From assembly GCA_963736005.1 (NCBI GenBank), contig CAVTNB010000001.1, positions 1,408,001 through 1,472,000 of the forward strand: DNA of 64,000 nt, in the 5' to 3' direction. This document shows positions 1-64,000 of this stretch, in pieces (the stretch's first letter is position 1; every line of letters begins with the position of its first letter). The translations under genes and the position numbers were made by a program. The notes below the pieces were generated by a model. That model was not told where the DNA came from. It was given only the letters and a program-made list of their open reading frames with translations, and did no database searches. The stretch is from an uncultured Pseudomonadota bacterium (GTDB taxonomy: Bacteria > Vulcanimicrobiota > Vulcanimicrobiia > Eremiobacterales > Eremiobacteraceae).

Positions 1-2
1 GT

Positions 3-32
3 CGCGCGAATTTATTCGCGCGTTGTCGCTAC
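3..32 (-). repeat. REP-like palindrome, family A variant (GTAG-CGACAA-CGCGCGAAT-AA-ATTCGCGCG)
   Basis: Stem CGCGCGAAT/ATTCGCGCG at 3-22; same palindrome at 10293-10312; GTAG at 29-32 contains the stop codon of the upstream gene. Confidence 0.7.
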
Positions 33-1372
33 GCAGGCGTTTCGGCGCGCGGGGGGCCGCTTGCCTGCGCTGCAGTGCGCAGTGTGCGCAGCGCCAACGC
101 CCACACAATAGGTACGAGCAGCGCATTCGCGACGATGGCAATCGACAAGAGTCGCACCGGCGTCGATCCGAAGGCAGCCATGGCGACTGCTTCCAAGACT
201 GCGCCGGCGAGAAGATACCCAAACACCTCATACCGCGCAACCGCGATCAAGTAGCTGACCGCGATCGCCCACAACGCGAAGAGCGCTTCATTGGCTGCAT
301 ATAAGCGCAGTATTCCAGCGGCTCCAGCAAACAGCGGCCCGTAGGTCAGGCCGATGAGCCGATTCGGAAAGAGGCAGATGACCAGGAGGGCTCCGCAAAT
401 CACGGCAACCGCAATCCCAGCCGCGAGCGCGAGCAGACGCGCAACTGATTCTCTGCTGGAGTGTATGGCCGCGGCAGCTTTGGGCATGAGGATGAGGGCA
501 ACGAGGCCCGTTCCGTATGGAATGGTGCGCGCGACCGTACCCGCCGCCCCGAAGAATCCACTCGCCGTCCCCGTGAAGTGATGCTTTGCGAACAGCATAT
601 CGACGTAAAACAAGGCACTCGTGGCTGACGTCACCGCCAGCACTTTGAGCGCGGCGCCGCCAAGATGCAAGTGCTCGCCGCGCGTCCATGCTCGCTGTGC
701 GCCGCCGAACATCATGGTCGCGACAATCACGGCGATCCCGATGGCAGAGCCTGCGGCGACTCCACCCAGCGTCCCAGCGACGCCGAGACCGAGCGCCACA
801 AGACCCAACGCGACCACAAGTTTCGCGAGACCTTCGCCGACGAGCGATGTCGCGAAAATGCCAAAGCGGTGCGCGCCCTGCGCGGCGCCTCGCACGAATC
901 CACTAAAAAACCCCAGCACGATAAACAGCGCGAGCAGCAACCACAAGAGCTGCGCAGTTATGTGCAAGTAGCTGCGCAGCGGAATGCTCGCGACGAACAG
1001 GCCTACGGCAAGGATGCATGCGAGACCCAAAACGAGCGCGCCGGTACGGCGCAAGAATGGGGCAATACTCGCATCGTGACCCGCCGACCACATCTTTGCC
1101 GTCTCTTGCATGGCCACCGTGCCCACGGACGCGCCCAGAACGCCGAGCATGGCCGCGATGGTCATGAGGGTGACGAGCGTGCCGTAGGCATCAGGTCCCA
1201 GCTTCCTCGAAAGCACAAAATGGAATGCATACGAGAAGACGTTCGCGACGACCGCCGCACCCATGACCAGGGCAGCATCGCGCGAGAAGCCCCGCAAGTT
1301 AAAGGATCCCCGAAGTGGCGCCTCGAGAGTCTGAGCACTGACCGTAGAGTCTGCAACCTCAAGACTGTCCAA
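29..1372 (-). CDS. Polysaccharide/oligosaccharide flippase (Wzx/MATE-like)
   Basis: 447 aa, ~12 hydrophobic segments, N-terminal 'NVFSYAFHFVLSRKLGPDAYG' typical of PST-family flippases. Confidence 0.75.
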   Translation of the reverse strand: MDSLEVADSTVSAQTLEAPLRGSFNLRGFSRDAALVMGAAVVANVFSYAFHFVLSRKLGPDAYGTLVTLMTIAAMLGVLGASVGTVAMQETAKMWSAGHDASIAPFLRRTGALVLGLACILAVGLFVASIPLRSYLHITAQLLWLLLALFIVLGFFSGFVRGAAQGAHRFGIFATSLVGEGLAKLVVALGLVALGLGVAGTLGGVAAGSAIGIAVIVATMMFGGAQRAWTRGEHLHLGGAALKVLAVTSATSALFYVDMLFAKHHFTGTASGFFGAAGTVARTIPYGTGLVALILMPKAAAAIHSSRESVARLLALAAGIAVAVICGALLVICLFPNRLIGLTYGPLFAGAAGILRLYAANEALFALWAIAVSYLIAVARYEVFGYLLAGAVLEAVAMAAFGSTPVRLLSIAIVANALLVPIVWALALRTLRTAAQASGPPRAETPA

Positions 1373-1374
1373 GC

Positions 1375-2607
1375 TTAGCCAACCTCAGTTAGCCAGCGGG
1401 CGATATCGCTCTCAACGAGCCGCATCACTTCCGGCAATGGCTTGCCGCTTTGGTGCGCAAGTGCGCGGCAATCTTCATATTCTGGCCGGGCTCGCGTACC
1501 GGTTGGTGCTTCGGTGATCTTCACGCGCACGGCGCCAAGCGATGTCTCGACCACCGCGCTGCGCCTCGACAGGGTGGTTCGGTTGACGGGCCACGAGCGC
1601 ACGCCGATCGTCGTCGTTTCGGCCAGCAACGCAAGCGCTACTGCGCTTTCGCGCTCGGGCGGCGAGATCGCGCACAGGACGATTCCGGGCCGCCCCTTCT
1701 TCATGCTCGCGGCGCAGGTCCAAACGTCCACTGCGCCGGCTGCAAAAAGTTGCTCGACGGCATGCTCGTACAGCTGCGGGTTCATGTCGTCAATATTGGT
1801 TTCTATTTGAATCATGTCGTCATTGCCGCTTGGCCGAACCGTGGTCTCGACAACCTCGCCCAGCAGCACGCGTAGCACGTTGGGAAATGGGAAATCTGAA
1901 CTTCCACTGCCATAGCCAATGCTCTGAATCGTCATCGGCGGTCTGGGCTCGAACGACGCCACGGATGTAAGGATCGCCGCGCCGGTCGGGGTTACGAATT
2001 CCGCATCGAGATCGATGGTGTACGTCGGGTGACCGCGCAGCATCTCCATGGTCGCAGGTGCGGGTGAAGGGCTTTCGCCGTGCGCGCTTCGAACGCGGCC
2101 CCTTCCGCAGGGCAGCGCAGAGCAGTAAACGGCTTCGACGCCAAGGAGATGCAGTCCAAGCGCCGCGCCGGTGATGTCGACGATCGCGTCGACTTGTCCA
2201 ACTTCATGGAACACGACGTCGTTCGCAGTCGTGCCGTGCACCAGTGCTTCGGCGGAGGCAAGCCGCGTATAGATTTTCGTGGCCATGTGCTCCACGCTTT
2301 GCGGGAAACGGCCGGCACGCAGGATGTCAAGCACGTCGCGGAGCTTGCGATGGGCGATGCCCTCGTGGTGACTGCCGCCCGCGAAAGACGCAGCGGCGCG
2401 CTCGTCCTCAAAGGCCACGTTTGCATCAACGTGCAACGCGGCGAGCCCGCATTTGTTAACTCGCTGGGCGCGAAGTTCCCAGCCTGAGACAGGTAAGCGC
2501 CGCAGCTCCTGCACTAGGCGCTCGAGCGGCAACCCTGCATCGACCAGGCTTCCCAGAATCATGTTGCCGCTGGCTCCGGCAAAGCAATCGAAATATGCGA
2601 TCTTCAT
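1375..2607 (-). CDS. larC: Nickel pincer cofactor biosynthesis protein LarC
   Basis: MKIAYFDCFAGASGNM start, FHEVG, PAPAT, VTPTGAA, ETNIDDMNP, MKKGRPG, ETTTIGVR, PEYEDC motifs. Confidence 0.93.
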   Translation of the reverse strand: MKIAYFDCFAGASGNMILGSLVDAGLPLERLVQELRRLPVSGWELRAQRVNKCGLAALHVDANVAFEDERAAASFAGGSHHEGIAHRKLRDVLDILRAGRFPQSVEHMATKIYTRLASAEALVHGTTANDVVFHEVGQVDAIVDITGAALGLHLLGVEAVYCSALPCGRGRVRSAHGESPSPAPATMEMLRGHPTYTIDLDAEFVTPTGAAILTSVASFEPRPPMTIQSIGYGSGSSDFPFPNVLRVLLGEVVETTVRPSGNDDMIQIETNIDDMNPQLYEHAVEQLFAAGAVDVWTCAASMKKGRPGIVLCAISPPERESAVALALLAETTTIGVRSWPVNRTTLSRRSAVVETSLGAVRVKITEAPTGTRARPEYEDCRALAHQSGKPLPEVMRLVESDIARWLTEVG

Positions 2608-2740
2608 ACACGTCGCGCGATGGCCTGGCTCACATTCTCTACGACGCGCAGAGCAACCCGCCGAAAGCTCCTTACGGGGATACCACACGGCCGTGGAGAA
2701 CGGACGTGCCGCCAATTTGTACCCCGCCAATCGAGGTCAC

Positions 2741-3982
2741 ATGTCTCTGGCTGCATCCGAACCTTCATTTGATACTCACGTCTTTCGCTTCGCCGCGCGG
2801 ATGGGCAGACTCAAAGCCAGCGCCATACGCGAAATTCTCAAAGTCACCGCGATGCCGGATGTCATTTCATTCGCGGGCGGCCTGCCAGCCCCGGAACTGT
2901 TTCCCGTCGCCCAGTTCGCGCAAGCGTGCCAGGACGTGCTCTCAACCGACGGACCCGCGGCAATGCAGTACAGCGTCACCGAAGGCTATCCGCCGCTGCG
3001 TCAATGGGTCTGCGAGTACCTTGCGCGCGTCAACCAGATCGAGTGCACCCCGGATCAAGTGCTCATCATCAGCGGATCGCAGCAGGGCCTAGACCTTATC
3101 GGCAAGGTGCTGCTCGATCCCGGCGACAGCGTCATCATAGAGAACCCCGCTTATCTGGGCGCGATTCAGGCCTTCGACGCCTACGAGGCGCAATACGTCA
3201 ACGTTGCAACCGACGACCAAGGCGTGATCACAAATGACCTCGTGCGGGTCCTGCGCGAAGCCAAACGCAAACCCAAGCTGCTGTATCTCGTACCCAACTT
3301 TCAAAATCCCAGCGGCAACACGCTTTCCTTGCAACGGCGCAAAGACGTCGTCTCCATAGCAGCCGAATACGGCATCCCCATTTATGAGGACGATCCGTAC
3401 GGCCGGCTGCGTTATTCGGGCGAACACCTACCGTCGCTCATGGCGATCGCAAAGTCGCGCAACTGCATCTACATGAGCACGGTGAGCAAGACGATCGCGC
3501 CGGGCATGCGGGTTGCGTGGCTTGTGATTCCCGAGCGTGAAGTCTTCGAACGGGTCGTTCCGGCGAAGCAAGCCGCGGATCTCCACACGTCGAGCTTTAC
3601 GCAACGAGCGGTGTACGCGTACGCGAGCAGGACCGAGATCTTCGAGGCGCACATCGCAGAGATGTTACCGGTGTATGCGCGGCGACGCGACCTCATGCTC
3701 CAAGCGCTCGAGCGTTTTATGCCTACCGGAACCTCGTGGACGCATCCTGATGGCGGCCTGTTTCTCTGGGCGCGACTTCCCGAAGAGGTCGATACGGAAG
3801 AGCTTCTTGGACTCGCGTCTCACAGCAAAGTTGCCTTCGTACCGGGCGCCCCGTTCTGGGTCAACCGCGTCGTCAAGAACACGATGCGCTTGAATTTCAG
3901 CAACGCATCTGATGAGATGATCGTGGAGGGCATCAAACGGCTCGGAGATGCGACCAAGGCATACCTGACTGGGGCGCGTTAG
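2741..3982 (+). CDS. PLP-dependent aminotransferase class I/II (2-aminoadipate transaminase-like)
   Basis: SAIREILK, ISFAGGLP, PNFQNPSG, EDDPYG, SKTIAPGMR (PLP lysine), MRLNFS. Confidence 0.9.
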   Translation: MSLAASEPSFDTHVFRFAARMGRLKASAIREILKVTAMPDVISFAGGLPAPELFPVAQFAQACQDVLSTDGPAAMQYSVTEGYPPLRQWVCEYLARVNQIECTPDQVLIISGSQQGLDLIGKVLLDPGDSVIIENPAYLGAIQAFDAYEAQYVNVATDDQGVITNDLVRVLREAKRKPKLLYLVPNFQNPSGNTLSLQRRKDVVSIAAEYGIPIYEDDPYGRLRYSGEHLPSLMAIAKSRNCIYMSTVSKTIAPGMRVAWLVIPEREVFERVVPAKQAADLHTSSFTQRAVYAYASRTEIFEAHIAEMLPVYARRRDLMLQALERFMPTGTSWTHPDGGLFLWARLPEEVDTEELLGLASHSKVAFVPGAPFWVNRVVKNTMRLNFSNASDEMIVEGIKRLGDATKAYLTGAR

Positions 3983-3984
3983 CG

Positions 3985-5571
3985 TTGCCGTCTTGCCGAA
4001 CGCGGCGCTTCGCAGCCGCATCGGCGCTTTTGCTTGCAATGGTGTGCGCGAGCAGATATGCGGCGCAAGCAGCCCCAATGCATCCCACGGTGTCGCTGCA
4101 AGCGCAGTATGTCGGCTTTTACGCCGGTCATTTGGTCCTCGACGGCAGGGGTGACGCGACGTTCGACGACGGCCTGTTGCGCGTGCATGCCGACCGCATC
4201 ATCGTCGACTTGCGTTCCAATCGCTACATCGCAGCAGGCTCGGTCACCGTCCAAGGAGTGACGGTTGCGCACGGCGATGCGATGGGCGTCGACCTTAACA
4301 CCCACCGCGGAGTTCTGGTTGATACGGCGAGTCAGCCGTCAAGCGAACTGGTAGACGGCGCCGTGGTCGGGGGTCCCGCACCAATCGGCGCCGGCGATGA
4401 ACCACTGGCGCTTCCAGATGTGGGGTTCGAGCAACCGTACATCCGAGCCACGCGAGCCGTGGCTCATCTCGGTGCGGACGTACGTATGGCAAACGCACAC
4501 ATCATTGTCCCCGGCGGAGAGAGCGTCGGGTTACCTTCCTACGTCTACACCTTTTCGAACGATCCTGGATATTCAACGAGCAACCTCAGCACGAGCGGCG
4601 AAGACGTGCCCATTTATTTTGGCAGCACGGCGAACTCCATTCAAGGTATTCACTTCTCGTACAACTCGGTGACCAAAGTGGCGATCGGCTTGGACAGTCA
4701 CTTTGTCTACGGCGAGAAGGCGTATGTTTTGGTCGCGGCGGCGCCCATCTTTGGACCGACCAAGGCATTCAACTTCACTTGGCAAGAACATATCAACGAT
4801 CGCGCAAGCCAGACTTTTGAGTCGACGACCGTCACCGGCGTAGGCACGAACGACGCGTACGATCTGCGCGATAGCATCCATCGCTCGTATTTGGAGCTCA
4901 CCGCCGATCAAGGGTTGGGCGCGCATCAGGCCACGTTTGCGTGGCAAAGCTTCGATCAGCCTTTCGGAAACTCGGGGAGCAGTCGTCCGTTCTTTCACCT
5001 GCGCAGCGAATTTGGCTACACGCATGTGCCCGATCAATTTTCGTTCGCACCATTCCCGCCCGATGCAATCCTGCCCAGAACGGTTTGGCACAATGCCTTC
5101 GAAGGCTATCTCGGTTCGCAGACGTGGAATCTTGGTCCCAACGTGAGTCTGTTTGGGAGTGCCGATCTACGCGACGAGACGGACTCGTTGCCGCATCGAC
5201 AGGTTTCACAAGTGTATACGCTAACTCTGTACACGCGCTGGAATAACAACGTGTCGACGAATTATTCTGACAGCGTGGCGCCGGTTTTTGATTCGTATCC
5301 TTCAGTCAATACGATTTTCCACAGTCGGGTGAATCTGCAAAGCCTGCTCTTTACGTACGATCACGGCGATCCGTTCAAACTTTCACTCGACATGTCGCGA
5401 GGAACTGTGGCGAGCAACAATCCATCTCCGCCGTTTGCGTATCCGTGGACCCTTTCCGGCGACGTGCGATTTCGGGTGACCTCATCGCTGTCGCTCGACC
5501 TGAGCCGTAGTTATTTCTTTGGATTTGACGGGCAGCGTTTCGGGGTGCTGGGGTTGCAGATTTTGCCATGA
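3985..5571 (+). CDS. Exported protein, LptD/OstA-like N-terminus and probable beta-barrel
   Basis: Signal peptide; OstA-like segment (ADRIIVDL..YIAAGSVTV); amphipathic beta-strand pattern; paralog at 36554-38353. Confidence 0.5.
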   Translation: MPSCRTRRFAAASALLLAMVCASRYAAQAAPMHPTVSLQAQYVGFYAGHLVLDGRGDATFDDGLLRVHADRIIVDLRSNRYIAAGSVTVQGVTVAHGDAMGVDLNTHRGVLVDTASQPSSELVDGAVVGGPAPIGAGDEPLALPDVGFEQPYIRATRAVAHLGADVRMANAHIIVPGGESVGLPSYVYTFSNDPGYSTSNLSTSGEDVPIYFGSTANSIQGIHFSYNSVTKVAIGLDSHFVYGEKAYVLVAAAPIFGPTKAFNFTWQEHINDRASQTFESTTVTGVGTNDAYDLRDSIHRSYLELTADQGLGAHQATFAWQSFDQPFGNSGSSRPFFHLRSEFGYTHVPDQFSFAPFPPDAILPRTVWHNAFEGYLGSQTWNLGPNVSLFGSADLRDETDSLPHRQVSQVYTLTLYTRWNNNVSTNYSDSVAPVFDSYPSVNTIFHSRVNLQSLLFTYDHGDPFKLSLDMSRGTVASNNPSPPFAYPWTLSGDVRFRVTSSLSLDLSRSYFFGFDGQRFGVLGLQILP

Positions 5572-6625
5572 GAGTGCTGGTCACGGGTGGCGGAGGCTAC
5601 ATCGGCGCGGTGCTCTGCGAGCGCTTCTTGGAAGCGGGCCACGAGGTGCGGGTGCTGGATCGTCTGTATTGGGGACGCAAGCCGCTCGAACATCTTAGCG
5701 AACGCATCGAACTGGTGCAAGCTGACGTGCGGTCGTTCGACGCAGACATATTGGACGGCATCGAAGGGGTCGTGCACCTGGCGGGGCTATCGAACGATCC
5801 CACGGCTGAATACAATAAAGAAGCGAACTGGGAAATGAACGCGACCGCGACGGCCAAGCTTGCCGCATCCTGCCGCTCGCTCCAAATCCGGCGCTTCACG
5901 TTCGGCTCATTGCGTCTGTTTATGACGGGCTGGGCGATGGGTTGTTCGACGAGAGCACCCACGTGAAGCCACGCGGTGCGTATTCGCAATCGAAATTTGC
6001 GGCAGAAAACGCACTCCTCGACGCAGCGGATGATTCGTTCGCGCCGGTCATTTTGCGCCAAGGCACGGTGTATGGACATAGTCCGCGCATGCGCCTGGAT
6101 CTCGTGGTCAACACCTTTATCAAAGATGCATTGTTGCGCGGGAAATTATTCTTACACGGCGGCGGATGGATGTGGCGCCCCCTGGTCGACGTTGGAGATG
6201 TCGCCGAGGCACATCTGCGCTGCCTCGAGGCACCTGCGGGTAGCCTGGGCGGCGAGGTTTTCAACGTTGTCCATGAAAATTTTCAAATCCGCCAACTTGC
6301 GATGCTCGTCGCGGGCTCGTTGTCGCTGCGGGGCCGAACCATTGCCCTGGAAGATGCGCCACTGCCATCGATCAATCGTAACTACCGTTGTACCAATCGC
6401 AAGCTCCAGGATCGCATCGACTTCGTGCCACGCGTGACGGTGCTCGAGTCGATTGAAGGCATCTTGCGCCATCTTCCGGTCGACAACCTAACCGAACTTG
6501 CGCACCCACGCTACTACAACATTGCGTGGATGACGCTGCTGGAGGAAGTGCAAAGCTCGCTCTCGGGATTCGACTCGATCTGGTCCGCTCACCATTCCAG
6601 CACGCCTGTAGCAGCGGATCTTTAG
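5568..6625 (+). CDS. NAD-dependent epimerase/dehydratase (extended SDR), frameshift near 5910
   Basis: GGGGYIG, HLAGLSND in first frame; YSQSK, LRQGTVYG, WRPLVDV in second frame. Confidence 0.85.
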
Positions 6626-6631
6626 GTCCGC
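6608..6631 (+). repeat. REP family B copy (GTAGCA-GCGGATCT-TT-AGGTCCGC) containing the epimerase stop codon
   Basis: Near-identical to 55806-55830 (reverse) and to copies at 41924-42164 and 43289-43314. Confidence 0.8.
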
Positions 6632-6708
6632 CCAACCCCGACTGCCCCATTCCGTTGGAATGGGCTCGAGCTTCCGCGCTCAAGGATGAACAAGTCGCGA
6701 GGCTTATA

Positions 6709-8205
6709 CTACCGCAGACCCGGCAGTGCGTAGCAGTACAGGTGGTTGTTCTGGCCACTGTCGGTAAATTCAGAAAAAAGCAAATAGCCGTCAACGATGG
6801 TTGGGCCGCCGTAGATTTCGTTGGGCCCATCGAAGCTCCACAAAATTCTTCCTGTGGCTCCATCGATCGCCGACATGCGGAAACAGTTGATGCCTCGGCT
6901 CGTGGCGCACGCATAGTCCTCGTAGCCCACGAACAGCATGCCCTGCGCCATCGCGGGCGCCGATAACGTGCCAAACCCCTCCGGGTCGAGGGCTGTAATG
7001 ATACGCCACACCTGATGGCCCATCATGTCGAGGGCGATGATTGCTCCCACAGTGTTGCCGTTGTAGGTGGCGGCGTCGTACGGCACGTAAAGATATGTGC
7101 CATCCGTCCCAATTGAGCCGACTATACTTTGCAAGAAGTTGGTATTGCCAAAGCCCGGGTCGTACTTCCACAAGTGAGTTCCTGTTTGCGGGTTGTAGGC
7201 ATACACGACCCCGTCCTTGCCACCGTCGATGACCATGCCGTTGACATACAGAGGCGTAGCACCAAAATCGTCGTCGGAGGCCCCATCTGGTGGCCCTTTT
7301 CCCCACCCACCTGACTTTCAAATTGGCGGGGTTGAGTTTGAGACATCTTCGAGCCATACGGCGAGTGTGGCGACCGTGAGTTTTGGACGCACGAATTTGC
7401 TGTGGCAATATAGAGGTTCCCGGAGGGATCGAGCATGGGTGACGACCACACCGTCGCGCCCTGGCTATTGCTTTGAGCTGGCGTGGTTGTGAACGTCGAC
7501 AGGAAGGAGGGCTGGGTAAGCTCATAGGCAACAAGCTGGTTTTCTGTCAGACACTGGCCCCAAACCTCATTGAGCTGGCTTCGCCCTTCAAATAGCTTTC
7601 CATCGGCAATGAGCGGCGAGTCCTCGATCGAGAGAGCTATCGGGGGCGCGCCCCCAGAAACCGTTGGGTACTCCCACAGAAGGTTGCCGGAAGAGGCATC
7701 CACCGCTATCACGTCCCCTAGATACGTGCCTTCGTAGAGCACCCCATTGTAGTACTCGGGAGTACCCACGAGCCCAGAACCGTTTATAGACCTATCGCTG
7801 TACGTCCAGATAGTGCTGCCCATGGACAGGTCGATTGCCTGCATCGTGCCGGGAATTATCGGCGATGTACACAACCCCGTTGACGACGAGCGATTCTGGA
7901 AACTGCGCCACAACCGGGTGCGACCATTTGAGGGTGAGCTGGGCGACGTTAGCTTCCGTAATTTTGGTTTCGTTAACGTTATCGCCGGTACGCTCGTCGT
8001 CGCGACGGTATTCCGGCCACTCAGACCCTGGAATACTGTATGCCGTATACACTGGGGGGAGCACACTTCCAGCGCCGGTGGGGGTAGATGGGTGCGGTAC
8101 TTGAGTTGTCCCGGGTATGGTCGCTGCGCCCTTGCAGGCCGCCACGCAAAGGATCGAAATTATTACGCCTGTCTGAAACAAGACGGGGTACGAATTTCGC
8201 GGCAT
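6709..8205 (-). CDS. PQQ-like beta-propeller repeat lipoprotein (frameshifts near 7850 and 7300)
   Basis: Lipobox VAAC; W-EYRRDDERTG; repeated A.DA..G..LW tryptophan-docking motifs over three frames. Confidence 0.7.
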
Positions 8206-8347
8206 ACAAAAGCTCCTCGCACATAAAGGCAAGTTTCTGAACGCGCGCATAAGTTCTAGCGCGGGCGAGATTCGCCTTCGAGATGAGACGCAAGCAGGAA
8301 GCCGAATGGCCTGATCAGGTGCTAACAAGTGCTGTGAGAACTATACT

Positions 8348-9352
8348 ATGATGATGACTACGAACGCCACCATGCGTCGGCGAGCTGCGTTGTATGCACT
8401 GGCGCTTTTTGTTGCAGGCTTCTGCGGTTTAAAGCAGGCCATCGCATCCCCGACCACGCTTTTGCAGATGGCGGAGAACAGCGTCCTGAAGCAGACCTGG
8501 TACCTCAAGCTCCAGCACGACTACACACATCCCAAAGCCTCGGCTGTGTTCGACCCAGTAACGGGCGCCATCGGACTAAATGCTGAATGGGAACAAGACC
8601 CGGGAAGCAGTCACTATATCGAGCAGCAGCGATACGGGGCCGATCTCGTGCAAGCCGGCATCGCGCTCGGCGACCAGCACCTCATTAAGACGGGTGAGCT
8701 CGGGCTCGAATTCGCTTTTGACCATATGTTGTCGCCAAGCGGGGTACCAGATTCGGCCGCGCCCGAACATAGTTTCGGACTCTTCGCCGAGTCGGCCGCT
8801 CGCGCGATGCTTCTGTTGCAAGCTAGTGGCCGGGATCCGGATTTTATCCGCGCCTACTTGCCAAAACTTGTTTCAGGCGTACGTTGGTTCATGTCGTCGT
8901 CCGTTGTGCAAACGATACGCAGCGAATGCTCGACTTTTACGCACCGTTGCTGGTATGCAGCCGCTATTTACGCGATGATGAGCGATCTCACCGGGGATGC
9001 GGGGTATGATCCACTCGCTGATGATTTTGCCGAGCAGGGCCTGGCCCAACACCATAATGGCATTAACCCCGAACGAGGAGGGTTCGACGTCAACTACCAG
9101 ATGGTTGGCATCGTTGATGCGGAGCGGTACTATCAAGTTGCGAAAAACGCATCGCTACGCACGCAGACCGAGTCCTTGATTGCCGATTCGCTCGCGACGG
9201 AGGCTCGCTACATCAACTCAGATGGCACAATCAATACAAGCGGCAGCACGCGCATGGGCAGCGAAACGACGCTCATGGGAGTCCCGAAGACGCCTGAAAT
9301 ACGGGCGTTTCTCGAAGGTTTGAGTTATGGTGCGTTGATCACCCGGCATTGA
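8348..9352 (+). CDS. Secreted hypothetical protein, possibly (alpha/alpha)-toroid lyase/hydrolase-like
   Basis: Signal peptide, helical pattern, GINPERGGFDVNYQ motif; true end may be 9400. Confidence 0.5.
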   Translation: MMMTTNATMRRRAALYALALFVAGFCGLKQAIASPTTLLQMAENSVLKQTWYLKLQHDYTHPKASAVFDPVTGAIGLNAEWEQDPGSSHYIEQQRYGADLVQAGIALGDQHLIKTGELGLEFAFDHMLSPSGVPDSAAPEHSFGLFAESAARAMLLLQASGRDPDFIRAYLPKLVSGVRWFMSSSVVQTIRSECSTFTHRCWYAAAIYAMMSDLTGDAGYDPLADDFAEQGLAQHHNGINPERGGFDVNYQMVGIVDAERYYQVAKNASLRTQTESLIADSLATEARYINSDGTINTSGSTRMGSETTLMGVPKTPEIRAFLEGLSYGALITRH

Positions 9353-9413
9353 AACTTTAATACATTGGCCCTGAGCATAGCCGCGGAGAACCACCTCTAG
9401 ACCCGTGGTCCGC

Positions 9414-10283
9414 TCAAACCGATGCTCGTTTGCGGAAGAGGTAGTCGGCCAAGGCTTCCTTCCAGGAACGCGGGTGCAGACCGAGACCCTCAAGCTTGTC
9501 ACTCGCGAGTACTGAGTAGGGAGGGCGTGGGGCTTTCCCTCCAACGTCCGCGGCGTGGACAGGTGTGGCTCGCACGGGTGAACCAATAAGCTCAAAGATC
9601 GCGTTCGCAAATTCGCACCACGTGCATTCACCGCCGTTTGCAAGGTGATAGACACCAAACGGTGCGCGCGCCTGCACGATCTTCACCAGCAATGTAGCCG
9701 CATCGCTCGCCGACGTCGGTGCCATAACAATATCATTGACCACACGAGGGGATTCTCCGGCGCGCGCTTTCGCAACCATCGTCTCGACAAAATTGCCGCC
9801 TTTTCCGCTACTGCCTGCGACTCCGAATACTGCTGACATTCTCACAATATAATGATGAGGGTTTGCCATCCGCACCAGCATCTCGCCTGCTTGTTTAGTC
9901 ATGCCGTAGACGTTCAACGGATGAGCCACGTCGCTCTCGACATATGGCTTGCTCTGAGCACCATCAAAAACAAAATCGGTACTTATGTAGACAGCTGCCG
10001 CGTTGCGACGACGTGCTTCAGCGCTGACGCGGTGTGCAGCAATGGCATTGACTGACAATGCACGATCGGGTTTGTCCTCGCACTCATCGGTGCGGTGAAA
10101 TGCCGCCGTGTTCACGACAACGTCGCCCTCCCGTAGAGATGACAAGGCGCGTTCGACACTGGCTTGATCGGTGACTTCGATGTTGGTATGCTCGAGTTCA
10201 AGGGTCTCCATGCCGGCAGACTGTGCGGCGCGCACGACCTCACTGCCGACTTGCCCATTCGAACCGATCACTGCTATGCGCAT
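9414..10283 (-). CDS. rfbD: dTDP-4-dehydrorhamnose reductase
   Basis: GSNGQVG, ISTDFVFDG, PLNVYGMTK, APRPPYSVL. Confidence 0.92.
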   Translation of the reverse strand: MRIAVIGSNGQVGSEVVRAAQSAGMETLELEHTNIEVTDQASVERALSSLREGDVVVNTAAFHRTDECEDKPDRALSVNAIAAHRVSAEARRRNAAAVYISTDFVFDGAQSKPYVESDVAHPLNVYGMTKQAGEMLVRMANPHHYIVRMSAVFGVAGSSGKGGNFVETMVAKARAGESPRVVNDIVMAPTSASDAATLLVKIVQARAPFGVYHLANGGECTWCEFANAIFELIGSPVRATPVHAADVGGKAPRPPYSVLASDKLEGLGLHPRSWKEALADYLFRKRASV

Positions 10284-10292
10284 CGTGCTCCT

Positions 10293-10420
10293 CGCGCGAA
10301 TTTATTCGCGCGCCTGTCGCGAATGAATTCGCGACACTACATTACGTTCTCCGAAGTCGCGAATGAATTCGCGACACTACATTACGTTCTCCGAAGTCGC
10401 GAATGAATTCGCGACACTAC
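10293..10420 (-). repeat. REP family A cluster: three tandem GTAGTGTCGCGAATTCATTCGCGAC units (40-bp period) plus one variant palindrome
   Basis: Units at 10316-10340, 10356-10380, 10396-10420 with identical 15-bp linkers ATTACGTTCTCCGAA; variant at 10293-10312. Confidence 0.9.
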
Positions 10421-11715
10421 ATTGGGTTGACGTGGAGGCGGGCGAGAACCACGGGGCGAGCTTGCGGGGCTAATTTGCCAATGCGCACGGCGGCCCGAAC
10501 CCGTTCGCCCAGTGCTTGCGCCTGGTTGCCAAAGACTCCCATAAGCACCTCTCCCTTTTTCACCGTCTCACCCTCCCGCTTATACAATCTGATGCCCGCG
10601 CGACGATGACTCTTCTCCGCGCTCTGAGCGGCAACGACAGCCTCGCCGATCGCACGGCCATCGACCGAAGTAACGAGGCCGCTCTCGGGGGCCTCGATCG
10701 CGATCTCCGGATCCACCGGGCGCTCGAATGCCAGCAGATTGCCGCCTTGCGCCTGCACCATGGCGGCGAAGCGCTCGTAGGCTGTGCCATCGCGGAGCGC
10801 ATGCCGCAAGACTGCAACGTAACGTGGTTCGAGCTGTGGTTGCTCGGCGTGCCGGATCGCAAGCATCGCCTCCGCAACGGCGAGCGCTGCATCGCACAAG
10901 CGTCCTTCGTCGTGGCCTTGGAGCACTCGCAACGCTTCGTCCAACTCTAATGCGTCGCCCACGGACGACGCAAGCGGCGAATCCATGTCGGTCACGAGCA
11001 CCGTGATCGTCCGACCCAGCCTGGCGCCAACGTGCAAGATCGTGTCAGCAAGCTCGCGCGCGGCCTCCACCGTCTGCATGAAAGCGCAACGGCCCGCTTT
11101 GACGTCGATGACAAGATACGGAGCGCCGCCCGCAATCTTCTTGCTCAAGATACTCGCTGCTATCAACGGAACGCTCGCAACCGTCTGCGTGCGGTGCCGC
11201 AGCGCGTACATCTTCTTGTCCGCGGGTGCAAGGCTTTCGCTTGCGGAGACGATCGCGCAACCGACCTCCGCAACCTGCGCTTTGAAAGCCTCGATGGAAA
11301 GTGAGGTCGTCAATCCTGGAATGCACTCGAGTTTGTCGAGCGTGCCTCCTGTATGCCCAAGCCCTCGCCCCGAAAGTTTTGCGACCTTCACGCCGCACGC
11401 GGCGGCAAGCGGCACGGCGATCAGGCTCACTGCATCACCGACCCCGCCGGTGGAGTGCTTGTCGACGATCGTTCCGATCGCGCCGGCCCAGCTGATGGTG
11501 GTTCCCGAATGCGCCATGGCGTCGGTCAGCCATGCCGTTTCCTCAATCGTCATGCCGGCCGCCATGACTGCGCGCAGCCAAAGGGTGAAGGTTTCGTCAT
11601 CGACGTGGCCGCCAGAATAACCGGTAACGAGCGCGTCGATCTCATCGCGTGAATGTTGCGCACCCGCCCGCTTGCGTTTGGCAAGCCCGCGAACGTCGAT
11701 AGCGTGTTTGGTCAA
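10417..11715 (-). CDS. pdp: Pyrimidine-nucleoside/thymidine phosphorylase
   Basis: DKHSTGGVGD, SGRGLGHTGGTLDKLE, APADKKMYALR, ASILSKKIAGG. Confidence 0.92.
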   Translation of the reverse strand: MTKHAIDVRGLAKRKRAGAQHSRDEIDALVTGYSGGHVDDETFTLWLRAVMAAGMTIEETAWLTDAMAHSGTTISWAGAIGTIVDKHSTGGVGDAVSLIAVPLAAACGVKVAKLSGRGLGHTGGTLDKLECIPGLTTSLSIEAFKAQVAEVGCAIVSASESLAPADKKMYALRHRTQTVASVPLIAASILSKKIAGGAPYLVIDVKAGRCAFMQTVEAARELADTILHVGARLGRTITVLVTDMDSPLASSVGDALELDEALRVLQGHDEGRLCDAALAVAEAMLAIRHAEQPQLEPRYVAVLRHALRDGTAYERFAAMVQAQGGNLLAFERPVDPEIAIEAPESGLVTSVDGRAIGEAVVAAQSAEKSHRRAGIRLYKREGETVKKGEVLMGVFGNQAQALGERVRAAVRIGKLAPQARPVVLARLHVNPM

Positions 11716-12543
11716 TCGGGGTTGCTCTCGATGACGCCTTCGACGATCGTCCGCACCGAAGCGAGCGACTGCTCGACCGTGTGCAGCACCTCTTCGTGGC
11801 TGACGTCGGGCGCCTGATGGCGGCGTCGAGGAAACGCATCGTTGGCAATAACGGATAGCCCCAAGACGCGCAGTCCCATCTGTCGAGCAGCCATGACTTC
11901 AGGCACGGTCGACATACCGACGGCATCCGCCCCCAGCGTGTAGAGCATGCGCAGTTCCGCTTCGGTTTCGTAGGATGGCCCGCTCAGCGCCGCATACACG
12001 CCTTGCTGCAGTTTTATGCCGTCGCGGCGAGCAGCCCAAGGGCAAGTTCGAAAGCTCGAGATCGTACGCATCGCGCATCGCGACGAACCGTTGCGCCCCA
12101 ACAGGCAGTTCAAGACTGCGCAGCGGGTTATCCCCCATGAGGTTGAGATGGTCGCGGATGAGCATGAGATCGCCAGCGGCGAAGTCCTGATTAAGACCGC
12201 CTGCCGCATTGGTCACGATAAAAATTGATGCACCAAGTGCGTGTGCAACGTAGGCTGGAAACGCAGCATCGCGCATCGTGAGCCCCTCGTAGTAATGCGC
12301 GCGGCCACGGAAGACTACCACGGCCACGCCGCCTTGCGAATGCCCAAAGACCAGCTGGCCGTGATGGCCGGCAACCGAGCTATGCGGAAAATTGGGAATG
12401 TCCGCATAGTCGAGCGTTTTTTCGACCTTGAGCCAATCGACAGCCTCGCCAAAGCCAGAGCCCAGAACGATAGCAAATTTCGGACGCAGTTTCGTCTGCT
12501 TGGCGAGGAAATTTTTGGTCAGGGCAAGCCCGAGGCTAGACAC
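11712..12543 (-). CDS. punA: Purine-nucleoside phosphorylase I (frameshift near 12030)
   Basis: IVLGSG, GRAHYYEG, TNAAGGLN, DHLN; second frame GPSYETEAE, DAVGMSTVPE, SHEEVL. Confidence 0.9.
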
Positions 12544-12552
12544 GAGTGCCTT

Positions 12553-14106
12553 CTATGCGGAGGTCGCGCTTGGGTGTGCGCGCGAGGTGATGACCGCCCA
12601 CAATTCGGAGAGTTCTCGAATGCGCAGGGCAGCGCCGACCAGGAGAAACGTCACCGCACCGGCGAGGATCGCAAGCGCGAGGACAGCACAGTGCTGCCAA
12701 AACGGCGCCGACACATGCCAGAGCGCAGTTGCGACGGATGACGAAATCACTGCCATCGCTGCCGACGCAACCGCCGTCGAAGCAAACGAAGTTCCGGCAA
12801 ACTCCCCGTCCGCAACGCCGATTCGCTGAATCAAAAGATACCCGAGCAGGGCTGCCTCGACAAGCGACGCCAAGGAGTTCGACGCCGCCAAGCCATTGAT
12901 GCCAAACTGCCGCACCGTCAGGGCCGAGCACACAACGTTGAGCGCGACGACGCCGCTCGCGACGATGACGGGCGTCTTCGAATCGTGCATGGCAAAGAAA
13001 CATCGCGTCAGGACGATACTGGCGGCAATGCCCAAGAGCCCAATGGCATAGAACTGCATGGCTCCCGCCGTGCGGACGACGTCACCCGACGTAAATTCGC
13101 CACGCTCGAACAGGACGCTGATAATTGGTCGCGCCAGCGCGATGAGCGCGAATGCAGAGGGGATCGTAATGAGCGCGGTGATGCGCAGACCGGAGAACGC
13201 CGTGGACCGCAGCGACTCCCGCTCGCTCTTGGCAAAATGCGCCGAGAGTATGGGAAACATGACGGTTGCAATCGCGACAGCGAAGAGTTGCTGGGGAAAG
13301 CCGACCACTTTAGTTGCGTATTGCATGGCCGCGATATTTCCAGGCAAAAGCGTCGAGGCAAAATACTTGTCGAACAACAAGTTAATTTGACCCGCCGCCG
13401 AGCCCACGATGATCGGCCCGACGATGAAAGCCAAGGTGCGCAAGCCTGGATGGTGCAGGTCCAGGACAAACCGATACTTGCAGCGCTTGAAGTAATTTGG
13501 CAACTGGACGGCGAGCTGCGCAAAGAGGCCAACCGCGGTGCCGAACACCAAGGCGTATATGCCGTAAGCCTGGTAGAGCAGCAGCACTCCCGCGATCGTG
13601 ACAAGGTTCAGCGCAGCGCCTTGCAACGAAGCGGCGCGAAAGCTGCGCTGCGCGTTGAGCAGCGCTTGGACCACGCCAGCAATCGATGTCGCTACGATCG
13701 TTGGCATGAGGATGCGGGTCATGCGCACCGTTACGCCGGTTTCCGGCCCCGGGAAGCCCTTCGCGACGAGGTGGACGAGCCACGGCGCGGCGAGCCACGC
13801 GATCGCGGCGAGCACGGAGAGCACAATGATTAGGCCATTGATGACCGTGCTAGAAAAGCGCCACGCCTCTTCGTCTTTGCCTTCCGCGAAGTAGCCGCTG
13901 AAGATCGGCACGAGCGCGCTGACCAGTGCACCGTTAAACACGCCGAATACGAGGGTGGGCAAGATCGCGGCGACCAAAAACGCGTCGAGCTCCCAGCGCT
14001 CGCCGAAATATTTGGCGTTGACGACTTCCCGCGCAAACCCGAGCACCATGCTCAGGAGCATGGCGAGCATGACCGCAAACGTGGACGAAGTTACACTGCG
14101 CTTCAT
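12553..14106 (-). CDS. murJ: Lipid II flippase MurJ (MviN)
   Basis: LGFARE..AKYFG, DAFLVA, ALVPIF, LFERGEF, FFAMHDSKTP; ~14 hydrophobic segments. Confidence 0.88.
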   Translation of the reverse strand: MKRSVTSSTFAVMLAMLLSMVLGFAREVVNAKYFGERWELDAFLVAAILPTLVFGVFNGALVSALVPIFSGYFAEGKDEEAWRFSSTVINGLIIVLSVLAAIAWLAAPWLVHLVAKGFPGPETGVTVRMTRILMPTIVATSIAGVVQALLNAQRSFRAASLQGAALNLVTIAGVLLLYQAYGIYALVFGTAVGLFAQLAVQLPNYFKRCKYRFVLDLHHPGLRTLAFIVGPIIVGSAAGQINLLFDKYFASTLLPGNIAAMQYATKVVGFPQQLFAVAIATVMFPILSAHFAKSERESLRSTAFSGLRITALITIPSAFALIALARPIISVLFERGEFTSGDVVRTAGAMQFYAIGLLGIAASIVLTRCFFAMHDSKTPVIVASGVVALNVVCSALTVRQFGINGLAASNSLASLVEAALLGYLLIQRIGVADGEFAGTSFASTAVASAAMAVISSSVATALWHVSAPFWQHCAVLALAILAGAVTFLLVGAALRIRELSELWAVITSRAHPSATSA

Positions 14107-14172
14107 TGTATGCAATGCCTTACGACCCGCCAGAAACAGGTCCCTGGCCCGCCCAAAGTTCAGTGCGTCGAT

Positions 14173-15062
14173 TCACTGGTGACGTGGTTTTATCGCGAGC
14201 GGAAAAGGTCCGCACGTGGGGGCTAGACGTCGAACCATACGCGCGAGATTTGGGAGAGTTTCGGTGGGGCCGCACCACGAGAGGCCGCTTTGAGGCTCCT
14301 GGCTACGAACCAAGTTCGGTTGAGAGGCTCAAAAACCGGCACCAGGTTGGCCTTCAGAAACAACTTCGTGAGCGTCACCGGCGTGAAGTACTGCAGATGT
14401 CCCTCAGGCATCACGTAGGGCGTACCTGGGATTTTGCTCACCAGTGACCAGTTTCCAGTCGTCAGGAAGATGATGCCACCGGGTTTGACATAGCTAGCTA
14501 TTGAGCACAGAAACTCTGTGGGTGATGGCACGTGCTCGATCACTTCTGTGGCGGTGATGATGTCAAAGCTTTCTTTCAATCGAGCACCCTCTGACTCCAA
14601 ATCGACCAGCGGAATGCCGCGCTTCTCACATAGTACCTTCGCCGCAGTGGCAGTCTCGGAGCCGGACGCGATAGCACCCTCGTTTCTCAGACGCTGTACG
14701 AGCTCGCCGTTTCCGCAACCTACGTCCAGGCAGTATTTCCCGTTCACACCTCCAGGCAAGGTTAATAGAGTATCAACAACCCCATCCAAAAGCGTGGTTG
14801 ATGCGCCTTCAGCATAATTGGTGGTTCTGTCAAAGCCCTGACCTATGTAGTACTGATCGTCGTAGAGTTTTGCGATATCTTCGTCACGAATGCGTGGGTT
14901 AACGTACACGAGTCCACAGTCTTCGCAGCGAACGATAGAGAAAACGTTCTGAATCAGAACACCGCGCTTTCTGAGGACGAGCCTATTGGAGGCCGATCCG
15001 CAGAGGTCACAGCGGACGTGGGTGAGAGAATCCAACGGTGCCGTAGCGGACAAAATCGCCAC
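14173..15062 (-). CDS. Class I SAM-dependent methyltransferase with N-terminal Cys pairs (3' end frameshifted, approximate)
   Basis: CDLC/CEDC..LVYVNPR, LDVGCGNG, FDIIT..EVIEHV, KPGG. Confidence 0.85.
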
Positions 15063-15073
15063 TCTTCTTAGTC

Positions 15074-15250
15074 CTACCGCTTCCGTGGACGCCGCGCGTT
15101 TGTCACTGGCAAAGGAATGAGCGCCGCCAGCAGTAGCAGCGTAAATGCAATTGAGCCGAACACCTCGGCCGCTGGTTCATAGTTGAGGCCGTGTGCAGCG
15201 ACTGCCGCACCCATTGCGATCAGTGCTGCGGCTGGGAGAATGTTTCTCAC
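15074..15250 (-). CDS. Small two-helix membrane protein (58 aa)
   Basis: Own translation MRNILPAAALIAMGAAVAAHGLNYEPAAEVFGSIAFTLLLLAALIPLPVTNARRPRKR; GTG overlaps the upstream TGA (GTGA coupling). Confidence 0.55.
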   Translation of the reverse strand: MRNILPAAALIAMGAAVAAHGLNYEPAAEVFGSIAFTLLLLAALIPLPVTNARRPRKR

Positions 15251-18135
15251 GCTGATCTACGACTCCAAGCATATAGCGCAATCGCGGCTCCTAGGATGAG
15301 AAGCACGTACTGGCAAGCCACAAGCCAATTAATGATGTAAACTCTTCCCGGACCATCGCATCGCCATGCATTGCGCCAACCAGATGCGCGCGCATGTGGC
15401 AACACTAAATGGAAATGTCCGATTTCCACCGCCATCCACGTGGGATTAAACGCTTCAGACACAACGACGTTCGTTGGGCCTGTGGTTTGCAGGTTCACAA
15501 CCGCCCCAAGCCCCAGAGGCAACGGAGCATGTGCAAGGGCGACGTTGTGGTCGAACTTATTTTGGATTATGTCCTTCGACGGAGAATCGGATTCGATTTG
15601 CACGCTTGCTATGGGTTCGCCGCCGTAGCGCGCCGCAAAGTTTAACCTCAATATTGTCATCTTCCGCGCATCCAGTTCCGTGAGTTCTCTGCCAATGTTT
15701 CCCATGCAGCTTCTTATTAAATCGTTCAGAGAATACTCAGTTTCATCCCCAAGAATCGTGAAACATCGATAGACATCGCGTCGTAGTTCAACGTCAATGA
15801 CCCAGCCTGTCGATTGCCCCTCGCCGCTAAGGGGGCTTACCATCATGTTCGGGTTTGTCATGGGTGATACATTGAGATCAAACCCGCGCAGCCTCGACAG
15901 ATCGCTCTTTGTGTTTGCCGGCTGCAGGCTCTTTATGACGGAGAAGAGCACTTCGTGCACCCTCGGTCGGGCGCGCTGATCTTGAAAGTAGCGGGGCGGA
16001 AGAAATTGTTGCAAGTTTCTTACAAATGACGACGGTTCGGAAAGAACAAAATGGGAGAGTCCGGAGCGCAAGGTGAGGCCCTCAAAACGCACCCACCGGC
16101 TTGCGGGTGATGGTGCAAGAAGCACAAACCGATGTTGACCGTCGTCCGTGCTCAATGCGTAGCGCGTAGGAAATCGTGGCCAAACCGCCACGAAGATGTC
16201 CAAGGTCAGGGAACCCGGTGCGGGGTTCACGACGTCATACGTGACGCTTGTGCTCGTCGTCGCAGTACGACCCACGATCGCAGGAATTGAAAGACCGCCG
16301 AACGCACCCAGGTATCGCATGGATCGGTACGAGATGACGCGCACCCGCTTTGCTTGTTTGTTTGGAACCGTGCTCCATGACTGGCTTAACCCACTTACGG
16401 TTTGCACGTATGGCTCGGGTGGACCAAGATCGTAAAGCTCGAGTGCGCCGAACACGCGAGGAGGTACACCAAAAAGACCCGCAGATTCCCTGGAACTGTT
16501 CGAAAGCCGTGTAAGAGGCTAACGTCATTACGAACGACTACGTAACGGACACCGATTTCATGCAAAATTCCACAATTGGTGTCGAGCGACTATTGATCGC
16601 CTTGATGAGCATCAAGTTTATATCGCGAGCTTCCGGCGTTTGAGTGTACGTAACGGAGCTCCGGGCATAAGAACCTCACGGTGAAACAACGCTACTGGAA
16701 CAAGTCGACGCCGTGGTAACCCCAATCGTAGTCGACTTGATAGAAATCGTCGGCCGGCAGAATGAGGACACCTCCGCTGCTGTCGTCGTTGTTGAGTTGA
16801 CCTTGGAGCGAGACCCAATCCCCGGGAAGGCGAACGTGAACGTTTGGCAAGAAGTTCATCTGCTCGTGAAAGATTGCGCCCGTCACAGTGGCCAGGTTGC
16901 TTAGAAACGCCGAGGAGACAGCCACGATGACAAAGACGCTCCCAGCAATCCGTTCTGTCAGTGTTTGGCCACGCCCGAAAGCGGCTTGAATCCCCATCCC
17001 TAGGGCGATTGCCATACAGAGCGCAGCTATCAGGATGGGTCCATACGGCTCGATAAACAAAAACATGCCTGGCAGATGATAAAACGCGAGGTTCAAGGCC
17101 GCCAGCGGCGGGTGCAAGCCTTTCGCCAGGAACAACATCACAAGCGCAAGGGCGGTCGCAAATCCAGTAACGACCCTGGAAAAACCTCGTGTTAAGAGCA
17201 ACGCAACGCCTAGACCTGCGGCGGGAACAAATCCCGTCGCATATAGCAACCAGTTCTTGTCGAATTCCACCGCCCATGGGTTGTATTGGGATATCGCCAG
17301 AACCATGTCGCGCAAAAGCGTAGTTCGTTCAAGAGGCTAGCGCGCGCGAATGTCCACGCAAGCGATAAGGGATCGGTTTGGTGAGTTATGAGTACACCCA
17401 TGTACGAAACAATATTAGGCACCACCCACCACAGACTCGCAACGGTAATCAGCGCTGCCGTGCCGCCGACCCACCTCCAAAATGCTGGCCCGTCGAGTGC
17501 GAACGTGGACGCAAAACCGGTCCATACGAGAGCTCCTAAAAGCAAAGCGACAAGCAGTGAGGCGTGATCGCCAAAATGACGAGGATGCCAAAGCTCAAGG
17601 TCGTTAACCCGCCGCAATGTAGCGCCGGCTCGCCGCTGAAAGAGCCGCCTGCATTATCCAAAAGAAGACCGATGGAAGTATGGCCGCGCACACATCGCCG
17701 GTCGAAAACATCCCTATCATTGACTGGCGCGCAGGATTGAATGCATAGACCCAAGCGGCAGCAAACGCCGCAGGTGGTGGCGCCCCCAAGACCTCGACAC
17801 ATTTGTAAGCGCCGAGCCACGACGCCAGCACGGGCAGCGTGAACATCAGGGCTTGCCCGTAACTTGGACCGAAGAGGCGCTCGAGGAATGCGAGCAGCGC
17901 ATAATACGGCGTCCAGGAGAAACAGTTGTCAACGGAGCCGATAAATGAGTGAACGTGATTCCAAACCGTTACGCATTTTCGCAGCATGGTGGCAGCATCG
18001 TACGGGGGCGCAAGGTCGATTTGGGCTATCGTCGTCGGCGGCTGTGCCCAATGCAAACCAATGAGCAGCAAGATCGCCATCGACGGCAGAACGTCAACTC
18101 CACACTGCTTGTGAGTTGCGCGGACGCAAGGACAT
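15247..18135 (-). CDS. Large polytopic GT-C-like membrane protein 1 (AftD/YfhO-like), several frameshifts
   Basis: Joined ORFs 17604-18080, 17210-17617, 16692-17315, 15247-16455; AAWVYAFNP, VLILP..YDWGY, C-terminal SEAFNPTW..H....GWRNAW plus last TM; start approximate. Confidence 0.6.
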
Positions 18136-18250
18136 GTTTGTCACTGCTCGTTTTAATTGGGTTCCGGGCAGGCCCCTCTCCTTTTGGCACGTAAGCCCTC
18201 GCGACAATGAACGTGCCTGCGGAAATCGCCGAGCGTTTTATGCGCATCGG

Positions 18251-18944
18251 GTGACCGACGTACCAAAGCTCGATGATCGCATGCGTCGCCTGGTCGCTGC
18301 GTGTCTCAAGATTGCGCCCCGACGCGTTCTTGACGTCGGCTGCGGGCGTGGCTTCCTTCTAGGGCAGTTAAAGGAACAATTGCCCGGACTTGAATGTTAT
18401 GGCATAGAGTTAACCCCGTCATCGGCAGCGATCGCTGCAGCCGCTGGCATAACCGTTTTTGAACGTGACATCGCAGTTGGAATTCCGCTTCCCGATAAAA
18501 ATTTAGATCTAGTGATCATGGGCGAAATCATTGAACACGTTTTCGACCCGGACGCATGCCTCGATGAGGTACGCCGTGTGCTGCGACCTGGGGGTTGGTT
18601 AATCGTGACGACTCCCAATCTTGCGAGTTGGCTGAACAGGCTCTTGCTACTCGTCGGTATTCAGCCTGTGTTCACAGAAACAAGCACGCGAAAGAAGTAC
18701 GGCCACGCGTTTTCGGCTCTCGGCCAAGGGAAGACTGATACGCAGGGTCACTTGAGGCTCTACACGCTAGGCGCATTGAAGGAGTTGCTCCGACGATCGA
18801 GGCTTTGCGGTGAGGCGCGCAAGTGGTTATAAGTTTTATCTGCTGGCAGAGCATCCCTTAGCGAACATCGTCGAGAGCGCGTTCCGCCTTCGTCCGACTC
18901 TCGCAAGCGCGTTTATCGTCGTGGCTCAAAAGAATACGGATTAG
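18251..18944 (+). CDS. Class I SAM-dependent methyltransferase (frameshift near 18790)
   Basis: VLDVGCGRG, GEIIEHVFDP, RVLRPGG, TTPN, GHLRLYT. Confidence 0.85.
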
Positions 18945-21225
18945 GTTCGTTTCCGGCGAAGTGCCACGATTCCGAGACCGACGACCCACAACGCTCCAAA
19001 TAGTTCCAATACCGCCTCAGCCGCCGCGGCCTGATCGAGGAGCCAAATCGTCGTGGATGTCGTTCTTTGCGGCAATAACCATCCATTAACGGTCGCATCG
19101 ATTCTCATATGCGGCAAGACGCGTCCATCCATGAGCGCAATCCAATTGCGGTCGTACGCCTCGTTCAGGCGCACGGCGCCAGGTCGACCTGCGGTAACGC
19201 TGACTTCGATGAGCCATGGAAGCCGATCGAGGAATGACACTGCAGTCCCGTTTGCGGCGCGCGGCGTCGAGGGGACACCTGCCGGCGGAAAGCCCTGGGT
19301 TGCGACGGCGCACAAACCGATACAGCGCAAGGCAGTGACTCCAGCAGGGATCACGACCCAATGGTAGCTGCCCGTTGTGTTACTCACCAAACGTCCGTCT
19401 TGACCAACAAGTGCACCACGGACCCACACAAGCGCCTGCGCCCGCGCGTCAATATTCAACATATCTGAGGGTGAGGTCGTGACCGCGCCGCCAAAGGCTT
19501 GCGCGACTTGCGGTATACTCGCGAACGAAAGCCGTGCGTCCACCCAGCCATCTTGCGCGCGGACGAATCTGTTCGATGGCGTAACAGGAATCAAGGTGCG
19601 GTACTCTCCACGCCGCCGGTACTCCGACGCCTCGCACCTGGACGGCGTCCGCGAAGAACACTGCTCCTGCGCCAAGCACGTCGTCCACGCTTCCCAGACG
19701 CGGGATTGGTAACAATGTGACCAACGGTTGCGCATTAAGTCGAGCACCTTGCAGCGGCATCGAGGCGGTGTATGCCGTGCTCACAGCGCGTTGATATTTC
19801 AGCGCTGCACTGTCGCTGGCCAGCCAGGGCCGAGCAAAGATTCGACCGCACCAAGCGCCGCGAGCGATCTGCTATCACCGGTAAGTGCAAAACGCGCAAG
19901 TGAAGCATCAACAGGATAAGTGGGCAGCTCGTATTCAAGGGCGCACTGCCAAGCCGCACGTAAGCATCGGGATCTAGGCCCGAGCCTTGCCCCCGAAAAA
20001 CCAAGGGCTGGAACGCTGGAACAAGCGCGTAACGAGTGGCCTGTGGAAGGGTCACGCGAAGTTCGGGAATCAAGCGAGCGGGAACCCACCATTGCCATGG
20101 CGAGTGCACCAACCAAGTCGCAGCGAGCACGATTCCCGCGATCAGAACCACGCCGCCGAGAACCCAATTGCGGACCGTCGCAAGAGCAACTAAGACAATG
20201 TAACTGATACCAGTGAACCCCAGAACATCGTAGAGTTCTCGATAGAGCATCGTGGCAGGAAAGTGCGCGAAGGTCCACGCTTGTGAGCTTCCAAGGGGCC
20301 CGAGCAAACCCGTTGCAAACACGAGCGAAGTCAAACCAAGCACCGCGGCGAGCTTCGCCCAAGGTTCGCGCCACATCACGGCACAACCCAGAGTGGCAAT
20401 GATGACGATCGCCCACATCGGCCAGAAGACGACGCGTGCGACGCTTTGATCGTAGCCTGCGAAGTAGCCAGTGAGTATTGCTGCGGCGTACGGCGGCACC
20501 GACTGCGCTTTTTCCCAAGCGAGCGTCTGAGGCACGAAGCGGAATGCGGAGTATTCAGCGATCAACGATAGTCCAATGGGGGTGGCAATTGCGATCGCGG
20601 TGGCAAATGGGAGCCACTGCTTTCGCCGCATCGCTAGTGCAAGGTCAATCAGCAGCGCGGGAATAAAAAATTGCAGTTGCGACAAAGTCAGACAAGTCAA
20701 CAGGGCCGCGCTGGCCGGATGAAACTCACGACGCCGTGCCTCAGCTAAGAGGCATATGATCGCGCCGTAGGCGAGCACCATGTACATATGGCCGGCGACT
20801 ATCTCTGTGTACGTAAATGGGTTGAAGGTCGCCACCAATGCCAAGCCTGCGCGCGCAACTGGGCCGGCTCCGAGCGTGCCGGCGAGCCTACTCGCACCAA
20901 GAGCGCACGCGAGCGCGGAGCCGAAAGCGAATGCGAACAATGATAGAGAGGTTCCGATCACTTTTGAAATGAGGTAGAGAGCGGCACCGACAAGATAGTC
21001 GTTGAGGTAGAGATTCGGTGCTCCGATACCTCGCACGTCCCAACCGCTCGTCGAACGGAACATGAAATCGTTCAGCGACTGCGCATTGATTGGCCAGGCC
21101 CAGTCTTGACGAAGCGCGGGAACGCCGTGGCGAGTGACGATAATTGCGACGAGCAGTGCACAGACGTACGGAATGGCAGCGCAGGACGAATGGAGCAGGG
21201 AGATGGTTCGATCTGAGAATCGCAC
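18941..21225 (-). CDS. Large polytopic GT-C-like membrane protein 2, frameshifted
   Basis: Many TM segments, ATFNPFTY..VAGH; C-terminal LNEAYDRNW..PHMRIDATVNGW plus terminal TM, as in paralogs 1 and 3. Confidence 0.6.
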
Positions 21226-21226
21226 G

Positions 21227-22823
21227 TTATCCGCAACGCCCAGCCTTGACGCTTGGGATAGAGGACGGCACATATCGGTAAGGCCCACTACCTAGTGCAA
21301 GTTGCGGACGGGCAATGACAAGCGACGTGCCTAGAGGATAGGTGCCATTTTCTGCCTCGAACCTGATGTTAATACATGTAGTCGCGGATTGCGCGGGCAA
21401 TGCAAAGGTGAGTCCTAGGTAACCTCGCCCGGGTTGGTATGCCTGCGCACCCTTCCAGCTTCCGTTCACTGCGCTGATGAACACATAAGGCGGCGTGCCT
21501 TGATCCGATGAACCGTCGATATCCGCTGTGAGCGATATGTCTTTCCGGGTTGCACGCGAGCGCGCACGGAGGCGCGGTCGCCGTAACCCGCGGGCTGCCC
21601 ATCACCATTGAGAACAATGGCCGACGCGCCGTCCGGATATACTCCATTTGCCTGATGCATCCGCCCAGCATAGGTCCAATACGGCGCTCGTCGAGCCTCA
21701 CTGTCCGGTATGAGATTGCCTCCGGGCGGCGCACTCAAGCCATCGCTTCCAACCCGATACGCGTGGGGGAAACTCCCCTGTTCCAGTTGGGGCTCAGCGA
21801 ACACGGCACTGGTTCCAATCGGGTACCTTCCGTTTTCCGGGTTGAAGGTGCCACGCAGGAACGTCGTGTGCGAGGTGGCCGGAATCACGAAGGTAGTAAA
21901 AATGCGCCCGCGACGCGTTTGAAAAAAGCTCGTGCCGGCCCAGCGACCGTTGCCAGCTTCTAACGTGACGAAGGGAGGGCTGCCCGCGTAGTCTGCACCA
22001 TCAACGTATGCCGAGAATGTGCAGGTCAAGCCGGGAGTCACTTGAGCGAGGAAGATAGCCGCATTGTTAAAGCCCGAGGGCTTGCCCGTGCCCGCGTACA
22101 CGGACGCCACGTTGCCATGGGGTCCTGCGGCAGTGAGACTTCATGGCTCCAACGAGAGTGCCAATAGTTGCGCGGAGTTCGAAGCTTCGCTGTTGATGAT
22201 CTCGATTGCCGCCAACTGGTCCATCAGTCCCAGACCGGATCGTTACTGTGGACTGTATGGGTTGGGCTTAATCCCCGATTTCACCACTTGCGGCTGGCGA
22301 GAGCGCAGCGCCGCGTCCTATAGGATAGGTGGCGTTTTCCGGGCTGGAAGATCCCTGGATCAGCGTCGTACGTGAGAGAAGACGGGAAGCGTAAATGCCA
22401 AAGATATCCGTCCCTTGCGCGGTTTGAAAGATTTTTTGGTGCCCGCCCAGCTCCCATTGACGGCGGAAAGCAGCACATACGGCGGTCCCTTACTACGTTA
22501 CCCGGGTTATCGACATACAGCAGGAAATCTATACGTCGCACCTGGATGAACGCGTGCCAAGAAGGCGGCGTCAGGCGTGTAAATCCGGATGCGCACCCCC
22601 GGTTCCGGGATAATCCAGTAACGCACTCGCGTTAGAGGACCAAGGCCAGCGCGTATTGCAAAGAAACGAGAAACGTTCCAACACTCTTGCGCATTTTAGA
22701 AGGCTTGCGCTGTCGCGGAAACATTCGTTCATAACTGAGGCGTTTGAGATGGCGCTGTACGACCTGACGACGCTGGCAAGCCAATGCACAAATCACCGCC
22801 GTGCGTGAGAGCAGGGTTTTCAT
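21227..22823 (-). CDS. Secreted protein with three tandem ~150-aa beta-sandwich (CBM-like) repeats, frameshifted
   Basis: Signal-like start MKTLLSRTAVICALAC; repeats contain PP(Y/F)V....NG.W.G and end ENATYPIG / ENGRYPIG / ENGTYPLG ...PQ(L/V). Confidence 0.6.
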
Positions 22824-22878
22824 CGGCACTGGGCAATGCTTACTTTGAGTACAAGTTGCGACTGTCCTTCGCAAATTG

Positions 22879-23638
22879 ATGAACACGTTGATCGAACAAA
22901 AATTATCCGTCTATCGTTCCCGCATACAACGAATCGAAGGCGATTCGCCCATAATGTGCGATCGATCATCGACGCGTTTGGTCGCCGTGCGCATCTGCGC
23001 TTGAAATCATCATTGTTGACGATGGGTAAGTAACGACGAGACTTGGCGTGCGGCTGCCAGCATACCGCAGCAGGCCAGAGTGGAGTCCGCGTTATCTCCG
23101 CTATGAGCGAAAACCAAGGCAAAGGGTTTGCGGTGACCTGCGGCGCTTCGTCACGCGACCGGGAGAATTCGTCGCCTTCCTTGATGCTGATCTCGACCTT
23201 CACCCAGATGGGATACTCCGGTTTCTTCGACATCTTTATTTGCACAAAAGGCCGATGCCGTGAGGTCGGCAGCAAGGTGGGCATCCAGCGTCGAGCGTCG
23301 ACTATCCGCGGTGGCGAAGAATTCTTGAGCCGAGGCTACTACGGCCTCGTCCGAGTTTCTCTTTGGACTGCCGCTTCGTTGACACGCAGGACCGGTTTGA
23401 AGCTCTTTCGAGCTCGCCTTCTTTGAGCGCGTCCTTCCCGTGCTTTCTCACCAAGCGTTTTGCCTTTGATATCGAGCTGCTCGCGGTTGCTCACCGCATG
23501 GGCTTTCGCGTTGTTGAAGGCCACCGGTGGAAGCTTCAATTTCAACGGAACATTCCGCGCCTGCGGCGATCCGACGTTTGGTTGGTGCTGGTCAACACAT
23601 TGGCTATATTCTATCGTGTCTACTTGCGGCGGCACTGA
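22879..23638 (+). CDS. GT2 glycosyltransferase, polyprenyl-phosphate sugar synthase-like, heavily frameshifted
   Basis: Fragments PAYNES, IIIVDDG, NQGKG, FVAFLDADLDLHP, DTQ, RFAFDIELL. Confidence 0.75.
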
Positions 23639-23684
23639 GCAGATCGCCGACGCAAAAAGTTTTCACAGAGGATAGAAAGGCGTA

Positions 23685-24730
23685 ATGGAGATTCCGGCAC
23701 GCGCCGACCGATAACTCGGTGCGTGTACTGCTGCCTTTGCTGCCGGGACTTGGTGGATGCACTGACGGCGGGGCCAATCCTTGATGGCGTGGCCCACGCT
23801 GTGCGGCCGCGTCGATTTCCTTTGCGATGCTCGGACCTGTCGCGCTCAAATACGCTCGCGAAACTTCCAGTTGTCGATCGGGTGACAGTCTTTGACCTGA
23901 ACGCGGGGCCCCTTAGCTGCACTTCATGGCTGCCGTGTCTTTGCCCGCAACCGTTACGACTTGGCAATATTGCCCTTCCCAGCCACTCGCTGGCAATATC
24001 ACGCGCTAACCGCCGCAGTCAGAGCGCGTCGCGTCGCCACCCACGACTACGGCGGAGCAGCGAGAGCGCTGGATATGATGCAGCGAGCCCTGCTCGTACC
24101 GCTCGAGGGGGGCGTCGCGTAGCCGAAAACGCGCGATTGGCAAAGCGCCCGTGGGATTTGCGGGAGAGCTGCCGATACGTCATCCCGCTGGATTGGCGGG
24201 GCAAGGTGCAGCGCGGGTTGCTCGGCGTCCATACGGGAACGATGCGTTTACAAGGGAAATGAAGAAAGGCGATGGCCGATTGAGCAGTTTATCAAGCTGG
24301 TCGAGAAAAGTGTGATTCAGGCCATCAGGTTCGGATTTTCATCGGTCCTTGGGATAGTGAGGATGAAGCGGCGCTTACGGGCTTGAGAAACTCCCAATCA
24401 GTTGAGGTTATTCGTGAAGATCTGCGTCTGCCGCCTATCTCTTGAGCGAATGCGAAGTCTTCGTCGGAAACGATGCCGGCATTGCCCATCTTGCAGCCGC
24501 CCTTGGCGTCAAGACGGTGACGCTCTTCGGGATGCCTAAATCCATTCGCGCACAGCCGCTGGGCAGCAGCGTCGCGGTGCGCCCGTCTATGTCCACCCTG
24601 CCACGATGAGGGCATGAAAACGTTTCCATGCGTGCTGCGCATCGGTTATCGGTGCACCCGCGAGGATCTTAGTCGTGTCAGCTTGGGATGCCGTCGAAAG
24701 AGCTTTCTTAGACGAACCTGCATTATTTAT
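23685..24730 (+). CDS. GT9 glycosyltransferase (heptosyltransferase-like), heavily frameshifted, end approximate
   Basis: LLPGLG..DAL, KRPW, FVGNDAGIAHLAAALGVKTVTLFG, C-terminal Cys cluster. Confidence 0.7.
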
Positions 24731-27700
24731 GCCGCACATGTCCGGTCCGTATCGCCTCTACGGGCGGGAGCGTGAATCGAGCCGCGCGGCTGACCAGCAC
24801 GTGTCCACCGAACAGACGCCACGATGATGAACAGTGACAGCACGATCCAAACGAGCGCACAAAGCTCGGACGTTGTCTCGGGAGCGTAGAAGAGAACCAC
24901 CTCTGCATCGCCAGCCGGCAAGTACCAGCCGTTAAACACGCCGTTGACGACGACGTGCCTCGCGCTTATCGGTAAGCTCCGAAACCGCCACGCGTCGATG
25001 AGCGCTAAGCCTGAGAGCTTTGGCATGGAGGGCAGTCCCGAAAAAAGCCGCCACCCGGGAGCATGGCTCATCGGGAATACCAGCAGCCCACCGGCGCCTC
25101 GAACTTCGCAAACATACTCGCTAGGGGAAAGCTGGGCGAAATGCAGTGTTTCGCCGGCGACCGTCTTCGGCAGAGAAGGCGGGGTAACGAATATTGAAGT
25201 CGCTTTCATCGGTAGAGTTGGCTCGACGGAAATTGTGTGATTGCCAGCTGGAAGATTCAATGATCCGGTACTGCCTGATAGGATATCGCTCATCCGTACT
25301 TGGCGTAGGCTCTTAAGTGGCATTGGGTTTCCGTCGATCACCACCATCTGAGCGTCATGCTCGACGCGCAAGGCGCCGATCGCCGGATGGATGCGCGAGC
25401 ACAAAATCAGAAAGCTCGACTTCCTCGCCTTGCTCACTTGCGGAGCCTCCTTCTTGCAGATCGATCTGAATCTGTGAAGAGGCGGTCAGCCGGTTCCCCT
25501 GTAGAAGCCGAAACGTTTGACCTCTTCCAGATCGATCAGAAAGCGACGCCAGTGACCCGTTCTGCCATTGGCGACGTGTAGCGTATTTAATTGCCAGGCG
25601 GGGGGTAGGGGCAGATCGGGATCCGTCAACTTGGGGCGGCCCGCCGCCACAACAGTGATCGATGAAGCTGGACGATCGAGTGACGTGAACGTGAGGTTCA
25701 TACCTAAACTCGAACCTTCAGGGACGACCATCCAAAAAATGGCTTGCTTTGCACTACCATCGTCGATTGTCGGGATGCCGAATGAGTATTCTTCGTCTCG
25801 TGCTTGGTTTTGTTTGGGAACACGAAGAAAGAATCGTTTGCGCTCCACGATCGGATGGACTGGGAGCGATTTTGCGATGACCTTGATATTGGCGGTGCGG
25901 AGGTCAACGTAATGAAGCACAGCGTTCCACTTGAACTGCCGCTGACATCCATCCGCGCATCAATGAGCCGCGCAGTATGGATCGATCGGACAACATATGT
26001 CCAGCAAGAACCAGCCGCGTCGCTACCAGATCGTATTCGCTCGCCTCTGGCCGCAGGCCACCGTGGTCTGAGATCGATCGGTAGTATTGTTCCCGCGCCG
26101 CATCATCCCATGCGTCATCGAGCGCCAATTGCACGCCTTTGAAGATGTCCGCTGAATCCACCGTCGCAGACGACGGGATGGAGTGAACGAAATTAACACG
26201 TTGGCCGTCGCTTCTTCGCCGCAGCTCCAAGAAGAGCGCCATACGTATAGTTTGTAAAGGCGGTTCGGTACCGTATCGTAATCTCGGCCGCCACGTTAAC
26301 GGTATCTCGGTTGGTCTAAAGAGGACAAATGCACCTCCCGCTGTAATCGAGCGCGCGGCAACATCCTTTGCAGCAGACGTTCAATCCGTCATTGGACGCC
26401 TGCACGCGGGCATGCAACCGGTTTGCGGATGCTCGGCCGGTGCGCCGCTCCGCTTTGCCATACAATGACCGATCTGCGAATAGGAATGAATAGTTCGAGT
26501 CGCCGATTTGTCCCAGGTTAGTGGCTTCGGCACGTAGATGCAGAACGTCAACCCGGGCTCGAGATGTGCGCCCCACAGTGTGAACGGGCAGTATGTGCGT
26601 TGGCAACCGACCATTTCAATCGTTGAGCTTTCACCGGCTTGCCCAATCGTCGCCACAACGGTACGAATCATGGGATTTGCCGCCTTCATGGTTAGCTCAA
26701 TATTCGCATGAAGGGGCGATCCGCTCCAATTGATCGAGTTCGATGTCTGCGAGTTGGCCGGTCACGCCGAGCCACTCGGAATTTTGCGGCACATCATCAT
26801 ACGGGGCAGAGATCGTTCGAGGATCAGCAATTTCCACCGCGACCGGTGGCGTTGGAAGAAACAGATAGCCGGCACCGTCGTCGGCCTTAGCTCGCTGACG
26901 TAAACCATTCGTGATAGCTCGAGAGCTGATGGAAGGCTCTTTGTTCTCCACCAACCCAGGCCGCGACGCGCGCTGGAACCGGTCGTCGAGAATAATGAGG
27001 CTGACGCCGTCGGTAATCGTCGTCGGATCCGAAGCGAGCATCCAACCGCGAGCGCCTCCCGTGGGAGGATCATTCGCTGATAAGCGCAGCGGGTTGACGG
27101 GCCAGGCAAGTTGCCAGCCAGCGCGACGAGGTTTTCAGGGGATCCGATCGCGGTGATTGGTTCAGGAGCGAAGATGCGCGTCGCGCTGCCGGCGGATTCG
27201 AAGACAAAATGACATAGCCGCCAAACTTCGCGACTTCCCGGAGCCACGGACGCCCGCGAAAGAACTCGATGCTACTCCGCATATTGAGTGTCGAATGCGA
27301 AGGGACGGTACAATTCGCCGTTGTGGTCGTCGACGACGATGAGGTAGCGGACTGCCGCTTCCGCAAGAATTGCCGGAAGAATTGGCGACTCATAGCGGTG
27401 AAGCAACGCCAGCCAGGTAGGGAAAAGATCCGAGATGCCCCCGTCTTGCGGCGCGCTCTCGACGAGATAATCCGCAGGCACGATCAGGTGCGCGTTCGTG
27501 GCAACCAATTCCGGACGCAATGTCGGGAAGACCAGGGTCCGAAAGAATCCAGGTTGCTTTGTCGAGGAAGCGCTGCACATGCTACATCTGCCTGTGACAG
27601 GTGGATTGAAGAGAAATTTGAAAAGCGCATGCGGATTATATGCATCTCGCATGAGGATGCCCGTAACCGATGATGCAAAGGCCCGAGAGCGTAGGCGCAG

Positions 27701-28903
27701 CTACGCCTATTCGCTTTCCAAAGAGAAGTCGGGTCGCCGCAGCTACACGCTCAAACCCCAAAGCCAGCAGGAATGCGTATCCGAACGCGATGATCGACAT
27801 GAACTTTGAGATGTCACGAAAGAGCTTCATCCCGGGCAGATGCAAGAAGACGATTCATTGAACGAGCCAAAAGGCGAGTCGCGGCCCCGACGCGATGACA
27901 ATTCCAATCATCGCCGCAACCGCTAGCGGGATGGCCCAACCTTTACGACAACTCGAAAGAAGCGCGGCCCCGACGAGGATTGGCAACACCCAAAATGCGC
28001 GTTCAACCGGCGAGACCCGAAGGGATCTGTTCCTGCATGTGGTGATAAAAAGGATAAAAGAGCGACAGCGCATGTGAGATCGACTCGTAGGATGAGTCGG
28101 AAATGTAGTAGGCAAGCGTGTCGTAGCCGGCTGGAAGATGCGCCGGCGCAATCACCTGAGGCAATAGCCAGTAAGAGTTGAATCCAAAAAGCGAAACGCC
28201 CGTCCAGGCAAGTGTCCGGGGTAACGCCCCTAGTGATGCCCCGCGATGAGCCAACACCTCACGACCAACATAGAACGCGAACCAGATTCCGCACGGCACG
28301 AGTGTCACATACGCGTAGCGCAGATCGTACATGATCTGTAGGGTCAAAAGCGCGCCGAAGAACACGGCATCGAGCGCGAGTCGTCGTCGAAGCAGAGTTG
28401 TCCAGGCCAGCATGGCGAGGGGCATGAGAGCATATGCAACCGACCAGCCGATGTGCCCCCGCTGGACAAGACCAATTGTCCACGTATTGATAACATAAAC
28501 CGCCGACGCGATGCTTGCGGCCCAAGGCGATCTTGTTAAGTGGTACGCGAATGCGTACGGAGCGGCGACAGCACAAACGAAGAACGGCCAATACCACACC
28601 AAACGCTCGATGGTCGCAAAGGTGAGGCCCAATTTTGTCAGCGCCCGATCCAGCTCCGCAATGGGTAGGCGGGCAAAACGTTGCCGACGATAGGCCGAAG
28701 GCAAAACTTCCTTCCCACGCGTTACGCCAGGGGAGGTATGACGCGAGTACGTCGGGTGAGAATCGAAACCCATCGTCGCCGATCAAAAGCCCTGATCCGA
28801 ACCACGCGTGAAAGACGCTCGCGGCGAGGATGACGGGCAGCAGTACTGGCCAATGGCGGCGCAGCGTAAAAAGTACGCCGGGCCAAGAGCCCGAAACTTT
28901 CAC
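24727..28903 (-). CDS. Very large polytopic GT-C-like membrane protein 3 (~1400 aa), many frameshifts
   Basis: ASAVYVINTW...QRGH, NSYWLLP, FRDISKF, RTLVFP, AVRYLIV; C-terminal PMSHAPGW..HVVVNGVFNGW..FYAPE plus TM; GTGA coupling to upstream GT2. Confidence 0.6.
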
Positions 28904-29735
28904 AGTCGCGATGTTGCACTCCATCTCGCGCAGACAAAGGAAATCAAAAGACCGACACCACCACAGCCGTGTTTGACAGTTTGCATGAGGGCAAAGCCGG
29001 CGGCTAGTATGGGGTGTCGTACGAACAGACGCAAGGTCGCGGTAGGTCGGACAAAGCGGATTCAGTTGCGCAATCGCTTTTGATCCGCTCTTTCGAAGAG
29101 ATCGTCCAAACGTGCGTCCGTAAAAATACGACTTGCGTGCGATCTCGCCAAGCGTTTTAGGCTCGCCCAGGTGCGTCTCGTCCGCCGCGATCCAAACAAT
29201 CTTATACCCGGCTGCCTCAAGCCGGTTGTTCGCATCGTAGTCCTCACCGGCGACAAGCGCTTCGTCGAATCCACCGATCGCCTCAAATGCCTCGCGGCGA
29301 AAAAACCGAGCGCCGGCAACGAGAGGTTCTCCTTGGTACATGCGGCGCTCAAAGTTGCGCACGGACGACCAAAAGCTCACGTTTGGATCAGAGCGGTTCG
29401 GCACGCATACCGCATCTGCGCCATGTTCGCAGGCTGCCTTCGCTTGTGCAACAACGCGTTCGTCGAGCACGAAGTCTGCGTCAACGCGGTAGAGAAACGC
29501 GCCGCTTGCTGCGCGAGAGCCAGCATTACATTGCGCGCTCCGCTCTGGACCAGCCTGGATCGTGACGTCCGCTATACCCTGGGCTAGTTCCCGCGTACCG
29601 TCGTCCGAGTAGTTATCCACAATGACGATTTCAATAGGTCGATATGATTGCGCGCGAAGGCTCGCAACGCGCATTGACGAAATGTGCGCTGTTCTTCGTC
29701 GGAATGATGATACTGACGAGTTGGCTGTCTCGCAT
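28900..29735 (-). CDS. GT2 glycosyltransferase, frameshifted
   Basis: VSIIIPTKNS, EIVIVDNYSDDGT, GPERSAQ.NAG, VDADF, GGFDEAL..GEDYD. Confidence 0.85.
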
Positions 29736-29996
29736 GCAACATCGCCATTCTAGCGAGCTTTTGCAGCCCTCCTCTTTTGCGTCGCGGCGGCAGGGCCGCG
29801 TTCCCGAATCCAAGGAATGTGATGACAACCTTGCTGAGGCCGGCGCTATTTCTTACTCGCGATTCTTCGGTCGCTTCGCATGGGATTATCGCGCCTATAC
29901 GTCATTGCGGCTTCGTGGAACATCGGCGCGCGCGATTACACAAGCGTTGTCTGAATCTCAACCGCGGATGGTCGCGGACTGGGCCCACCTTGCGCG

Positions 29997-30671
29997 CTAG
30001 AGGTGTGACCCAGCCGCGATGCGGGGCAGCCCGTAGGCAAGGGCTGCCTCAACCGGGCCAAAAAACCACTCGACCGCCGCAGGCCATGGCAAGCCCAACC
30101 ACGTCCCGTGGATCTTAATCGTGGCGAAACCGTTGTTCCGCAAAGCGAGTTTGAGCAACCTGGTGGTGAAATCGCGTACGTGCGGCGAGCGGTAGCGCGC
30201 GCTCGCGTACGGCGGCAGGTTGAGCATACTCGTCGTCGACCAGGAGGCGACGGAGTTAACATTCGGCATGGTCAAAGAAGGTACCGTCAGCGTGCAAAAC
30301 GCGGTACACTCGCAGAGGAAGAAATCCGTGCGAACGGTGTGCTCGAGCGTTTCGCCCGCAAACACCACATCGAAGCTGGCGTCGTTGAACGGGAGACCAT
30401 CCGCGATGTCAGCGCAGCGCGCATCAATGCCTTTGATGCGTGCTTCGCGTACTGCTTGCGGCGAAATATCGATGCCGTGGAGCTCGAACGGCCGGAACAT
30501 TTCCGTGAGCGATTCGTCGGAACATCCGATGTCCAGTAGCTTGCCGGTTGGTATGCTCGCAAGCAGCTTCACCGCAATTTGCGTTCGACGCCGATTGGCG
30601 CGATGCACGAGCGAATCGCTGTGGTGCTCGTCGTAGAATCGCTGTTGCAAGGCCGACGGGTTGCCTTCCAT
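29997..30671 (-). CDS. Class I SAM-dependent methyltransferase, frameshifted
   Basis: LLDIGC, LPFNDASFDVVFAGETLEH, PHVRDFT. Confidence 0.8.
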   Translation of the reverse strand: MEGNPSALQQRFYDEHHSDSLVHRANRRRTQIAVKLLASIPTGKLLDIGCSDESLTEMFRPFELHGIDISPQAVREARIKGIDARCADIADGLPFNDASFDVVFAGETLEHTVRTDFFLCECTAFCTLTVPSLTMPNVNSVASWSTTSMLNLPPYASARYRSPHVRDFTTRLLKLALRNNGFATIKIHGTWLGLPWPAAVEWFFGPVEAALAYGLPRIAAGSHL

Positions 30672-30797
30672 GCGCACTCTGAGTGCGGCAAAAGATTGCA
30701 AACCCTGCTATCAAGTGTGAGAGCGGTGAGGCAAAGAACGTTGGCGAAAAATGGGAGGAGCGACAATTCACGGGAGGGGGTTTTGACTCTCTTGCCA

Positions 30798-31525
30798 ATG
30801 GCCGCAACTGTGCGAAGCATCGTTCGTTCATTGGTCAGAAAATCTATCTCGCGTCCGATCGCGCCAATATCGACAACATCAAACATTTGGGCAAGCGGTT
30901 TGGCACTCCGAAGCGCGTACTCGACCTTGGTTGCGCCGATGGCAAGATCACGTTGGAGATTTGTCGCGCCATTGGAGCCCAGGACATTGTCGGGGTCGAA
31001 CGACATGAAGCAAGCCGTCTTGCCGCGTGCGATCGAGGCGTGCATGCCGTTGCCGCCGATCTCGACCGCAGCCTTCCGTTCGATGATAATTCGTTCGATC
31101 TCGTCCTGTCGAATCAGGTCATCGAGCATCTTTCAGAGACTGACAGGTTCGTCGAGGAGATCTATCGCGTGCTTGTACCAGGCGGTGTCGCCATTGTGTG
31201 GACCGAGAACATGGCGTCTTGGCATAATGTTGTCGCCCTGATTTTGGGCTTTGCTCCATTTTCGGCCGTTAACTACTCGACCCGTATCTATCCTTTGGGA
31301 AATCCACTCTCAATTCATCAGGGTGAAACGCTTGAGCTCCATGATGGCATGGTGCATCGGCGCATTTTCGCCACCACATCCATACGAGCATTGTTTGCCG
31401 GACATGGCTTCGACGTCCTCGGCCTGCTCGGGGCAGGCTACCATCCGCTACCACCCGCTCTCGGTCGCTTCGACGTGCGCCACGCGCACTTCATCACGAT
31501 CGCCGCAAGTAAGCCGCCCGCATGA
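30798..31525 (+). CDS. Class I SAM-dependent methyltransferase (start approximate)
   Basis: VLDLGCADG, LPFDDNSFDLVLSNQVIEHL, RVLVPGG. Confidence 0.87.
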
Positions 31526-31547
31526 CAAGTTGGAAGGCATAAAATGG

Positions 31548-31580
31548 AAGCGGGGGGCCGTTTCGGGCTCCCCCGCTTTT
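31548..31580. terminator. Intrinsic terminator between convergent genes
   Basis: AAGCGGGGG...CCCCCGCTT stem followed by TTTT. Confidence 0.65.
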
Positions 31581-31598
31581 GTGCGCGATGATTGAGAA

Positions 31599-33197
31599 CT
31601 AGATGCGGGGCGAAGCGACTGCCTTGCGCTGTATCTGCTGACTGTGTATCTTGCCGTCCGCACCAAAGTGCGGTTCGTACATGTTTGTTTTGACGATCGT
31701 GTGGAGGTGGCCTCGCATGGCGAGGAGCTTCTGCGCTCTGTTGACCATGGGAGCCCGGTTCATTGCCATTGCTCGTGTTATTGCAGTGCGCGCTGGAAGG
31801 TTCACTGGTACCCTCGGAAGCCAGGACGCAGTTGTAGCGCGGCTCACAACGACCATCTTTGCCCTGCTTGACCGAGCGCTGGCGCGTAGATGTGGTAATC
31901 AAATGCTAACGAGTTGTGCCCGCCCTGCACTTCGCGCACGACGAAGCCATTCGGTCCCTTGCTTGCAACAAAGAGTCCCCGCGTGTCACCATCGGGAGTG
32001 AGCATAACGTGGTAGGGTGTGCGCGGGTCAATGGTCTGTGCAAAGGCCGAATCGAGGGGCACTGTCGCTGCGCCATTGACCAGTTGGGCTGACCCTGTAT
32101 CTTCAACCGTTGGTGATGTGGATTTCGATCCGTAGGCCGCCGCAACGAATCCACCTCGAGTAGCAATGAACGTGTTGTAAGTTCCGTGGATGAAGAGATT
32201 CCCGGCACCATCAACGTAGAACAGATCGTTTCCGTTCTGGTCGGTCGCCACAATCGGAAAACCGCCCGACGCCGGCGCCCGGCCAATGACGCCGATGTAA
32301 CTTCCGGTGACGTCCGCACCATTGCCACTGCTATTTGTGCCAACTATTGCGACACCACCGGCTGAGGCTGCGTAGACTCCGAATCCGGTGGTTGACTCGC
32401 CGGCAACGCCATCGCTGTCGAGGAAGAGCCTTCAACGCCAACGGAGCTCGTCGACTCGCCTCTGACGCCAACCTGACCTCCGCTGTTTGAGATGCCCAAA
32501 ACACCAAATTGACCGTCGGTATCACCCTGGCCAAAGATTCCTGCCGTGGAATTCCCGCCGGCGTAGCCCACAACGCCATAAAGGCCAGACGTAGTTACGC
32601 CTTCGACGCCGTTGTTGAACGAGCTTGACGAAACGGTGTCGAATCCCTCGATCGCCGCACCGCCGCTGTCAATGTTGTTGAGGAGCGAGGTCACGCCGTT
32701 GCCTTCAGGCGCGTCGGAAAGACGCACATCATAATTTCCAACTCCGTCCAAAGAACGCAGCGATAAGAAAACTCGCCGATAGACTTTGCGCCAAGACGCC
32801 TTCCCCGTTTTGGGAAAAACCTTCCAAACCAACGCTTGGTGCGCCGGTCGTGGCGTTAGCGTTACCAATCAGCGCCGTCGAGCCGGGTCCATCCACTGAG
32901 CCATTGACGCCCACCGTTGCGTGCGTCGTGCTTGTGCCGAAGCCATTCAGGGCTATTGAGCCAGCTGCAGCTCCAGTGTTCGTTACACCCTCAACACCGA
33001 TCCCACTCCCGTCTTGAACGCCCTCGATGATCGGACCGGAAGTTGTTGACTCGTAGTTAATCGTTCCCAAAAGTGTCGCGATGAAAATGCGTCGCTGCGG
33101 CCGTCAATGACGCGCTCGCAGCCAGAATCGTCAGCGTTGCAACGATTCCCGCCGTAAAAGGTCGGGTCTCGGCGAAACGCCGGATGCTAAATTTCAT
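31599..33197 (-). CDS. Secreted Gly-rich repeat protein (beta-helix/tail-fibre-like), frameshifted
   Basis: RBS AGGAG, signal-like N-terminus, many GV.G.S/T repeats, C-terminal EDTGSAQLVNG..LD..FA.TID..YHVMLTP domain. Confidence 0.65.
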
Positions 33198-33257
33198 AAA
33201 CACTGCTCCTTTCGAAAGCAGGCGCAGCCCGCAGCCACATGAGACAGCGCGCTTTCG

Positions 33258-33271
33258 CGAACGTACGTTCG
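33258..33271. promoter_or_regulatory. Candidate LexA box of Gram-positive type (CGAAC-GTAC-GTTCG)
   Basis: Core of the perfect 16-bp palindrome 33257-33272; matches CGAACRNRYGTTCG; about 60 bp upstream of the ATG at 33197. Confidence 0.45.
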
Positions 33272-33361
33272 CTAGGGCAGATATCCCTCTTATCGTCCCT
33301 CAGGCAAACTGAAGTGTGAGCGGTCGCGCTCTATTGCTTCCAAGAGTGTCACTAAGCGGCA

Positions 33362-34352
33362 TTAGACAATATCAACCGGCATGTCGCGCTTCAGACATGC
33401 AAAGTCAATGCCAAGTGCGCAGCTTGTGTTGCGCAACCGTGGATCAAAGCACGCCGGGCAAGGTGATGGCCGAAAGCGCACAGCCCACGTACCAAACGGT
33501 CCGCCCTCGACGGGCGTAGGACCGTGCAGCGCCAGAACCGGCGTTCCAACTGCGCCAGCCAAGTGACCAATCCCCGAGTCGTTTGTTACCGCGGCCGTGA
33601 CACGCGACAAAAACCGAGCTACCTCCGGCCAATGACCCTCAAACAAATTTGACCCTTCGACTTGCACCACCAATTTGCACGTCGATTCGCGTCGTCGGGA
33701 CCAGCGATGAAGTGGACGGCGTATCCTCGTGCGATCATGCGGGAGGCGAGTTGCGAGAAACGCTCTTTGGCCAGCGCTTGGCTTCAAGACCATGATGAGT
33801 GACAGTGCCGATGTGAAATGCGAGCAGACCTGGTTCTCGCGCGCGCTGTCTCCAACTAGGCGGCACGAGGTACTCCGGAGACGGCCCGGACTTGACGCCA
33901 ATTGCCCGTAAAAGATCGAGATTGCGCAGCACGTTATCAGTCTCGCCCGATACAGGCACGAGCACCGTGTTCAGCCCTAACAGATTGGTGAACGTTGGTC
34001 GCCAGTAGGCATGCGCCACGCGCACGCGTGCGCCGAAAACCCAACTCAGCATTTGGTACTCGGGGCGGCTCGCGGGATAGGCGAGAAACGATGCGTCATA
34101 CCGCCGCTTCCGCGCGTGTTGCACAATGGATGCTAGGAATGGACCGAGGCCACCCTGCCAGTACGGCAAATAAATCACGCGGTCGACAACGTCAGTCAAG
34201 CCTTCAAAGAGCTCGCGTGGTCCCGGCCGAAGGACGGCCACGTCGACAGCGGCCCCCGCATCCTTTAACGCGGCAATCAGTGGCGTCGCTTCGAGCGCAT
34301 CACCCAAACCTTGTGGGGCAATGACAAGACACCGGCCCAAGCCGGCGATCAT
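33362..34352 (-). CDS. GT9 glycosyltransferase (frameshift near 33750)
   Basis: QGLGDAL..TPLI, AKRWP, VTNDSGIGHLAGAVGTPVLALHGPT, CPAC...C...C. Confidence 0.82.
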
Positions 34353-35680
34353 GCGTTGAGAATCGAGCTCGCCGGTGATGTTCCCACGGGAAGCGCGCTC
34401 GCGACGAACACTGACTGGCGGCCGTCTGCGTGCGTGAGCAACGACCACGTCCCGTCACGCTGGAGAACGAAGTGTGCGTGATATGCTGCGATCGCGTTAA
34501 ACAATGCCCGCTCGAGCATCGTCGCATCGAGAGGAGCCGCATTGAGCCGGATTGCCCGCCCGTACACGGGCGAAGCACCGCGCATTCCAGGCGCAATGAC
34601 AACCTTCGGCTTCATGGAAAAGAGAGGGGTCCAATAGTAGCGCTTTCGGCACACTTCTACGACACAGTCAAACCTGTCGCGGTAGTCTCGCAAATACGTC
34701 GACGCGAGCGAACGAGTGCGGCGCTCGTAGCGCAGAGTGCTCTGCTCAGCAAACGACTCCGCCAGCGCGGGCGGAAGCGAATAACTCCACACCGCGGACC
34801 ATTCAGATTGTGCGAGTTCGGAGACAGCGGACTGTACGCTTCGCTCTAGCGGTGAGGCCTGTGCGCTGAGCGGATGCGCATCCGAGACAACCAACACCCG
34901 CAACGCCCGTCTGCAGCGAATAATTTCCAGCTGTCCTAGCCGGTCGAGCCAAGGCACGAGGACGCGAAGCGGCGAGTATTTTAAACGGAGCCTTAACATC
35001 GCGGTGAGCATGCGAGGCACGGCAATCCAAACATTCACCTTCGAACCGCTGCAGTCGCGCCAAACGATCGGAGCCTCAACAATAGTCCGCCCGTGGCGCA
35101 TGAGCTGGAACAACAGGTCAACATCAAACGCAAACCCTGCGGTTTCCAGATCATCGAGAATGCCTTCGAGCGCGGCTCTGCGTACGAATTTGCGCCACAC
35201 TGCGTGTCGGTAAAATGCAATCCGAACAGCAGGCGTACGAGCAAGTTGAACCCGCGTCCCATGAATCTGCGCCAGCGGCTTTGCGCGACCTGCACTACGG
35301 CGCCTGATCCCCAGCGCGTTGCGACGACGCAGTCGGCATTCCCCATCGATTGGTAGAGCCGTTTCACTTCAGCACCTGGAGTTGCACCGTCCGCGTCGAC
35401 GAACGCGACCACATCGCCGCGCGCTATTTGAAAACCGAGGCGAACGGCGCCACCTTTGCCGATCCGCGCGCCCACATCGAGCACTTGCATCAGCAGATCG
35501 GAGCGTGCGATCTCAGTGGCGATAGCGACCGTTGCATCGCTGCACGAGTTGGCCACGACAATAATCTCGGCACCCGACAGTTGCTCTCGCAGGTCTGCCA
35601 GGGTGCGCGCAAGACGCTCTTCCTCATTGTGTGCAGGAACACAACGGTAAGGTGGGGAGCGGACACGAGACCTCCGTCAC
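34349..35680 (-). CDS. GT2 dolichyl-phosphate glycosyltransferase-like protein with C-terminal extension, frameshifted
   Basis: PAHNEEE, GKGGAVRLG, AFVDADGAT, DTQCGA, GFAFDVDLL. Confidence 0.8.
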
Positions 35681-35759
35681 ACTGGTGCAGTCTAGCCTTT
35701 TTGCCTGCAGGCTCTGTCGCCTTCAGACACTTGCTTGGTGTCCCAAAGCGAAATCGCCC

Positions 35760-36548
35760 TCAGGGTAAGTCCGCCCAGCGGTAAACGGTCACGTTGATGA
35801 CTCTTACATCGCCACCCGGCACCAAGAGATCTCGAGCTTGACGCTGTAGACCCGCGCGATCTCGCTCGACGGTGTTCCAAGTCCCCCTCGTAAACAAGAA
35901 GTGAATCTCGGTCCCGCGTTGCAGTTCCATTTCGATTTGGAAATGGAGCCCATCGAGTCGCTGCATTTTCACCGCCTGCGGATTCCAACCGCTCGTATCG
36001 GTGGACATGTAGACATCGTCGCCCAACGGGGTGTTTGCGGGTACCGAGACCACGATCGTCACGCCCACCGTAGCGGAGAACCCTTTGGTGTACGCAACGG
36101 CAGGTGGCGCTAAATCCGGGTTCGGCTTCGGAGATGATGCCACAACAACGTAGCGACGCGGAATCTGCGCCGCAGGTGTGCCTTGCGCTAAGGGTCGCAA
36201 CGACGTGCGCAAGGCCACCACCTGGCCGCTTTGCGAATCGAGCGTTGCCACTGCGTACACGCCGGGATCCAAGGCGTAGGAAGGCACGGTCCCGGTTGCG
36301 TCGTCCGTAATCGTTGCTTGGGGTGAGAGTTTGAACGCATCACCGCTCGAGAACACAACATAGCCACGCTCGAGATCGATGATCTGTCCGTTGACCAATA
36401 ACGGCAACGGCGTCGGGGAGGGTGCAACGACGTCAGGCGGCGGCGTCTGCACGCTCGGCGTTGGGCTAGGATCTGAAAGCGACGCGCCACAACACGCACC
36501 GATCAACGCGATGCACGCGAACGCAACCAGGCTAAGGCGCTTGGCCAT
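35760..36548 (-). CDS. Exported protein with C-terminal CBM20-like domain
   Basis: Signal peptide, Pro-rich linker, VPANTP..DVY...GWNP...FTRGTW..VE...V.RWAD. Confidence 0.6.
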   Translation of the reverse strand: MAKRLSLVAFACIALIGACCGASLSDPSPTPSVQTPPPDVVAPSPTPLPLLVNGQIIDLERGYVVFSSGDAFKLSPQATITDDATGTVPSYALDPGVYAVATLDSQSGQVVALRTSLRPLAQGTPAAQIPRRYVVVASSPKPNPDLAPPAVAYTKGFSATVGVTIVVSVPANTPLGDDVYMSTDTSGWNPQAVKMQRLDGLHFQIEMELQRGTEIHFLFTRGTWNTVERDRAGLQRQARDLLVPGGDVRVINVTVYRWADLP

Positions 36549-36553
36549 GCCGA

Positions 36554-38353
36554 TCACTGCGCCGACACCTGCAGCGAAAATGTCGGCGACCACACCTGAT
36601 TGGCCCAGTTAAAATAGTACGCGCGCCCGATGTCCAAGAATAAGGTCTTCGATATCTTCATGCGGGCATCCGCGATCGCTTGATATTGTGCAGGTCCGGC
36701 CACGAACGGCTCTTGCACTGGCGTGTACCAATTCCGTAGCGCGGTCAAGGTGAACTGAAAGTATGGCGAGGGCGCGTCCGCGGCGGTCACGATCAACGCG
36801 GTGTTCGTGGCGTGCGTGAACTCAGTCGCGACGCCGCCGAGGAGCGGCAACCCGTTGGGAGAGAGGGGCTCCGGCACAAGGCCCGTCGATGTATTCGGAG
36901 AGGCGACGAGCTCGGCGAGCCGTTGGGTGTTCGCGGATTGCAGTTGCAGCGATCCGGTCAGGAAGACTTTTGAGAAGCGCTTGCTGTCGGAGACGATGGC
37001 CGTCTGGAAATCGGCGCTGTTGGGAAAGCTCAACCACACATGACGTTCTTCGTACGAGCCGTTAAGCGAGGTCCCGAATGGCCCAGGATAGACTGGCGAG
37101 GACAGCAGTGCGTCGACATAGACAGACTGCGCGTCGTGAGTCGTCGTACCTGACACGCCGAAGGCATCGTGCGTCGTGCTGACGCCGGAGAGCAGCCGAA
37201 ATGTGAAGCCTGAGGTTCCGACCCCTTGTGCATAGCCAGCCCACGAGACAGCCGCGGTCAACGGGTGGTTTGGCGTAAACGGGTGGCTCGGGTTTCCATA
37301 GTAGCCGAGCGCGGTCGGCGCAAGCAAACTATCGTAGGACTGAGCGACTTCGAGCTTGAGTGCGGATTGCCGGAGCGCCTTTGTGTATTGAACATCGGCA
37401 AAGCCATTCGATGAAAGAGGCTGACTCAAACCAGATTGGTAGGTAAAAAGTTGCGAGTCCAAGGTGAGCGCGGCAGCCGGTCCAGCCGGCACGTAGGCCA
37501 GAAAGTTCCATTGCTTTGGTTGCTGCGTCGCGGGATTCAAACTGAAAACAGCATAGCCCAAACCACCGAACACCGAATGATGCTCGAACGAGAAATAGGT
37601 TTTGAGCACCGGGTCATAGCGAAAGTGCACCGCATCGAGCGAGGCTGACGAGCCAGCGATTCCATAGGGCAAGTCAAACGAAGCGCCGGACAACGAATTG
37701 ACGGCGAAGTTCGGATTCTGTGAATAGTTGCGCACGTACCTAGGGAGCGGTGGCGTGGCAAGCGCGCCTCGGGCCGCGACAAAAACGACGTGCGAAAAGC
37801 TCACATAGTTGTCCGGGTCGATGACGACCGCCGTCGCCCGGATGAATGGTGCGGTGCCCTGCGTGTCCGCCAAGAAGAAGGTATCGCCTGGCATTTCGCG
37901 ACCCAACTCTGGGTGCGCCCAATCGTCGTTCAAGAAAGTCCACCGATCGGGCACATCGGTGAGCGGGATGAAATACGCCCGGTGAAAGGGCAGAAAATCG
38001 GCGAAGGCTGCACCAACATAAGACGCGCCAGGGGTGCTGAGGTGGACATGGCCTGCGACGACGAATCGCCGGAGGCCCAAGTCGACCGAACATGCATCAC
38101 CATCGACGGCAACTCCATTCGAGAGGGAAACGCGAACGTTGCCTCGCGCAACTATCAACCCTTCGTCGGCGAAATACTCCACACGGCGGGCATCGATCGT
38201 TACCTTAAGACCGGATGGCGAGGGCTTCTCGTCGGCTAGCGCCGTTGCAAACGTCGCGAGCAAAGTCGCGACGCTCGTCAGCACTGCCACCGCGATATAA
38301 CGCGCGCGACGACTCACATTCGATCGGCTATGGCTTGGGTGAGCCGGTGACAT
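36554..38353 (-). CDS. Exported LptD/OstA-like probable beta-barrel protein (paralog of 3985-5571)
   Basis: Signal peptide, ARRVEY....IVARGNVRV, shared P(F/Y)IRAT and LP.YV..(Y/F)S..P motifs. Confidence 0.5.
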   Translation of the reverse strand: MSPAHPSHSRSNVSRRARYIAVAVLTSVATLLATFATALADEKPSPSGLKVTIDARRVEYFADEGLIVARGNVRVSLSNGVAVDGDACSVDLGLRRFVVAGHVHLSTPGASYVGAAFADFLPFHRAYFIPLTDVPDRWTFLNDDWAHPELGREMPGDTFFLADTQGTAPFIRATAVVIDPDNYVSFSHVVFVAARGALATPPLPRYVRNYSQNPNFAVNSLSGASFDLPYGIAGSSASLDAVHFRYDPVLKTYFSFEHHSVFGGLGYAVFSLNPATQQPKQWNFLAYVPAGPAAALTLDSQLFTYQSGLSQPLSSNGFADVQYTKALRQSALKLEVAQSYDSLLAPTALGYYGNPSHPFTPNHPLTAAVSWAGYAQGVGTSGFTFRLLSGVSTTHDAFGVSGTTTHDAQSVYVDALLSSPVYPGPFGTSLNGSYEERHVWLSFPNSADFQTAIVSDSKRFSKVFLTGSLQLQSANTQRLAELVASPNTSTGLVPEPLSPNGLPLLGGVATEFTHATNTALIVTAADAPSPYFQFTLTALRNWYTPVQEPFVAGPAQYQAIADARMKISKTLFLDIGRAYYFNWANQVWSPTFSLQVSAQ

Positions 38354-39746
38354 TGACCGGCGTTCTTTCTAACGGTCGCCTGGCGCGGGCTTCCGGGTGC
38401 AGTCTGCCGTTGCCAGACAAGACTTCCTCACCGTGACGATAGGTGCACGTACCGGCTCCTAAGAGCAGCCAGCATAGGCTTGCAACTTTGGGGAAGAAAA
38501 ACAGATCGTCGACGAGTTGGTGCGCGAGCAAACTCGTCAACGCCAAGAACGCCGCAAGGGCGAGCGGCGACTGCGCGCGCAGGGCAAAGGTCTCGCGCAG
38601 GGCGACGATGCCGAACGCGAGCAACGCCAAGAAACCAACCACGCCTTGTTCGGCCAGAGTTTGAAGCCACAGACTTCCGGCATGCGTTTCGATGCCGTGC
38701 AAGCCAACGGTTGGCAAGAGCAGTTGGTAGTTGCCGGCGCCGACGCCGAGCAGTGGATGCGTCAAGAACAGTTTAAGCGCGGCCGGCCAGAGTTGCTCCC
38801 GAGTCCCCACTCCTCCAGGATTCCCAGGAATGTCGAAATAGGCCAGATGTGAAAGGTCTGCGATCGTTGCATGGGCCCACAAAACCGCCCACGCGCCGAT
38901 AGCAACGATGCCAACGCCAGCACCGACCAGCATAGGGACGAGTGAAGCGCGAGCGAGCGGTCGACGCAGGTAGTAGAGTAAAACGAGACTCGCGCCGGCC
39001 ACGACAACGCCCGCGCGGGAGAGGGTGAGGATCATCGCAGCAGACGACGTTGCCGTGACATACTGCTGCACGGGTTTCGAGTACGAGGCGAACGCAGGCC
39101 AGACCCACAGAATCGGCAGTGCCGCTTCGAGGAAACCAGCGAGTTGATTCGGTCCTTCAAGCGTTCCAGCCGCGCGTTGCAATGGATGCCCGTTAATCCA
39201 GATGCCGGATGGAGCGCCACCGATCATGCCTTGAAAGAGCGCGAGCACCGAAACAATCGCCGTAGATGCGACCACACCGGTGACGAGATAGGTCGGCGAT
39301 CGCTCGCTTCGCTCGATGAACGTTGCGGCACACCAGAATAACAGCAGGTACTCGAGCTGTTTGAAGAATTCGCGGGCGACGGGCCCGCTATACGTTGCGT
39401 TGAAACCCGACAACGCGATCGTCAAAACGATAACGCCACCCGCGAGCAGCACTCGCTGCCCCGCGCGCGAGCGCGGCCACAGCGGTGCCCCACCGATGAG
39501 CAATCCCAGCGTTGACCCAAGCGCAATGCATTTCTCAATGGTAATGGTCGTGTTCCCAACGTCGCGGTATGCGGCGAATGGCACGCCGAAGGCAAGCAGC
39601 ATGGCACCGATCGGTGACTTCTTGTACCCAAGATATGCCGCGGCGGCGGCGAGGGCGAGAAACCCGACCGCCGCCGCGGGGTCAAGCGCGACTCGTTGTA
39701 TGCTCTGATCGATAACCGGCGGCAGCAGCGGCAGGCTTGCGATCAC
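38328..39746 (-). CDS. O-antigen ligase / Wzy_C family membrane protein
   Basis: RAAGTLEGPNQLAG, LTLSRAG, HPLLGVGAGNY, HAGSLWLQTLAEQGVVG. Confidence 0.85.
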   Translation of the reverse strand: MIASLPLLPPVIDQSIQRVALDPAAAVGFLALAAAAAYLGYKKSPIGAMLLAFGVPFAAYRDVGNTTITIEKCIALGSTLGLLIGGAPLWPRSRAGQRVLLAGGVIVLTIALSGFNATYSGPVAREFFKQLEYLLLFWCAATFIERSERSPTYLVTGVVASTAIVSVLALFQGMIGGAPSGIWINGHPLQRAAGTLEGPNQLAGFLEAALPILWVWPAFASYSKPVQQYVTATSSAAMILTLSRAGVVVAGASLVLLYYLRRPLARASLVPMLVGAGVGIVAIGAWAVLWAHATIADLSHLAYFDIPGNPGGVGTREQLWPAALKLFLTHPLLGVGAGNYQLLLPTVGLHGIETHAGSLWLQTLAEQGVVGFLALLAFGIVALRETFALRAQSPLALAAFLALTSLLAHQLVDDLFFFPKVASLCWLLLGAGTCTYRHGEEVLSGNGRLHPEARARRPLERTPVNVTGSPKP

Positions 39747-40447
39747 CAAGCCCCTTCCCGTCGGACGACTGCCGGGAGGGTTTGCAGCAAGATCCAGGCG
39801 TCGACGAGAGGTGACCAGTTTCGCGCGTACCAAACATCCATCGCCATCCAGCGCTGGAAAGCGACGCTCGCGCGCCCGCTCACTTGCCACAAACCCGTCA
39901 TCCCCGGTGAGACGGTGAGCCGCTGGTAATAGTGCGGCGTATAATTTTCGACTTCGTGAGGCAATGCCGGGCGCGGGCCAACGAGACTCATGTCGCCGCA
40001 TACGACGTTCCAGAGTTGAGGTAATTCATCAAGACTGGTTCGACGCAAGAAAGCTCCGACGGGATGGAGCCGCGGATCGTTCGCTATTTTCAGCGCTGGT
40101 CCATCAGCCTCGTTGAGGTGCGCAATGTGCTTGTGCATGAGATGCGCACCGTCGACCATCGTGCGGAACTTGTACATCGCGAAAAGCCGACCACTCTTCC
40201 CCACGCGCTCTTGCACGAAGAGCACCGGGCCGGGAGAGACGATCTTGATGACCGCGGCGATGAGAAGCCACAGCGGCAAGCTGACAAACAGGAGCGCGGC
40301 CCCTAAGAGGAGATCACCTGTGCGCTTGATGAGCACCCAGGGGAGCGGCTTTTGTACACGGGCACTGCGCCAGTAGCTCACGCTCTCGGCCTGGCTCCAT
40401 CGCCTGCGACGAGCGGCTGGCGCGCGCGGTAACGCAGTTGCGATCAT
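39743..40447 (-). CDS. Priming sugar transferase (phosphoglycosyl transferase, Bac_transf)
   Basis: KFRTM, DPR, SLDELPQLWNV..GDMSLVGPRP, PGMTGLWQVSGR. Confidence 0.93.
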   Translation of the reverse strand: MIATALPRAPAARRRRWSQAESVSYWRSARVQKPLPWVLIKRTGDLLLGAALLFVSLPLWLLIAAVIKIVSPGPVLFVQERVGKSGRLFAMYKFRTMVDGAHLMHKHIAHLNEADGPALKIANDPRLHPVGAFLRRTSLDELPQLWNVVCGDMSLVGPRPALPHEVENYTPHYYQRLTVSPGMTGLWQVSGRASVAFQRWMAMDVWYARNWSPLVDAWILLQTLPAVVRREGAW

Positions 40448-41598
40448 ACGCTCAAAGCCTCGGGTTGGGCAACACCAAATGTCTCCAATATTCGGGCGCC
40501 GACTTGCGAAAAGGAATCAAGCGAACCCAATCCACGACCTTCGCTGCCTGGACGATAGTCCAAAAGGGGAACAAACTCCCGCGTGTGATCGCTGCCTGGC
40601 GCCGTTGGATCGCAGCCGTGGTCCGCGGTGACGATAAGACGATCTCCATCGCCGAGCTTGTTCAACATGTCGGGCAGCTCTCTATCAAGCTGGATGAGCG
40701 CCTTGGCATAGCCATCGGCGTCCCGCCGGTGCCCATACTTAGAATCAAAATCGTTCAGATTCGTAAAGCAAAAGCCGCCTATAGGCCGCTCCAACCATTC
40801 GACAGTCCTTCGAACTGCCTCATTATTATCGACCACGCGCCAGCTCTGCGCGATGCCCTTGCCGCAGTAGATGTCGTTAATCTTCCCAATGCCGCTCGTC
40901 GGAACGCCAGCGTTCTGGAGAACTTCTAGCATGCTGGGGGACGGGGGCTCGACGGCAAAGTCGCGACGACCGGACGTGCGATACAGAGCGCCGGGTTTCC
41001 CAGCAAACGGCCGAGCGATAACCCGGTTGACCTGATGGGGCGGTACAAGCATCGCTCGCGCCTTTGCGCACCACTCCCAAAGCGTTTCCACCGGCACGAT
41101 ATCCTCGTGAGCCGCCACCTGAAAAACAGAATCGGCGGACGTATAGACGATGGGGTAGCCTGTTCGCAAATGCTCTCTGCAGAGGCGCTCGATGATTTCC
41201 GTTCCCGAGGCCGCGACATTGCCGAGCGTCTTGCGACCGATGAGTTCTTCGAAACCGCCGATGACCGCGGGCGGAAAGCCATTCGGATAGGTTGGGAATG
41301 CGTGACGCACCGTAATGCCCATCATCTCCCAGTGGCCAGTGACGCTATCCTTACCGTTGCTTGATTCGCGCAGCCGCCCCCAAGACGCAACAGGGTTGGA
41401 CACAGTCGCAACTCCCTTGATGGCTGTGATGTTTCCGAACCCGAGTCGCTCGAAGTTTGGCAAACGCAGGCCGCCAACCGCTTTCGCCGTGTTGCCGATC
41501 GAGTTGAAAGAGGAGAGGTCCGAGTAGGCGGCAGCATCTTCGCTTGCACCAACCCCACCACCGTCGACGACAAGAACAATCGCTTTCGATTGCTTCAT
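40444..41598 (-). CDS. deoB: Phosphopentomutase
   Basis: GKDSVTGHWEMMG, ASGTEII, IVYTSADSVFQ, RVIARPF, DFDSKYGHRRD, TADHGCDP. Confidence 0.95.
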   Translation of the reverse strand: MKQSKAIVLVVDGGGVGASEDAAAYSDLSSFNSIGNTAKAVGGLRLPNFERLGFGNITAIKGVATVSNPVASWGRLRESSNGKDSVTGHWEMMGITVRHAFPTYPNGFPPAVIGGFEELIGRKTLGNVAASGTEIIERLCREHLRTGYPIVYTSADSVFQVAAHEDIVPVETLWEWCAKARAMLVPPHQVNRVIARPFAGKPGALYRTSGRRDFAVEPPSPSMLEVLQNAGVPTSGIGKINDIYCGKGIAQSWRVVDNNEAVRRTVEWLERPIGGFCFTNLNDFDSKYGHRRDADGYAKALIQLDRELPDMLNKLGDGDRLIVTADHGCDPTAPGSDHTREFVPLLDYRPGSEGRGLGSLDSFSQVGARILETFGVAQPEALSV

Positions 41599-42281
41599 TA
41601 GTAGTCGACATCGACCGGAACGACCCGTTGCGCAGTTGCGCCATCAGCCCGGATCGCGGTCACGACTATCTCGAATTGATGCGTAGGAAGTAAACTCGGT
41701 ACGGTGATGGAGAGTGCAAAGGTCCCTGGCGCAACTTTCGGCACGTTGACTTGGTACGTGCCAATGCGCGCCGTGAGGGCCGCTGCGTTGCTGGTCGTGA
41801 GAATGCGCGCCGAGGCGACGTCGCCTGCGTGAACATGGTCGGGCGAGAATGTGACAGACTGGATTTGCACGGGATCGGTGGGCGTCGCGTAGGGAACTCC
41901 TGGCGGAAGATCGGGATGAGCTGAGCGAATCTGAAGGTTCGCTGCTACATTAGGACTCGAGGGGACCATAAGCGTCGGGTAAGACGTTGGCGCCGAGCGG
42001 ACCTGAGGGCCCACGGTTGCAGTCGGCGTCGAGCGGACCTGAAGGTCCGCTGCTACATTCGGGCTCGAACGGGCCGGAAAGTTTGGTGCGGCGCTGGGTT
42101 TCAAGTGGACTTGAAGGGGCGCTGCTGCACGCGGGCTTGAGCGGACCTGAAGGTCCGCTGCTACATTTGGGCTTGAAACGGGATGCGGATGTGAATGCGG
42201 ACGAACAAACAGCACCACCGCGAGCAGCGCCGCCACCACAAGGGCTACGTACATCACGGATCTTCTCGATGAAAGCAGCAC
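41598..42281 (-). CDS. Membrane-anchored exported protein with REP-derived 36-aa repeats and a small Ig-like C-terminus
   Basis: N-terminal TM, SSPNVAA(D/N)LQ(V/I)RS x3, beta-rich C-terminus; TAA overlaps the deoB ATG. Confidence 0.7.
   Translation of the reverse strand: MLLSSRRSVMYVALVVAALLAVVLFVRPHSHPHPVSSPNVAADLQVRSSPRAAAPLQVHLKPSAAPNFPARSSPNVAADLQVRSTPTATVGPQVRSAPTSYPTLMVPSSPNVAANLQIRSAHPDLPPGVPYATPTDPVQIQSVTFSPDHVHAGDVASARILTTSNAAALTARIGTYQVNVPKVAPGTFALSITVPSLLPTHQFEIVVTAIRADGATAQRVVPVDVDY
41924..42164 (-). repeat. REP family B copies inside a CDS, 108-bp period
   Basis: Copies at 42139-42164, 42031-42056, 41924-41948; degenerate copies 36 bp from two of them. Confidence 0.85.
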
Positions 42282-42354
42282 TGCGTCCGTAATCCTGTTT
42301 GGCTAGGTGTTTTACCTCGTTTTCGGCAGGCAAAGGCGGCGCAGATAAAATAGA

Positions 42355-45300
42355 ATGAAACAAATCACAGCTAGCAGGCCGGGTCGCGCGCGACCCGGCC
42401 ACGGCGCTTTGGAGAATTTAGTGGCACAAGAGATCGGCGCAACAATTGTTCGCGGGCTGCGGACTTGGGACAAAATCGGCGATGCGGCTGCTCAGTTGCG
42501 GTTGCACGCGGCGCTCGATATTGTCGGCGCAGCTGCAGCATCCCGACCGGCGCTTGTGTCTGCGCTTTGGACCGAGCTCGGCGGTCAGTTTCTCGTTTGG
42601 TCGGCGAGTCAAGATGGCGCCGACCGGTTTGCCAATGATTGTTCCTTCTATGCAAGCGAGTTTGGGCCGGTTGTGCACACGCTTCGTCCACGCGACGAAC
42701 AGCAAAACGCCCTCGTCAATCCTACCGAGCGCGCTGACCGAATCGCATTCTTGGATTCTCTTGCGTCTGGGGAGCCGGGCATCTTTTGCGTCTCGCATGC
42801 CGCAGCCCGCCAGCCCTTGCCTGCTAGCCAAGACGTTCGCCGGCGCGGCACGACGTTTGCAGACTGGCCGCGAATACAAGTGGGAAGAAACGCTGCGCGA
42901 CCTGGCTGCGCTCGGCTACGAACGAGTCGACGTCGTCAGCGCGGTCGGTGAATACGCCGTGCGAGGCGGCATCATTGACATCTTTCCCGCAACGGCCGAG
43001 TTCCCGGTTCGGCTCGAGTTCTTCGGAGATCGTGTCGAGCAGATCCGAACCTTTGCGATCGTCACGCAACGCTCGCTCGATGAACTCGAGGCGGTTCGCA
43101 TCACCCCTTGGTCCGAAGGTATTTTTGGCGACGAGCAAGCGGCAATTTGGTCCTATGCGCCCGGAGCCGTTCTGGTCATCGACGACCCCGACACGATCGT
43201 CGCAATCGATCGCGGGTTGCAAGTGGCTCGGGAGCAAGCGACGGTTGCCGCAGCGGATCGCGGAGAAGAGATCGAAGAAGATATAGATGTACCAGCGGAC
43301 CTTCAGGTCCGCTCGGCGCCCGATGATGACGAGAGCGAACCTAAAGGTTGGCTGCTACATACTCTAGATAAACTGCAGGATGCAATAGGCGCGCGAGCCG
43401 TCTGCAGCTTCCACACGAGCGCAGTTGCCGCGCACTTAGGTCCGCACAGCAAAAAGAAGATTGAAACGAGCACCCAGATGGCTCCGGCCTTCGGTCGCAG
43501 CATCGAACGCTTCGTCGAGTACACGCGCGCTGCGATCGCCTCGAAAACGATCCTGGCCATCGCGGCGGTCGGATATCGTCGTATCTCGGAGGTCCTCGAG
43601 GAGCACGACGTATCCGCGACGCCCGTGCCTAAGCGCTTGAAATTGCCACCAGAACGCGGTGCTGTCATCTGCGGCGAAGGAATGATCGATGCCGGCTTTG
43701 TCATCCCGTCGCTTGGCCTCGCGGTCATCGGAGACAACGAACTGTATGGACACCCCGCTCGACGGCATAAACGCAGACCCGCCAAGGAAGGCGTGCCGGT
43801 CAGCGTCGCTGATCTCAATCCTGAAGACTACTTGGTGCACGCGCATCATGGCATCGGTCAGTATCTCGGTTTGGAACACATCATCGTGGAAGACGTGGGT
43901 CGCGACTTCATGCAGCTCGCCTACGCGGGCGGCGACCGCCTCTACGTGCCGGTCGATCAAATGCACTTGGTGCGCAAATATGCGGTCGCTGATGGCGCTG
44001 CTCCCCGGCTTTCCAAGATGGGCGGAAGCGACTGGGTGCGCACCCGCTCCCGCGTCCGCGAGGCTGTCGAGCGAATTGCCGAAGGGTTGGTGCGACTGTA
44101 TGCGGCAAGAGAACTCGCCGTCGGCCACGCCTTTGCCCAAGACACGCCGTGGCAAGCCGAACTCGAAGAGTCGTTTCCTTACGACGAAACACCGGATCAA
44201 GCCGAAACGATTCGCGTCGTCAAAGACGACATGGAGCGTCCGCGTCCTATGGACAGACTCGTGTGCGGCGACGTGGGGTACGGAAAGACCGAAGTAGCCG
44301 TTCGCGCAGCGTTCAAAGCTATCATGGATCGCAAGCAGGTGGCATTGCTTGCACCAACGACCGTGCTCGCGGCGCAGCACTTCCGCACGTTTAGCGAACG
44401 CTTCGCTGCCTATCCCGTGACGATCGCACTCCTCTCCCGCTTTCGTTCCAAGGCCGAGCAGAAAGTATCACTCGCCGGCTTAGCTGATGGAAGCGTCGAT
44501 CTTGTCATCGGAACGCATCGGCTACTGCAACGAGACGTGGGCTTCAAACAACTCGGCTTGCTGATCGTCGATGAAGAGCAGCGTTTCGGCGTCATGCACA
44601 AAGAGCGTCTCAAGGAATTGCGTCAATCAGTCGACGTGATGACGCTGTCGGCCACCCCGATCCCACGCACGCTGCATATGGCCATGGCGGGCGTTCGCGA
44701 TCTCTCCCTCATTCAGACGCCCCCGGCCAATCGCGTCTCCATCAAGACGGTGGTCACACCAAGCAGCGATGCGCTCATTTCGAGCGCGCTGACGCAAGAA
44801 CTCGACCGCGGCGGGCAAGTCTATTTCGTGCACAACCGCATCGATACGATCTACGGCGTCGCTGCGGCGCTTGGAGCGCTGGCTCCACGCGCGCGCATCG
44901 GCGTCGGCCACGGGCAAATGCACGGTGCATGAACTCGAAGACATCATGCTGTCGTTTGTGAACGGCGAGATCGACATCTTGGTGTCCACGACGATCATTG
45001 AAAACGGACTCGATATTCCAAACGTCAACACGATCATCGTCAACAACGCAGATCACTTCGGGTTAGCGCAACTCTATCAGCTTCGCGGTCGCGTGGGCCG
45101 CAGCGCTCACCAAGCGTTTGCGTATTTCTTGTACCAGCCGCACCGATCGCTTTCCGAGGTAGCCCAATCGAGACTGGAGGCCATCCGCGAGTTTTCGCAT
45201 TTGGGCTCGGGCTTGCAACTTGCCATGCGCGACCTGGAAATCCGGGGTGCAGGAAATTTGCTGGGCCGCGAGCAGAGCGGCTTCATTGCCGCCGTTGGTT

Positions 45301-45800
45301 TCGAGACATACTGCGAGATTTTGCAAGAAGCCGTGGCGCAACGCCGCGGGCAGCCGATCGTCCAAGACGTACCGCCGCCGGTTCTCGACGTGCGGGTGAG
45401 CGCATTCATTCCGAGTGAGTACGTGAAAGGTGCAAGTCAGAAGATTTCGTTCTACCAACGAATTGGAGCGGCACAATCGATCGAAGAGGTCGATCGCCTT
45501 GCTGAAGAGCTGCGCGACCGTTTTGGTCCGCTGCCCTCAGAAGTGGTTGCGCTCCTCGATTTGACCAAGTTGCGCGTTCTCGCAACCGCTAAAGGAGTAC
45601 AAAAAGTTGCACTCGAACAGCGACGTCTAACCCTCGAAATGGGGCCGAAGTTTTTATTGTCCGAAGAGGCCCTTCCAAAGCTAACATCCATCAGCGAGGG
45701 AAATTTCCGGTTCACAAAGGACGCGGTCGTGGTGGGTCTTCCCGACTCGAACGCAGGTGGCCGGCTGGCGTTCGTGCGTGATGTTGTGTCCGCGCTGTGA
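42355..45800 (+). CDS. mfd: Transcription-repair coupling factor (frameshifts near 42840 and 44925)
   Basis: GEYAVRGGIIDIFP, VH..HGIG, PMDRLVCGDVGYGKTEVA, DEEQRFGV, SATPIPRTL, QLRGRVGRS, DLEIRGAGNLLG. Confidence 0.95.
42377..42400. repeat. Perfect 24-bp palindrome GGCCGGGTCGCGCGCGACCCGGCC
   Basis: Self-complementary; preceded by CTAGCA (compare GTAGCA of REP family B). Confidence 0.5.
43287..43320 (+). repeat. REP family B copy in frame within mfd
   Basis: 32 of 34 nt identical to reverse complement of 42025-42058; encodes VPADLQVRSA. Confidence 0.8.
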
Positions 45801-45812
45801 CGCAACCTAGCC

Positions 45813-45852
45813 TCGCGAATTTATTTGTAGGGGGCGATTGGAAAATCGCCCC
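45813..45852 (+). repeat. Truncated family A REP followed by family D REP (GTAGGGGGCGATTGGAAAATCGCCCC)
   Basis: TCGCGAATTTATT half-site then GTAG plus hairpin 45827-45852; related to 50398-50425 and 53458-53487. Confidence 0.7.
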
Positions 45853-45865
45853 GTAAGGAGCAAGA

Positions 45866-46807
45866 ATGACGTTGAACAGGTTTGCCGCCGTTGCATGCGC
45901 GGTCGTCGCGCTCGGGCTCGTGCCAGCGCTGGCAGGCTGCGCGAATACCGGAGATAAGACCATCGTCTCGGTCAACGGCGAGAAAATTACGAAGTCAGCG
46001 CTCGACACCCGCCTCGAGGGCCAGGCTGGCAAGACCACGCTGCAGCAAATGGTTGATACGGCAATCGTGCTGCAGTACGGCAAGCAAGCGGGCATTAATC
46101 CGACCGATGCCGAGATTCAAGATCAAGTGAACCAGCTCGAGCAGCGTTTTCCGCCGGGCCAGTTCGACACGATTTTGAAACAGCAAGGGCTCACGATGGA
46201 CGATGTCAAGACGATTGAAAAGGTCCAACTGATCATCAAGAAGGCCGTCGACAAGCAGATCAGCGTGAGCGATGCGCAAATCGCCGACTTCTACAATAAG
46301 AATACCGCGATGTATAGCACCCCCGCCCAGGCGCGCGCTCGCCACATTCTCGTAAAGACCAAGGTCCAAGCCGACGCGATCGAAGCTCAACTCAAGAGCG
46401 GTGCCGATTTTGCATCGCTGGCCAAGAAATACTCCATCGACCCGGGCAGCAAAGATCAAGGCGGCGAACTCGGTTGGTTCTCGGCAACCCAAATGGTCAA
46501 GCCGTTTTCAGATGCGGCTTTTTCTCTGAACGTCGGGCAGACCAGCCAGCCGGTGAACACGCCGTTCGGCTGGCACATCATCCAGCTGGAAGGCAAGCGT
46601 CCGGCCCACCAGTCAACCCTCGCCGAGGCGACGCCCAAGATCCGTGACTCGCTTGTGCAGCAACAGGAAGCGTCAGCGGGCGCTCCCTTCATCGAACAAT
46701 TACGGAACAAGGCAAATATTCAAATCTACGACGATCGGTTCAATCCGCTCTTCCCACCGCCTCAAACCCCCGGCATGAGCCCGTCGGCGGCTCCCTCCGG
46801 CAAGTAA
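45866..46807 (+). CDS. prsA: PrsA-like parvulin peptidyl-prolyl isomerase lipoprotein
   Basis: Lipobox LAGC, ARHILV, LAKKYS.DPGS..QGGELG, MVKPF, FGWHII. Confidence 0.88.
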   Translation: MTLNRFAAVACAVVALGLVPALAGCANTGDKTIVSVNGEKITKSALDTRLEGQAGKTTLQQMVDTAIVLQYGKQAGINPTDAEIQDQVNQLEQRFPPGQFDTILKQQGLTMDDVKTIEKVQLIIKKAVDKQISVSDAQIADFYNKNTAMYSTPAQARARHILVKTKVQADAIEAQLKSGADFASLAKKYSIDPGSKDQGGELGWFSATQMVKPFSDAAFSLNVGQTSQPVNTPFGWHIIQLEGKRPAHQSTLAEATPKIRDSLVQQQEASAGAPFIEQLRNKANIQIYDDRFNPLFPPPQTPGMSPSAAPSGK

Positions 46808-46817
46808 CAATCGCACA

Positions 46818-46850
46818 GGCGCGGGCACGACCCGCGCCAAACCTTTTCTT
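46818..46850 (+). terminator. Possible intrinsic terminator / hairpin
   Basis: GGCGCGGG-CACGA-CCCGCGCC followed by a loose T-rich tail. Confidence 0.35.
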
Positions 46851-46852
46851 CC

Positions 46853-48046
46853 ATGCCCGAAGTGTCAATTGTTGGTCTGGGTCCGAGCGATGCTCGGCTT
46901 TTGACCATTGGTGCGCTCGATTGCCTGCGCGCCGCTCCCAGAGTTTTTACCTGCAACGCCTCGCCCGCAACGCTCCAATACTTGCGCGAAGCCGGCGTCA
47001 ACGTCCAAAGCACTCCTTTCGACGGTGGGGCACTGCTGCGCGGCGTTGCGAGCGCGGCCGAAGCAGCGAGCATCCTGTTCGCCGAGGGTGACGGTGCGCT
47101 GGGCGTCCCCGGGCATCCGCTGCTCGACTTCCCCGGACTGCCTCATTTGTTGCGCGCGCTCTCGGAGCGCGGCGTGAGGGCAACCATCATCCCTGGCGTA
47201 CCACGCTCGGCTCTCTCTGCCGCGGCCATGTCGCCACTCATACCCTTGCCGCCGGTCGCCGTCCACCACAGTTGGGACGAGCTGGTCGAGATCATGGCTC
47301 GGCTGCGCGCCTGCTGCCCGTGGGATCGAGAGCAAACCCATGCCTCCTTGCTCCCCTACCTCGTCGAAGAAGCGCACGAGGTTGTCGAAGCCGTGGACGA
47401 ACAGGATGCAAAAAAATTATGCGAAGAGCTCGGCGATCTGCTTCTACAAATTATTTTTCATTCGCAGATTGCGTGCGAGCGCGGGCAATTCGCGGTCGCT
47501 GACGTCATCGACGCACTCGCCAACAAGATGATTCGACGCCATCCTCACGTTTTTGGCGACGCAAGCATTTCAACGTCGCAAGAGCAGATGAAGTCGTGGG
47601 AGCTCATCAAAACGCAAGAGGCGTCGATTCGTCACCGCGAATCGCTGCTCGACGGCGTGCCCAAATCGCTTCCCTCACTGCTCCACGCGCAGCGTATCCA
47701 AGAGAAAGCTGGCACGATTGGGTTTGATTGGCCACAAGCGCGCGACATCATGGGGAAACTCGAGGAAGAGCTCGGCGAGCTACGGCACGCCATCGAGGAT
47801 GACGACCAGCATGGTATGCGCGACGAGGTCGGCGACCTGCTCTTCACCATCGTCAATTTGGCTCGGCGCAGCGGCATCGACGCCGAGGCAGCGTTGCGAG
47901 CGGCCAACAACAAGTTTCGGCGCCGCTTCGCAGCAATGGAGCAGATGGCGGGTGGCGGCGCAACGGCGCTCGCCAATCGCAGCTTGGGCGACCTCGACGC
48001 ACTCTGGCAGCAGGCAAAAGCGCTTGAGGCTGGACAAGTTTCTTAA
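46853..48046 (+). CDS. mazG: MazG NTP pyrophosphohydrolase with shortened tetrapyrrole-methylase-like N-terminus (YabN type)
   Basis: IVGLGP, CPWDREQTH, EEAHE, EELGDLLLQ, KMIRRHPHVFG, GFDW, EVGDLLF. Confidence 0.92.
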   Translation: MPEVSIVGLGPSDARLLTIGALDCLRAAPRVFTCNASPATLQYLREAGVNVQSTPFDGGALLRGVASAAEAASILFAEGDGALGVPGHPLLDFPGLPHLLRALSERGVRATIIPGVPRSALSAAAMSPLIPLPPVAVHHSWDELVEIMARLRACCPWDREQTHASLLPYLVEEAHEVVEAVDEQDAKKLCEELGDLLLQIIFHSQIACERGQFAVADVIDALANKMIRRHPHVFGDASISTSQEQMKSWELIKTQEASIRHRESLLDGVPKSLPSLLHAQRIQEKAGTIGFDWPQARDIMGKLEEELGELRHAIEDDDQHGMRDEVGDLLFTIVNLARRSGIDAEAALRAANNKFRRRFAAMEQMAGGGATALANRSLGDLDALWQQAKALEAGQVS

Positions 48047-48281
48047 AGTCGCAAGACTCGCCAAGCGTCGCACCGAGGCAAAAGAGGCTTTGGCTGCGGG
48101 CCGCATCGAGTCTGGCGGTCGAGCGCTGAAGGCGTCGCATGCGGTCAAGCAGGGCGATGAACTGGTCATTCACTACGCGAGCCGGACCCTTCGAGTTCGC
48201 GTCGAAGCGGTGCCTGAGAGAATGGTGCCGAAGCACGACGCCGGATCACTGTACACCGTGCTTGAAGATAAGCCGGCGTAA
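48024..48281 (+). CDS. S4-domain RNA-binding protein (YabO/Hsp15-like)
   Basis: MRLDKFLKVARLAKRRTEAKEA..GRI...KAS..VK.GD; TTG start. Confidence 0.88.
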   Translation: MRLDKFLKVARLAKRRTEAKEALAAGRIESGGRALKASHAVKQGDELVIHYASRTLRVRVEAVPERMVPKHDAGSLYTVLEDKPA

Positions 48282-48296
48282 GCTCTAAGGACTTTA

Positions 48297-49472
48297 ATGG
48301 ACGCGACCCCAGGACCCCAACTGACCATCGGAATGTTCAGCGACACCTATGTCCCCGAGACCAACGGGGTCGTGACGTCGATTGTTTCAACCGTTCGAGC
48401 ACTGCGCCGCCGCGGCCATCGGGTCATCATCGTCGGTCCCGCGCATCCGCAAGGCGATGAAGAGCATCCGGACGTCTTCCATCTGCGCTCGACGTCGTTT
48501 CCGTTTTATCCAGGATTCCGAATGGCGTTTCCGCTGCCCGCCAAACTTGTGGCAGGTCTGCCAAACGTTCCCTTTGACGTGATCCACGCGCACACGTTTT
48601 TCTTCATCGGCTGCTTGGGCGCGTATCTGGCCCACATGCGGCGCATGCCGCTCTTCTTTACCTACCACACGCGCTTTGAAGATTACACGCACTATCTTCC
48701 GGTTCACCAGCGCATCACGCGCCCACAAGCAGTGTGGCTGTCACGCGAATTTTCCAACCGGTGCGATCGCGTCATCGCGCCCTCAAACGGCACGGCGGAG
48801 CTGCTTCGCTCCTATGGCGTCACCGTGCCCTTCTCCCTTTTGCCTGGAGGCGTCGACCTTGAGAGCTTTGGCCCGGCCGACGTTGTGCCCGCTGCCATTT
48901 CCAACACCGGGGATGGTCCCGTGTTGCTCTCCGTCGGGCGCTTGGGCAAAGAAAAGAATTTGGATCTCCTCCTCGAGGCCTTTGCGAAACTTTCCGACCG
49001 CTGGCAACACGCGCGGCTCCTCATTGTGGGGGATGGTCCACACCGAGCCGAACTCGAACAGCGCGCGGGCACCCTTGGGATCGGTGACCGAGTTGTGTTT
49101 CTTGGTGCGCTCGAGCAACGCGAACTTGGTCCATACTACCGTAACGCTGATCTGTTTGTTTTCACGTCGATCACCGAGACCCAAGGCCTGGTCATCGTCG
49201 AAGCGCTCGCGCACGGACTTCCGGTTGTGGCCGTCGACTGTCCGGTTTCTCGCGAAATCATCGTCGGCGACGCGGGGCTGTTGACGCAAGAGGACGCGGG
49301 GATGTTCGCGGCCGCTGTTGATGAATTTCTGAGCGAGTCAGCTCAGCGGCGCGCTGTGCGTGGTGAAGCAGCGCGGCATGCCGCGGCACCGTTTGGCGTT
49401 GATGCGCTCGCGCAGCGGCTTGAGGGACTGTATCTGCGCGCGCGGCGCAACGCGGTTGCCGCCGGCTCGTAA
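48297..49472 (+). CDS. GT4 glycosyltransferase (diacylglycerol glycosyltransferase-like)
   Basis: FSDTY.P..NGV.TS, TYHT, VGRLGKEKN, S.TETQGLV..EA. Confidence 0.85.
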   Translation: MDATPGPQLTIGMFSDTYVPETNGVVTSIVSTVRALRRRGHRVIIVGPAHPQGDEEHPDVFHLRSTSFPFYPGFRMAFPLPAKLVAGLPNVPFDVIHAHTFFFIGCLGAYLAHMRRMPLFFTYHTRFEDYTHYLPVHQRITRPQAVWLSREFSNRCDRVIAPSNGTAELLRSYGVTVPFSLLPGGVDLESFGPADVVPAAISNTGDGPVLLSVGRLGKEKNLDLLLEAFAKLSDRWQHARLLIVGDGPHRAELEQRAGTLGIGDRVVFLGALEQRELGPYYRNADLFVFTSITETQGLVIVEALAHGLPVVAVDCPVSREIIVGDAGLLTQEDAGMFAAAVDEFLSESAQRRAVRGEAARHAAAPFGVDALAQRLEGLYLRARRNAVAAGS

Positions 49473-49477
49473 CCTCG

Positions 49478-50344
49478 TTGTTTTCACAAGACGCCAAAGA
49501 CGAAGTCGCGAGTTATCGCGAACACCGGACCTGCTGCACGGGCTCTTTCGTTCGTGCGCTGCGCGTCTTTGGAACGGTCCGCAGGCGAGACGGAGCACGA
49601 ACGCTTGCGATCGCAAGCGAGCGAGCGGCCGTCGCGCGCGCGATTATCGCTGCAGCGCACAATGCCACGATTCAGGCACATGCGCGCCGCGCGCCACATG
49701 CTGGCGCTCGGGGGCGCTGGTTGGTCGAAATCTCGCTCAGCAATTCCTCGGGCAATTCGAGCATCGCCTCTGGCACGCTTCCGCGGCGGAAGTGTTGCCG
49801 GCGCGCGGTGCTGCGCGCCGCGTTCTTAGCCTGCGGTTCGGTCAGCGATCCGGCGCGGGGCTACCACCTAGAATTTTTTTGCCGAGATGATGATGCGGCT
49901 CGTCTTGTGTGCGATCTCATCGCGAGCTTTGGAGGAGATGCGGGCATGACTCGGCGTCGCGGCCGCCCACTCGCGTACGTGAAGGACGCGCAGACGGTGT
50001 CTGTGCTGCTTGCGCATTTAGGGGCAACGAGAGCTGTTCTTCGACTGGAAGAACAACGCGCGCGACGGCAGACGAAGAACTTAATTCACCGCACGGTCAA
50101 TAGTGAGGCCGCCAATGCGGCGCGTGCCGCGGTGTCGGCCGCGCGCCAACGCGAAGCTGCGCGGCGAATCATGGCCAGCGTGGGTGCTGCGAAGATGTCG
50201 CGTGCCGTGCGTGAAGCTGCTCAGCTGCGCATCGCGCACCCCACGCGGACGCTCGCCGAGCTTGCGGAAGCGGCGAGGCCGCCGATTACCAAGGCCGCGA
50301 TGGCAAATAGGATGCGACTTTTGGAGCGCATCTCCAAGAGGTAA
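49478..50344 (+). CDS. whiA: DNA-binding protein WhiA
   Basis: FS...KDE, LRAAFLACGSVSDP..GYHLE, YVKD, VN.E.AN, LR..HP..TL.ELA. Confidence 0.88.
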   Translation: MFSQDAKDEVASYREHRTCCTGSFVRALRVFGTVRRRDGARTLAIASERAAVARAIIAAAHNATIQAHARRAPHAGARGRWLVEISLSNSSGNSSIASGTLPRRKCCRRAVLRAAFLACGSVSDPARGYHLEFFCRDDDAARLVCDLIASFGGDAGMTRRRGRPLAYVKDAQTVSVLLAHLGATRAVLRLEEQRARRQTKNLIHRTVNSEAANAARAAVSAARQREAARRIMASVGAAKMSRAVREAAQLRIAHPTRTLAELAEAARPPITKAAMANRMRLLERISKR

Positions 50345-50370
50345 CCCGCGATGGAGCGGCGGACCACGTT

Positions 50371-50425
50371 GTAGCGGGCGACTGTAAAGTCGCCCTTGTA
50401 GGGGGCGATTCGAAAATCTCCCCAC
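50371..50425 (+). repeat. REP doublet: family C (GTAGCGGGCGACTGTAAAGTCGCCC) plus family D
   Basis: Family C copy 50371-50395 identical to 53489-53513; family D copy 50398-50425. Confidence 0.8.
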
Positions 50426-50453
50426 GTCCGCTCCGATCCTTGGAGGCACATCC

Positions 50454-51474
<1,021 letters not shown>

Positions 51475-51479
51475 TCGCA

Positions 51480-52699
51480 GCGCGCTGAAGCTCGGGAGAT
51501 CTCGATCTCGGCTCCGCGGCAAGCGCGTGCTGGTCCGCGAGGATCTCGAACGTACCGCTGGAAGACGGCCGCAATGACCGACACAACCCGCATCGATGCC
51601 GCCGTTCCGACGCTGCGCGAGCTTCGCGAGCGCGGAGCCAAGCATGATCGTCATGTCGCATCTCGGCCGCCCCGACGGGAAGGTGGTCGAAAGTCGCTCC
51701 GCATGACGCCGGTCGCCGCCGCCTTGAGCCAGGCCCTCGGCATGCCCGGTGACCGCTCGCTGCCGACTGCATCGGCGCGGCGCCCGAATCCGCAGTGGAC
51801 GCGCATGCACGACGGCGACGTGCTGTACTGCTCGAAAACCTGCGCTTCCATCCAGGAAGAGGAAGCGAACGATCCAACGGTTCGCCAGCGCAGCTGAGCC
51901 GGAACTCGGCGACTCTACATCAACGACGCGTTCGGGACCGCACATCGCGCGCACGCTTCGACGGTGGGCATCACCAAGTACTCTGCCCTCGTACATGGGA
52001 CCGCTGATGCAGCGCGAACTCGGAAATGCTCGACGAAGTCCTGCGAGACACCCGCGCCGGCCGTTCGTCGCGGTGCTGGGCGGCGCCAAGGTGTCCGACA
52101 AGATCGGAGTCATCGAGCGGCTTGATGTCGATGTGCGACGCGATCGTCATCGGCGGCGGCATGGCAAATACGCTGCTTCGCGGCGCAAGGCTTCGAAGTC
52201 GGCAAATCTCTGCGCGACAAAGATCTCGCGCCTGCGAAAAGATCTCATCCACACGATCGACCACGAGGCGCACGAAAGTCGACGTGCATCTCCGACGGAT
52301 GCGAGTCGTCGCGAAGCAACTGGCGCCCGAGGCGGAGACGCGCGACGTGGACATCGACAAATCACGGCCGACGAGATGATCCTGGACATCGGCCCGGGCG
52401 CCGCCGATGGATTTTCGCGGCGTCATCTTGAAGCGAAGACGGTGCTTTGGAACGGTCCGATGGGCGTGTTCGAAATGGACGCGTTCGCGCGCAGGGCACC
52501 GAAGCGGTCGGCCAGGCGATCGTCGATTCCGGCGCCATGTCGGTCGTCGGCGGCGGCGATTCTGCGGCGGCCGCGCACAAGATACGGATTCGCAGACAAG
52601 ATGACGCACATGTCCACCGGCGGCGGCGCGACGCTCGAGTACCTCGAAGGCAAGGAACTGCCCGGAGTTGCGGCGCTGCGCAACGCAGGCCGCGCGTGA
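51480..52699 (+). CDS. pgk: Phosphoglycerate kinase (many frameshifts, start approximate)
   Basis: [53 protein letters not shown]. Confidence 0.93.
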
Positions 52700-53505
52700 C
52701 GCGGCGCAGCCGCTGTTCGCCGCCAACTGGAAGATGAACAAGACGCCGGCACAGGCGCGCGCGATTTCGTCGCACGCATTCATGGGCCGCCGCGGAGCCG
52801 CTCGCTCGCCGCCGCGGACATCGTGCTGCTCGCGCCGTTCATGTCGACTCGAAGCGTTGCACGCGAGTCTCGCGCCGAGCACGAGTGCGCGATCGGCGCG
52901 CAGGACTGTTACTGGGAACCGCAGGGCGCTACACCGGCGAAATGAGCGCGGCCATGCTCGCGGCCGAGGGCTGCACGTATTGCATCGTCGGCCATTCGGA
53001 GCGACGTCGTTTGTTCGGCGAGACCGATGAGGACGTCGCCCGAAAGTCTCCGCGCTCTTGGCGGCCGGGCGTAACCCCGATCGTGTGCGTCGGCGAGACG
53101 CTCGAGGAAAAGCAGCCGGGCGTGACCGCGCAGCGAGTGGCCTGCGCAGATCGCCGACGGCCTAGGGTCATCTCGACGACGATCAGCGCGCGGAGACGTG
53201 GATCGCCTACGAGCCGATGTGGGCAATCGGCACCGGCCTCTCCGACGATCCCGACGGCGGCGAACGAGACGATCGCCTCATCCGCGCTTGACGCTCGGCG
53301 GACTCTGCCGACGCGCCCGCATCCTCTACGGCGGATCGATGAAGGCCGAGAACGCCGGCGCATACTGCGCGCAGCCGAAATCGACGGCGGACTCGTCGGC
53401 GGCGCGAGCCTCGACCCGCGAGCGTTTTTGACCCTCATCATGAACGGCCTCAAGAAAATGTGGGGCGATCGGAAAATCGCCCCACATCGTAGCGGGCGAC
53501 TGTAA
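52696..53505 (+). CDS. tpiA: Triosephosphate isomerase (many frameshifts)
   Basis: [49 protein letters not shown]. Confidence 0.93.
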
Positions 53506-53513
53506 AGTCGCCC
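53458..53513 (+). repeat. REP doublet: family D hairpin plus family C, overlapping the tpiA 3' end
   Basis: 12-bp perfect stem ATGTGGGGCGAT/ATCGCCCCACAT (53458-53487), then GTAGCGGGCGACTGTAAAGTCGCCC (53489-53513). Confidence 0.8.
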
Positions 53514-53529
53514 ACGCTCGAGGAGATCT

Positions 53530-55068
53530 ATGACCCTTTCTGATCCGCGCGTCGTTCTGTGCGTGCTCGACGGCTTCGGCATTTCCGACGAGACCGCGCG
53601 GCAACGCGATCGCCGCCGCGAAACTGCCGACGTATCGCGCGATGCTGGCCGCAAATATCCTCACTCCAGATCGGCGCCGCCGCAAGAAGCCGTCGGCTTG
53701 CCGCACGGCCAGCAGGGCAACAGCGAAGTCGGCCACCTCAATCTGGGCGCCGGCCGCGTCGTGCTTGCAAAGCGTCACCCGCATCGACAAGTGCGATCGA
53801 GGACGGAACGTTCGCGCAAAACCCGGCGCTCCAGCAATGCTTCGCGCACGTGAGGCGCACCGGCGGCACGTTCCATCTCCTCGGGCTCGTGTCGCCCGGC
53901 GGCGTGCACTCGTCGATGAAGCATCTGTATGCGCTCATCGACGCGGCAAAAGCGGCCGGCGTGCCGGTGAAAGTCGCGGCATTCCTCGACGGGCGCGACA
54001 CGCCGCCGCATAGCGCCGGCGCGTATCTCGAACGGCTGCAAGCCAAATGCGCGCAAGCCGGGAACGCGTCGATCTCCATGATTTCCGGACGTTACTTCGC
54101 AATGGATCGCGACAAGCGTTGGGAGCGCACAAAGGTTGGCATACGACGCGCTTGTCGAACGGCAAGGCGCTCAGCGCCGCAGGCTCGTCCAAGCGGCGAT
54201 CGATGGAGCATATGCCCGCGGCGAAAGCGACGAGTTTGTCGAAGCCGACGATCATCGGCACGCATCGACCCATCGTCACGACGGCGATGCGTGCTTCTTT
54301 TTCAACTTTCGCCCGACCGAGCACGCCAGCTCACGCGCGCTTTCTCGCAGCCAGATTTCGACGAATTCCCCGTCAAGCAGTTTCGCGATTTTGTTTTCGC
54401 CATCATGACGTTGTACGAGCAAGACTTTACGAATCCGGTAATGTTCGGAAAAATTTTCGAGAAGTGGACGCTGGGCGAAGTTGTCGCGAGGCGGGTTTGC
54501 CACAACTTCGACTGGCGGAGACCGAAAATATGCGCACGTAACCTACTTTTTTTCCGGTGGGCGCGAGGAGCCGTTTGACCTGGAAGACCGGATTCTGGTG
54601 CCGTCGGCGCGTGACGTCGGCACGTACGATCATCTTCCCCAAATGCGGGCACGCGAAATCACCGATAGGGCCGTGGAAGCGATCCGCGTCCGAAACGCTA
54701 TCCGCTGATCGTCATGAACTACGCCAATCCCGACATGGTGGGTCACACGGGTAAGTGGGATGCGATCATCATCGCGCTTGAGGTTGTTGATGAATGTCTC
54801 GACGCGGCTCGAGGCGGCCGTCCTCGAGACCGGCGCAATCATGCTCGTCACCGCAGATCACGGCAATGCGGAGGAAAAGATAGATCTCTCGACCGGCAAA
54901 GAGCTAACCGCCCACACGTGCAATGACGTGCCGCTCATCGCCGTCAGCAACCCAAGACTTGGCGGGCTGAAGAGCGGCGGTAAACTCGCCGACGTCGCTC
55001 CATGCATCTGTCAGATTTTAGACTTGCCACAGCCGGCCGTAATGACCGGTCACTCGCTGCTCACGTAG
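53530..55068 (+). CDS. gpmI: 2,3-bisphosphoglycerate-independent phosphoglycerate mutase (frameshifted)
   Basis: [63 protein letters not shown]. Confidence 0.95.
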
Positions 55069-55074
55069 TCTGCT

Positions 55075-55749
55075 CTATCCCAACCGCCAAAAATCTCCAC
55101 TGAGCCCCAACTCCGCAAACCTCGCCTGCGTTTCTTCCAGGGTGAAGCGCCGCCAGTTTGGGTCGCGTCGGTCGCCACTGTACCATGCGTTGGCAAGTCG
55201 CCAGCATTGGCCGAGCGGAAGCACGGCACCGCGATCGAAGCGCCAATCTTTGCACCATTTCGCAACGTGCTCTTCCGACCGGAAGAGGAGCATGGTCTTT
55301 CAGTTAAAGACGATGTCGTCCCACCATCGCGCCGCAGGAAGAGCGAAATGAGCAATGCGTTCGTCGTCATCAGTACAGTCGTCCGGTGCTTGCAACGTCA
55401 TGGCCGTGCCGCAGCAGCCACATGAAGTTTCAATGCGGGCTTTGCCTCGGAGCATTGCTGCGATGCCCATTGCATCCCAGATGCAGTTGCCATACCAAGA
55501 AAATTGGCCAATGCTCACAAAAAACGGGGTCGGCACTGCCGAGAACGGATTCGCCATGAGGATCTCGCCATTGCGTTGCAAGACGAACATGTGCGCGTCA
55601 CTCAGCCGGCGCAACGCGTCGCGGATATTTGCCTGCGTCGTCCCAGTCGTTGAGACCAGCGTGGAAATCAATGGTACCGTGCCGCCGGCCATGAGCTTTT
55701 CGTAGACCAATCGGCGCAACTCTAAATCTAACGCTTGCAGATCTGCCAT
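55075..55749 (-). CDS. Organomercurial lyase MerB-like protein with in-frame TGA (candidate selenocysteine) at 55300-55302
   Basis: N-terminal HTH-like region, PFS..PTPF, NCIWDA (CxxD); ORFs 55300-55749 and 55075-55293 are in one frame separated only by TGA-AAG-ACC. Confidence 0.8.
55268..55292 (-). promoter_or_regulatory. Candidate bacterial SECIS hairpin
   Basis: CTCTTCC-GGTC-GGAAGAG; loop starts 19 nt after the TGA and begins with G. Confidence 0.65.
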
Positions 55750-55805
55750 ACGCTTTCGTGTTTGACAGTCGCTGCCCCGATCACTCGCGGGTGCAGGAGC
55801 GCGTT

Positions 55806-55830
55806 AGCGGACCTAAAGGTCCGCTGCTAC
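55806..55830 (-). repeat. Intergenic REP family B copy (GTAGC-AGCGGACCT-TT-AGGTCCGCT)
   Basis: Perfect 9-bp arms after GTAGC; matches the coding copies except for one loop base. Confidence 0.85.
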
Positions 55831-55970
55831 ATCCGCGACTTGACCGACTACACGTCTGCGGCGACACGAACGTAGCGCTCGTTCACAATTTGGCCATAAC
55901 TTGAGCAGCGGCGCGGTCAAACATCGCCTATAAGGTTAGCCTCCCACGAATCTTACGGAGGCTTTCTTCG

Positions 55971-56654
55971 ATGAATACTCCGGATGCGCTGACGTCGGCT
56001 GCCAGCGGCATGCGCACGCAGGCCGCCGAGCTCGACACCGTCGCTTTCAACCTTGCCAACGCTTCAACCGTGGGGTATCGTTCGCGCACCGAGGCATTTT
56101 CCCAATTCGGTGAGGGCCTTGTGGCGCACGCGGGCACAAGCCAAGCACAAGGCCCATTGCGTCACACCGGCATTGCAACAGATCTCGCGCTGGTTGGCCA
56201 AGGATACTTTGCCGTTGCAACTCCCCAAGGCGTGCGCTATACGCGCGATGGGCGCCTGAGCCCAGACCCGCGGGGTTACTTGCGCGACGCTGCAGGCAAT
56301 CCAGTCCTCGGATCCTTAGGGCCCGCTCGCTTCCCACAGAGCGCGCGCGTTCTCGAAGATGGGCGAATCATCGCCCACGGTGCGATCGTCGACCGTCTGC
56401 GCATCGTAACCTTTGATTCGCCGTGTTCGGCCCTCGATGAGAATCTTTTTGCGGCGCCTGTCGAGTCGGTGCCGAAGCGATCGTCTGCGGCTGTGCGCGC
56501 CGGATATCTTGAGGATTCCGGAGTTGATGCTGTCGCAGAGATGACCTCGCTGATTTCCGCGGAACGCGCATTCGAAGCAAATCAAAAATCCATTCAACGT
56601 ACCGACGAATCGCTCCGCAGACTGGTCACCGAAATCCCGCTGGTGCGGCCATGA
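55971..56654 (+). CDS. flgF: Flagellar basal-body rod protein, FlgF-like
   Basis: NLANAST.GY, DLAL.G.GYFAV, YTRDG, GYLE.SGVD..EM, R.FEANQK. Confidence 0.75.
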   Translation: MNTPDALTSAASGMRTQAAELDTVAFNLANASTVGYRSRTEAFSQFGEGLVAHAGTSQAQGPLRHTGIATDLALVGQGYFAVATPQGVRYTRDGRLSPDPRGYLRDAAGNPVLGSLGPARFPQSARVLEDGRIIAHGAIVDRLRIVTFDSPCSALDENLFAAPVESVPKRSSAAVRAGYLEDSGVDAVAEMTSLISAERAFEANQKSIQRTDESLRRLVTEIPLVRP

Positions 56655-57382
56655 ACAAGACTCTCGCGGTCGCCGCCGCAGGCATGGCCACCCAGCAAGC
56701 CGTGCTCGATAGCATCGCTGCAAATCTGGCCAACGTCGATGTGCCCGGCTATAGAGTAACCCGCACCGATTTTTCCGCTTTTATGAATGCGGACGGCCGC
56801 GTCATGGCACCGGAATCCGGAGACGCGCGACGGCTGTTCACCCAAGGCCATTTGGACCCGACTGACAATCCGCACGACCTTGCCATTGACGGTGAAGGTT
56901 TTTTCTCGGTCATCACTGCGGCTGGCCAACGAGGCTATACACGCGCCGGCAACTTTTTGCCGGATGCAATGGGTCGCCTGCGCCTTCCGAATGGAGCGGT
57001 TCTCGAAGGCGTTCGACTTCCTTCCGGCACGGTCACCTTCACGGTGGACGAGCGGGGAAAAGTGCTGGCGCAGGTAGCCGGTCGCCCAGGGGACGCGGGC
57101 GCGGGGCGCATCGCCCTTGCGACCTTTGCAAACAATAGTGGATTGCGTCTTGGCCCCGATGGATTATTCTACCAAACTCCCGCGGCTGGTCGCGTGCGCA
57201 GCGAGCCAGGCGGCGCACCGCTCGGCAAGATCAAGCAGCGCTGCTTGGAGCGGGCCAACGTGACCGTCGTCGCGGCTATGATGGCGGTCCTCGCCGCCCA
57301 GCGTGCATATGAGGCAAACGCGAAGGTCGTGCAGGCGGCCGACGAGATGCTCCGCCTCGCGAACAATCTCGAGCGCACCTGA
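56651..57382 (+). CDS. flgG: Flagellar basal-body rod protein, FlgG-like
   Basis: NLANV..PGY, DLAIDGEGFF, YTRAGNF, LE.ANV, AQRAYE.N.KV.QAADEML. Confidence 0.82.
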   Translation: MNKTLAVAAAGMATQQAVLDSIAANLANVDVPGYRVTRTDFSAFMNADGRVMAPESGDARRLFTQGHLDPTDNPHDLAIDGEGFFSVITAAGQRGYTRAGNFLPDAMGRLRLPNGAVLEGVRLPSGTVTFTVDERGKVLAQVAGRPGDAGAGRIALATFANNSGLRLGPDGLFYQTPAAGRVRSEPGGAPLGKIKQRCLERANVTVVAAMMAVLAAQRAYEANAKVVQAADEMLRLANNLERT

Positions 57383-57615
57383 TGCAGGCGCAACTTCGAG
57401 AGGCCTGCGGCGAGTTCGAGCAAGTCATGCTAACCTCGCTCGTGCCGCGCTCTCTTTTCAGCCTTGGGATTGAGAGCGGAAGCGAGAGCGAGCCATCGCT
57501 TGGGTCGGCTTGGGCCGCAGACCTCTTCCCGCAAGTTTTCGCTGCTGCGCTCGAGCGCGCCGGCGGCATCGGACTTCGGACAGAGTTCCTTCACGATCTG
57601 TGGGAGCCAGCGTGA
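57382..57615 (+). CDS. Stand-alone FlgJ N-terminal (rod-binding)-like protein
   Basis: LREAC.EFE.V.L ... A..L..AGGIGL pattern; coupled to flgG. Confidence 0.6.
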   Translation: MQAQLREACGEFEQVMLTSLVPRSLFSLGIESGSESEPSLGSAWAADLFPQVFAAALERAGGIGLRTEFLHDLWEPA

Positions 57616-58385
57616 TCGCGCCACACGACGAGGAGCTCGAAACAGCCGCGCGCGCATTTCTTGCGACCCGCTCCGCGGGCGCGCGCGAACGCCTCTGCGA
57701 GGCAGCCATGCCACTCGTGAGGCGCATGGCCATGAGCATTTTGCGGCGTTTACCGGCGCATTTCACGCCTGACGACCTTATCGGAGACGGTTGCGTTGGC
57801 TTGTTGCGGGCGATCAATCGCTTCGACCCGGATCGCGGCATGCGCTTTGAAGTTTGGGCGGCGCGGCTTGTGCGCGGCGCCATCCTCAATGGCCTGCGCA
57901 CGATGGATCTCATCCCCGAGCGCGTGCGCCGCGACGCGCGCAGCCTCGACCGCGCTCGTTGGCGCCTGGCGCAACATCAGGGCACAGCACCTACTGATTC
58001 GGCGGCGGCGGCGCGTGCTGGCTTGAACGCAAGAAAACTCAATGCCGTGCTGCTCGCCTTGCGCCGAGCGGTGCCCGCATCGCTCGATGCGCCGCCTCCG
58101 CAAGCATTCGACCAAACGTCCGTGCTTGCCGACCGGCTGGCTTCCCAGAGTGACGACCCCGGCCGCACGATCGCGGATCGAGCGATCGCCGATGCAGTTG
58201 CCAGTGCAGTGCAATCTCTCGGCACGCGCGAGCGACTCATCATTGCATCTTTCTATTCGGGCGGATCGACATTTCGCGCCATCGGCGGGCGGTTGGGTAT
58301 CAGCAAGCAGCGCGTCTCGCAGATCCACGGACGGGCGCTTGAGAGCTTGCGCAGCATCCTCGTCGCTCAGCACCTCGACGCGTGA
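57612..58385 (+). CDS. fliA: FliA/WhiG family sigma-28 factor
   Basis: DDL...G.VGLL.AI.RFDP.RG..F, RGAI..GLR..D.IP, region 4 RER.II..FY...IG..LGISKQRVSQIH. Confidence 0.85.
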   Translation: MIAPHDEELETAARAFLATRSAGARERLCEAAMPLVRRMAMSILRRLPAHFTPDDLIGDGCVGLLRAINRFDPDRGMRFEVWAARLVRGAILNGLRTMDLIPERVRRDARSLDRARWRLAQHQGTAPTDSAAAARAGLNARKLNAVLLALRRAVPASLDAPPPQAFDQTSVLADRLASQSDDPGRTIADRAIADAVASAVQSLGTRERLIIASFYSGGSTFRAIGGRLGISKQRVSQIHGRALESLRSILVAQHLDA

Positions 58386-58660
58386 CCGTCTGGGCGTCTG
58401 GCTCGGCCGCGCTCAGTGCACCGGCGCCCGCCGGTACCACGTCGGCAGCGGAGCTAAAAACCGTGAGTGGTGTCGTCTTAGGAGGCTCGCTGAGCGGTGA
58501 CGTTGTGATTGCAAGCGCCGAGGCGCTGGCAATCGTGAGGGCAGGCCTGCTCGTTCGAGCCTTTGTCATCGCGGGAATCGAACTTATAACAAAAACCGTC
58601 GCGGTAGGCGGCGGTCGTTCGATTCGGCTTGCGTTTGGCGTGTATCGAGCGGTGCGCTAA
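58382..58660 (+). CDS. Hypothetical protein
   Basis: GTGA overlap with the fliA stop; 92 aa. Confidence 0.35.
   Translation: MTVWASGSAALSAPAPAGTTSAAELKTVSGVVLGGSLSGDVVIASAEALAIVRAGLLVRAFVIAGIELITKTVAVGGGRSIRLAFGVYRAVR
58589..58615 (-). terminator. Probable terminator downstream of divIVA
   Basis: Minus strand ACCGCCGC-CTACC-GCGACGGT followed by TTTTGT. Confidence 0.45.
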
Positions 58661-59133
58661 GTCAACACGGCGCTCTTGGCGCTGGGGTGCATGTCGTCGA
58701 TCAGTTCCAGCTGCCGCGAGAGGAAGTTGCGTAGGTCATGCTTCGCGGCTACCGTTTTGTCATTGACCCGTTGGAGCTCTGCCTTCGCTTCGGCAATCTG
58801 TTGGCGGACCGCCTTGAGATCGTCTTCAATATCCAGCTTTGCTCGCGCTTTGATCACGTCGACTTCCTTATGCGCCGAAGCCTTGAGCTCGTCGGCGGTG
58901 CGCTGCGCAAGCACGAGCGTGCTGCGCAGGCTCTCCTCCATCGCTTTGAAATGCGAAACTTTATCCTGGAGCTCGCTCACCAGTGCTTCGAGGCGCGTCC
59001 GCTCCTCGACATCTGCCTCCAGCTGCTCGATAACGTCGTCGAGAAACTGGTCAACTTCCTCGCGCGCGTAGCCCTGAATCGACTTCTTGAACTCTTTGTG
59101 CTGAACGTCAACAGGCGTTATCTTGCCAGGCAC
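58657..59133 (-). CDS. divIVA: DivIVA domain protein
   Basis: ITP.DV..KEF.K..QGY...EVD.FLD then coiled coil. Confidence 0.9.
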   Translation of the reverse strand: MPGKITPVDVQHKEFKKSIQGYAREEVDQFLDDVIEQLEADVEERTRLEALVSELQDKVSHFKAMEESLRSTLVLAQRTADELKASAHKEVDVIKARAKLDIEDDLKAVRQQIAEAKAELQRVNDKTVAAKHDLRNFLSRQLELIDDMHPSAKSAVLT

Positions 59134-59143
59134 TGCGTGTCCC

Positions 59144-59548
59144 TCAATATCCCTCGTAACCCGCTGCTGCGGCCAATTCGTTGTCGTGCGCTGTCACCGG
59201 TACGTTGGCGGGCACGAACAAATAGATGCTCTCGCCCAGGCGCTGCATCTTCCCGTCGACCGTGTACACAACCCCGCTGAGAAAATCCACGATTCTTTGA
59301 CTGAGCGTCCGATCTGCGCCCACAAGGTTCACGACGACGTGACGCCCACCGCGAAGGTTATCCGCAATCTCCGTCACTTCGTCGAAACGCCTCGGATGAA
59401 AAATCGACACGCCCCGGCAACGGCCGGATTTGCTCTCGGGAAAAAGCACGACGTTACGGCGCGTCTCGTCGCCCGGCACGACGTCATCGTAATCGTCGTC
59501 GGCGTCGGTGCCAGCGAAGAAGTCTCTGACTTTCGACCACATGCCCAT
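59144..59548 (-). CDS. sepF: Cell division protein SepF
   Basis: P..FDE...IAD.L, VVVNL, QRIVDFLSG..Y..DG. Confidence 0.92.
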   Translation of the reverse strand: MGMWSKVRDFFAGTDADDDYDDVVPGDETRRNVVLFPESKSGRCRGVSIFHPRRFDEVTEIADNLRGGRHVVVNLVGADRTLSQRIVDFLSGVVYTVDGKMQRLGESIYLFVPANVPVTAHDNELAAAAGYEGY

Positions 59549-59554
59549 AGTGCT

Positions 59555-60304
59555 CTACCTTCCTCCTGGGCTTTGATGTTCGTCTGTGACTGCGCGGAAG
59601 CCTATCGTGGAAAGACCCGGACGCGGGCCGAAGAGGGCGGTGCCGAGACGAAGCATCGTCGAGCCATGTGCCAGCGCAAGATCCATATCGTCACTCATGC
59701 CCATCGAGAGAATCGACGCGTTCGGCACATCGGCGCGCACTCGCTCGAAGCATGCAGCAGCGCGCGCAAAGGCCTCCGCGGCAGCGGCGGGATTGTTTGG
59801 TCCCATCGCCATCAGGCCGCGCACGCGAAGATGTCGGTGCTGCGCGAGCGCCTGCACAAAGTCTCCGAGCAAGTCAGGTGGGATGCCCTGGCGCTGGTCG
59901 CTTGCAACGTTGACTTGCACGAGCACGTCGAGCACCTTGCCTGCACTTGCGGCCCCTCGCTCGAGCGCCCCGGCGACCTCAAGGTCGTCAACCGTCTGCA
60001 CCAAGTCGAACAGGGCCGCAATCCGGCGGGCTTTGTTGCGCTGGACGCGGCCGATAAAGTGACGTTTGATACCCGAGGGCCACGAGATCCGATGGAACTT
60101 TTCTGCCGCTTCCTTATAGTAGTTCTCGCCGATATCGCGCAGTCCGGCGGCCAAGGCTGACTCGATTGCCTCCGTCCCAAAGCCTTTGGTGACGGCCACA
60201 ATCGTCACATCCGCCGGTGTGCGAGTGCTCGCCTGAAATGCTTGTTGAATTCTCGCGCGCACCGAGGCGAGGGCCAAGGCGACCTGGGTTTCGGCCTCCA
60301 TCAC
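59555..60304 (-). CDS. yggS: YggS family PLP homeostasis protein
   Basis: VAVTK, GENY, HFIG.VQRNK, GLM.M, LSMGMS.D, GST.LRLGT.LFG. Confidence 0.92.
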   Translation of the reverse strand: MMEAETQVALALASVRARIQQAFQASTRTPADVTIVAVTKGFGTEAIESALAAGLRDIGENYYKEAAEKFHRISWPSGIKRHFIGRVQRNKARRIAALFDLVQTVDDLEVAGALERGAASAGKVLDVLVQVNVASDQRQGIPPDLLGDFVQALAQHRHLRVRGLMAMGPNNPAAAAEAFARAAACFERVRADVPNASILSMGMSDDMDLALAHGSTMLRLGTALFGPRPGLSTIGFRAVTDEHQSPGGR

Positions 60305-61416
60305 GCCGACGCCACCGATTCGCGCAGCATCCCCAAACGGCGATCGCGCCAGGCCGCGAAAGTGCCGCCGGTGATTGCCTCGCGCGCCGCTCGCGCGATG
60401 GCGACCAGCATGGCGATGTTATGGACGCTTACTAATCGCGCAGCCAACATCTCGCCCGCCCGGAAGCAGTGAGCGAGATACGCACGAGTAAAGAACTCGC
60501 ACGTGCTGCACGAGCACGTATCGTCAAGCGGAGTAAAATCATTCGCAAAGGCGGCATTGCGCAGGTTGAGGCGCCCTCGTGACGTCAGCGCGAGAGCGTG
60601 GCGCGCGCAGCGCGTCGGGTAGACGCAGTCGAACAGGTCGACACCGCGAGCGATCGCATCGATGATGTCTTCCGGCGTGCCAACGCCCATGAGGTAGCGA
60701 GGTTTGGATTCGGGCAACTCTTGAGCTGCCACCGAAACGATCTCAAGCCCACGCGATCGCTCCTCCCCTACCCACAATCCCCCAATCGCATACCCAGGAA
60801 AGTCGAGTGCGGCGAGCGCCTGCGCTTGCTGTTTGCGCAGACCTTCGTATGTCGAGCCCTGCACGATCGCAAACGTTAACTGATCCGCACGGCGTATCGC
60901 GCTCTTTGCGCGCGCGGCCCAACGCAAGGTTCGATCGGCTGCTTCGCGGGCCACGACTTCGTCGACGCCGGCAGGCACAAGTTGGTCCAACACCATCGCC
61001 ACGTCGCTGCCCAAGGCTTCTTGCAGTGCCACGACGGTTTCAGGAGTGAACATGTGGCGCGAGCCGTCCAAATGGGAAGCGAAGTGATACCCCTCATCGT
61101 CGACGTGCGAGAGTCTCGCGAGGGAAAAGATTTGAAAGCCGCCGCTGTCGGTGAGGATCGAGCCATTCCATGACATGAACTTGTGCAGACCACCCGCTCG
61201 CGCGATGATATCCTTGCCGGGGCGCAAGTATAGATGATAGGCGTTTGCCAAAAGCATCTCGACGCCGCTCGCCGACAATTCGCTCGGCGTCACTCCCTTG
61301 ACTGACGCTTGAGTCCCGACCGGCATAAACGCCGGCGTCTGGACGGCACCGTGAGCGGTGCGCAGCATTCCCGCGCGCGCGTGGCCATCGCGGGCATGCA
61401 TCGTGAAGCAGCTCAC
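60301..61416 (-). CDS. tgt: tRNA-guanine transglycosylase
   Basis: TPAFMPVGT, NAYHLYLRPG, LTDSGGFQ, PRYLMGVG, D.FDCV.PTR, C.C..C...H zinc site. Confidence 0.95.
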   Translation of the reverse strand: MSCFTMHARDGHARAGMLRTAHGAVQTPAFMPVGTQASVKGVTPSELSASGVEMLLANAYHLYLRPGKDIIARAGGLHKFMSWNGSILTDSGGFQIFSLARLSHVDDEGYHFASHLDGSRHMFTPETVVALQEALGSDVAMVLDQLVPAGVDEVVAREAADRTLRWAARAKSAIRRADQLTFAIVQGSTYEGLRKQQAQALAALDFPGYAIGGLWVGEERSRGLEIVSVAAQELPESKPRYLMGVGTPEDIIDAIARGVDLFDCVYPTRCARHALALTSRGRLNLRNAAFANDFTPLDDTCSCSTCEFFTRAYLAHCFRAGEMLAARLVSVHNIAMLVAIARAAREAITGGTFAAWRDRRLGMLRESVASA

Positions 61417-62366
61417 GGCGCTCCACCTGTCCGTAGCCGTTGTACGAGCGCGCGAAAATCGTCGGGCCAAGGCGACGTAAACCGCAACATCTTTCCCGTG
61501 ACTGGATGTTCGAACGACAGCTCTGCCGCGTGGAGTGCTTGCCGTTTCATCTGAAGACCGGGCAGGATCGGTCCGTAGGTCTGGTCCCCAATGACTGGGT
61601 GGCCGATGGCCGCCGCGTGTACGCGAATCTGATGCGTTCTCCCGGTTTCAAGTTCCAGGCGCAGCAACGAAGCAGATTCCGGCGCGTCCGTAGCGATGGA
61701 AGGAACCTTCGAGAACGTCTCCACCACGCGATAGTGCGTCACGGCTCGGCGGCCGTCGTCGCGCACGGTGAATTTCGTGCGAGCGCGTGGATCGCGGCCG
61801 AGCGGTGCATCGATGACTCCACGCGCATTGGGAGGAATTCCCCAAACCGCCGCATCGTACGAACGTTTGATTCGCCGTTTCGCCATGGCGCGGGTGAGTG
61901 CGGTCATCGCGCGCTCAGTCTTTGCGACAACCAACAGGCCCGAGGTCTCCTTGTCGAGGCGATGCACGATGCCGGGCCGCCGGACCCCGTTGATTGCAGG
62001 CAGTGAAGGAAAGCGCGCGAGCAAGCCGTTCAGCAGTGTCCCTTCAAGATTGCCGCGCCCGGGATGCGTCGCCATCCCGGCTGGTTTATCAACCACGCAG
62101 AAGTCCTCGTCATCGTGCACAATGCGGAGAGGCAATTCTTCCGGACTCGCTGCCGGCTCGCGCGGCGCAGGAGCGCTCACAAGAATCTGGGCACCTGCTT
62201 CGACGATCTGAGAAGCCTTCGCAGCGTGCGAGTTGATTCTTACGTGTCCGTCACGAATGAGCTCGGCACACGAGGAGCGCGAACGGTTGAGCAGCTTCGC
62301 CAAGACGACATCGAGTCTACGCCCTGCGTCGGCGGCGCTCGTGACGAAGGCGAGCTGTTGGGTCAT
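61413..62366 (-). CDS. rluD: RluA/RluD family pseudouridine synthase with S4 domain
   Basis: RLD..LA, DKPAG, PGIVHRLDKETSGL, LETGRTHQIRVH, QALHA. Confidence 0.9.
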   Translation of the reverse strand: MTQQLAFVTSAADAGRRLDVVLAKLLNRSRSSCAELIRDGHVRINSHAAKASQIVEAGAQILVSAPAPREPAASPEELPLRIVHDDEDFCVVDKPAGMATHPGRGNLEGTLLNGLLARFPSLPAINGVRRPGIVHRLDKETSGLLVVAKTERAMTALTRAMAKRRIKRSYDAAVWGIPPNARGVIDAPLGRDPRARTKFTVRDDGRRAVTHYRVVETFSKVPSIATDAPESASLLRLELETGRTHQIRVHAAAIGHPVIGDQTYGPILPGLQMKRQALHAAELSFEHPVTGKMLRFTSPWPDDFRALVQRLRTGGAP

Positions 62367-62869
62367 TCGTCGGCCGCGGCGGCATCGCCAATCGGGGGCA
62401 GCGATTGCCTCGCCCTTTGCGCCGGCACTCGCTTCTCGTGCACCAGCATTTGGACGAGCAACAGACAGACACCAATCGTGATGGCCGAATCGGCGACGTT
62501 GAAGACCGGCCACACGCGAAAGTCAATGAAATCGTGAACGTAGCCAAAGCGCAAGCGGTCGATGATGTTCCCCACCGCGCCGCCAAAAATCAAAGCGAAG
62601 GCAATGTGCACGGAGGTCGAGGCGCCCTCTTTTCGATACCAGAGATAGAAACTAATCAAGACGAGCGATGCGGCAGCAGTTAAGAGCAATGGATGCGTGC
62701 CGAATAACCCGAATGCGCCATGATAGTTTTGCACGTAGGTGAGGTACAGCACATGCGGTATGACGATGCGGCTCTCGCCCGGCAGGAAGCTCGCGGCCAG
62801 CCACACCTTCGTGACGTGATCGAGCACGATCACCGCGAGCGCAAGGACCGCTAAGAGCAGCGTTCGCAC
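62363..62869 (-). CDS. lspA: Lipoprotein signal peptidase II
   Basis: D..TK, N.HGAFG, GGAVGNIIDR, V.DFID, FNVADSAI. Confidence 0.95.
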   Translation of the reverse strand: MRTLLLAVLALAVIVLDHVTKVWLAASFLPGESRIVIPHVLYLTYVQNYHGAFGLFGTHPLLLTAAASLVLISFYLWYRKEGASTSVHIAFALIFGGAVGNIIDRLRFGYVHDFIDFRVWPVFNVADSAITIGVCLLLVQMLVHEKRVPAQRARQSLPPIGDAAAADE

Positions 62870-63220
62870 CTAGTGGCTCTTCCCGGATTGCTGCAAGAGG
62901 TGGACAAAATTCTGAACGAATTGGCTGACCCCGGGCAAGTTGGACTGAATGATCCGGTTCGCGATGGCGATGATGAGCGAGACGAGCAGCGTTGCTCCCA
63001 AGATGGTGCCGAGTCCGCGAGCTAACCCAGCCAAGAAGTTGAGCCACAGCAGACGCGCTGGGCGCTGCAGCAAGCCGATATAGTCGCCCAAATTCATCCG
63101 CTCGACAATTTTTGCGATGCGATCGACCTCTCGCGTAATGGCCCTGACTTGCTCCGTTTGATCGCTCGCGTCAGCGGGAGCGTCTTTGCGGTGGGCGTCG
63201 TCTGACTTCGGCGCGTACAT
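62870..63220 (-). CDS. DUF5665-like membrane protein
   Basis: E......Y..LL..P.R....NF.AGLARG.G..LG.T pattern. Confidence 0.65.
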   Translation of the reverse strand: MYAPKSDDAHRKDAPADASDQTEQVRAITREVDRIAKIVERMNLGDYIGLLQRPARLLWLNFLAGLARGLGTILGATLLVSLIIAIANRIIQSNLPGVSQFVQNFVHLLQQSGKSH

Positions 63221-63495
63221 TATTGCAATTCTTGCTCCACCATGGTTCGGAAAATCCTAACGACGGTTTGCAGCGCACGCAGAGCATGGACGATCATTGA
63301 ATTCTCGCCGCGATGAATGTCGAGTCCCAGCAAGACGGCTGCCACGATGAATGCGGCCGCCCCGGCTGCGGCACCCCCCACAAAGTTGCTCGCAAACACC
63401 GCTGACTCATTCGACCAGTAACGTGCCACGCGCTGGGCGCCGAGCCTGACCAACACGTGGCGCAACTCGCGCAGACTCTGAAGGGCGTCAATCAC
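63220..63495 (-). CDS. Small hypothetical membrane protein
   Basis: 91 aa, one hydrophobic segment, overlaps both neighbours (coupled). Confidence 0.5.
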   Translation of the reverse strand: MIDALQSLRELRHVLVRLGAQRVARYWSNESAVFASNFVGGAAAGAAAFIVAAVLLGLDIHRGENSMIVHALRALQTVVRIFRTMVEQELQ

Positions 63496-64000
63496 GCTGG
63501 CGAAGGGGTTTCTCCGTGCCCCTGATAGGACGCAAGGAGGCTCTCAATGCTTTGACCCGTGAGGTAGCTTATGTACACCGGCACGAGTGGCAGCACGCAA
63601 GGAGAAATAAATGAGACGAGTCCGGCAACAAACACAGCTCCCATGGACACGACGCTCCCCGAGGCCTCCGGTCCAGTGCCGATATTGGCCAGTGCAGGGA
63701 ATGTTTGATAGAGCCATCCCGTAAAACGCAAGAACGAATCGGTGACGAGCACGAGGCCCATGCCGATCACGATTAACCCTGCCACGATCTCAATGGCCGG
63801 CAAGAACCGTTTGATCCGATTGAGCAAGGGGAGCACGTATTGCAAGGCGATCGCAGTCCCTAGCAGCGGCAACGACAACCCAAGTGAATAGATGAAAAGA
63901 AGAAACGTGCCTTGACCGACGGTTTTCGCTTCGCTCGCATATGCGAGTACTGCGGCGAGAATGGGACCGATGCACGGCGACCAGCCAGCCGCGAACCCGA
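63492..64000 (-). CDS. ccdA: Cytochrome c biogenesis protein CcdA (5' end outside window)
   Basis: GFAAGWSPCIGPILAA and AGLVSFISPCVLPLVP motifs. Confidence 0.85.
   Translation of the reverse strand, partial: GFAAGWSPCIGPILAAVLAYASEAKTVGQGTFLLFIYSLGLSLPLLGTAIALQYVLPLLNRIKRFLPAIEIVAGLIVIGMGLVLVTDSFLRFTGWLYQTFPALANIGTGPEASGSVVSMGAVFVAGLVSFISPCVLPLVPVYISYLTGQSIESLLASYQGHGETPSPA

Follow-up and report, generated by a model that had tools for sequence, protein, structure and literature searches.

Comparative analysis of the 64,000-nucleotide stretch of DNA studied here (the window), which comes from an uncultured bacterium, leads us to propose that it carries a gene of the MerB superfamily in which an in-frame UGA, codon 150, is in all probability the site of selenocysteine (Sec) insertion. 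The fuller explanation, namely that this is an intact MerB-superfamily selenoprotein gene whose product has the organometal chemistry proposed below, we regard as likely. As judged from sequence comparisons, the gene belongs to a second clade of predicted MerB-type selenoproteins, which is much more widespread than the previously described SaoL.

The interrupted frame and its predicted MerB-type product

Two open reading frames of the minus strand lie in the same frame, one at 55300-55749 (149 aa, ending in TGA) and the other at 55075-55293 (72 aa). The ORF list and the translation show that they are parts of one 224-codon frame at window positions 55075-55749, which contains a single TGA at 55300-55302. 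When this TGA is translated as U the frame yields 224 residues, ...WWDDIVFN-U-KTMLLFRSEEHV..., in which U is residue 150 (window 55302-55300); the coordinates and sequence agree with the original prediction that the two ORFs form a single frame. The features of the gene are as follows, the conservation being that across the 87 loci described below:

55075-55749, minus strand: coding sequence of the predicted MerB-like selenoprotein, which runs from the ATG at 55749-55747 through 224 sense codons, one of them UGA, to a TAG stop at 55077-55075
55300-55302, minus strand: TGA, codon 150, predicted to be read as Sec and equivalent to MerB Cys159 (homologue columns; profile alignment to the MerB C160S chain)
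55270-55287, minus strand: SECIS-type hairpin with a 7-bp stem, CTCTTCC/GGAAGAG, and a 4-nt loop, GGTC (folding and covariation)
55474-55485, minus strand: Cys89 and Asp92 (codons 89-92, C-I-W-D), aligned with MerB Cys96 and Asp99 (invariant in 87; MerB-chain alignment)
55411-55422, minus strand: Cys110 and Cys113 (codons 110-113, C-G-C-C), of which Cys110 is invariant and aligned with MerB Cys117, and Cys113 is kept in at least 90%
55180-55545, minus strand: MerB domain (Pfam PF03243), residues 69-190, running across the TGA (93 bits, cut-off 27; profile positions 1-125/126)
55597-55734, minus strand: N-terminal three-helix, winged-helix-like region, residues ~6-51 (helices 6-20, 28-35 and 39-51 of the model)
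55078-55179, minus strand: C-terminal extension, residues 191-224, past the MerB-aligned region (conserved; confidently modelled, with a helix at 204-213)

To follow the TGA across homologues we collected related loci from several sources. Among 41 related genomes a match was recovered in 11, the window's own counted, 10 of these matches being full-length and the remaining one, at the end of a contig, a fragment of 68 residues; all 10 of the full-length matches, at 35-85% protein identity, have exactly one TGA, and it falls in the same column. A scan of species-representative genomes returned at least 598 stretches, 595 of them confirmed, and the codon, which was read in the best 80 of these at least 595 relatives, is TGA in 80/80. 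Pooling the related-genome loci with these best 80, minus three records common to both, gives 87 distinct loci with the window included. In a sample of 401 genomes from the phylum of the window, matches were recovered in 23, with TGA in 18 and a longer, stop-free match in three, the other two being fragments that end short of the TGA column; with the unpublished genomes set aside (G256 and G333, TGA; G271, no stop) the counts are 16 with TGA and two without a stop. The same-genus genomes G001, G002 and G003 have TGA too. The window gene aligns with its orthologues over residues 1-224 with no frameshifts, and the roughly 74 residues after the TGA are conserved among the orthologous loci.

The protein databases hold this gene largely in truncated form: 118 of the 120 nearest database proteins listed cover no more than 67% of the read-through query, and all nine of these short proteins that were aligned stop one residue before the TGA, so that gene callers do split the gene, as had been expected. 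A family profile run against the protein databases returned 4047 hits at E <=0.001, and we classed the best 150 cluster representatives by the state of this column. In this set 79 end exactly at the TGA column, 63 have Cys (that is, 63 of the 71 that do not end there) and eight have something else, namely W in two and A, Y, H, P, R and a gap in one each. The alignment to homologues by which the original prediction was to be judged hence yields TGA at the column in all 87 loci and Cys in more distant homologues, and a column that is either Sec or Cys is the pattern expected of a selenoprotein family.

A tree of 149 of these best 150 representatives (one row of fewer than 110 residues was dropped), computed over the shared N-terminal 145 residues, is poorly resolved, with 17 of 146 inner branches well supported; the Sec and Cys forms are clustered in it, and at least four changes between the two states are forced, their direction and origin not being read from the tree. 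With the states as predicted from the alignment, it shows that the Sec or Cys identity of the putative metal-binding catalytic residue switched several times within the family.

Taken separately, the two halves of the frame score 54 and 21 bits against the Pfam MerB model, the lower value being under the 27-bit cut-off, as compared with 93 bits across the TGA. AlphaFold2, run with the 87-sequence alignment, returned one compact fold (pLDDT 96.9; pTM 0.92; 220/224 residues at 90 or above), and in a Foldseek search of this model the top 11 PDB matches are all MerB or MerB2 (5c17, E 4e-11; 3f2f/3f0o, ~1e-9). The family profile searched against PDB chains also matched 5c17, at E 5e-20. By its Pfam match and modelled fold, the predicted read-through product is thus one MerB-superfamily protein extending across the TGA. 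It is like MerB (plasmid R831b; 1S6L, 3F0O, 3F0P, 3F2F) and MerB2 (5C17) in its predicted fold (TM 0.55-0.67) and differs from both in the predicted Sec in place of Cys159, in sharing only 18-20% identity with them, and in a conserved stretch of some 34 residues added at the C-terminus.

In MerB two cysteines bind the metal, and the aspartate is not a simple ligand but the proton donor that protonates the leaving carbon. The profile alignment to PDB chains places C89 on MerB C96, D92 on D99, C110 on C117 and U150 on C159; for the last of these, column 150 falls on the Cys kept in the MerB C160S mutant chain, which is C159. The earlier assignment of the NCIWDA motif to the Cys96/Asp99 site of MerB, and of the TGA to its second catalytic Cys, Cys159, therefore holds. 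C89, D92, C110 and column 150 are invariant in the 87 sequences, at least 90% of which also have C113, and among the 79 TGA-ended representatives (from the best 150 of 4047) C89 and D92 are both present in 79/79, and C110 and C113 both in 68/79. The N-terminal region has its homologue in the corresponding part of MerB2, with the alignment starting at residue 25 of the MerB2 chain; the region also gives a weak GntR match in Pfam (E 0.019), and DtxR-type N-terminal domains are weak fold matches to it. Towards the C-terminus the alignments to MerB chains stop near profile position 187, and the extension that follows has its own conserved residues in the 87-sequence alignment (D193, R194, W199, E206, G215, F220 and W221).

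The downstream hairpin and the reading of the TGA

Bacterial SECIS elements are stem-loops that lie just past the UGA within the coding sequence and present a small, G-initiated apical loop about 20 nt from the UGA. In the window gene the TGA is followed, after 12 nt, by CTCTTCC (55287-55281), the loop GGTC (55280-55277) and GGAAGAG (55276-55270), which places a 7-bp hairpin inside codons 155-160 (LFRSEE), with a gap of 19 nt between the TGA and the loop; this is exactly as described in the original prediction, and across the 87 loci the hairpin covaries. It is like the bacterial SECIS (E. coli fdhF; the bSECIS consensus) in being an in-CDS stem-loop with a small loop that starts with G at a spacing of ~20 nt, and differs in its short stem (7 bp), its 4-nt loop (GGUC) and its lack of an Rfam match, a search of the whole window at the gathering thresholds having returned no SECIS or other RNA family.

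The hairpin is present in the minimum-free-energy fold, and the isolated 18-mer folds at -9.1 kcal/mol. The 71-nt stretch around the TGA has z = -0.02, with 98/200 shuffles folding as well or better, and since the energy of the single sequence is no better than that of shuffles we do not take it as evidence. What lifts the hairpin above chance is the comparison across loci, in which the TGA is conserved and the hairpin is both conserved and covarying. We examined 87 distinct 48-nt stretches in a gap-free alignment, with partner-shuffle (500) and slid-partner controls. The seven stem pairs are formed in 94.3% of cells as against 86.2 +/- 0.6% after shuffling (0/500 shuffles reach the observed value), and partners slid by 1-3 columns leave 40-57% of cells paired. 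Changes on both sides of a pair number 32 cells against 5.1 expected over the 87 loci, and the compensatory swaps include C-G to G-C at pair 18/31 in 12 loci and C-G to U-A or A-U at the closing pair in nine loci, along with others. The loop is GGTC in 78/87 loci. As the hairpin sits in coding sequence, constraint on the protein could explain part of its conservation. In all three relatives with a Cys codon (TGC/TGT) that were compared (L120, L123 and L121, the last from an unpublished genome) the hairpin and the FRSE peptide are both missing, and among the best 150 of the 4047 hits the Cys-type representatives are variable at the residues that the hairpin encodes. Together, the covariation and the comparison with these three Cys-form loci fit a constraint that acts at the RNA level and is tied to the UGA.

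The genome that contains the window (2.84 Mb in 6 contigs, 84% complete) carries the components that the original prediction had proposed to look for: selA (443 bits, over its cut-off), a SelB wing domain (64 bits, over its cut-off) in a frame of 673 codons that follows closely on selA, selD (367 bits, over its cut-off), and a tRNA-SeC with anticodon tca on contig C2. Its selD itself has an in-frame TGA at the usual active-site position, followed by a 6-bp hairpin whose GUGC loop begins at a distance of 21 nt from the UGA, a geometry shared with the MerB-like gene. TGA terminates 612 of the 1596 open frames of at least 300 codons and is the commonest terminator of long frames; the neighboring flgF, flgG and sigma-factor genes end in it, as does the MerB-like gene of the closest orthologous locus (L006). 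TGA is therefore an ordinary stop in this genome and is not reassigned.

These observations bear on three other readings of the codon. Were the TGA a real stop, there would be either two small genes, one a MerB fragment of 149 aa and the other an ORF of 72 aa that begins with the ATG at 55293, or else a split gene or a pseudogene; the position of this ATG two codons past the TGA and the termination of the aligned public gene calls at the TGA would both accord with this. We nevertheless hold it to be very improbable, for all 87 distinct loci, at 35-85% identity, keep the frame and the TGA column and have no further stop, the part downstream of the TGA is strongly conserved, stop-free homologues have Cys at the column, both halves give one confident predicted fold, and a nonsense mutation would not persist in all the lineages alongside a hairpin that covaries. 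Decoding of the UGA as another amino acid (Trp, Cys or Gly), through a reassigned code or near-cognate read-through, might be seen in the W that three database proteins (P0006, P0127 and P0136) show at the column, which may itself result from translation with a TGA=Trp table. Such decoding is hard to reconcile with the use of TGA as a terminator described above and with a complete Sec system whose selD has an in-frame TGA of its own, and plain read-through needs no conserved hairpin at SECIS distance; we accord it a similarly slight probability.

An error in the assembly or the reads, with TGA standing for TGC or TGT, has in its favor that the neighboring gpmI, which is convergent with the MerB-like gene, is frameshifted in the assembly: it is scattered over several frames at 53530-55068, and its orthologue in L016 is one 433-aa frame. 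The errors observed are however indels and not substitutions, and the MerB-like gene aligns end to end with its orthologues, which bears out the earlier remark that indels occur elsewhere in the window and none in this gene. Moreover, a contig of 10,196 nt from a different public run (X1; depth 27) is identical at 55300-55302. This independent comparison is with assembled DNA of that run and not with raw reads, three further runs (X2-X4) covering short pieces only and no RNA run being listed; the contig has 28 differences over 55072-55950, which marks its source as a related strain. With the same codon in this near relative, and TGA also in the three same-genus genomes, we consider such an error exceedingly improbable.

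Proposed chemistry and genomic context

We propose that SelB, with Sec-tRNA(Sec), would bind the GGUC-loop hairpin that starts 12 nt past the UGA and that this binding would recode UGA-150 as selenocysteine, the outcome of which would be one 224-residue protein and not a 149-residue fragment. Sec150, in the place of MerB Cys159, would then form a MerB-type active site with Cys89 and Asp92. For such a site the likeliest reaction would be the protonolytic cleavage of an organomercurial-type carbon-metal bond, with Cys89 and Sec150 as the ligands of the metal and Asp92 as the donor of a proton to the leaving carbon. At neutral pH the selenolate of Sec150 is expected to be the stronger nucleophile, and it should also bind soft metals more tightly; at the same time, the very strong Hg-Se bond could impede product release.

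The genome has no other gene of the MerB family, and this one stands alone, its neighbors being gpmI, flgF, flgG and a sigma factor; no mer operon was found around it when the neighboring genes were classified with Pfam. In the 84% complete genome the MerA model TIGR02053, whose cut-off is 454.45 bits, has its best match at 367.5 bits, away from this gene. We also compared gene neighborhoods by clustering ORFs over the 87 loci and running Pfam on representatives, and found no neighbor gene that recurs across phyla, the best cluster, a downstream ORF with no Pfam match, being present in 10/87; in the absence of a cross-phylum partner gene we propose no operon-based function. What synteny there is proves to be lineage-local, the window's genus sharing gpmI and the flagellar rod genes, and one group of acidobacteria sharing PEP carboxylase, a GGDEF protein and SAM synthetase. 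At 84% completeness the absence of genes such as MerA and the components of the SAO locus (see below) is provisional.

Searches with NCBIfam release 20 gave no model at its cut-off on the read-through protein, the MerB equivalogs (NF009710 and NF033555; EC 4.99.1.2) reaching 35.3 against a cut-off of 193 and 28.4 against 200, respectively. A canonical organomercurial lyase MerB was accordingly rejected as an identity for the protein, which falls far below both equivalog cut-offs, is encoded outside any mer operon and comes from an 84% complete genome in which MerA was not found. The genomic context does not support classical mercury resistance. Of the original proposal of a Sec-containing organometal lyase, then, the selenocysteine is supported by the conserved TGA, the hairpin and the machinery, and the lyase is suggested by the catalytic residues and the fold. 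Reasoning by analogy with MerB, we regard lyase activity on some organometal substrate as an evenly balanced proposition, and organomercurials as a rather doubtful candidate for the physiological substrate.

The main alternative is a MerB-fold selenoprotein that is not a carbon-metal lyase and functions instead in the binding, trafficking or sensing of metal or selenium, or as an enzyme acting on a non-metal substrate. We see this as a serious, if lesser, possibility, to which several observations lend weight: MerA, a mer operon and conserved partner genes were not found in the genome and loci surveyed, the scores lie far under the MerB equivalog cut-offs, and the family has a C-terminal extension of its own, 34 residues long and conserved, as well as a second conserved cysteine, Cys113. 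A similar caution, that homology to MerB does not fix the substrates, is voiced for SaoL in the parts of the work of Haft and Gwadz used here (10.1101/2022.07.06.499078). Against this alternative, all 87 sequences keep the MerB triad Cys/Asp/(Se)Cys, including the Asp that acts as the proton donor in MerB, and the C89 and D92 pair is retained in every one of the 79 TGA-ended representatives from the best 150 of 4047.

Relationship to SaoL and distribution

MerB-like selenoproteins had been suspected, at the time of the original prediction, to be already reported in other lineages, and one such protein is indeed in print: SaoL (NF040728), a MerB-like selenoprotein of the SAO locus in Clostridioides difficile and other anaerobes, is described by Haft and Gwadz (10.1101/2022.07.06.499078), in the portions of that source on which we draw, as having a Cys-Sec dipeptide with the Sec aligned with MerB Cys159. 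As far as those portions go, the window gene is like SaoL in belonging to the PF03243 superfamily, in having the predicted Sec at MerB Cys159, in keeping the equivalents of Cys96 and Asp99, and in being cut at the UGA by databases. It differs in scoring 29.7 bits against a cut-off of 140 with the SaoL model NF040728, over residues 33-122 only, in having N before the predicted Sec in place of the Cys of the CU dipeptide reported there, and in having about 74 residues after it as against about 50 in SaoL. The residue preceding the column in the 79 TGA-ended representatives (best 150 of 4047) is T in 69, N in six, A in two, and S and D in one each, and is Cys in none. No genes of the kind that make up the nine-gene SAO locus were found among the neighbors of the MerB-like gene; in the 84% complete genome SaoP reaches 70.4 bits at best, its cut-off being 295, and the SaoB model matched nothing, either here or in any control genome. 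An identity with SaoL was likewise set aside on the score of 29.7 against 140 bits and the lack of a Cys-Sec dipeptide.

The sections on MerB in the prokaryotic selenoprotein reviews of 2022 and 2026 (PMC9312934 and PMC13188914), as far as they could be drawn upon, have an entry of the SaoL type only. Full-text searches on MerB-type selenoproteins, over the main texts of papers mostly outside the subscription journals, returned no description of the window gene's clade. On these comparisons the clade is apparently distinct from SaoL and uncatalogued.

The family is large, with relatives in at least 595 species-representative genomes and thousands of matching database proteins. As the closest database proteins end at the TGA and so lose the catalytic (seleno)cysteine together with the last third of the protein, surveys of merB-like genes and of selenoproteins can be expected to miscount it. 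By analogy with MerB, the exchange of Sec for Cys in bacteria in which MerA was not detected may point to the handling of organometals or metals outside classical mercury resistance. One could go further and see in the clade a MerA-independent, selenium-dependent organometal demethylase that is widespread in aerobic soil and freshwater bacteria of the Acidobacteriota, Chloroflexota, Vulcanimicrobiota and Gemmatimonadota, and to which Sec at the Cys159 position would give chemistry or substrates beyond those of the Cys-type MerB; this we consider unlikely. Were it true, methylmercury at very low concentrations and organo-arsenic, -tin and -lead compounds would be candidate substrates, and the truncation of gene calls at the TGA would have made the clade invisible to merB surveys. 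If it were a demethylase and active on methylmercury, a tie that we infer, it would be a candidate route of demethylation where mer operons are rare, and activity on methylmercury would couple the cycles of selenium and mercury at the level of an enzyme.

The record titles of the kept loci name Vulcanimicrobiota/Eremiobacteraeota, Acidobacteriota, Chloroflexota, Gemmatimonadota, KSB1 and Thermoleophilia, among others. By such titles the hosts include soil-type Acidobacteriota, Chloroflexota, Vulcanimicrobiota and Gemmatimonadota, as opposed to the strict anaerobes named as hosts of SaoL in the parts of its description cited here (10.1101/2022.07.06.499078). For same-genus and same-family loci the titles disagree with one another, giving in turn 'Candidatus Acidiferrales', 'Proteobacteria' and 'Vulcanimicrobiota'.

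Residue variation at the metal site and the Sec column

Among the best 150 cluster representatives recovered by the profile search (P0122-P0271), some of the Cys-type homologues, which have a cysteine at the Sec column (residue 150 of the window's MerB-like protein), display a second pattern of metal-site residues: the position of Asp92 is occupied by a cysteine, and C110 and C113 are substituted, often by a hydrophobic residue plus a glutamate (CC-L/I/A-E). The CC-L/I/A-E pattern is found in at least 14 of the 63 Cys-type representatives in this set of 150, and in none of the truncated (Sec-type) ones. The cysteine at the Asp92 position together with the replaced C110 and C113 suggests that these homologues constitute a subfamily whose metal site differs. 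Three full-length database proteins (P0006, P0127 and P0136) have a tryptophan at the Sec column, for which the likeliest source is a gene caller's translation table that reads TGA as Trp, rather than a true TGG codon.

Other TGA codons in selD and in the closest orthologue

An in-frame TGA followed by a hairpin is also seen in a gene of the window's own genome (G000) that lies outside the window:

G000:C1:2000550-2001494, minus strand, selD (locus L003)

The TGA stands within the motif ...SSCAG-U-ASK..., and the hairpin comprises 6 bp with a GUGC loop that starts 21 nt past the UGA; selD of this genome is itself a predicted selenoprotein gene. In L006, the closest orthologue of the MerB-like gene (84% identity), from a related genome of the same genus (G002), the gene's own stop is TGA, 74 codons past the Sec TGA. 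Here one codon, TGA, has two predicted readings in a single gene, according to the hairpin.

Neighbors of the MerB-like gene and a dispersed palindrome

Two features adjoin the MerB-like gene in the window:

53530-55068, plus strand, 2,3-bisphosphoglycerate-independent phosphoglycerate mutase gene (iPGM_N and Metalloenzyme domains)
55806-55825, palindrome copy, 57-76 nt upstream of the ATG of the MerB-like gene

The assembly splits the mutase gene among three or more frames, and its orthologue at locus L016 is a single frame of 433 aa; the broken frames are probably assembly indel errors and not signs of a pseudogene. The palindrome lies in the divergent intergenic region between the MerB-like gene and flgF, and a further copy directly follows selD. 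A genome-wide pattern count recovered 117 copies of this perfect palindrome, AGCGGACC-N4-GGTCCGCT, in the 2.84-Mb genome, with the reversed pattern, used as a control, giving 0 copies. It resembles REP-type dispersed repeats; the summed contig depth in an independent public sequencing run (X1) jumps to ~1600 at 55800-55835.

A neighborhood search across 87 loci of the MerB-like gene recovered only one recurrent same-strand neighbor, a directly downstream ORF of ~350 aa that matches no Pfam family at E 1e-5. Ten loci carry it (L046, L058, L067, L073, L077, L078, L088, L090, L091 and L092), all under record titles that refer to Acidobacteriota, Terriglobia or Terriglobales.

Conflicting taxonomic labels

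The public records L016, L017 and L018 are 100% identical to loci from genomes whose ranked kinship to the window is at genus or family level, and their depositor labels disagree (Vulcanimicrobiota, Candidatus Acidiferrales and Proteobacteria). At most one of these three MAG labels can be correct.
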